From a virus (Duplodnaviria > Caudoviricetes), in IMG/VR virus record IMGVR_UViG_3300020045_006383, positions 1 through 35,424 of that record: a DNA stretch of 35,424 nucleotides. One strand, 5' to 3'. The position numbers were made by a program, and so were the translations under genes. Position 1 is the first letter of the stretch. The number at the start of each line of letters is the position of its first letter. The notes beneath the pieces are model-generated. The model was not told the origin of the DNA, ran no database searches, and saw only the letters and a list, made by a program, of their open reading frames with translations. This document shows positions 1-35,424 of the stretch, in pieces.

Positions 1-147
1 TTGCCAGACCTGAAAAGCTCTGAATTAGCGTCTGCGATAGCAAAGTCCGTGTTTGAGAACGCCGGCAGGCAGATAATTAACATGACTCCGAATAGCGCCT
101 TGACGGTCTTTGAAACTGGCGAGATTGACGAGTGGCGCAATGAATAA
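1..147 (+). CDS. 3' end of a partial CDS, probably a DUF115/Maf-like (MptE-like) glycosyltransferase-related protein
   Basis: Frame 1 is open from base 1 to TAA at 145-147 (LPDLKSSELASAIAKSVFENAGRQIINMTPNSALTVFETGEIDEWRNE). PDL..SE.A...FE..GR.IIN.T....L.VF resembles the C-terminus of that family. Overlaps the next ATG at 140. Not in the ORF track. Confidence 0.5.
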   Translation: MPDLKSSELASAIAKSVFENAGRQIINMTPNSALTVFETGEIDEWRNE

Positions 148-826
148 AGTAGCCGCCATTGTTTCCGCGTATTACGCATCCATCTATATCAAGGGACGTG
201 TTGATGATTTGTTATCCCAGTCCATTAACCCCTTGGTGGTGGTCGTTGCTCAGAGAAATTCGCTTGAAGCTCAAGCGGTTACTCAGTTGCATGGATCAAA
301 CCGACAGGTGCAATTGGTTTTGACCGAAGATATTCCAACTGTGTACGAGGCTTGGAATATTGGGATCAAAAGTTGCGAGAGTGAATACGTCACCAATGCC
401 AACAGTGACGACCGTTTATACCCGGACGCTTTGAAGATCATGTCAAAGATGCTGGATAAAAACAAAGATCAAGCCTTGGTTTACACGGACGTGGATCGTG
501 TCCGTTCAATTGGCGGCACACCTGAAGGACAGTTCGTGTGGGCGGAAGGCGGACTCGCTGAGTTATTGAATGGTTGCTTTATTGGACCCATGCCGATGTG
601 GAGGCGAAGCGTTCATGCCAAGCATGGATACTTCAACCCTGAATACAAGAGCGCTGGTGATTATGAGTTCTGGATGCGTCTCGCGCATGGTGGAGAGAAG
701 TTCAAACACATCCATTCGGTTCTTGGTGCCCACCTTGAGAGACCGGACGCGCTTGAGCATAGATCACCGGTCCGCACAGTATGGGAGATCGCGCGCGCTC
801 GATCCCTGTATAGAGGAGCAGTATGA
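140..826 (+). CDS. Glycosyltransferase family 2
   Basis: GT-A motifs: IVSAY, AWNIGIK, NANSDD (DxD-like), PMWRRS.H.K.GYF, AGDYEFWMR. ATG at 140 preferred over TTG at 110. Confidence 0.9.
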   Translation: MNKVAAIVSAYYASIYIKGRVDDLLSQSINPLVVVVAQRNSLEAQAVTQLHGSNRQVQLVLTEDIPTVYEAWNIGIKSCESEYVTNANSDDRLYPDALKIMSKMLDKNKDQALVYTDVDRVRSIGGTPEGQFVWAEGGLAELLNGCFIGPMPMWRRSVHAKHGYFNPEYKSAGDYEFWMRLAHGGEKFKHIHSVLGAHLERPDALEHRSPVRTVWEIARARSLYRGAV

Positions 827-1119
827 AAACAATACGCATGTTGAAGACTGAGCCAGTTCGTACCGACAAGGGTAATGTTTATTATCTGGCAGGAGAAGTT
901 TATACAGACGTGACCGATGCCAACGCTTCGTCATTGATCGGTCGCAGTCTGGCGGTTGAAGTCGTTGTGAAAGAACAAGACCGTTCACACTTGGAGTCGT
1001 TGTCTTTGAAAGAGTTACGCGCTTTGGTTGCCCCGATGCACATTAAAGGGTACACGCTTTTGACTCGTGAAGGTTTGTTGGGCATCCTTGCCCCAGTTGA
1101 CGAGCAAGTAGAGAGTTAA
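823..1119 (+). CDS. Small phage protein with C-terminal Rho-N/HeH-like helical motif
   Basis: GAGGAG RBS. LESLSLKELRALV...IKGYTLLTREGLL matches the Rho-N-like pattern common downstream of capsid genes. Confidence 0.6.
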   Translation: MKTIRMLKTEPVRTDKGNVYYLAGEVYTDVTDANASSLIGRSLAVEVVVKEQDRSHLESLSLKELRALVAPMHIKGYTLLTREGLLGILAPVDEQVES

Positions 1120-1120
1120 T

Positions 1121-1768
1121 ATGCCTACACCATCTTATTCCACCTACGGATCGGTCAAGTCGCTCATGCCGGATACGACATGGGGCACTACTTATGACGC
1201 GCTGTTTACAACACTCATTGGACGCGCAAGCCGTTTGGTGGATGGTTTATTGCATCGAGAACCCGGCGCGTTTGGTGTTTCTACTGCCAGTACCCGCTAT
1301 TTCAAAGGCAATGGCAAAGACCAGTTATATATCGGAGAGTTGGCCGCAGTTCCCAGCGTGGTCGCAGTTGCTGAGACTGGCGTTGTGGATAATGCCAATA
1401 ACACCGGCGGGACATATACGACATGGTCTGTGAGTGATTACATGGTCTGGCCGTATAACTCCGTTGCTGAGAAGCGTCCTATTTTGCGTCTGGACATTGA
1501 CACGCTCAATGGAACAAAGACCTCGTGGTATGGCTATCCTAAAGCGGTAAAGATCACAGGTTACTTTGGTTTTGCTGTTTCATCTTCCATCCCGGACGAG
1601 ATCGTACAGGCGGTCGAGATCCAGACCATTCGCTGGTTTAAGCGTGGTCAGCAGGCTTTTCAAGACGCCGGCGCGAAAACGGACCTTAATCAACTTCGCT
1701 ACGTTAAGAAGTTAGATCCTGATATCGAAGGTATTTTGTCTGAAGGACGGTTCGCATGGGTACCGTAA
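1121..1768 (+). CDS. Head-tail connector (gp6/gp15-like adaptor)
   Basis: Y.T...VK N-terminus, ASRLVDG, TRYF.G.G, VKITGYFGF...IPDEIVQAV, LDPDIEGIL; position before tail genes. Confidence 0.8.
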   Translation: MPTPSYSTYGSVKSLMPDTTWGTTYDALFTTLIGRASRLVDGLLHREPGAFGVSTASTRYFKGNGKDQLYIGELAAVPSVVAVAETGVVDNANNTGGTYTTWSVSDYMVWPYNSVAEKRPILRLDIDTLNGTKTSWYGYPKAVKITGYFGFAVSSSIPDEIVQAVEIQTIRWFKRGQQAFQDAGAKTDLNQLRYVKKLDPDIEGILSEGRFAWVP

Positions 1769-2169
1769 GAGAAGCAATCGCGGTCGTTCAAACTCATGCG
1801 CTTACCGCGGGCGCTCGTGAAGCTCCGACAGACCCGCCGGAAGGTAATGCAGGGTTTCCATTCTCGATCTGCTACCCTGACAACGGCACGATCTTTGGTG
1901 AGTCGGCTGGCGCACGTAGAGACATCATAAATTTGGTGCTGGATTATCACTTGAGCCGTCAAAACCTCCCGCTTAATGTTCAAGCGGCGCTTACTTTTCT
2001 TGAGACCTTCCCCAGCTTGTTGGTTGGTGATCCTGACCTTGGCGGTAAGGTTGATACAATAATTTTGGATACTGGGATCAGTTTTAATTTTGGCAAGATG
2101 GAGTATGGTAGCGTTCAGACCATCGGGTTCAGGTTTACGATCCCGATCAAGATAAGGAGAGTTGTATGA
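1756..2169 (+). CDS. Putative tail terminator / tail completion protein
   Basis: 137 aa, DPDLGGKVD motif, lies between connector and tail tube. Confidence 0.6.
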   Translation: MGTVREAIAVVQTHALTAGAREAPTDPPEGNAGFPFSICYPDNGTIFGESAGARRDIINLVLDYHLSRQNLPLNVQAALTFLETFPSLLVGDPDLGGKVDTIILDTGISFNFGKMEYGSVQTIGFRFTIPIKIRRVV

Positions 2170-2372
2170 TTTACTTAAAATATGTCGGCAATGGCGCATC
2201 CCTTCCGGATGTGCCTGCAAGAGATTTGACCGTGGAAGAAGCAGGAAAGTATAGTGAGAAGTTCCTGTTATTGTCTGGTTTATATGTGTCTGTAAAACCC
2301 GCCCCGACTCAGAACAAGATGGCTCCGGGTCCAAAATTGAACAAGTCGGATTATGAGACCGACAAGGAGTAA
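2166..2372 (+). CDS. Small hypothetical neck-region protein
   Basis: AAGGAG RBS, ATGA overlap with the upstream gene, VPARDLT..E...LSGLY motif. Confidence 0.7.
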   Translation: MIYLKYVGNGASLPDVPARDLTVEEAGKYSEKFLLLSGLYVSVKPAPTQNKMAPGPKLNKSDYETDKE

Positions 2373-2375
2373 AGC

Positions 2376-3374
2376 ATGAGTGGTATTCGCGCACTTCGCA
2401 AGATCCAGATGGGGCAGGAAACTACTGCCGGCACAATCGTAGCCACGTCCACCATTTGGCGTGGAATCGGGACCATCGAGGACGGATTAGAAACAGTCTT
2501 CCCAGCCGAAGACATTGGTTATCTGTCCGGTGTTGATCGTTCCTATATTCCAAAACTGGCCGCAAAGTTGGCAATGGAATCGGTGGAAGCCACGTTCGAG
2601 CAGGTTCCACACGTCCTCTCCGCTGGTATCAAGAATGCCAGTGGTTCACAGGATGGTTCAGGGAGTGGTTATATCCGCACGTACACATTCCCCACCACGA
2701 CCCCGAACACGCTTAAGACGTACACCCTCCAAGGCGGTGATAATCAGCAAGCCGAAGTAATGGAGTATTGTTTCGTTGAGAAGTTCACACTCGAAGGCAA
2801 GTCCGGCGAGTCGTGGATGATCAGCGCGGACTGGATCGGTCGTCAGGTTGCAACAACGACATTCACTTCATCGGTTGCCCTTCCGTCCGTGGAAGAAATG
2901 CTGTTTGGGAAGACCAAGATTTACATTGACGCTGTCAGTGGTAACTTTGGTACAACGCAGAAGACAATGACCCTGCTGGCCGCAAAGATCGACGTGACCA
3001 CTGGCTGGATCGCCAAGTTTACGGCGGATGGGAGTCTTTACTTCTCATTCATTCAGAGCACCATGCCCGAAGTTGTGATGGATCTGACTTTCGAGCACGA
3101 CGCTACTTCAGTGGCAGAGATCGCCGCGTGGAGAGCTGGCACACCGCGCTTGATCCGTCTGTTAGCGCAAGGTACTACCTTCACTACCGCCGGGTCCACT
3201 TACTCGGTCAAGACCATGATTATTGATCTGGCTGGTAAATGGGAAACGATTTCCGCGTTGGACGATCAGGATGGTAACGGTATCCGTGTCGGAACCTTCC
3301 GCGCGCGCTACGACCCCACAAAAGCCGAGATGGGTAAGATCATCATGGTCAACGCTTTGTCTGCTTTGCCGTAG
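2376..3374 (+). CDS. Major tail tube protein
   Basis: AAGGAG RBS; Q.G.ETT.GT N-terminus; Thr/Gly-rich beta protein of 332 aa directly upstream of chaperone and tape measure. Confidence 0.8.
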   Translation: MSGIRALRKIQMGQETTAGTIVATSTIWRGIGTIEDGLETVFPAEDIGYLSGVDRSYIPKLAAKLAMESVEATFEQVPHVLSAGIKNASGSQDGSGSGYIRTYTFPTTTPNTLKTYTLQGGDNQQAEVMEYCFVEKFTLEGKSGESWMISADWIGRQVATTTFTSSVALPSVEEMLFGKTKIYIDAVSGNFGTTQKTMTLLAAKIDVTTGWIAKFTADGSLYFSFIQSTMPEVVMDLTFEHDATSVAEIAAWRAGTPRLIRLLAQGTTFTTAGSTYSVKTMIIDLAGKWETISALDDQDGNGIRVGTFRARYDPTKAEMGKIIMVNALSALP

Positions 3375-3381
3375 GTTTATT

Positions 3382-3714
3382 ATGGCAAAAATTCATTTCC
3401 ACGTTGCAGATGATGTGCTCAAGAGCTTGACTTGGGAAGACTACGAAGCGCTTGAAATGGCTCAAGAAGGTGATATGAAGTTGCATAAACTTCGCCCCCT
3501 GCTTGCGCGGTTTCTGGTTGACGATAACCTTGTCCCACTTGCCCAGCCTGCGGCAATGAAGTTGATTGCCAAGGTTTCCATGGATCAAGTGCCGGAGATT
3601 ATCAAGTCCTTTATAACCGCCTTGAAAGATAAAGCGGTCCCAAAAGAGAGCGGACTCTTATCGCAATCGGAATCAGTACCGGCGGAAGAGTCCCAAGCTG
3701 GTGCACCACCCTAG
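3382..3714 (+). CDS. Tail assembly chaperone (gpG-like)
   Basis: ATG at 3382 (MAKIHFHV) just after the tail tube stop; contains an in-frame slippery heptamer; precedes the tape measure gene. Confidence 0.75.
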   Translation: MAKIHFHVADDVLKSLTWEDYEALEMAQEGDMKLHKLRPLLARFLVDDNLVPLAQPAAMKLIAKVSMDQVPEIIKSFITALKDKAVPKESGLLSQSESVPAEESQAGAPP

Positions 3715-3881
3715 CGCAAGCGTCTGACTGGGGTTGCCCTCCGTGGGTAGTTACTGGTGAGCAGTTGACCGGATGGCGCAGAATGGTCTGGCGCTTTCGT
3801 CAATCTGTTGTGTCGGAGCAGGTCGCAAACCATCATAAGAAGCTGGCAGAAAAAGCCGCCCTGAGAAAAGTCAGAAGATAA
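3639..3881 (+). CDS. -1 frameshift extension of the tail chaperone (gpGT-like); slippery site C CCA AAA at 3639-3645
   Basis: X XXY YYZ heptamer in the correct phase. The -1 frame is open for 80 codons (PKRERTLIAIG...SDWGCPPWVV...KVRR) and stops at TAA 3879-3881, 1 nt before the tape measure ATG. Confidence 0.8.
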   Translation, partial: PKRERTLIAIGISTGGRVPSWCTTLAQASDWGCPPWVVTGEQLTGWRRMVWRFRQSVVSEQVANHHKKLAEKAALRKVRR

Positions 3882-3882
3882 A

Positions 3883-6015
3883 ATGGCAGACGAGAAATTA
3901 GAAGTTGTAATCACCGCTGATGATAGAGCCTCCGGAGTCTTCGGGGGCTTAAGTGGTGTATTGGGCGGTCTCGGTTCAATGATCCTTGGTGGACTTGCCG
4001 CCGCCGCCGCGGCCGCTGGTGCGGCTATGTATGGTCTCGGGACAATTCTCAAAGACTCTGTGGGGGAAGCGATGGAGTCACAGAACGCAATTGCCCAGTT
4101 GGAAGCGGTACTCAAGTCCACTGGTGGAGAAGCCGGCGTCACGAAAGACGCGGTCTTAGAGCTTGCCAGTTCATTACAAAAAGTTACCCGTTATTCAGAC
4201 GAGCAGATCATCAGTGGTGAAAATCTGCTTTTGACCTTTACGAATATTGGGAAAGATATTTTTCCAGACGCTACTCAGGCAATGCTGGATATGTCCACCG
4301 CTTTGGGTCAGGATCTGTCTTCGAGCGCCATTCAACTCGGCAAAGCGTTGCAAGACCCGATCCTTGGTGTTACCGCGTTGCGCAGGGTCGGTGTAAATTT
4401 CTCAGATGCCCAGCGTGACATGATCAAGTCCATGGTGGAAGCCGGCGACATCATGGGAGCGCAAAAGTTCATCCTTGCTGAATTAACCAAAGAGTTCGGC
4501 GGTTCGGCAGTTGCGGCCGGGCAGACGTTTGCCGGCGCAATGGATATTCTCAAGAACCGTTTCAGCGAGGTCAAAGAAGAGTTGGGGATGAAGTTGATCC
4601 CGGTCATTACCAAGTTGATGAATGAGGTCATTGTCCCGTTGATCCCATACATCGAAGAGGCCGCTACCGCATTTGGTGATTTCCTTGTCCGGCTGTCAGA
4701 GTCGGATGAGTTCAAAGAGTTCATTGAGTTCGTCAGTGACGGTCTCAAGGGAATTATCCAGTTGTTTGAAGATATATCGAGCGGTCAGATCAGCATGCCT
4801 GCCATGCCTGACTTTACCGAGTTTGCAAACTTCCAACTCCCCGAGCTTCAGTGGAATATCGCCCCGATACCACTTCCAAACTTCAGTGAAGCCATTGATC
4901 CGATCCTTAATTTGCCGGAAGGTATCCCGGCTTTCTTTGATAACCTTGCTTTATGGTGGGAAGAGCATGGTCCTGTCATTAAACAGCAAGCCGAAGAATT
5001 GTGGGACGGATTTATGGTCGCCACAGACGACACAAGCTCCATTGTCAGCAAGTTTATAGACGACTCTCTTGTAAAAGTTACTGAATGGCTTAATGAAAAC
5101 GGTCCACTGATCGAGGAATTTGGTCAGTTGGTTGTTGATGTTTTTACCAGAACCGTCCTACCCTCCATTACAGTTTTTACCGACAACTTTTTCACCATGC
5201 TTACTGATGTTATGGATCTGCTTTTAGACCTTGGCACACTGGTCATGCAGGTCGCTACTGGTGACTGGGCGGGCGCGTGGGAGTCTATGAAATTAGTTGC
5301 AGTTGACGCCTTGACCATTGTCGGTGACTTCTTTATGGCTTTCCTTAATCATCTTGCGTCGTTCCTTGGCACTACGATGGATGAAGTTGTATCCCAGTGG
5401 ACTTACAATCTTGATCAAATGGCACAAGTAAATTTTCTTACGTTTACAGGCATCCTTGGAGTTATATTAGAAAATATTGACGGCATTAAGGGTGCGTTTA
5501 TGGACCTGTCCGAGTGGGTCGGGACGGAGTTCACCGCTATCTTTGAAGCGGTGGCAGAAAAGATGGATTCTTTCAGGAATCTGCTTTCTGAGCCACTCGA
5601 TCTTGGTATCTTTGAGGAGATCCGTGGAGTCTTTGATCGCATTGAAGGCGCGATCAGTTCCGTTATCGATTCGATCTGGAGTCTTGGTGACGCGTTTGTT
5701 TCGTTGGTCATTCCTGACTGGTTGACCCCCGGCTCCCCTACCCCGTTTGAGATCGGGTTGATCGGCGTCCAGAAGGCTCTACAAGGCGTAAATTCGGTAC
5801 CCTTCCCCACCTTCCCCGAAAGTAGTCCACTAAGCGCCTCTCCGTCGTCTGGTATATCAACGGCTGGCAGTTTTGGCGCTGGTCGCGCCCCCATTACCCT
5901 CAATTTCACCTATGCCCCGGCGGTATCTCTTGGTAGTGAGCGTGAGATGCGTGACCGCATTGCGCCGGTCATGGTGGATCTGTTGCGTGAAGCGCAAAAC
6001 AACGGGATCATCTAA
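3883..6015 (+). CDS. Tail tape measure protein
   Basis: 710 aa; LEVVITADDRAS N-terminus; AIQLGKALQDP..G.TAL.RVGV motif; helical Trp/Phe-periodic repeats; PGSP near the C-terminus. Confidence 0.93.
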   Translation: MADEKLEVVITADDRASGVFGGLSGVLGGLGSMILGGLAAAAAAAGAAMYGLGTILKDSVGEAMESQNAIAQLEAVLKSTGGEAGVTKDAVLELASSLQKVTRYSDEQIISGENLLLTFTNIGKDIFPDATQAMLDMSTALGQDLSSSAIQLGKALQDPILGVTALRRVGVNFSDAQRDMIKSMVEAGDIMGAQKFILAELTKEFGGSAVAAGQTFAGAMDILKNRFSEVKEELGMKLIPVITKLMNEVIVPLIPYIEEAATAFGDFLVRLSESDEFKEFIEFVSDGLKGIIQLFEDISSGQISMPAMPDFTEFANFQLPELQWNIAPIPLPNFSEAIDPILNLPEGIPAFFDNLALWWEEHGPVIKQQAEELWDGFMVATDDTSSIVSKFIDDSLVKVTEWLNENGPLIEEFGQLVVDVFTRTVLPSITVFTDNFFTMLTDVMDLLLDLGTLVMQVATGDWAGAWESMKLVAVDALTIVGDFFMAFLNHLASFLGTTMDEVVSQWTYNLDQMAQVNFLTFTGILGVILENIDGIKGAFMDLSEWVGTEFTAIFEAVAEKMDSFRNLLSEPLDLGIFEEIRGVFDRIEGAISSVIDSIWSLGDAFVSLVIPDWLTPGSPTPFEIGLIGVQKALQGVNSVPFPTFPESSPLSASPSSGISTAGSFGAGRAPITLNFTYAPAVSLGSEREMRDRIAPVMVDLLREAQNNGII

Positions 6016-7553
6016 TGACGAATAGTAGGTACGGTTTAGCATTGTATGGAAGTCCGCTTTTATACGGTTCCGGCTCCGCTACTGGTTTGCTGGCTTGGGG
6101 CGTACAGGTGGATTGGAATAATGACGGTGTATTTGACGGCTCCAATGAGACTCTACGCATGGTGCAATTTACATCATCACGCGGTCGTAAGAAGATGATC
6201 AAAAAGTACGGTTCTGGTTTTGAGATCATCCCGCCCGGTCATTTTATTATCACCCTCAAAAACGATGATGGACGATACGACAAATTCAACACGTCGTCGC
6301 CGTTATACCCATACATCCAGAGTGGTGTGGATGTCAAAGTTGAAGTCACCGATCAGGCAACTCTGGTTAAGTACAGTGTTGTTTATGGAATTATTGAAGA
6401 TATAGTCCCCAGTTATTACAAGAACGAGCGGACAGTCAAGATTTACTGCGTAGACACGTCTTCCTATCTTACAAAAAGTTCAGCCCGAGTCCCGGTTCAA
6501 ACTGACATAGCCCCCGAAGACGCGATGGATCTGGTTTTGGATTACATGAATTGGCCGACACGCTGGGGCAGGTCGCTGGGCGCCACGGCAGATGTGATCC
6601 CGTATTATTGGTCTAACAGCAAGAAGCAGGCTTTGACCGATCTACAAGAAATATCTGAGGCGCATCTTGGATATTTCTTTATTGACAATACAGGTCGAGC
6701 CAAGTATGTTCCCCGGACAGACTCTTCTGCTTCTGTGGTTGACTTTGAGCAAGCCAGCATCCTGAGAGATATTGGTAATGACACCCTGTACGATAACTAT
6801 AGAAACATTTTGCGAATCAAAGTCCATCCGCGTTCGTTGTCGGCTTTGACTGCGGTTTATGAAACACTTGGAAACAAGCCATATCTTAATGCTGGTGAGA
6901 CCGAAGAGATATGGGGCGACTATACTTATAACTCCGTATTAGTCCCGGCGATCAATCTCGTCACACCTGTTGCGACCACAGACTACACGGCTAACACAGT
7001 CGAGGATGGTTCTGGCGTGAATAAGACTGCCAATATCTCAGTCACGTTTACGAATTTTGGTGATACTTGTAAATTTGTGGTCACGAATAATGATGCTGGA
7101 TCGGTTTATATTACGAAGTTACAAGTGCGCGGATATGCTTTATTTGAACAAAACTCGTCCGATATCACGTATCCGCAGGATGTTTCCCTCGTAACCAATC
7201 CACGTGAATTGACTTTGGATCTGGTCAAAATGCAGGACGTAAACAGCGCCAGAGGGTATGCCAATGCCTTTGGTTTGTTTTTGTCTACAGCTAATCCTAC
7301 CCCGACGATCATCGTGGAAGCCAGACCAGATATCCAATTCGTGCCCGATCTGTTTGACACAACCACTTTAACTATTCTTGCGCTTGGGATCAACGGTGAG
7401 TCTTTTAGGGTTTCCGGCATCGAGCATGAAACACTGGACGAGAATTGTCAGGCGGTTCGGACTACTTTTTATCTTGAGCCGTATATCGCCGGCACAGACT
7501 TCTGGACATGGCCCTCGACCGACTTTGGCGTAGATACGATCTTTGGATGGTGA
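6015..7553 (+). CDS. Minor tail / baseplate hub-like protein
   Basis: Follows the tape measure with TAATG overlap; VDWNNDG.F, L.NDDGRYD, FFIDNTGRAKY motifs typical of tail-tip proteins. Confidence 0.7.
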   Translation: MTNSRYGLALYGSPLLYGSGSATGLLAWGVQVDWNNDGVFDGSNETLRMVQFTSSRGRKKMIKKYGSGFEIIPPGHFIITLKNDDGRYDKFNTSSPLYPYIQSGVDVKVEVTDQATLVKYSVVYGIIEDIVPSYYKNERTVKIYCVDTSSYLTKSSARVPVQTDIAPEDAMDLVLDYMNWPTRWGRSLGATADVIPYYWSNSKKQALTDLQEISEAHLGYFFIDNTGRAKYVPRTDSSASVVDFEQASILRDIGNDTLYDNYRNILRIKVHPRSLSALTAVYETLGNKPYLNAGETEEIWGDYTYNSVLVPAINLVTPVATTDYTANTVEDGSGVNKTANISVTFTNFGDTCKFVVTNNDAGSVYITKLQVRGYALFEQNSSDITYPQDVSLVTNPRELTLDLVKMQDVNSARGYANAFGLFLSTANPTPTIIVEARPDIQFVPDLFDTTTLTILALGINGESFRVSGIEHETLDENCQAVRTTFYLEPYIAGTDFWTWPSTDFGVDTIFGW

Positions 7554-7554
7554 T

Positions 7555-8094
7555 ATGGAATCTCTTAATTACATTGTGACAGCCAGACACTACGCCCAGC
7601 AAATGGGTTGTAGTTCAACGCTTGAGCGCATTATGAAAATGCGCGAAATGGTTCAAGCCAAGAAGCGCACAGTCCTTCCTATGCAGGTTAACAAGTATGC
7701 GGTTGATCCTGTCCTTGGTTTTATCGAGAATGGTCAATGGATCGGTCGTTGTGAATGTGGTGGTTGTGAGTTTGTGGACCCGGACGAGCCGGTGTTTTAT
7801 TGTTTCAGTTGTTGTAACCGTGGTTATAACCACATGCTGAGACGCGTCAAGTTCCCTGATGTTTCAACCCGCATGGAGATCGAGCGTTTATTGCTTTTGC
7901 GCCCAGTGGATGATATGCGTGGACAGACAGACCTTGAAAGAGCCGGTCTTGCGCGCGCGTTGATCTTGGTTCAAGTGGATGAAAAAACGGTACTCCCCCT
8001 GACCCGCTCATGGAATCCAGATGAAAGTCTGGAAGTCTTGCGCTCCCAGCAGGACGACGCCATAAACAAGTGGAGTCAAAAGGTTGGTGGATAA
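7555..8094 (+). CDS. Cys-rich (putative Zn-binding) tail-region protein, paralog 1
   Basis: GQWIGRCECGGCEFVDPDEPVFYCFSCCN ... RSWNPDES; clear paralog of 10416-10898. Confidence 0.7.
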   Translation: MESLNYIVTARHYAQQMGCSSTLERIMKMREMVQAKKRTVLPMQVNKYAVDPVLGFIENGQWIGRCECGGCEFVDPDEPVFYCFSCCNRGYNHMLRRVKFPDVSTRMEIERLLLLRPVDDMRGQTDLERAGLARALILVQVDEKTVLPLTRSWNPDESLEVLRSQQDDAINKWSQKVGG

Positions 8095-8873
8095 TGAGCT
8101 TCACAACCATCCCTTCAGTTGTCACTGGACAAACGTACACAGCCGCTAATTACAACACGTATATAAAAGACAACCTCAATACTCTGTGGGTCTACACGAC
8201 CGCAGGTGACATCGCGTATGCAACGTCAGCAACCGTTTTGGCGCGTCTGGCTCTTGTGCAAGGCGGTATCTTGATCGGCGGGGCAAGCGCTCCGGAATGG
8301 CTGGCAATTGGGTCCACCGGTCAATACCTTGGAGTTACCGCTGGCGCTCCGGCGTGGAAGAGCGACGGAGTCCCCGGAGTTTTTACCGCCGCCGGCGATC
8401 TTGTGTACGGAACCGGTGTAGGCACAGCCGCTGTTTTGACTAAACCAAGCGCCACAAAATCATTGCAAATGACTTCTGGTGGAGTTCCTTCGTGGAGAAC
8501 ACTGACACAGTTTGTTGAGACAAATGTTGTAGCAGAGGCTACAGACGTAGATACGGCAAGTGGCGTCACTTATTTCCCGGTCCCCAGTATTTTTAACGGT
8601 TACGTTTTAATTAGAGCTATCGCCTTTGTGGCAACGGCCGGCGTCACTAATCCGACCACAATTCAAGTGAGAAACTTAACAAAGTATCCCAGTAATGACG
8701 CCCTATCCACAGCTATTAGTATTGCGTCTGGTGACACAGTAGCCACCGTGGGTACAGTGGACGCGTCTTATGACGATGTTGCTACGAATGATCAGATAAA
8801 GATTTATGTAACAGCCCAGTCCACAACAAAACCGAAAGGCTTGTGGGTAGTCTTGGAGTACGAGAAACCATAA
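8094..8873 (+). CDS. Tail fibre-like / minor tail protein, paralog A
   Basis: ATG at 8094 (TAATG overlap); internal T.AGD(I/L).Y...A.L repeats; full-length paralog of 8875-9660. Confidence 0.7.
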   Translation: MSFTTIPSVVTGQTYTAANYNTYIKDNLNTLWVYTTAGDIAYATSATVLARLALVQGGILIGGASAPEWLAIGSTGQYLGVTAGAPAWKSDGVPGVFTAAGDLVYGTGVGTAAVLTKPSATKSLQMTSGGVPSWRTLTQFVETNVVAEATDVDTASGVTYFPVPSIFNGYVLIRAIAFVATAGVTNPTTIQVRNLTKYPSNDALSTAISIASGDTVATVGTVDASYDDVATNDQIKIYVTAQSTTKPKGLWVVLEYEKP

Positions 8874-8874
8874 A

Positions 8875-9660
8875 ATGTCGTTTACTATCGTTCCATCAGT
8901 CGTCACTGGACAGCAATACACAGCGTCAGAGCATAATACCTATGCGCGTAATTCTCTGTTGTCTCTGTGGGTCTACACAACCGTTGGTGATCTTGTTTAC
9001 GCTTCTGATTCGACTAATATTGCACGTTTGGCAAATGTCGCAAATAACATTTTGATTGGTGGAGCAAGCGCGCCGCAATGGCTGGCAGTTGGGTCCGCAG
9101 GTCAATACGTCGGAGTTACCGCCGGCGCTCCCGCATGGAAGAGTGATGGAGTCCCCGGAATATTTACAACCGTTGGTGATCTTGTCTATGGCAGTAGTGC
9201 AGGCGCGGCTAGTCGATTGGCAAAACCTAGCTCATTAAATTTTCTTTCAGAGGCTTCAAACGGGACTCCGGCGTGGAGGGCGCTGAAAATATCGGCTCTT
9301 ATTCAAGTCGTTGCTCCCACAACTGACGTTTCAATGGACTCAAGCGCGCGTTTTTACGTTCCTTCAATTTGTAATGGTTCTAATGTTTCAGCGTCCGGAT
9401 GGGTTGTGACTGCCGGGGTTGGATATCCGAATAATGTACAGATTCATAATTTAACAAAGTATCCAAACAATACCTTGTTTCCTCCCGGTAGTGGAATTGA
9501 GATAGGCAGTGGACAAACGAAGCAGACTACGTTCTATTCAGTGGATTCGAGTTATGATGATGTGTCCACGAATGACGTAATTGATATTTACATGGTGTCC
9601 CTTAGTAACACTACCGCCCCGAAAGGTTTGTGGGTTGAGTTAGTGTTTACACTTGTGTAA
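8875..9660 (+). CDS. Tail fibre-like / minor tail protein, paralog B
   Basis: Shares MSFT..PSVVTGQ.YTA, GVTAGAPAWKSDGVPG, NLTKYP, YDDV.TND and PKGLWV with paralog A. Confidence 0.7.
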   Translation: MSFTIVPSVVTGQQYTASEHNTYARNSLLSLWVYTTVGDLVYASDSTNIARLANVANNILIGGASAPQWLAVGSAGQYVGVTAGAPAWKSDGVPGIFTTVGDLVYGSSAGAASRLAKPSSLNFLSEASNGTPAWRALKISALIQVVAPTTDVSMDSSARFYVPSICNGSNVSASGWVVTAGVGYPNNVQIHNLTKYPNNTLFPPGSGIEIGSGQTKQTTFYSVDSSYDDVSTNDVIDIYMVSLSNTTAPKGLWVELVFTLV

Positions 9661-9669
9661 GGAGAAAAA

Positions 9670-10419
9670 ATGGCTATTGATGATAGTTACACCAAAGCGC
9701 TTTTACATTTTGATGGTGCAGACCTTTCGACAACTATAACGGACGAGTCCGGTAAAACATGGTCTAGGTTCAACAATGCCAAACTGACCACCAGTTACGT
9801 TGTCTTCGGCACGGCTGGTTTAAGACTTCCAACTTTTCCCGGTGATGATTATATAGACACGGCTGATCATGACGATTGGCATTTTGGTTCTGGCGACTTC
9901 ACCATAGACTTTTGGACTTACAGGTTTGTGGACGGTACTGACCCCTTCTGGATTTGCGGTCAACTCGGCTCTGTTCGTTTAACTGCTTCTGGTTCGTTTG
10001 CTATTCAGAAAATGCCCGATAACACAGTCAGATGCGCTTTTTATATTTCCGGTGGTACTGGTTGGAGAACAATCACATCAACTTCCACAATAGGTGGCGG
10101 GGCTTGGAAACACATAGCGATGGTTAAATACGGCGATACGATTACTTTGTACATCAATGGTGGATCTGAAGGATCATATACAGAGTCTGGAATGACTTTA
10201 CCGAATGATACAAATAGATTGTTTATAGGAAAAGGGGACAGTTACGTGCCGGGCGTGTCCTCTAATTATTACCCCGGTGCCATTGATGAGTTTAGAATTT
10301 CTAAAGGCATAGCCCGATGGACGACCACGTTTACACCCTCTCGTTATTCGTATTTGCCAAAGTCCGCAGTTGCTTCAACTTATGCCGGAAATATACACGG
10401 AAACGGTGATTTAGTATGA
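9670..10419 (+). CDS. LamG/concanavalin A-like lectin domain protein (candidate receptor-binding protein)
   Basis: AAGGAG RBS; LLHFDGAD.ST...DES, GDFTIDFW, WKHIAMVK.G.TITLYING, G.IDEFRISKGIARWT.TFTP. Confidence 0.85.
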   Translation: MAIDDSYTKALLHFDGADLSTTITDESGKTWSRFNNAKLTTSYVVFGTAGLRLPTFPGDDYIDTADHDDWHFGSGDFTIDFWTYRFVDGTDPFWICGQLGSVRLTASGSFAIQKMPDNTVRCAFYISGGTGWRTITSTSTIGGGAWKHIAMVKYGDTITLYINGGSEGSYTESGMTLPNDTNRLFIGKGDSYVPGVSSNYYPGAIDEFRISKGIARWTTTFTPSRYSYLPKSAVASTYAGNIHGNGDLV

Positions 10420-10898
10420 AAATTCTTAATGCACGTGACGCGGCAAAAGCTACCGGATATTCCGACGCAACCACCAGCAAGTGGCTTGTAGCTCATTCGC
10501 AAAATCTTTTCAATTCCAAACTGGTTCGTTTTCAATGCACAGGCGAATTGAGCAAGAAGTATTCAGTCTATGCCAGAGTCGACGCCGGTAGATGGTTGGC
10601 AGATTGTCCCATTTGCTCAAGGTCTAATTATGTGGACCCGGACGAGCCTGTCTTTTATTGTTTCGGGTGTGGCAATCAAGGAAGTGGGAAGTTTGTGCCA
10701 GTAATCTTCCCTGAAGAGCGGGAAGAAATAGAATCCCTGCTTCTTGCGCGCGCGGTCACGATTGAAGAGACCGACGACAACCTGATCAGTCAGGCGATCA
10801 ATGCAGTCCCTGTCATTGCTGGTCACGGTCGAGACTGGAATAACGAAATGTCCGTGGACGACCTTAAGCAAGCCAATAAAGAAAAGAAGGTGAAATAA
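10416..10898 (+). CDS. Cys-rich (putative Zn-binding) tail-region protein, paralog 2
   Basis: ARVDAGRWLADCPICSRSNYVDPDEPVFYCFGCGN ... RDWNNEMS. Confidence 0.7.
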   Translation: MKILNARDAAKATGYSDATTSKWLVAHSQNLFNSKLVRFQCTGELSKKYSVYARVDAGRWLADCPICSRSNYVDPDEPVFYCFGCGNQGSGKFVPVIFPEEREEIESLLLARAVTIEETDDNLISQAINAVPVIAGHGRDWNNEMSVDDLKQANKEKKVK

Positions 10899-11851
10899 TG
10901 GCTGATTATCCTGCCGCGATTACAAGTTTTGCTACACTGGTGGATTATGTGGACTTTGTTCTCGCGTCCCACCAAAACACACGCGCCGGCGAGATCGTTG
11001 CGATTGAGACCGCACTCGGCACCAATCCGCAGGGGAACGCGGCCAGCCTCAAAGCAAGGATCGCTCATTCGATTGACGATGATGGCTATCTGAACTTTGA
11101 CGACGCCACAGAGTTGACCATTGCCAGCGACGCGATCACGATCACCCAAAACGCGCATAAGTTACAGCCAGAGTCCAGCACCGCCGACGATCTGGCGACG
11201 ATCAGCGGAACGGCCGCTGGTGACTTTGGTGTTTTATACGTTTCCGACTTTGGCACAGACACGATCACATTCAAGCACAATACAGGCAATATCCTGTGTA
11301 TCGGTGGCAATGACATAGCTCTGAGTTATGGGGCGGTCGCATGGTATTCAAACGGGACAAAGGTGTTTGTTGTTGGAAACAGTCCTCAAACTATTACAAC
11401 CCTTTTGAGCACCGCTCTGCCTGAGAATGTTTCCATTATTTTAGATGCCGCATTGTCGGCAGATGGGAAGTATTCTGGAATAACAGAAGCTGGCACCGCC
11501 GGCGCAACCTTGGCATTTGGCGATCTGGTTTATCTGGCAGTTGCCGACTCCCGCTGGGAATTGGTTGACGCAGACGCCGCGGCCACCGCCTTCGGGAAAA
11601 TAGGTATCTGTGTTCTTGCGGCCGCTGGTGACGGAAGCGCCACATTAATTCTTTTATACGGCAAAGTCCGGGCAGATGCGGTATTCCCTGCGCTCACGAT
11701 AGGAGCCCCGGTGTATGCAGGCACAACCGCCGGAGATATTGTTACCACCGCCCCCAGTGGGTCCGCTGACATTGTCCGAATTGTTGGCTATGGAAACACG
11801 GCGGATGAATTGTTTTTCTGTCCTTCCGTGAATTATCTTGAGCTTACTTAA
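10898..11851 (+). CDS. Virion structural protein (tail-fibre/decoration-like)
   Basis: MADYPAAITSF and EIVAIETALG N-terminus typical of fibre attachment modules; Ala/Gly/Thr-rich C-terminal domain with AG..LAFGDLVY...W...DAD. Confidence 0.6.
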   Translation: MADYPAAITSFATLVDYVDFVLASHQNTRAGEIVAIETALGTNPQGNAASLKARIAHSIDDDGYLNFDDATELTIASDAITITQNAHKLQPESSTADDLATISGTAAGDFGVLYVSDFGTDTITFKHNTGNILCIGGNDIALSYGAVAWYSNGTKVFVVGNSPQTITTLLSTALPENVSIILDAALSADGKYSGITEAGTAGATLAFGDLVYLAVADSRWELVDADAAATAFGKIGICVLAAAGDGSATLILLYGKVRADAVFPALTIGAPVYAGTTAGDIVTTAPSGSADIVRIVGYGNTADELFFCPSVNYLELT

Positions 11852-12585
11852 TGACAATCACCAACTCGTCGCTTACCAGTAGTTATGACAATGTGGACCG
11901 CACGTCATATACCACCGCGTCTGTTTCACCGACGGCAAATAGGTTGTTATTACTGGCTGTTTATACACGTATTGGAGCAAGCGCTGTAGCCCCCACCAGC
12001 GTAACAGGCAACGGTTTGACATGGGTGAAAGTTAATGACGTGGGTTCTACCACCGCGAACCTTTCAGTTTGGAGAGCTTTAGGAGCCACCCCGTCGGCTG
12101 GCACTATTGTTATAGACTTCAACGGTGTTACACAGACCGGTTGTGCTTGGGAGTTGAGTCAGTTTACGAACATGAATGTAACCGGCACGAATGGAAGCGC
12201 TTCTATTGTTCAAAGCGTGGCTACTTCTTTTGGTGCCGCAACCAGCGCCTCGGTTGCTCTCGCCGCGTTTGGAAATGCGAATAACGCCACTTATGGAGCG
12301 TTCGGCAAAGCCACGAATGAAGCGATCACAAACGGGTCAGGATTTACAACCATCGCAAATCCGTTTGGGGCCACCCCGGTAGCGTCCATGCTTACAGAGT
12401 TCAGATCTGATAATGATACGGGTGTAGACGCTTCTTGGGTTACGTCTGTTGCCAGTTTGGGAATTGGCATTGAGATCAAGTCGGTTGTTATCTCGAAAAT
12501 TGACGGTCAATTGACTTCTGCGATCTCAAAAATTAATGGTCAAGCAATTGCCAGTATCAGCAAGGTTGATGGAGTGGCAGTATAA
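11851..12585 (+). CDS. Ser/Thr-rich virion protein with three C-terminal ISK(I/V)(D/N)G repeats
   Basis: TAATG overlap; ISKIDGQLTSA-ISKINGQAIAS-ISKVDGVAV 11-aa repeats. Confidence 0.6.
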   Translation: MTITNSSLTSSYDNVDRTSYTTASVSPTANRLLLLAVYTRIGASAVAPTSVTGNGLTWVKVNDVGSTTANLSVWRALGATPSAGTIVIDFNGVTQTGCAWELSQFTNMNVTGTNGSASIVQSVATSFGAATSASVALAAFGNANNATYGAFGKATNEAITNGSGFTTIANPFGATPVASMLTEFRSDNDTGVDASWVTSVASLGIGIEIKSVVISKIDGQLTSAISKINGQAIASISKVDGVAV

Positions 12586-12628
12586 TAATGTTTATCACAC
12601 CTGTGATCAGGTGTAAAAGGAGAATAAT

Positions 12629-13003
12629 ATGGCTACAGCAGTAAAAATTCTGGAAGTAAAGCAGGATCGCATTTTCGGTCTCGTGAAAGATAATCAGTGT
12701 CAGATTGTCTGGACCGGCTTCGACGCGCTGGATCTGGCTAAGAAAGCGGATCTAAAAAACCTGTTATCCGCCGTCATTACTATCGCTGACTTCATCCAAA
12801 AGGAAAGCGGTGAGCGCTGGAAGGCTAAGCACAATCTTGTCCTCCCATATATGTGGAAATATATGACCAAGTACAACTTTGGTTTTAGCCTCTATAACGG
12901 GTATTACTCCGTTCCTTATTTCATGATCGTTTCTGATCGTGAAACCCAGCCAATGGTTAAGCTCGGACTGTTTGAAGCTCTCTTGAAAGAGTTGACCAAG
13001 TAG
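12629..13003 (+). CDS. Hypothetical protein (first gene of the lysis-position cluster)
   Basis: AAGGAG RBS, 124 aa, no recognised motif. Confidence 0.7.
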   Translation: MATAVKILEVKQDRIFGLVKDNQCQIVWTGFDALDLAKKADLKNLLSAVITIADFIQKESGERWKAKHNLVLPYMWKYMTKYNFGFSLYNGYYSVPYFMIVSDRETQPMVKLGLFEALLKELTK

Positions 13004-13006
13004 CCT

Positions 13007-13300
13007 ATGTTTACCGGTAGCCGTGTTCCGATTGTGGATTATCTTTTAGACCCGCTTTTCATAGCGCTGGTGCTTTACATTGCCGCGTTCATCAAAGTCT
13101 ACAAGAAGCAATATGAGCACGGTCTCACTCGTTTTATCGGCGGACTCTGGTTTACTTATGTCTGGTTCAACCCGCATGTGGATACGATCACGCTTAGAGT
13201 TATGGGTCGTTGGTTATTTGCCCTGCCGTTCTTTACCGAGATACTGTCCATAATATTCAGGACCATCCCGCACAACAGGCAGAGTAAATATGACAAATGA
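13007..13300 (+). CDS. Small multi-pass membrane protein
   Basis: Two to three hydrophobic segments; tightly packed in the operon. Confidence 0.6.
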   Translation: MFTGSRVPIVDYLLDPLFIALVLYIAAFIKVYKKQYEHGLTRFIGGLWFTYVWFNPHVDTITLRVMGRWLFALPFFTEILSIIFRTIPHNRQSKYDK

Positions 13301-13595
13301 GCAGATGATCTTTATCGGAACACTCTTGACCATTCTGGCAACGTACCTTACCAATCGCGCCAGTGGTCTTAATCAGACGATCAATACCCTGTCCGAAACC
13401 ATTGTCACTCTGCGTGGAGAGATAAACGCAGAAAGGACTGCGCGTCAGGATGCCGAAGAAGAGTACCAAAAAAAACTCCGAGAAATGTCCAATAAATTTG
13501 AAGACGAGCGCAATCGCTACCGGCGCTATATTACCCAGCTGATCAAGCAGTTGAATGACAATAAAATCGTCCCCTATGAGTGGGACGTAGATTAA
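13290..13595 (+). CDS. Membrane-anchored coiled-coil protein (holin/lysis accessory-like)
   Basis: One N-terminal TM helix followed by a charged coiled coil; lysis position. Confidence 0.6.
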   Translation: MTNEQMIFIGTLLTILATYLTNRASGLNQTINTLSETIVTLRGEINAERTARQDAEEEYQKKLREMSNKFEDERNRYRRYITQLIKQLNDNKIVPYEWDVD

Positions 13596-13611
13596 TATAA
13601 GGAGAAATAAA

Positions 13612-14004
13612 ATGAAATCACGTACCAGAATGTTTGTGTTTTTGTCCGTAATTGTGCTCGCTTTGCTGGCTGTTACCCCTGCACTTGCCTTTCAGGGTGA
13701 GACTCAGCCTCCGACCATCGAACAGTTCCCATTACTGGAGCAGTTGCTGGTGGCTGGGATCGGTTTTGTTGTTGCCCTTGGGATCAAGTCCATTGCTCTT
13801 GAGTTCGGGATTGACTTGAAGGATAAAGCCATGTCCCTGACCGGCACGCTTTCCATTGCCGCGATTGCCTTTGTTAATCAACTATTGGCGAAAGTCCCGC
13901 CCGAGTATTATGGTGTAACGGTCTCTGTGCTGGGTTTGCTTGTCTCGATCCTGATGGCTTTCGGCTTTGCCGGGTTGGTCAAGAAACTTCAGAAAAGAGT
14001 GTAA
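13612..14004 (+). CDS. Putative holin-like membrane protein
   Basis: AAGGAG RBS; signal-peptide-like N-terminus (..ALA-FQ), about 3 TM helices and a basic tail KKLQKRV; last gene before the terminator. Confidence 0.55.
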   Translation: MKSRTRMFVFLSVIVLALLAVTPALAFQGETQPPTIEQFPLLEQLLVAGIGFVVALGIKSIALEFGIDLKDKAMSLTGTLSIAAIAFVNQLLAKVPPEYYGVTVSVLGLLVSILMAFGFAGLVKKLQKRV

Positions 14005-14009
14005 AAACG

Positions 14010-14042
14010 AAAAGAGCCGGATCTGGCAGATCCGGCTCTTTT
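14010..14042. terminator. Bidirectional intrinsic terminator
   Basis: Perfect 15-bp inverted repeat AAAAGAGCCGGATCT-ggc-AGATCCGGCTCTTTT just after the late operon. Confidence 0.9.
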
Positions 14043-14239
14043 AACTTGGACAATGTAGACAGGTACTACTCTCGCCTCGCTGTCTAGTGTCAACTTAATT
14101 ATAGCGTGTTTTGGGTGAATTATCAGGCTCATTCCGTGAACACTCCGGAGTATTCAGGTAGCCTTCGGAGCACTTAAACTACTCTATACTATATTAAACT
14201 TCTTTTAACTCATTAACCGTGTTGATCTAAAATTCGGTA

Positions 14240-14268
14240 TTGACAGTTGATTTGATCCGTTGTATATT
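14240..14268 (+). promoter_or_regulatory. sigma70-type promoter
   Basis: TTGACA (14240-14245), 17-bp spacer, TATATT (14263-14268). Confidence 0.75.
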
Positions 14269-14273
14269 AAGCG

Positions 14274-14379
14274 TGGCGGTGTTGGGTGCCCCCCTCACCC
14301 TACCCCGCCATTTTCCTCGATACCCTATTTTTTTTGATAGAAATGCCCGAGCCTCGCATAGCTTGGGCATTTCGCTTTT
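14274..14379 (+). ncRNA. Candidate ~105-nt small RNA or attenuated leader
   Basis: Starts just after the promoter; hairpin TGGCGG..GGGTG-CCCCCCT-CACCC..CCGCCA; ends in the terminator-like stem GAAATGCCCGAGC/GCTTGGGCATTTC plus GCTTTT; no ORF. Confidence 0.5.
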
Positions 14380-14615
14380 AAGTTGTTTCCTGATCTAGTT
14401 GTAGTTGAAGTAGGCGGTCAGTGTAGACCCCGAATCAACCAGACATACAGTTACCCGACTCTTGCTGGTAAAGCCGTGGTGAAAAGCACCGAATTAAAAA
14501 AGCATGTAGGCAAATGAAGGCATTGAAACTGTCATAGTTGCCATATCACCAATCCCGACGTAGCCCGTACACGCAGTAGGTCCCTGTCTGGCAATGAAAC
14601 GAAAACCAAAGCACG

Positions 14616-14712
14616 AACCTTGCAGTTACCTTAAAGAACCCTGAACCCCTTGACTTTGGTATACACACCTGATAAAATCCCACTATCAAATCAAATAGGA
14701 GCAGATCATGAA
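14616..14712 (+). repeat. 97-bp direct repeat, copy 1 (promoter + RBS + ATG unit)
   Basis: 89/97 identical to 20470-20566; TTGACT (14650)-17-TAAAAT (14673) with extended TG, AGGAG RBS, ATG at 14708. Confidence 0.95.
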
Positions 14713-15316
14713 CGAAGAAATTGTTCAAGCAATTATGGCTACCGTAAGAGAGTCAACCAAAGACTCCGGCTTAACCGACGCCGCGCTTGAGAAAGTTGAA
14801 GCCGGTGTAAGGTCCTATGTTTCAGTTCGTTGTTTTTCCATTTTGGAAGATTGGGACGTTCTGGATCGCGCATCTTCTCTCGGCATCCCTATGAGCAGAA
14901 AAGAAGCCCTGTCTATACTGGGATACATCGAAGAAAAGCAGGATTTTAATCGCGGCATTACGTTCGAGGAATTGGAGTCGAAGATCGAAGACTGGTACGA
15001 CAAACAGGCGTGGATGCACAAGACTATTTCAGAGTTGAGAGAGTACGAAACAGCCACGTACATCATGCGCGCCGGAAGCGAAGACGAAGGCGAGTACCGG
15101 GTTCTATTCGATGTCATGCTTGACTTCGCGGCTTTCCAAGCCAGTGAATGGTTTGCGAATTTTGGAAACACGGTCACAGTAGTTTGTGTCCCGTATGGCG
15201 AACACCAAGACCTTGATCTAGACACCGAGTTCAAATCTAAAATGGGGCGTGAATGGATCACCCAGCTATTCAAAGATAGCAAGGAAATATTCGAGTTCAA
15301 GGAAAATCCATCATGA
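14708..15316 (+). CDS. Hypothetical acidic early protein
   Basis: Has its own promoter and AGGAG RBS; 202 aa. Confidence 0.75.
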   Translation: MNEEIVQAIMATVRESTKDSGLTDAALEKVEAGVRSYVSVRCFSILEDWDVLDRASSLGIPMSRKEALSILGYIEEKQDFNRGITFEELESKIEDWYDKQAWMHKTISELREYETATYIMRAGSEDEGEYRVLFDVMLDFAAFQASEWFANFGNTVTVVCVPYGEHQDLDLDTEFKSKMGREWITQLFKDSKEIFEFKENPS

Positions 15317-15408
15317 ATCCGGCTATTCTGGTTTGTATTCCGTCCTGTATATTTCTCGTAGTTGTTATTACGATCTTGGCTATGTTGGCAGAGATCAAGG
15401 AGCATTAG
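15313..15408 (+). CDS. 31-aa single-TM peptide (MNPAILVCIPSCIFLVVVITILAMLAEIKEH)
   Basis: ATGA overlap with the upstream gene, fills the gap to the next ATG at 15410; below the ORF-track cutoff. Confidence 0.6.
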   Translation: MNPAILVCIPSCIFLVVVITILAMLAEIKEH

Positions 15409-15409
15409 T

Positions 15410-16126
15410 ATGGAAAGTAGTTTTGTCCAAGGTGTCCCGCGTGGTTGTGGAAATCGCAAGCAAGGCGGTGTGTATGCGGAGTGTGGAAGTTCAAGAGAGG
15501 GTAAGCCTGTTGAGAGTTTCCTGCTTTGCCCTCCGATCCCGGTTGATCCAAAAGAGTTTGGAATTACCGCAGTCGGCGTCAAGTTGATCGAGGGTATGGT
15601 TTGGGACTGGGTCGGCTCCCAGTATTACCAGAACGTCACAGACTTCATCGAAGAAGTCCGCAGGTTTGGCATGAGCCGACGTTTGCCAAAGACGTTTGAT
15701 TTTCAGTCCCTGATCCCCACGTCAAGAATGTTCCTGCTTCACTCTCGCGCACATATCGAGAACCCTACCCCATATCATTCCAGTCGTTTGGGCGGTAAGG
15801 TGTTTGATATGAAGTGGGATTGGTGCCCTACAGGTCGCCACGATCACACCGAGAAGGGTATGTGTGCCGGTTTGTGGTGGGAAGATATTGTGAAGGATGG
15901 TCTCACGCTCAATGACGATCAAGAGCGCGTCGGTGTGGTTGACATGCCGGCATTCAGTTATCTGGCGGCTGAGACCCCGATAGAGAATGCAGAGCACACT
16001 CTGGCAATCTTCGCATCCTTCCCCATTCAACGTCTGGCGGTTATCCGCGCAGAAGACGGATCTCACAACGAGACGGCTGATCGAGCGTCAGCGTCCGCTA
16101 TTCCAGTCGAGGTGGTAGATGAGTAA
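15410..16126 (+). CDS. Hypothetical phage protein (RGCG.RK.GG.Y motif, Cys/His-containing)
   Basis: AAGGAG RBS before ATG at 15410. Confidence 0.7.
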   Translation: MESSFVQGVPRGCGNRKQGGVYAECGSSREGKPVESFLLCPPIPVDPKEFGITAVGVKLIEGMVWDWVGSQYYQNVTDFIEEVRRFGMSRRLPKTFDFQSLIPTSRMFLLHSRAHIENPTPYHSSRLGGKVFDMKWDWCPTGRHDHTEKGMCAGLWWEDIVKDGLTLNDDQERVGVVDMPAFSYLAAETPIENAEHTLAIFASFPIQRLAVIRAEDGSHNETADRASASAIPVEVVDE

Positions 16127-16659
16127 GACAAAACAGTTACCCAGCTTGTTTCCCGATGTAGTCCCAGTAGATACCGCGCTGGATGTCGAAGTGGATTTGA
16201 TCTACGTAAATGATTACGTTGTTGATCCCACACCTGAATTTATTGAAAGCGTCCGGCGCTTCGGTATCATTCAGCCGGTATTGCTGGTGCGTGATGGTGG
16301 CAAAGCCTTTAAGGTTCTGGCTGGGCGTCGCAGAGTCTTATCCGCCAAAGCGCTCGGTATGGTCACGATCAAAGCGATTGTCCGCGAAGGTCTGTCTTAC
16401 GCAGATGCGCGCGCAAGCGCCTTGACCATCGAAGCGCAGAAGCAGTTCAATGAAAACCCGGTCGCAGAATTACGGGCGATCCAGTCCCTGATAAAAGACG
16501 GCTATCAAAAAGAAGAGATCATGTCAGCGCTGGGATTGTCCAGTGAGCGTATTGATAAGCTCTTGAAACTTGGCTCATTGCCGGAAGACATGCTGGACGC
16601 GGTCCAGAGTCGGAAGTTGGGCGGCTCTCGCTCAACACAATCACGAAAGGAAAATAATC

Positions 16660-16881
16660 ATGTTGTATTTCATCAAAGGCGATAGCCCCGCAAATTGGGG
16701 AGCAATGAAATTGAAGTTGACCAAAGGCGCGTCACCATCTGCCGTCATTGCTGGCATGGAAAAAGACGGTTGGAAATGCGTCACAGTTTCCGCGTTCAAT
16801 GCGTGGCGTAAGCAGAACAGCCGCCCAACATTGCATGCACCCGACGCCGCTAATGCTGCGGATGAATTGGCATTATTCTAA
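16660..16881 (+). CDS. Cassette-borne hypothetical protein (73 aa)
   Basis: AAAGGA RBS, ATG at 16660 (MLYFIKGDSPANWGAMK...); reads into the attC (RPTLHAPDAA) and stops in its central loop. Confidence 0.75.
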   Translation: MLYFIKGDSPANWGAMKLKLTKGASPSAVIAGMEKDGWKCVTVSAFNAWRKQNSRPTLHAPDAANAADELALF

Positions 16882-16908
16882 AAATCGCGGCGCGGGTAAT
16901 GCCCGCCG
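16823..16908 (+). other. attC recombination site (92 bp in the circular cassette form)
   Basis: R'' GCCCAAC (16823-16829); left arm GCAT[G]CACCCG[A]CGCCGC pairs with right arm GCGGCG-CGGGTA-ATGC, leaving two extrahelical bases; inner stem TAATGC/GCATTA; terminal G at 16908. AGCCGCCCAAC is the perfect reverse complement of GTTGGGCGGCT at 16616-16626. Confidence 0.88.
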
Positions 16909-17203
16909 GTAGCCATGTCCACGGCTCAGACGCTGTCAAAGATGTCGGAGCCGTATCAAAAGAAAGCCATTAAACATTTTGAGCAGGCAGGCAAGTTGAC
17001 CGGCACAGACCTTTCCGAGATCAAGACCGCGCAAAAGAAATCGTCCGTTCAGGATGTGATGAAGGCGATGGAAGTCAGCAAGTCCCACGCTCCCACCTTA
17101 TCCGATCAGGTTGCGCAGTTGTACAAGAACGACACCAAGAGCGACTCTGGTTATGATAGCGGCTGGAACGATGCGCTTAAAGAAGTCCTTAAACTTCTAT
17201 CTT

Positions 17204-17260
17204 GATATATACAGTAAATCAATTTTATGCTATACTAAAAAACAAGGAGATATATACAGT
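17204..17260 (+). promoter_or_regulatory. Promoter of the RHH gene flanked by a 12-bp direct repeat (candidate operators)
   Basis: Extended -10 TGcTATACT (17228-17236); GATATATACAGT at 17204-17215 and 17249-17260. Confidence 0.6.
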
Positions 17261-17519
17261 GAAAAACAAAACCCCAAAGATCAAGCGTACACGTTATCCA
17301 ATCTTTCCCATGCGTTTGCGTCCAGACGACCGCGCGGCCAGTCAGGCAGTTATTGACACATACGGTCTCAGCGCCATGAGTGATAGTTTCCGCATAGGCG
17401 TCCGGGTCCTGCAAATGCTCAGTCTCACCCCTGAAAAGTTGCGCAAGTTGAATGAGCAGTTTGAGTCCCAGCACCCCGACTCGCTCAAGATCCAGATCCC
17501 CGACTCTTCCAAGCAATAA
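17259..17519 (+). CDS. Ribbon-helix-helix (Arc/CopG-like) DNA-binding protein
   Basis: AAGGAG RBS before GTG at 17259; basic N-terminus, then strand IFPMRL, helix RPDDRAASQAVI, turn YG, helix SDSFRIGV. Confidence 0.65.
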   Translation: MKNKTPKIKRTRYPIFPMRLRPDDRAASQAVIDTYGLSAMSDSFRIGVRVLQMLSLTPEKLRKLNEQFESQHPDSLKIQIPDSSKQ

Positions 17520-17572
17520 AATAGCTCCGTTGTCTCGCTGAAGACGAGAAACGGAGCCTGTAAGGAAGAGTA
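17515..17572 (-). ncRNA. Candidate ~58-nt antisense small RNA
   Basis: Downstream of a minus-strand consensus promoter; hairpin 17524-17557 (GCTCCGTT.TCTCG/CGAGA.AACGGAGC) followed on the minus strand by UAUUUUAUU. Confidence 0.65.
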
Positions 17573-17577
17573 AAATA

Positions 17578-17606
17578 AGTATAGCGTAAGGAAGAGCCGA
17601 TGTCAA
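17578..17606 (-). promoter_or_regulatory. Antisense sigma70-type promoter
   Basis: Minus strand TTGACA (complement of 17601-17606), 17-bp spacer, TATACT (complement of 17578-17583). Confidence 0.75.
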
Positions 17607-17956
17607 CTGATTTTGATTTTAATCTATCGTTATTAACCGCAGACTTAAGCGAAGAAGATACGTTCAGCCAATACGAAGCGCCGAACGTGCTTTCCAAGTA
17701 TGTTTGCGGTGTCTGCTGGGGAGAGTTGCAGATCGTCTTTATTCCAAACGAAGCCAGAGTGATGATTATTTGTCCCGAGCATGGTAGTGTCTGCCATGCT
17801 GGTCGTGTTACCCGTAACACGGTCTCGATCAATTATGAAGTCGCGGCAAATCGGTTTCATCAGGTGATCAGGAATGTAGACGAGTGGAAAATCCTACTTC
17901 CACCTCCCAAAGAACGTAAGTCGGTCAATTCCATGCTGGGCGAGCTTGGATTTTAG
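17600..17956 (+). CDS. Hypothetical Zn-ribbon protein
   Basis: CGVCWGEL ... CPEHG motifs; AAGGAAGAG RBS. Confidence 0.7.
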   Translation: MSTDFDFNLSLLTADLSEEDTFSQYEAPNVLSKYVCGVCWGELQIVFIPNEARVMIICPEHGSVCHAGRVTRNTVSINYEVAANRFHQVIRNVDEWKILLPPPKERKSVNSMLGELGF

Positions 17957-17971
17957 TAAAGGAGATCAGTC

Positions 17972-19057
17972 ATGCCAATTACAGACTTAACAGATGCACC
18001 AAGAAGTTATATTAAACTCGGTCAGATCCGCAAAGGGATCAAGAACGAAGACGGCTCCATGAAGGACTTGGATTATTTCCGGGTCACGTTCATGGCACAT
18101 CCAAAGCGTGAGCAGATCGAAAAGGCTTTCCGTGATGCCTATGGCGACAAGCCTCACTCCCTCAATATCAAGTTTGCGTTCCCCACGGTTCGTGAAGTGT
18201 TTGACGCGAATTACGAAGCCTACAAGCAAGGCGGACTCTACTGGAAAGCCGGCTCTACCGCTGAACGTGGTTTATATTGGATTTTCTACCGAGACGCAGA
18301 CACAGCCGAAGTTTTGATCAGCAACGGCATGGCGCGCACAAACGAAGGCGCGGACCTGATGTCAAAGCCAATTGATCTTAACAAATCCCTATACGATACT
18401 CAGGATAAGAGAGGAAACACAGTACCTCATTTTCTCGGTCCAGTTGGTCGGCTTGAAGTGGTTATCCAAGAGTTGGCCGGTATCGCAGTTGGATACTTCG
18501 AGTTTCGTCCAGAGTCGCCGCGCGATATTCGTAACCTGTCGGTTGAATTGGGCACGTATGAATTTATGGCATCCCAGTTCGGGAAGTCATTGCTCGGTAT
18601 CCCATTCAAGTTGTTCCGGCGTGAAGAGACGGTTCCCAAAAAGATCGGCAACAAGTTATCACAGGGTCAGTCTTGGGTGGTCCACATCGAAGCGTCAGCG
18701 GAATGGAACCAGAAGGCGCTGGGTCTGATTGAAACGATGGCTCTGCCTGAAATCGTGGAAGGCGAGACCATTGAAATGCTTGGTCCCAGTGACTTGGGTA
18801 GTACGGTTTCAGATCATGTGAAAGCCAGTGATCCAACTCCACCCCCTGTAGTGGAAGAGCCGGTCAAGAAAGTTGTTGAAGAAGACCCGCTGGTAGACCT
18901 ACTTGGTATGTGGTGTGTAGACTATTGCAGATCCAATTGGAATTGCACAGCACAAGAAGCGGTGGAAGCTCTTATGAAAAAGTTTGGTTCAGGCAAAAAG
19001 GTCAAGAAGTCAGAGTTCTTGGCAATATTCTATCCACCAGAAGGTGAGCAGAAATGA
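17972..19057 (+). CDS. Gp3-like (recombination directionality factor-like) phage recombination/replication protein
   Basis: AAGGAG RBS; N-terminal LGQIRKG.K......LDYF, GRLEVVI.EL, L.GIPF.L.RR motifs recalled for the phiC31 gp3-like family. Confidence 0.65.
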   Translation: MPITDLTDAPRSYIKLGQIRKGIKNEDGSMKDLDYFRVTFMAHPKREQIEKAFRDAYGDKPHSLNIKFAFPTVREVFDANYEAYKQGGLYWKAGSTAERGLYWIFYRDADTAEVLISNGMARTNEGADLMSKPIDLNKSLYDTQDKRGNTVPHFLGPVGRLEVVIQELAGIAVGYFEFRPESPRDIRNLSVELGTYEFMASQFGKSLLGIPFKLFRREETVPKKIGNKLSQGQSWVVHIEASAEWNQKALGLIETMALPEIVEGETIEMLGPSDLGSTVSDHVKASDPTPPPVVEEPVKKVVEEDPLVDLLGMWCVDYCRSNWNCTAQEAVEALMKKFGSGKKVKKSEFLAIFYPPEGEQK

Positions 19058-19704
19058 GGAAGCGTATGATTGACCCAGCATTTTGGGATGATGCGGAAGT
19101 CGGGAGTCTCAGTATTCCCGCCCGGTTGTTGTTTATCGGATTGATCAGTCACGCAGACGATGAAGGGCGCGGAGTCTCTGATATCCGATCCATCCGTAAA
19201 CAGATGTTTGGCTTCGACATGGACGTGACGGTTGACAATGTTCAGGAATGGCTGAAAGAGATAGGTGACAAGGTTCGCAATGTCCAGTTCTATGAAGCAG
19301 AGAGTCGGCAGTATTATTGCCTGATGAATTGGTCGCGCTATCAGAAGATTTCACACCCTAGTCCATCATCCCTACCGGGTCCCGATGGTAAAAGCGGTGG
19401 TGGCTCAGTAGGTGGCGAAAAGTCCAATATATTCAAAGCCTACGAAGAGAATATAGGTCCGCTCACTCCCATGATGGCTGATATTCTCAGGGACGCTGAG
19501 AAGTCGTATCCAGAGAAATACATTCTCGACTCGTTTCAAGAAGCGGTAAAAAACAAAGTCAGGAAGTGGCCGTATTGCGAGACCATCATTCAGCGCTGGA
19601 TGGAAGAAGGTCAGGGTGATAAAAAGCCGACGAAGGAAAGTAAAGCGGCTGAGAAGTCCAAAAACAATCGAGCGGTCATTGCCGGCGCATTAAAGGTGAA
19701 TTGA
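19054..19704 (+). CDS. Phage replication initiator with C-terminal DnaD/DnaB_2 domain
   Basis: RKRMIDPAFWDD...ARLLFIGLISHADDEGRG N-domain; IFKAYEENIGPLTP...EAV..K.R.W.Y...I..RW DnaD domain. Confidence 0.88.
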   Translation: MRKRMIDPAFWDDAEVGSLSIPARLLFIGLISHADDEGRGVSDIRSIRKQMFGFDMDVTVDNVQEWLKEIGDKVRNVQFYEAESRQYYCLMNWSRYQKISHPSPSSLPGPDGKSGGGSVGGEKSNIFKAYEENIGPLTPMMADILRDAEKSYPEKYILDSFQEAVKNKVRKWPYCETIIQRWMEEGQGDKKPTKESKAAEKSKNNRAVIAGALKVN

Positions 19705-19705
19705 T

Positions 19706-20323
19706 ATGGCAAGTGATGAATGTATCGCACGAATATTGATGGAGATCGCAGACGCTTATCCATCCTTTGAGTTCACGCCAGAGCGTGTGAAGGTCTGGCA
19801 GAAGTATCTCAAGGATTATGAAGACGATCTTCTGACAGCGGCGCTTGAGTTTTATATCAGTACATCTGACAAAGCCTTCGCCCCGGCAATCCCTGAGATC
19901 AGATCGGCGGCGACACAGTTGAAGATCCAGATTGCCGGCATCCCTACATCCCTTGAAGCGTGGGAGGATGTTCTCAAAGCGCATCCACCGCGCCGGATAT
20001 TGTCCGGTCAGATTGATCCTGAAAGTGGTCTCGAAATGATTCAGGATGATGTTTATATCTTCATCCATCCCATAGTTGAGAAGGTGGCTGTCATGCTTGG
20101 GTGGCCGGGAAAGTTTCCGGTATCCGATGAAGTGAGTGTGGATCGGGCACACTTCGTCAAAGCGTATGACATGGCAATCTCGAAAGCGTCTGTCTTGGAT
20201 CGGCAAATTCCAGAGATCAAGCAGTTCGTTCAAGTTCAGCGTAGTCTGGACGTCCCCATGCTGGATGTTGATACAGACGCTCGTATGAAAAAACTTACAG
20301 CCAGAATGGAGCAGAAGAAATGA
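19706..20323 (+). CDS. Replicative helicase loader/inhibitor (G39P-like N-domain)
   Basis: I..AYP.F......VW...L.DY......A.......KFAP.I.EIR-type pattern; follows the initiator. Confidence 0.75.
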   Translation: MASDECIARILMEIADAYPSFEFTPERVKVWQKYLKDYEDDLLTAALEFYISTSDKAFAPAIPEIRSAATQLKIQIAGIPTSLEAWEDVLKAHPPRRILSGQIDPESGLEMIQDDVYIFIHPIVEKVAVMLGWPGKFPVSDEVSVDRAHFVKAYDMAISKASVLDRQIPEIKQFVQVQRSLDVPMLDVDTDARMKKLTARMEQKK

Positions 20324-20526
20324 GCAAAGAAGAGCTTAAGCAGGCATTTGAATGGTGCCAAAAGAACGGCAACGCAGAGGATTGGGATTTACTGGCGATT
20401 GCCTATTACTCAGCCGGGTATCTTATGAACGCGCTGGCATATTTCAAGAAGGCGGATGAAATGCGCGCCAACCTTGCCGTCACCTTAAAGAACCCTGAGC
20501 CCCTTGACGTTGGTATATACACCTGA
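20320..20526 (+). CDS. Small TPR-like helical protein
   Basis: AEDWDLLAIAYYSAGYLMNALAYFKKA resembles a single TPR; its C-terminus is encoded by repeat copy 2. Confidence 0.55.
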   Translation: MSKEELKQAFEWCQKNGNAEDWDLLAIAYYSAGYLMNALAYFKKADEMRANLAVTLKNPEPLDVGIYT

Positions 20527-20566
20527 TAAAATCACCTTATCAAATCAAATAGGAGCAGATCATGAA
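20470..20566 (+). repeat. 97-bp direct repeat, copy 2 (promoter + RBS + ATG unit)
   Basis: TTGACG (20504)-17-TAAAAT (20527), AGGAG RBS, ATG at 20562; 8 mismatches versus copy 1. Confidence 0.95.
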
Positions 20567-20990
20567 TAAAGGTTTTATGAAAGGTCAGTTGATCGAACAC
20601 AATTTTAGCAAGGAAATAGGCGAAGTTCTTGGACCTTCCCCATTTTCCAATATGGTGCAGGTCAAGATCAGCGGCACCGATCAGGTTGAAAGCTGGGAGA
20701 TACGCAACTCCACTTCATTCCTGCCAGACGAGCAGGATGAGAATATCTTGTTTTTCCAGAACGAGTTGACCAAGATCGTGAATGGCGAGTTCCAGTCAGT
20801 CACCCGCATTGAGGAAAGCGATCAATCAGAAGTGGTTATCACCTTCAAAGATCGCCCCGATCTCAATATGGCGCGTAATGTAGATCAAGCGATTCAGCGT
20901 CAGTTCGGCGTTTCTTGGAAAATGTGGCTTCACACGCACAGTGGAATTTACGAATTGCATGTTTTGTATTGGGAGGATCGCCATGAGTGA
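20562..20990 (+). CDS. Hypothetical protein
   Basis: Promoter and RBS supplied by repeat copy 2; 142 aa. Confidence 0.7.
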   Translation: MNKGFMKGQLIEHNFSKEIGEVLGPSPFSNMVQVKISGTDQVESWEIRNSTSFLPDEQDENILFFQNELTKIVNGEFQSVTRIEESDQSEVVITFKDRPDLNMARNVDQAIQRQFGVSWKMWLHTHSGIYELHVLYWEDRHE

Positions 20991-21444
20991 TCTTAGTATG
21001 TTTTCCTCACGTGCTCAATCAAGCTGGGAAAGTATCCCCATTGGTAGTGCTCCGTATGCGGAAGAGACTGTGCAGGTTGATCCCAAAGTAGATTACATGC
21101 CTGCTATGAAAGCTGAGTTGAAGCGTTTCAAGGAATTACTTGAAGAAACCTTCCCAGTCCCCGAAGGTGTAGGCGTCCGTTTCAAGATCGAGTGGAATAG
21201 TCACGATTTTGGCAGATACGGTGAAGTTGTTGTGATGTATGACGCAGACGATGAAGCGGCTCTTGACTTTGCTTTATTGGTCGAGTCGGGCGCTCCCCAG
21301 TATTGGCCAGAAAACGATCCAGACAAAGTTCCGTCCGCTCCGTCAGCCCAGTTTGCGGCTCTTATACAAGAAGAGCATGAGAGATTAAATTCAACTACGT
21401 CCGTTGTTGATAGCGAAGTAGAAGAGGATGGATCAGATGGGTGA
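20983..21444 (+). CDS. Hypothetical acidic protein
   Basis: GGAGG RBS before ATG at 20983; HDFG.Y.EV.V.YD motif. Confidence 0.7.
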   Translation: MSDLSMFSSRAQSSWESIPIGSAPYAEETVQVDPKVDYMPAMKAELKRFKELLEETFPVPEGVGVRFKIEWNSHDFGRYGEVVVMYDADDEAALDFALLVESGAPQYWPENDPDKVPSAPSAQFAALIQEEHERLNSTTSVVDSEVEEDGSDG

Positions 21445-22273
21445 TATTTCTAAAATTGACTGGTGCGATAGCACATTTAACTACTGGATCGGATGTACTA
21501 AAGCGTCCCCCGGTTGCCAGAATTGTTATGCTGAAACGCTCATGCAGGATCAGTATAAAAAGGCGCAGTGGGGTACTACCTCCCAGCGCGTGTTAACTTC
21601 TGACCATAACCTTTCCATTCCTTCCCGTTGGAATAGCCAGTTGTTCTGTGAGTGCCCTGCATGCGGTTGGCGCGGTCGTTATCCATCCCAAACCCGCCGA
21701 TGTGTGGAGTGTAATGCGGACATGATAACCCGCACCCCAGCCCGGCGCAGAGTCTTCGCTCATAGCATGAGTGATGTATTTGAGAAGCGTGACGATCTGC
21801 TTGAATGGCAGTTGGCAGAGATCAAGATGTGGAAGGATACCGAGCGTCTGGATTGGATCGTGCTTACCAAGCACCCTGATAAGATGTTGGAAATGTGCCC
21901 ACCCGAAGGCTATCCGTACAACGTCGCTACTGGCACGTCGGTAGAAAGTCAAGAGTGGGCAGAGAAACGTATCCCCACACTATTACAGGTCAAGTCAACG
22001 ATCAAGTTTCTGTCAGTTGAGCCGATGCTTGGTCCCGTTGATCTCACTCCGTGGTTGTCTGGTTTACAGTGGGTGATCTGTGGTGCGGAGAGTGGTAATC
22101 AGCGGCGTCCCTTCCAAGTTGAGTGGGCGGTTGATCTGTATTCTCAATGCCAGAAAGCCAAGGTCAAATTTTTCATGAAGCAAGGTTCAGCGTTCAAGCC
22201 CGGTCAGCAGGGTCTGGTCCCTGATTATTTGTGGGAAGTAAAAGAGTTCCCGCAGTTCAGTGGTGGCTCATGA
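21437..22273 (+). CDS. DUF5131 / phage Gp37-Gp68 family protein with a Zn-ribbon insertion
   Basis: SKIDWCDSTFN.W.GCTK.SPGC.NCYA, VFAHSMSDVF, LTKHP, FLSVEPMLG, WVICGAESG, FFMKQ; extra CPAC...CVEC insert. Confidence 0.92.
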   Translation: MGDISKIDWCDSTFNYWIGCTKASPGCQNCYAETLMQDQYKKAQWGTTSQRVLTSDHNLSIPSRWNSQLFCECPACGWRGRYPSQTRRCVECNADMITRTPARRRVFAHSMSDVFEKRDDLLEWQLAEIKMWKDTERLDWIVLTKHPDKMLEMCPPEGYPYNVATGTSVESQEWAEKRIPTLLQVKSTIKFLSVEPMLGPVDLTPWLSGLQWVICGAESGNQRRPFQVEWAVDLYSQCQKAKVKFFMKQGSAFKPGQQGLVPDYLWEVKEFPQFSGGS

Positions 22274-22818
22274 TCAAGACCTATAATATAGACGCTTGGA
22301 AACACATTGCAGGGATGCCAGATAAAAGCGTTGGCACCATCATTACGGACCCTATGTACGATGCTGTTATGGACATGAATGAATTAAGGCGTATTTGTGT
22401 CGGTACAATTATTATGTTTTGTGCCGAAGGAAAGCCGTTTTTCAAGCCAGATAAGTATGCTTATTGGGTCAAGCCTATATCCACCAAGAATTACTCAAAG
22501 AATTTAGGTAGTTTTGTGGAGTGGATCATCATAGAAAAACACGGCAACTATCACAACCCGAATTTATACTGGGCAAACTATACAGGCGTGTACCATGACG
22601 TTTTGCTTAGAAAGCAAAAGCACCCGTTTGAAAAACCGATCTCTCTGCTTGAGCGATTAGTTTCCATCTTCACTATTCCGGGTTCCACAGTTTTCGATCC
22701 GTTCTTTGGTAGCGGTTCCACTCTGGTAGCGGCTGATAATCTCGGCAGAAACGCTGTTGGTTGCGAAGTTGACGAAAAGCATTATTCAGATTTTGTTTCC
22801 AGTTTGGGTAAAAAGTGA
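22270..22818 (+). CDS. Compact N6-adenine/N4-cytosine DNA methyltransferase (beta class)
   Basis: IITDPMY (DPPY-like) near the N-terminus; HPFEKP..L..R; VFDPFFGSGST SAM-binding motif; ATG at 22270. Confidence 0.88.
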   Translation: MIKTYNIDAWKHIAGMPDKSVGTIITDPMYDAVMDMNELRRICVGTIIMFCAEGKPFFKPDKYAYWVKPISTKNYSKNLGSFVEWIIIEKHGNYHNPNLYWANYTGVYHDVLLRKQKHPFEKPISLLERLVSIFTIPGSTVFDPFFGSGSTLVAADNLGRNAVGCEVDEKHYSDFVSSLGKK

Positions 22819-23201
22819 ACGTCCTCGATCCATTCCGGTCACAGGAAGAGCGGTTCTTTTGGAGTATGGTTCCCACCATACCCCAAATCATCCCGGCGTT
22901 TGATGGGTACAGTTTGATCAGCGCGTGTTATGAGCCGTTCTCGCTCAAGCTGGGAGCCGGCGTTTACACCCCGGACTTTTTACTCTACCTATCCACCGGA
23001 GTCGGTAATCTCGTCGTTTTATTCGAGATCAAAGGGTCTAAGAAGCAGAAAGGATACAGAGAAACGCGCGCAAAGCTGAGAGAAGCCACGGCTCTGTATC
23101 CCATGTTTGTGTTTTATGAAGTGATCGTTCGTAGAAGTTCGTTTGAGTCGTTTGAATTGATCTCAGCCCCGCCTTTCCCGTATCTGTGGCAAGGTCAATG
23201 A
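22815..23201 (+). CDS. PD-(D/E)xK nuclease-like protein (DUF1064-like)
   Basis: FRSQEE, YTPDF, FEIKG motifs. Confidence 0.75.
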   Translation: MNVLDPFRSQEERFFWSMVPTIPQIIPAFDGYSLISACYEPFSLKLGAGVYTPDFLLYLSTGVGNLVVLFEIKGSKKQKGYRETRAKLREATALYPMFVFYEVIVRRSSFESFELISAPPFPYLWQGQ

Positions 23202-23241
23202 AAATGGCTTTATAAAATTCAAGGCGTTTAAGGAGCGAAAT

Positions 23242-23391
23242 ATGAATGAGTTTTACTGCACGATCTGTAGTAAGTGGTTTCAAGGGACATGAATGAAAGC
23301 CTTTGAAGCCGGCTGGGTTTACAAGAAAATCAAAGGCATAGAGCATACCCTGTGCCCCGATCATGCCAATGAAGTTATTGAGGGAGAATAG
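23242..23391 (+). pseudogene. Small Zn-finger gene with an in-frame TGA at 23290-23292
   Basis: AAGGAG RBS; MNEFYCTICSKWFQGT*MKAFEAGWVYKKIKGIEHTLCPDHANEVIEGE, with CxxC and CPxH halves on either side of the stop. Confidence 0.6.
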
Positions 23392-23393
23392 CC

Positions 23394-23681
23394 ATGAGAC
23401 GGATCAATAACAGCCAAGCGCGAAAAAACAGAACGAAGATATCAGCGGCTCTCAGAGAGATACAGGCCGACATCATAAATCCACCAGACCGGCATGTGGC
23501 TCTTGAACAGATCAAAAATGCCATGGAAGACCGTGAAGCATATTACAACTGGTTCAATGAAATATACAAACTAAAATCTGCCGGCTTGATTTCAGAATAC
23601 GAAGCGGCTATCACTCAGAAACTGGCAGAAGTTCAAGAAGTGGATGTATGTATTTGCGCTAATCAGCCAACAGAGATATAA
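23394..23681 (+). CDS. Hypothetical helical protein
   Basis: GGGAG RBS; 95 aa; last gene of the early region. Confidence 0.65.
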   Translation: MRRINNSQARKNRTKISAALREIQADIINPPDRHVALEQIKNAMEDREAYYNWFNEIYKLKSAGLISEYEAAITQKLAEVQEVDVCICANQPTEI

Positions 23682-23728
23682 TCGCGGCGTTACCATCTTC
23701 TGCTCCGTTGATGATAATGCCTTGATAC

Positions 23729-23762
23729 CCAACGCCCTGAGAAATCAGGGCGTTGGTGTTTT
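23729..23762 (+). terminator. Intrinsic terminator between early and packaging regions
   Basis: Perfect 12-bp stem CCAACGCCCTGA-GAAA-TCAGGGCGTTGG followed by TGTTTT. Confidence 0.75.
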
Positions 23763-23810
23763 AACGAGTGTAACGCCATTTCCGATGTGTTTTGGGTATA
23801 TAATGTGAAT

Positions 23811-24095
23811 ATGAGCGACAAGAACACTAAGAATGCAGAGAAGATTATTTTTTCCGCCAGTGTTGGTAAAGTGACGGTGGCAGGGGATGGGCGTGTAAGT
23901 GTTACTTTCGTGTTTTTAGAGGGAAAAGATACGAGGGAAATATCGAAATTATTAGAAGTTAAACAGCAAGGCAGTTCATTGAAAGTATCAGCCACAACTA
24001 TAAAGAAGGTAGTTAATGCCAAAGAAGAAACCATTACCGGTTCCAGAACCAGAAAACGAAGAAAACAACGATACCCCTATACTCACAGCGGATGA
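23811..24095 (+). CDS. Hypothetical basic protein upstream of terminase (possibly leaderless)
   Basis: ATG at 23811 lies 6 nt after TATAAT (23799-23804), with no SD sequence. Confidence 0.55.
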   Translation: MSDKNTKNAEKIIFSASVGKVTVAGDGRVSVTFVFLEGKDTREISKLLEVKQQGSSLKVSATTIKKVVNAKEETITGSRTRKRRKQRYPYTHSG

Positions 24096-24657
24096 GGCGG
24101 CTTTTATTGACGCTTATTTCAGGCTTGGGTTCAATGGAACCCAAGCGTATTTGTCATTTCATGAAAATTGTACATACCAATCGGCGCGCGCTAGTGCTTC
24201 GCGCTTGTTAGCAAAAGATAACATTCGTAGCGAGATCAAGGGACGGTTAGACGAAAGAGCCATGGGTGCGGGAGAAGCTCTGGCGCTCATGGCTGATATT
24301 GCACGTGGGTCTCATAAACCATTTTTGAGATACGGAGAGGATGGGTTTCCGTATTTCAACCTTTCAGACCCCGAGGCCCAAGCCAGTTTACATATTATCA
24401 AAAAGATAAAATCAAAGCGTGAGCGTAGGGTTGAAGGGGAAGGCGAGGGTATTGAAGAGTGGGAAGGCGAGTGGTTTGAAGTTGAACTATACGACTCTCA
24501 GGCGGCGCTTAGAGATATTCTAAAGATGCACGGCAAATTCGTAGATAAAGTGGATTTGACCAGTGGAGGAAAGGTTATTCAAAACCCTGAGATTGTCAAC
24601 CGAGCAATCTCTACTCTGGCACTGGCTATTAAAGATTTGATACCAAAGGACGAATGA
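24016..24657 (+). CDS. terS: Terminase small subunit
   Basis: LT..E..FIDAY....FNGTQAY.......SARASASRLL...NI; ELYDSQAAL..I.K.HG.F; directly upstream of TerL. Confidence 0.9.
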   Translation: MPKKKPLPVPEPENEENNDTPILTADEAAFIDAYFRLGFNGTQAYLSFHENCTYQSARASASRLLAKDNIRSEIKGRLDERAMGAGEALALMADIARGSHKPFLRYGEDGFPYFNLSDPEAQASLHIIKKIKSKRERRVEGEGEGIEEWEGEWFEVELYDSQAALRDILKMHGKFVDKVDLTSGGKVIQNPEIVNRAISTLALAIKDLIPKDE

Positions 24658-26123
24658 AAATAGATAGTTACCTGAACTCTTTGATGCTTTCAGAAAAGCT
24701 GTATCTGGCAAGGGTCAAAGACGGGACGGCATTATGGTATCCGCAAAGCGAGACTCAATGGAAGGCTATTCTCTCGCGTGCGGATGAATTGTTTTTTGGT
24801 GGAAGCGCCGGGGGAGGAAAAAGCGATTTACTCGAAGGGTTGTCCATCGAAATGCACCAACACTCTGCAATATTTCGCAGAGTGTACCCAAATCTAAAAG
24901 AGATCATCAGGCGCGCAAGGGAGATCATTGGCGAGTCTGCCAGCGAAAATAAATCAGACAGGTTATGGATGTTTGCCGATGGACGCACAATCGAGTATGG
25001 AGCTATCCAGTACGAAGACAACAAGAAAGATTGGCAGGGTCGGCCGCACGACTTGAAAGCCTTTGATGAATTGACGGAATTTACAGAAACACAATACGAG
25101 TTTATTTGTGGTTGGAATCGCTCTACCGATCCCGGTCAACGTGTGCGGGTGGTGGCAACCGGAAACCCTCCACTGGACGAAGCAGGTAGCTGGGTATTGC
25201 GCAGGTGGGGGGCATGGTTAGATCCAAATCATCCACACCCGGCTTCCTCTGGCGAAATACGCTGGTACGCCATGGTCGGCGGAAAAGAAATCGAGCGCGC
25301 CGACGGTCAGCCTTTTAGCCATGAAAAAGAGATGATCTATCCTCGATCACGCACGTTTATCAAGTCAACGCTTGAAGACAATCCTTTTTATGCGCAAGAC
25401 AATCGTTATCGTTCTGTGTTGCAATCTCTTCCAGAACCTTTGCGGTCCATGTTGCTTTATGGGAAGTTTGACGCGGCGTCGACTCCGGACCCGTTCCAGA
25501 TCATTCCTGCCGACTGGGTACGTGTTGCACAAAGACGCTGGTTGGAAAGAAAAAAGCCTGATACACCAGTGACCGCCGTTGGTATTGATCCGTCTCGCGG
25601 TGGTGACGATAAAACAGCCCTAGCGAAAAGGCATGATAACTGGTTTGATGAGGTCAAATCATGGCCGGGCGCGATAATAAAAGACGGTGCTATCATGGCA
25701 GAGTTAGCCAGACAAGAGATCGGAGAGGTAAATCCGATGTATATTAATATTGATGTGAGCGGGATAGGGTCGTCTGGTTTCGATCACCTGAAGGTTTTAT
25801 ACAAACAAGTACAGCCGTTCAACCCAGCGGAAGGCTCGGAATATAGAGACCGGAGTAGAAAGTTGAAAATGAGAAACAAGCGCGCTGAGATGTACTGGCG
25901 TATGCGAGACGCGCTCGATCCAGTGTACGGGGATGATATAGCCTTACCACCTGATACAGAATTACTGGCAGACCTTTGTTCAGCCAGATATAAAATCTCA
26001 AGCGCCGGCGTTTTGGTTGAAGAAAAAGAAGAGATCAAAAAGAGAATTGGGCGAAGTCCTGATGTTGGTGAGGCAGTTATGATGTGCAACTTCACAACTA
26101 TTATGGAACCCCAGTTGTTCTGA
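24654..26123 (+). CDS. terL: Terminase large subunit
   Basis: Walker A FGGSAGGGKS, Walker B AFDELTEF, coupling motif ATGNPP, nuclease GIDPSRGGDD, C-terminal SPDVGEA. Confidence 0.95.
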   Translation: MKIDSYLNSLMLSEKLYLARVKDGTALWYPQSETQWKAILSRADELFFGGSAGGGKSDLLEGLSIEMHQHSAIFRRVYPNLKEIIRRAREIIGESASENKSDRLWMFADGRTIEYGAIQYEDNKKDWQGRPHDLKAFDELTEFTETQYEFICGWNRSTDPGQRVRVVATGNPPLDEAGSWVLRRWGAWLDPNHPHPASSGEIRWYAMVGGKEIERADGQPFSHEKEMIYPRSRTFIKSTLEDNPFYAQDNRYRSVLQSLPEPLRSMLLYGKFDAASTPDPFQIIPADWVRVAQRRWLERKKPDTPVTAVGIDPSRGGDDKTALAKRHDNWFDEVKSWPGAIIKDGAIMAELARQEIGEVNPMYINIDVSGIGSSGFDHLKVLYKQVQPFNPAEGSEYRDRSRKLKMRNKRAEMYWRMRDALDPVYGDDIALPPDTELLADLCSARYKISSAGVLVEEKEEIKKRIGRSPDVGEAVMMCNFTTIMEPQLF

Positions 26124-26185
26124 GTGGTAATATTTTTACAATTGTCCTATAATGCAGGTTATTAGTCACAAGTCAAGGAGTCAGT

Positions 26186-28012
26186 ATGCTTAAGAGATTG
26201 CGCGACGCCATTACCCCACCCAGTCAACGCACACCATCCGCAGAAGAAATAGCCAGAGAAATTGTTCACTTGTCAGCCATGAAGGTGTCGGAGGTTGTGC
26301 CAACATGGAAGGAAGGCAAGCCAGTAGAGCCGTCAACGAATTTTGTTTCTTTAGTGAAGGGCGGATGGCGCAGGAATGAGTTGATCTTCGCTTGCTCGTC
26401 ACGCAAGGCAAGTACGGCGAGTCAGGTTGCCTTAAAGGTTCACAAGAAAGTAAGTGGGGACGAAGTGCCGAATCATCCATTACGAGAGTTGATAAAATTT
26501 CCAAACCCGCGTATGAGTGAGTTTGATTTCCTATCATCCATTTTCATATTTCAGGATTTTGGCGGGATTGCTTATTATGAAAAAGTCCGATCCAGAGCCG
26601 GCAAAGTGGTGCAGTTGTGGCCCATGCGCCCGGACTGGGTGAGACCATTACCGTCAAGTAAGAGTTACGTAGCTGGTTACGAATACGGACCTCCCGGAGA
26701 AAAGAAAGAAATTCTCCCAGCGGAGGACGTGTTGAGTTTTCCATTGTGGGACCCGCTAGATGAGTATCGTGGGTTTCCACCTGTGGCAGTTGCGGCCAGA
26801 GTCGCGGATGTGGATAACTCGATCACGGACTACATCCGCTTGATGTTTCAAGAGGGTGGTGTTCCGCCCGGTCTACTGAAGACCAAGCAAGCCATTGATG
26901 ATGCCATAGCGATTCGTATGCGCGAGAAGTGGAAAGAGCGTTATGGTGGCGTCGGCAATTGGTTGGAGCCGGCAGTTCTCGGGTACGATCTTGAGTATCA
27001 GCAGATCGGTCTCGGTCTCAAAGAGATGGGTCTGGAAATGCTGGACAAGCGCAACGAAACGCGCATCTGTATGGTCATGAAGGTCCCGCCGACCATGATC
27101 AGCACGCTCGTTGGTTTGGAGCGCGCGATCTTATCCAATGCGCAGGAGTTTCAGAAGGACTGGTGGGTCAATGATTTGATCCCCATGTATAAGAACCTGA
27201 ACGACAATTTCCAGAATCAGCTTGTCAAGCCTGATTTTGGGGATGATGTTGAGTTGAAGTGGGACTTCCATGACGTGCCTGCTTTGATCAATATGTACAA
27301 GGACAAAAAAGAAGCGGCTCTTAATGCGTTTCAAGCCGGAGCGATCACACGTAATCAATACCTCGCTGAGTGTGGTCTGCCTGAATTGGGTCCACGTGGG
27401 GAAGTGTTCGTGATGTCCATGTCCATGCAGGAAGTACCAGCCAATAAGATACTTGTTCCGCGTCCGATCTTCACGTCCAAGCCGGTTGCAGAAACCCCAA
27501 AGGAAGACGAAGACGGCAAGACAGAGCCAAAAAGTATGAAGGCTATTGTTAAGTCGGAAGTGGTTGCCGGCAATGCTCCCGATAATGAAGAGCGCTTGAA
27601 AGCAGAGAAGCTCATGGCGCGTAAGTTGCGTGATTTCTTTTCCGATGAGTTGTCTCGTATCCGTAGTAGCGTTACCGCTTCACACCGTCCACTTGTGAAG
27701 GAAGACCCACCCACATTCAACCTTACCGTTCACAACCATCCCGGCGATGCTCCGCGTGTAGATGTTGAAGAGTTACGCGGAGAGTTGACCGCTCTTAAAC
27801 AGGACGCTCCCACGATCATAGTTAATGTTGAGCCTACACCTGTGTCGGTTGCGAATAACAACGTGATTCAGGTCCCTGAGAACCCGCCGGCTGAGATCAC
27901 ATTCTCCCCCGAGGTGAACGTGGTTACTCCGAAGGCAAAGAAAGAGCGCCAGACGATCAAGCGCGACCATGAAGGTAATATCGCCAGCACAGAAACAGAT
28001 ATAGAGTATTAA
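26186..28012 (+). CDS. HK97-family portal protein with a long C-terminal extension
   Basis: HPL..L...PNP.MS, GIAYYEK, LWPMRPD.V, GG.PPG.L, IC.V.KVPP, GAITRNQY...GLP; about 190 extra C-terminal residues. Confidence 0.95.
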   Translation: MLKRLRDAITPPSQRTPSAEEIAREIVHLSAMKVSEVVPTWKEGKPVEPSTNFVSLVKGGWRRNELIFACSSRKASTASQVALKVHKKVSGDEVPNHPLRELIKFPNPRMSEFDFLSSIFIFQDFGGIAYYEKVRSRAGKVVQLWPMRPDWVRPLPSSKSYVAGYEYGPPGEKKEILPAEDVLSFPLWDPLDEYRGFPPVAVAARVADVDNSITDYIRLMFQEGGVPPGLLKTKQAIDDAIAIRMREKWKERYGGVGNWLEPAVLGYDLEYQQIGLGLKEMGLEMLDKRNETRICMVMKVPPTMISTLVGLERAILSNAQEFQKDWWVNDLIPMYKNLNDNFQNQLVKPDFGDDVELKWDFHDVPALINMYKDKKEAALNAFQAGAITRNQYLAECGLPELGPRGEVFVMSMSMQEVPANKILVPRPIFTSKPVAETPKEDEDGKTEPKSMKAIVKSEVVAGNAPDNEERLKAEKLMARKLRDFFSDELSRIRSSVTASHRPLVKEDPPTFNLTVHNHPGDAPRVDVEELRGELTALKQDAPTIIVNVEPTPVSVANNNVIQVPENPPAEITFSPEVNVVTPKAKKERQTIKRDHEGNIASTETDIEY

Positions 28013-28015
28013 TCC

Positions 28016-28561
28016 ATGCCAATTACACATCAGTACGTTTCATCCGCTCCCCCTGTCCCCGGTAAGGTGGATTCGACTGAGTGGAATCGCGATCACGTTG
28101 TTATTATAGTCAACGCTGATGTTGATCCAGCGGCGGCTATTGCTGAAAGCAAACTTGCGCTTAATTATCCTACAACTCCCGGAATCGGTGTCACTGATGG
28201 TGATAAAGGGGATGTAACAATCAGCATTGCTGGAACGGTGTGGAATATTAACAACGCTTCAGTAATTGTCAAGTTACTTACAGATTTCTCTGCCAGCGCT
28301 GGCACAGTGAGCGCTACAGACTCTATCCTGTCCGCGTTTCAGAAAATCGTTGGAAACATTGCACTAAAACTCACGGCAAACGACCCTATTGTTGGGGCTA
28401 CGAAAACAAAAATAACGTATGACGCAAACGGCTTGATCATTGCCGGAGAAGATTCCACTGAATATGATATTCCCGCACTCGGTCAGCACATAAAAGAAAT
28501 TCAGTCCGCACGTGCGAAGATGGCAAGTCTCAAAGTGTTCAAACGGATTAATTTTTCATAG
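28016..28561 (+). CDS. Putative virion fibre/appendage protein
   Basis: ITH..VS...EWNRDH N-terminus; DGDKGDVT and TKITYDANGLI motifs seen in fibre-like proteins. Confidence 0.6.
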   Translation: MPITHQYVSSAPPVPGKVDSTEWNRDHVVIIVNADVDPAAAIAESKLALNYPTTPGIGVTDGDKGDVTISIAGTVWNINNASVIVKLLTDFSASAGTVSATDSILSAFQKIVGNIALKLTANDPIVGATKTKITYDANGLIIAGEDSTEYDIPALGQHIKEIQSARAKMASLKVFKRINFS

Positions 28562-28570
28562 GAGTTACAA

Positions 28571-28969
28571 ATGACACAACCAAACACAAATCCAGTTTTT
28601 GTCGGCACAATGAACTTAGGTGTTGCCGCGATTGCTACCGCGAACACCAACCGTGACGGAACAGGAACGATTGGTACTATCTTTACTGCTGGCGCACAAG
28701 GCTCGCGTGTCCATCGCATCCGTGTCAAGGCTTCGGTCACGACTACGGCGGGGATGGTGCGTATTTTCATCCATAACGGCTCGGCTTATTTTCTGTATTT
28801 GGAAATTCCTGTGACCGCATTGACACCATCGGCAACGGTGGAGGCGTTTTCGTATGAGTTGGATTTGCCGAATGAAGATGCAATCTTGTTGCCAACTGGT
28901 TACACCATCAGGGCGAGTACGCACAACGCCGAGAACTTCAATGTGTTTGTTGAAGGCGGAGATTTTTAG
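28571..28969 (+). CDS. Putative virion beta-sandwich protein
   Basis: AGGAG RBS; TANTNRDGTGTI..IFTAG..GSR, GGDF C-terminus. Confidence 0.65.
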   Translation: MTQPNTNPVFVGTMNLGVAAIATANTNRDGTGTIGTIFTAGAQGSRVHRIRVKASVTTTAGMVRIFIHNGSAYFLYLEIPVTALTPSATVEAFSYELDLPNEDAILLPTGYTIRASTHNAENFNVFVEGGDF

Positions 28970-28971
28970 AC

Positions 28972-29535
28972 ATGCCAGCGGGTTCTTTTGGTGCTTCGCC
29001 TACCATAAATGAAGTAGATTTGGTCGCAACCGAAGCGATTATCCTTGTTTCACGCCCTTCTCGTATGCGCCTTGCTTTTGGGACAGATACTCTTTTCTTT
29101 TATGTTGGAGATGGTGTAAATTGGCACAGGTCTTCACTTAAATTTTATACAGATTTGCCGAATGTAGACATGGGGTACTTGCAGAATAATTCTAAAGACG
29201 GATACTACGCCGCGTTTATCACAGACAAGGCACTTATAAACTGCACGATTGGATTCAATGCGTCCACCAGTAACGGCGGATTATGGATTGACAACTCAGT
29301 CACTCCAAATCAATTAAAGATATACATGAACTCTGGTGCAAAAACTATTATGACTGACTTCTCAAATACGCTTGGGTACTTGGCGCATTATCCATTTTCA
29401 ACCACGCAAGCCGTAAAGGTTTGGTCTGGTAACTCGGTTGAAGTTGGTTTGAATGGCAGACCGATGATACAAGAGTATGATATTTCGATGGGTGCTTATC
29501 CACCTGCTAAAGTTTTGAATGGAGGTACTTATTAA
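28972..29535 (+). CDS. Hypothetical (likely virion) protein
   Basis: LAFGTDT..FYVGDG.NW motif typical of fibre/minor structural proteins. Confidence 0.6.
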   Translation: MPAGSFGASPTINEVDLVATEAIILVSRPSRMRLAFGTDTLFFYVGDGVNWHRSSLKFYTDLPNVDMGYLQNNSKDGYYAAFITDKALINCTIGFNASTSNGGLWIDNSVTPNQLKIYMNSGAKTIMTDFSNTLGYLAHYPFSTTQAVKVWSGNSVEVGLNGRPMIQEYDISMGAYPPAKVLNGGTY

Positions 29536-30377
29536 TGGCAACGGTCTATGTCTCATCAACAGGTAGCGATGCCTACACTTATGTACAGGCGCAGTCTAGT
29601 GCTACCCCCTGGCTTACGCTTGGAAAATGTAACACTTCGGCTACGACAGGCGACACAATTATAGTAATGGCAGGTTCGCTAACCTGCGCCTCTGTTACGT
29701 TTACGAAGTCATTCACTATTCAGGGGGCAACCTCTGTATCAAGTTTATATATCTTAACGGCAGGTGGCGGAGCGTGCCAATACAATTCTACAACCGCAGG
29801 AGTTTCAATTACCTTCCGTTATTTGACTATAACCAACATGGTCGTGGCGGGCAATAACAATTTATTCCAATGGGGTGAGGCAACAAACACAACAACTATT
29901 ACAGTAGAAAACTGTATTATCAATACAATTACTTTGGGAGCAAGTAGCGCAATAATTGGAAGTTCTCCTAGCAGTGGATATTGTGGAAATGTGACATTCA
30001 AAAATAATTTAGTATATGGAATTACATCATCTGGTTCTGCTAGATTTTTAAGAATAGAATCGCTTTCTACCAGTAGAACCATAAATATTACTGGAAATAC
30101 TTTTTATCTTAACCCTACCCACATACCAACATTTATCAATAACGGTTCACCCTCAACAATAATTTTCACAATTAAAAATAATATTATATACGCCACGAGT
30201 GCTATCGCTTTTGGTACTACCACATATATTACATACAGCTATAACGATGCTTATCAAATAACAAGCCCGCCATCGGGAACGGGAAATATAACAAGCGACC
30301 CCTTGTTTGTAGACTACGCTAATGTTAACTACAATCTCCGCCCATCATCGCCATGTATTGATACTGGGGGTGTGTAA
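29535..30377 (+). CDS. Right-handed beta-helix (pectin lyase-fold) protein
   Basis: YVSSTGSD...S.TPWLTL...GDTIIV..G N-terminus, NN-ladder repeats, GNI.SDPLFVD....YNL...SPCIDTG C-terminus. Confidence 0.8.
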   Translation: MATVYVSSTGSDAYTYVQAQSSATPWLTLGKCNTSATTGDTIIVMAGSLTCASVTFTKSFTIQGATSVSSLYILTAGGGACQYNSTTAGVSITFRYLTITNMVVAGNNNLFQWGEATNTTTITVENCIINTITLGASSAIIGSSPSSGYCGNVTFKNNLVYGITSSGSARFLRIESLSTSRTINITGNTFYLNPTHIPTFINNGSPSTIIFTIKNNIIYATSAIAFGTTTYITYSYNDAYQITSPPSGTGNITSDPLFVDYANVNYNLRPSSPCIDTGGV

Positions 30378-30634
30378 TGAGTGATAAATCTCCCAATCAA
30401 CTTTGGAGAAAGAGTCTTGAATATAAACATAAAAAGGTCAAGAAGAAAGACCTAGCATCCATGCTTACCCCATACATAAAACGTGAGGATGGTGTTGACA
30501 CTGGCGACCCTGCTAATCGTTATTGGGTAATTTGGGGAACTAACTACAAAGGTCGCGAGGTCGAGATAAGATGCAAAGAACGTGACGAGTGCCTGGCTAA
30601 TCTAGCAACCTTGAACGGCTTTACAGTGGAGTAA
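30377..30634 (+). CDS. Hypothetical protein
   Basis: TAATG overlap; 85 aa. Confidence 0.6.
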   Translation: MSDKSPNQLWRKSLEYKHKKVKKKDLASMLTPYIKREDGVDTGDPANRYWVIWGTNYKGREVEIRCKERDECLANLATLNGFTVE

Positions 30635-30635
30635 T

Positions 30636-30917
30636 ATGTCAGATTTACACGAAACCGATATTCTTATCAGGATAAAAGAAGCCTATCATAATGGCTTGGC
30701 GTGGGTGGCTCTTACTGTGTCAAATATTAACAGTGTTGGAGTTACCAATAGTGGCAGACGCTCGGAACTTCACAGAACGTCAGACACTAACCAGTTATTT
30801 TTTCACGACGGGACAATAATTCAACCTGTGCAAACTCTTGACATGGCGGTTACAGATAGAACAGACGGCTATATTATTACAGATAGAACCACTGGCGGAT
30901 TGATTTATGATTACTAA
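30636..30917 (+). CDS. Hypothetical protein
   Basis: GGAG RBS; TDRT repeated twice near the C-terminus. Confidence 0.6.
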   Translation: MSDLHETDILIRIKEAYHNGLAWVALTVSNINSVGVTNSGRRSELHRTSDTNQLFFHDGTIIQPVQTLDMAVTDRTDGYIITDRTTGGLIYDY

Positions 30918-30926
30918 GGAGAAACA

Positions 30927-31310
30927 ATGTCAAACTTTTTAGACACAAAAGGCGCGGTGCTTTTATCGGCAACAACTGTTGCGTTGAACGCAAACGCAGA
31001 CACGACCATTTACACCGTTCCCGCAGGTGTGAGATGTATCTTATCTCATGCCATTTTGGTTGCAGGTGCGGATGCGGGTGCGACGACCACAATTGCCATT
31101 GGTCAGGACGGAGCAGAGACAGACTTTATCCCCGCTAACACTCTAAGTAATTTGGACGCTCAGTACGACGCGGTGAAACTGCAACCCATTCCGAACACAA
31201 CCCCGCTAAAGAATAAATCTTATGCGGCGGGAACAGTTATTCAAGCACAGGTTGGTACGCAGTCTGGTGGCGCGACAAACACTTTGTATCTATTCGGGAC
31301 GCTTTACTAA
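30927..31310 (+). CDS. Putative virion beta-sandwich protein
   Basis: AAGGAG RBS; TIYTVPAG motif; Ala/Thr-rich. Confidence 0.65.
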   Translation: MSNFLDTKGAVLLSATTVALNANADTTIYTVPAGVRCILSHAILVAGADAGATTTIAIGQDGAETDFIPANTLSNLDAQYDAVKLQPIPNTTPLKNKSYAAGTVIQAQVGTQSGGATNTLYLFGTLY

Positions 31311-31316
31311 TCAGCT

Positions 31317-31496
31317 ATGGATGGAGCTTTCGACGCCGGCGCTTTTGACGACATTGCCTTTGACACAGGTTCTGGCGTCACGCCTTCCGACTCTGGTGGT
31401 CGCCGGCGTCCATGGTTTATTGCGGAAGACCGTCTTGACGACACTCTGGATATGATCCGCAGACTACGTGAGGAAGAGGAGATTGTTATCTTATGA
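31317..31496 (+). CDS. 59-aa protein with AFD repeats and an EEEEIVIL C-terminus
   Basis: MDGAFDAGAFDDIAFDTGSGVTPSDSGGRRRPWFIAEDRLDDTLDMIRRLREEEEIVIL; its stop overlaps the MuF ATG (ATGA); missed by the ORF track. Confidence 0.75.
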   Translation: MDGAFDAGAFDDIAFDTGSGVTPSDSGGRRRPWFIAEDRLDDTLDMIRRLREEEEIVIL

Positions 31497-32044
31497 CCGA
31501 TCCACTTGACCCTGACTTTTGGGGAGAAGAAGCAGGTATTCTATACAATATCCTGTTTCCTTTATTCCGTGATGCGGCTGTAGCGTCTGCGTTGAGTAGT
31601 TATACAGAGCTTGCCGGCATGGTTGATCTCGGTCTCTCGTGGGATGTTGTTAATACTGCCGCGATCTCTTGGGCAGAGCAATACACGGAAGATGTTGTCA
31701 ATCAGATCAGCCAGACCAGCATGACCGCATTTTTGAATAATTATGAAGAGTGGGTTTTGTCTGGTGATCCTATCTCGGCATTGATCGAAACGCTTGAGCC
31801 GTATTATGGCGAGATCCGCGCTGAAATGGTTGCAATCACGGAAGTTACACGCGCGTACGCATCTGGAAATATTGCGGCTTGGCAGTTGACCGGAATGGTA
31901 ACTGGCTTCAATGTGCAGACCGCAGAAGATGATGTGGTGTGTCCCATTTGCGAAGAAGAGCGCGACCGTGGAGTTCACGAATTGACCGACGATCCGCCTC
32001 CATACCACGTTCGGTGCCGATGCTGGCTTACCCCGGTCCTATAA
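31493..32044 (+). CDS. Minor head protein (MuF / SPP1 gp7-like)
   Basis: RAEMVAITEVTRAY, TAEDDVVCPIC, PPPYHVRCRC. Confidence 0.9.
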   Translation: MTDPLDPDFWGEEAGILYNILFPLFRDAAVASALSSYTELAGMVDLGLSWDVVNTAAISWAEQYTEDVVNQISQTSMTAFLNNYEEWVLSGDPISALIETLEPYYGEIRAEMVAITEVTRAYASGNIAAWQLTGMVTGFNVQTAEDDVVCPICEEERDRGVHELTDDPPPYHVRCRCWLTPVL

Positions 32045-32048
32045 TCAC

Positions 32049-32486
32049 ATGGCTGTAAAAGTAGTTATTCATGGTCTTGAAAGAGTGAAGGGTAAATTCG
32101 GCGCGCTCAAGAATAAGTTTCCTGAGTTTCTTAACGAGTCCACCCTTAACGCGGTTTTGTATGTGCATAGCAAAATGCCGAAGTACCCGCCGGCTCCGGC
32201 ATCGAGCACGTACAGGAGAACCGGAACACTTGGAAGGACCATCACCGCCATGAAAGGTAATGAGCCCGAAGCGCTTTCCAGAGTTGAGAGTGCGTTCGGA
32301 AACGTGAAGGGTATTGTCGGCACCAAGTTATCGTATGCTCCGTGGGTGATTGACAAAGAACGTCAAACAAAAGGACACAAGGCAAATGGCTGGTGGAATT
32401 TGCAGGATGTTGTTTATAGTCTGCGAAGCGGTATCAAAGAGACGTACAAGAAAGCTCTTGGCAATTTTCTGCGGAGGAATTTTTGA
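32049..32486 (+). CDS. HK97 gp10-like neck/tail-completion protein
   Basis: V.IHGLE, YRRTGTLGR.I, VGT.LSYAPWV motifs. Confidence 0.7.
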   Translation: MAVKVVIHGLERVKGKFGALKNKFPEFLNESTLNAVLYVHSKMPKYPPAPASSTYRRTGTLGRTITAMKGNEPEALSRVESAFGNVKGIVGTKLSYAPWVIDKERQTKGHKANGWWNLQDVVYSLRSGIKETYKKALGNFLRRNF

Positions 32487-32692
32487 CCCCAGCTTCTGAT
32501 CCCATTGACGAAATGCGCGTTGTTCGGTGCCCCAAGTGTGATCGGTTTCTTTTCCGGGTGCGTGGGATAGCTGAGATAGAGATCATGTGTCCCCGGTGCA
32601 GTTCGCTGGTCCTGTGGCCGGATCTGTCTGTAACTGTCTTGCTGGTCAAGCCCACAATTGCGATCACGCCGCATTACGACCGTCACACTTGA
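32483..32692 (+). CDS. Mu Com-like Zn-ribbon regulator
   Basis: GGAGG RBS before TTG; VRCPKCDRFLF....EIEIMCPRC. Confidence 0.7.
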   Translation: MTPASDPIDEMRVVRCPKCDRFLFRVRGIAEIEIMCPRCSSLVLWPDLSVTVLLVKPTIAITPHYDRHT

Positions 32693-32717
32693 CGGTATAT
32701 ACACAAAATGATAAACT
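32689..32717 (+). promoter_or_regulatory. sigma70-type promoter of the accessory (moron) block
   Basis: TTGACG-17-TAAACT with extended TG; carries GGTATATACAC as in repeat copy 2. Confidence 0.7.
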
Positions 32718-32748
32718 CTCTTTAACCTAAAAGGTTAAGGAGAGTTTT

Positions 32749-33138
32749 ATGTTAAGGATCATGTTGTTTATTCTGGCTTTGTTTGGACTTGGAATTGGCG
32801 TTCAGTCTCACGCTATTCCGGAACCCGTTCGCTCTGTTGCATCCGCCCCATTCCCCACAACCATTCCAACTACAGCGCCGACTTGGACGCCTTGGGACGC
32901 TCCCAGTGAGTACATGGAGTACAACCCAAAGGCTGGTCTCACTCGTTATGTGATTTGTGTTAAGACCAGTGTGGTCTATGGGTCACCAAGATCAGACACT
33001 TTCGTTGTTGAGACTTTGGTGGAAGGGGATTACGTGTATCCCCGAGAGTGGGGTAGGGGATATGGCGCAGGTTGGGCAATGATCGCACCGGCTCAGTGGA
33101 TCTTCGGTGGTGATATTTGTGTAGCGGAAGAGGAATAG
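32749..33138 (+). CDS. Secreted/membrane-anchored protein with Pro/Thr linker and SH3b-like domain
   Basis: AAGGAG RBS; signal peptide; PTTIPTTAPTWTP; VYGSP.....VETL.EGD.V......GWAMI...W. Confidence 0.6.
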   Translation: MLRIMLFILALFGLGIGVQSHAIPEPVRSVASAPFPTTIPTTAPTWTPWDAPSEYMEYNPKAGLTRYVICVKTSVVYGSPRSDTFVVETLVEGDYVYPREWGRGYGAGWAMIAPAQWIFGGDICVAEEE

Positions 33139-33140
33139 TC

Positions 33141-33488
33141 ATGGAAATCAATTTCAAGTCAGGCGATAAAGTTTTTGATACATTGAATGGTAGAAGCTAT
33201 ACTGTAATAAAAGTCGGCATTGATGAGTTAGGCGGCTATCCTTGTGTTGACTGTGTCGGTGAAGATGGCGTTGTGGTTGGTTTCGATCCTACTCGCCTTT
33301 CAATTGGCGACCCGCCAGTTTCCTGTCTATTCCATAGCTCTTTTACTGATGCGCAGGTTATTTTCTTTTGCGGTCCACATTGCAAAAGCATTAGTTGTAT
33401 ATGTAACCGATATGATCAGGCGCAGGGAAATCAAGTCCCGCGCGCGCCGATCCATGATGGTTGTGATTGTTACTCTACGGAGGTTTGA
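33141..33488 (+). CDS. Hypothetical Cys-rich protein (KOW-like N-part, MuF-like P.H..C.C C-part)
   Basis: GAGGA RBS before ATG at 33141; FKSGDKV; SCICNRYD...PRAPIHDGCDC. Confidence 0.6.
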   Translation: MEINFKSGDKVFDTLNGRSYTVIKVGIDELGGYPCVDCVGEDGVVVGFDPTRLSIGDPPVSCLFHSSFTDAQVIFFCGPHCKSISCICNRYDQAQGNQVPRAPIHDGCDCYSTEV

Positions 33489-33489
33489 T

Positions 33490-33903
33490 ATGCGTAATAT
33501 GTCGTTTTCACTTACTACCCCACAGATGAAAGCCGGCACCAAGACCGTCACGCGCCGACTTGGTTGGTCCTTCCTGAAAGAAGGTGATCTGGTTATGGCT
33601 GTTGAGAAATGTCAGGGACTTAAGAAGGGCGAGAAGGTAAAGAAAATTGGCATCATTGAGATACTTCGCATTCGTTGCGAGACCCTTGATGATATAACTC
33701 ATGGTGACGTTGTTCTTGAAGGTTTTCCAGAAATGACCACAGAAGAATTTATTAGTATGTTTTGCAAAGCCAATAAGTGTGATCGTTCCACCCTTGTCAA
33801 TCGCATTGAGTTTCGTCATTATGCTTATTCTGGTAGAGCGTATCATGATAACGATCACGCCATTCGTGGTTCCATGACAAATGAAATGATAGTAGACGCA
33901 TAG
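33490..33903 (+). CDS. ASCH/PUA-like domain protein
   Basis: GGAGG RBS before ATG at 33490; MSFSLT.....GTKTVTRRLGW..LK.GD, EGFP....EF, VNRIEF. Confidence 0.85.
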   Translation: MRNMSFSLTTPQMKAGTKTVTRRLGWSFLKEGDLVMAVEKCQGLKKGEKVKKIGIIEILRIRCETLDDITHGDVVLEGFPEMTTEEFISMFCKANKCDRSTLVNRIEFRHYAYSGRAYHDNDHAIRGSMTNEMIVDA

Positions 33904-33913
33904 ATTATTAGTC

Positions 33914-34168
33914 ATGGCGAAAGTTCCTAATAACAAGTTGCTCATTGCCGGCTTGAGAAGTCTTATCAAGCCAATTGCTTTTGACGCGAACCTGTACGAT
34001 CTCGGTCTTGCAAACTATCCACACGCTCAGCATTGCTCAGAGAAGCGCAAGAAGTTGAATGAAGAGATAGTCCGGCTGGGTGGGGTACCGAAGCCGCTCC
34101 CGTTCCAGAAGAAAGAGCCAGTAGTAGAAGTAGATCAGCCTAGTTCGCAGTTGTCCTTATTTGAATAG
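33914..34168 (+). CDS. Hypothetical protein with a C-terminal QLSLF beta-clamp-binding-like motif
   Basis: 84 aa, ends SSQLSLFE. Confidence 0.6.
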   Translation: MAKVPNNKLLIAGLRSLIKPIAFDANLYDLGLANYPHAQHCSEKRKKLNEEIVRLGGVPKPLPFQKKEPVVEVDQPSSQLSLFE

Positions 34169-34191
34169 TGGGGAAGCGCTAAAATTGGGTA

Positions 34192-34220
34192 TTGACAGCG
34201 CGGTAGTGATAAGATATATT
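34192..34220 (+). promoter_or_regulatory. Promoter of the recombinase gene
   Basis: TTGACA (34192-34197)-17-TATATT (34215-34220). Confidence 0.75.
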
Positions 34221-34229
34221 ATCGCTACT
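34202..34229. other. dif-like 28-bp tyrosine-recombinase site (11-6-11)
   Basis: GGTAGTGATAA-GATATA-TTATCGCTACT; the arms are inverted repeats (9/11) with inner ATAA/TTAT as in E. coli dif; ends at the base before the recombinase ATG. Confidence 0.75.
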
Positions 34230-35213
34230 ATGACAAAAGCGATAGCCACTTTCGATCAAGCAGTTTCAGCGTTTTTAGATAACCTCGCTGGCAATACGAA
34301 GAAAGCATACCAGTACGACTTACGCAACGAGTCGTCTGGTTTTCTTTTTGTCATGGAGTCTTATGGGGTGAAATCCACTACCCCGATCAGTCAGTTGAAT
34401 GAGCGCCATGGTGTCCAGTGGGTTCAGTGGATGTGGAAGCAGTTCAACAAGTCCACCATCCAGCGCCGTCTGTCAGCGTTCAAGAATTTCATGCGCTACT
34501 GCAAGTTTGCCTATGATGTCAATGTCAGCGTCGAGCAGTTCTCAGAGATATTGAAGTCAGCGAAGTTGCAACCCAAAGTAAAGAATCGTCGGATAATTCC
34601 GATGGAAAAGATCGAGAGAGTTGTGACTTACTCACTCTCACCCGCCTACGATCAGTCTGACGAGTTCGATAAGTTACGTGCTTTACGAGATCGAGCGTTT
34701 ATTGTTTGTCTGGCTGATTCTGGACTTCGAGTAAGTGAGGCGTGTTCTCTCACGCGTGGCGACTTGACCCATGAATACAAGTACGCGGCTGTGATCGGTA
34801 AGGGCGGTAAAGTCGGTGTGGTTCGGTTCTCTACTCGGGCAATCAAACACATCCAGTCCTACCTTAAGGCACGTGGGAAGTTCGATGGTGCGCTTGGGGT
34901 GCCATTGGCGACCCTTCCATTGTTCGCAAACACTACCATCAAGAAGTGTAGGAAGATCGGCTCACAGACAGGTAGAAAGATAGTGGATCAGATGGCTCGG
35001 TCTGCCCTCGGTCCTGATTATATTGACGGTGAGATCTCGCCCCATTCATTGCGTCATTATTTTGTAATGATTGCCCTCGAAAACACTGGCGGTGATATCA
35101 AGAAGGTCAAAGAGCTTGCTCGGCACGAGTCTATTGTCACAACCGAGTTGTATTCTCAAGTCTCGAATGTCGTGCTTAACAAATCGTATGATGATATTTT
35201 TAACAGGGATTAG
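34230..35213 (+). CDS. XerC/D-like tyrosine recombinase (integrase/resolvase)
   Basis: RDRA...LADSGLRVSEA (R), GKGGK (K), SPHSLRH (HxxR), RHESIVTTELY (H, Y); SAM-like N-domain (NTKKAY..DL, STIQRRLSAFKNF). ATG at 34230 preferred because the promoter lies inside the longer ORF call. Confidence 0.93.
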   Translation: MTKAIATFDQAVSAFLDNLAGNTKKAYQYDLRNESSGFLFVMESYGVKSTTPISQLNERHGVQWVQWMWKQFNKSTIQRRLSAFKNFMRYCKFAYDVNVSVEQFSEILKSAKLQPKVKNRRIIPMEKIERVVTYSLSPAYDQSDEFDKLRALRDRAFIVCLADSGLRVSEACSLTRGDLTHEYKYAAVIGKGGKVGVVRFSTRAIKHIQSYLKARGKFDGALGVPLATLPLFANTTIKKCRKIGSQTGRKIVDQMARSALGPDYIDGEISPHSLRHYFVMIALENTGGDIKKVKELARHESIVTTELYSQVSNVVLNKSYDDIFNRD

Positions 35214-35217
35214 TCAC

Positions 35218-35382
35218 ATGAAAAAAGTATTGTTGATCTTGCTTGGCTTAATAGTTCTCGTATCCTGCGTGTACTGGAACATTACGATCTGCAATAAATT
35301 CATGCAACTGCTGATCGGTCGGCTCAAACGCGCCAGCCAATTCAGACTGACCGAAGCGGGCGAAGTAATAACCTTCAGCTAG
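35218..35382 (+). CDS. Small membrane peptide (54 aa)
   Basis: MKKVLLILLGLIVLVSCVYW signal/TM-like N-terminus, 4 nt after the recombinase stop. Confidence 0.5.
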   Translation: MKKVLLILLGLIVLVSCVYWNITICNKFMQLLIGRLKRASQFRLTEAGEVITFS

Positions 35383-35424
35383 TGAAGACGCTCCAACCAA
35401 AGAGCGGTGTGCTTTCTCTTCGTC

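Follow-up and report, generated by a model that had tools for sequence, protein, structure and literature searches.

The parB-like gene of the phage analyzed here is cut in two by 292 bp. What is this insert, how did it enter the gene, where did it come from, and what are the consequences for the phage? The DNA examined (the window, record G000) is a whole viral record of 35,424 bases, classed as linear and 70% complete (CheckV). It carries tail, terminase, portal, replication, and integrase genes, and the phage is likely temperate. No tRNA was found by ARAGORN. The tail region contains adjacent genes of 267 and 261 aa (8070–9660) with a common 183-nt repeat (78% identical), whose copies lie 781 nt apart and represent a tandem duplication.

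The parB-like gene starts at position 16119 on the plus strand, is broken after codon 166 (AAG, 16614–16616), and continues from 16909. Its 5′ part (16119–16616, 166 codons) encodes a ParB_N domain (Pfam, 36.6 bits, over the cut-off) and the start of a helix-turn-helix (HTH) domain, the HTH_ParB profile being matched over positions 4–57 of 102; TIGR00180 also scores over its cut-off. The 3′ part (16909–17205, 98 codons) is 41–86% identical to the residues from the junction onward in six homologs. Once rejoined, the two halves form 264 codons with no internal stop and specify a ParB-type protein with N-terminal and HTH domains. Searches with the 5′ half retrieved 11 relatives, one of them the 188-aa product of the window itself; eight of the remaining ten were compared with both halves. 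In six of these eight, the protein is continuous across the junction, residue 166 adjoining residue 1 of the 3′ half (162|163 in P0002), and the other two, more distant, aligned with the 5′ half only. The uninterrupted allele is present in a related phage (L001, the same record as G015), colinear with the window on both sides at 76–79% nucleotide identity and devoid of exactly 292 bp: window positions 16607–16913 face L001 positions 5471–5485, and the empty site reads RK-VS. The reconstruction of a split 264-aa ParB proposed in the initial annotation is therefore borne out by the relatives. The insertion is present in one record and absent from all six close ParB homologs, and the event looks recent. 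Since the dN/dS values of the two halves (0.089 and 0.066, no stops) are like those of four neighboring genes (0.054–0.196), the gene appears to have been under selection and free of decay, within the limits of a single pairwise comparison that cannot detect very recent relaxation. A partition role of this gene is unproven, because profile PF13614 matched no ParA partner in the window or in G015, both of which are incomplete (70% and 47%). A 238-aa gene (15410–16126) that overlaps the start of parB is 91% identical in L001 with a dN/dS of 0.054, has no match in Pfam, PHROGs, or the Atlas, and is a possible ParB partner.

The insert itself (16617–16908, plus strand) has the organization of an integron gene cassette. 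Its junctions read ...CGGAAG^TTGGGC on the left and ...CCCGCCG^GTAGCC on the right. At the left junction (16616–16622), the target G and the TTGGGC of the cassette form a canonical G^TT core whose flank is parB coding sequence. A leader with a ribosome-binding site (RBS; 16617–16659) follows, in which no promoter-like site was found. The 3′ end is an attC site (16823–16914) of 86 bp, counted from the R″ box GCCCAAC (16823) to the terminal G at 16908, with paired arms (GCAT/ATGC, ACCCG/CGGGT, and CGCCGC/GCGGCG) and two extrahelical bases, a G and a T on the bottom strand, which we take to be the canonical ones. The R′ box is now GGTAGCC, taken from the target, and an A faces the G at its second position. 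In a simulated circle junction, GCCCAAC and G^TTGGGC pair at 7/7 positions, as had been claimed from the sequence, and the left junction is the only exact complement of R″ within 1.6 kb upstream of the attC.

To search for such sites, we built a covariance model, R1, from 17 attC sites of other cassettes, the window site being left out. Run against the window with filters off, it returned one attC match in 35,424 bases, at 16823–16914, with 61 bits (E = 1.8e-14), the next best among the six matches listed having 9.2 bits. R1 flags one non-standard pair, the A facing the second G of GGT, and found no match in G015, the empty-site relative. The sites of the model covary: 96.4% of 306 cells are paired and 10 of the 18 pairs are altered on both sides, against 20–37% paired in slid-partner controls, a result favored by the fact that the structure was set by eye from the same 17 sequences. 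Rfam gave no match in the window, and the attC of the window is missed by design in a regular-expression finder that requires GTT. The resemblance to aadA-type sites suggested in the initial annotation found no support at the sequence level in blastn searches of 72,556 plasmids and 50,697 phages, which gave no match.

Copies of the cassette 96% identical to that of the window occur in two metagenome contigs, L002 and L003, at the first position of rows. The L003 copy (282/294 identical) has exactly the same two boundaries and ends at the equivalent of 16908, where a G^TT and three more attC sites follow; the L002 copy (271/282 identical) shares the exact left boundary, and the contig ends inside the attC. 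As all three copies differ pairwise by 11–12 bases, the phage copy is not more diverged than the others. These contexts also bear on a trivial explanation, the joining of a cassette contig into a phage contig during assembly. The insertion is indeed known from a single metagenomic record; however, the identity of its flanks with the donor contexts is limited to 2 nt on the left and 0 nt on the right, much shorter than a k-mer misjoin would require, and both breaks fall exactly on the boundaries set independently by L003. A chimera is thus hardly credible. The first 21 nt of the leader (G 16616 included) also form the start of cassettes in 12 viral contigs, eight of which gave training sites for R1. 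An attC lies directly upstream in 11 of the 12 (the twelfth contig begins only 4 bases 5′ of the match) and a different ORF follows in 11 (one ends 24 bases in); these contigs were picked by the motif and thus give no measure of prevalence. A near-identical attC with a different ORF is present in viral contig L042.

The insert thus combines complementarity of R″ and the cassette start, an imperfect palindrome with extrahelical bases, and the same boundaries in different contexts, and we are practically certain that it is a real cassette insertion. With its single attC and one CDS, and no other att site or integron integrase nearby (in a contig that is 70% complete), it corresponds to a SALIN; there is neither an intI with an attI, as in a complete integron, nor the two or more attC sites of a CALIN. 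By analogy with characterized sites, recombination of this attC by IntI as a folded bottom strand is predicted.

The cassette ORF (16660–16881, plus strand, 73 codons) is preceded by a purine-rich RBS, so both had been correctly recognized. The protein is less simple than first described: because the ORF runs through the attC (overlap 16823–16881), its last ∼19 residues are attC read-through. Among 17 homologs, a core of ∼54 residues is common and most sequences diverge from the motif RPT, which is encoded by the attC R″ box. The predicted structure comprises a beta-beta-alpha-beta-alpha core and a low-confidence tail read from the attC (AlphaFold2 pLDDT 82–91 at residues 1–50, below 50 at 57–68 and 70–73). 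Homologs P0012–P0035 have homologous cores with differing attC-encoded tails, that of P0018 containing cysteine pairs. The core shows 8–10 differences between copies, mostly silent (dN/dS 0.11–0.15, from low counts). No match was found in Pfam, PHROGs, NCBIfam, or the ESM Atlas, and Foldseek gave none at E ≤ 0.001 in the PDB or BFVD. The best VIA-align match, 2ra8_A (Z 4.2, rmsd 2.6, 50 aligned residues), is within the range of common arrangements. No family or fold could be assigned to the protein. As a weak guess, the product could be a small accessory module binding nucleic acid or protein. None of 10 candidate stretches in other viral contigs contained the ORF, and a pattern-based scan of 185,579 species genomes, which can miss homologs, revealed no convincing one; its sole hit among 47 candidate stretches (L006; 21 residues, E = 4e-4) was dropped as probably spurious. 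In L004 (144–260), a cassette homolog has a different attC, after which come G^TTAGATT and a run of genes, helicase-like ones among them, without any additional attC; this homolog may close a row of cassettes in another mobile element.

How did the cassette enter parB? No target duplication of 2–11 bp was found, in agreement with the initial annotation. The crossover triplet is GGT, whereas the consensus for genomic insertions by IntI1–3 (attG) is GWT (bioRxiv 10.1101/2022.09.11.507474); the CRGM hotspot at positions 6–9 after the crossover reads CATG here. The parB target functions like an attG but lies outside the GWT consensus. We considered a canonical target masked by later mutation and rejected it, as it would need one base lost on the left and one gained on the right, and L003 fixes a single terminal G. 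Available measurements indicate that GGT is usable: GNT is the minimal motif, only the first G having to match and the second base being tolerant (PMC10127599; PMC2811028), and a wild-type attC recombines with an attI1 carrying GGT at 0.96 of wild type (PMC2811028, Table 4). Nevertheless, given the GWT consensus and the G^TT found in 14 of the 15 other attC right ends listed, entry at GGT appears permitted but atypical. In viral contig G009, of two sites at 13363–13486 and 27345–27451, one is a lone weak attC-like site 3′ of a phage integrase gene, with no matching cassette start, and the other has an attC right end reading GTA instead of GTT. We conclude that an IntI-type enzyme very likely inserted the cassette off-target, into a secondary GGT site and co-oriented with the early operon, as had been proposed.

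The proposed course of events starts from two observations, a unit bounded exactly like the copies in rows and an empty site that exists in a relative. The excised circle, with its bottom strand folded so that GCCCAAC pairs with GTTGGGC, would then have undergone recombination at a G^GT of the double-stranded phage DNA, as IntI chemistry predicts. No target duplication would be expected, because one shared G is the only homology needed.

Which enzyme was responsible? The only tyrosine recombinase found in the window (34161–35213) is XerC/phage-Int-like; its gene is located at the contig end, beyond the head and neck genes, is immediately preceded by a promoter-like sequence, and has five other relatives at E ≤ 1e-60 (45–63% identity). 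Against the integron-integrase model it scores 43 bits for a cut-off of 265, its C-terminal stretch alone being matched, so the statement that the window has no intI holds and this recombinase is unlikely to be the inserting enzyme. An intI could sit in the missing DNA, as the contig is 70% complete. As the contig itself has none, the enzyme would have acted in trans, supplied by the host or by a co-resident phage with its own intI.

The same integron-integrase model was run on 15 records, 14 with arrays plus the empty-site relative. Three matched, none over the cut-off, and the match was full-length in G008 alone (204 bits, the best NCBIfam family for this IntI-type protein), so that most array records must borrow their integrase. 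In G008 (13278–17583; L036), this divergent gene lies directly 5′ of seven attC sites and is co-oriented with them; a pattern search found no relative of its product in other viral contigs. A second case is the tailed GenBank phage Rctr41k (KX853513.1; L039, 4680–10101), whose IntI, annotated as xerD, scores 383 bits, over the TIGR02249 cut-off, and is 31% identical to that of G008. Its gene is co-oriented with and followed by six attC sites of the same family as that of the window, and the cassettes include methyltransferase-like genes. Our literature search found no paper mentioning Rctr41k, and a term search of the main tables and supplement of PMC9892861 found neither its name nor KX853513.

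The donor contexts also involve phages. In L002 and L003, the cassette is preceded by a conserved attI-like site, TGTACATT..CTCAAACA..AG^TT. Sites of the TGTACATT type head 10 of 18 other array starts examined, with differing first cassettes. Of the remaining starts, four show an A-rich G^TT site related to this type, two immediately follow an IntI-type gene, one is likely the continuation of a row across the terminal repeat of G013, and one is without assignment. No adjacent intI was seen where the attI-like site heads rows in G003, G004, G009 (twice), G011, G013 (twice), G014, L002, and L003. Four of six matches to the motif (L019–L021 and L023) lack a following G^TT and were dropped as chance. 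The DNA 5′ of the attI-like site in L002 matches viral contigs G014, G004, and G011, and that in L003 matches G003; the same small gene precedes the site in L002, G014, G004, and G011. G008, G010, and G013 are tailed phages with terminase and head genes, as judged from 55 of their 102 ORFs of at least 150 aa, and G013 has terminal repeats and is 100% complete. The window phage and G010 have common helicase-loader (33%) and small-terminase (42%) homologs.

Is the parB site itself an attI of this kind? Compared with a profile of 13 array-start sites, its left flank scores −5.8 and ranks 1088 among 16,918 G positions, whereas the seven TGTACATT-type sites, each scored with a profile from which it had been left out, reach 21.6–30.4. 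However, 5 of the 13 sites, all of other types, also score below zero when left out, so the profile excludes only the common attI type, and the claim that the window has no attI stands to that extent.

The initial annotation attributed the delivery to a host integron integrase. The IntI-type insertion is supported and the enzyme could be that of the host, but sources other than a host integron must be considered, since the closest copies are in phage-type rows and two phages have their own IntI-type gene. One can envisage the same chemistry with both cassette and enzyme coming from a host chromosomal integron, probably during a prophage stage. Many chromosomal sites are targets of cassette insertion by IntI1–3, and 3400 SALINs have been counted in bacterial genomes (bioRxiv 10.1101/2022.09.11.507474); the window phage, with its XerC-like recombinase, is likely temperate; and the scarcity of IntI-type genes among the array records, only G008 having a full-length one, would oblige most of them to use an enzyme supplied by another element. 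On the other hand, the nearest copies lie behind a phage-associated attI-like site, and the genome scan yielded only the one weak 21-residue match. We give this host route a distinct minority of our confidence. The donor was on balance probably phage-borne, and the likely origin of the cassette is a pool shared by phages that infect the same hosts. Against this view, the phage context of the cassette comes from no more than two short metagenome contigs (L002 and L003) and their upstream genes.

What did the insertion do to the phage? The 5′ parB frame reads through 22 codons of the cassette to a stop at 16685 (ORF list); full-length ParB is predicted to be lost, the 188-aa product keeping the N-terminal domain and part of the HTH. 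The 3′ part has an in-frame ATG at 16915 with a weak ribosome-binding match (duplex energy −3.0 kcal/mol, vs. −5.6 to −8.7 at four other starts). A promoter-consensus scan gave 12 sites, against 4.3 ± 2.3 in shuffled sequences. One of them (14650–14678) lies 5′ of the gene run containing parB, and two overlapping 9-of-12 matches, which are consensus matches only, are found directly after parB (17202–17236, plus strand). On this basis the cassette gene is predicted to be read from the early transcript. The sites at 17202–17236 would drive the downstream genes independently, and the replication genes were likely spared, because parB is the last gene of its run and promoter-like sites follow it. 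A 107-nt direct repeat (14611–14717 and 20465–20571, 89% identical) is located 5′ of two early gene runs; its first copy contains the 14650–14678 site, and similar segments occur at both places in L001.

Two functional readings had been attached to the loss of ParB. The first is a reversible switch, in which integrase-driven excision under stress restores ParB and alters the phage lifestyle. Precise excision would restore the frame, both halves are intact, and excision at the insertion point has been seen for some genome-inserted cassettes, at a notable level in 2 of 24 clones picked (bioRxiv 10.1101/2022.09.11.507474). Against this, the R box of the attC in situ pairs at only 4/7 positions, the mismatch lying inside the triplet (G-G-T facing A-A-C), and the R helix is absent from the predicted in-situ fold (−19.0/−19.4 vs. 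−24.5/−25.4 kcal/mol). An attC-aadA7 unpaired at position 2 recombines at 6e-6 instead of 2.2e-3, about 370-fold less (PMC2811028). This penalty, like the GGT tolerance, was measured with IntI1, attI1, and attC-aadA7, not with the enzyme of this family. Furthermore, none of the six close homologs has the insertion, and the intact halves are equally explained by recency. We consider a switch quite improbable. By analogy with the unpaired attC-aadA7, the cassette is probably largely trapped, and excision is predicted to be rare because the new attC is mismatched in the middle of its cleavage triplet.

The second reading is a host defense in which the integrase knocks out phage genes through cassette insertion. 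Although the gene truncated by the insertion had been under purifying selection, this is a single event, a short motif is the only targeting apparent in published genomic insertions (bioRxiv 10.1101/2022.09.11.507474), and the gene hit is the last of its run, with promoter-like sites after it. In addition, comparison of the 17 alignment members of the cassette protein with the PADLOC models gave no match. No evidence for an anti-phage hit emerged, and we regard defense as very improbable. On present evidence, the locus does not reveal a new regulatory switch or defense system; most likely, the event is a tolerated accident in a temperate phage.

Taken together, we propose with good confidence that a lone cassette splits parB, that it was likely inserted off-target by an outside integrase and likely derives from a phage cassette pool, and that it should now be largely trapped. 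More speculatively, these phages may share a cassette economy built on a conserved attI-like site without an integrase, on small cassettes of phage type, and on the few phages that supply IntI in trans, the window being a snapshot of a platform-less phage joining the pool; we hold this extension to be less likely than not. If it is true, an off-target hit would leave the cassette with a locked attC at its right end; at its left end, the hit would create a new canonical G^TT under the control of an early promoter, and additional cassettes could accumulate there into a new array.

Off-target cassette insertion and phage-borne attC sites have both been published (bioRxiv 10.1101/2022.09.11.507474; PMC9892861), so that the capture of cassettes by phages, as claimed from the sequence, was already reported in 2023 (PMC9892861). 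Off-target insertion has so far been known mainly from laboratory Escherichia coli and inferred from lone attC sites. What is new here is a clean natural case with both the empty site and a donor context in view: the gene is interrupted, a relative has the empty allele, and the cassette is also found elsewhere at a primary site, which makes this an unusually complete example. It widens the off-target range to phage genes and to the GGT triplet, and it suggests a testable rule, that targets with a second base other than T admit cassettes but leave them locked. It also indicates phage-to-phage cassette traffic, including a complete integron in a GenBank phage, Rctr41k, annotated only as xerD. 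In a literature searched largely without subscription journals, no description of a phage or prophage gene interrupted by a lone cassette was found; the search on phage integrons returned PMC9892861 and reviews, the matches listed for the Chloroflexota contained nothing on this cassette family, and a term search of the accessible text of PMC5099504 did not find "integron."

Compared with known systems, the insert resembles the SALIN/attG insertions (bioRxiv 10.1101/2022.09.11.507474): a single CDS is associated with a single attC, neither an intI nor another att site lies in the vicinity, the unit is inserted precisely after a G within a gene, and its promoterless gene comes under a resident transcript. 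It differs from those in its GGT instead of GWT triplet and in its phage gene target; in addition, it arose in nature, and both a relative with the empty site and the donor contexts are in view. In the main text of that study, the terms "prophage" and "GGT" do not occur. Like phage integrons and CALINs (PMC9892861), in which phages carry recombination-type attC sites and cassettes mostly without intI, it places a cassette on a phage, but the CALINs of that study have at least two attC sites, and its accessible text describes no lone cassette interrupting a phage gene. Finally, it agrees with the work on IntI1 tolerance (PMC2811028; PMC10127599), in which GGT served as an efficient double-stranded partner. 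Whereas those experiments used an engineered attI1 and attC-aadA7 with IntI1, the partner here is ordinary phage coding DNA.
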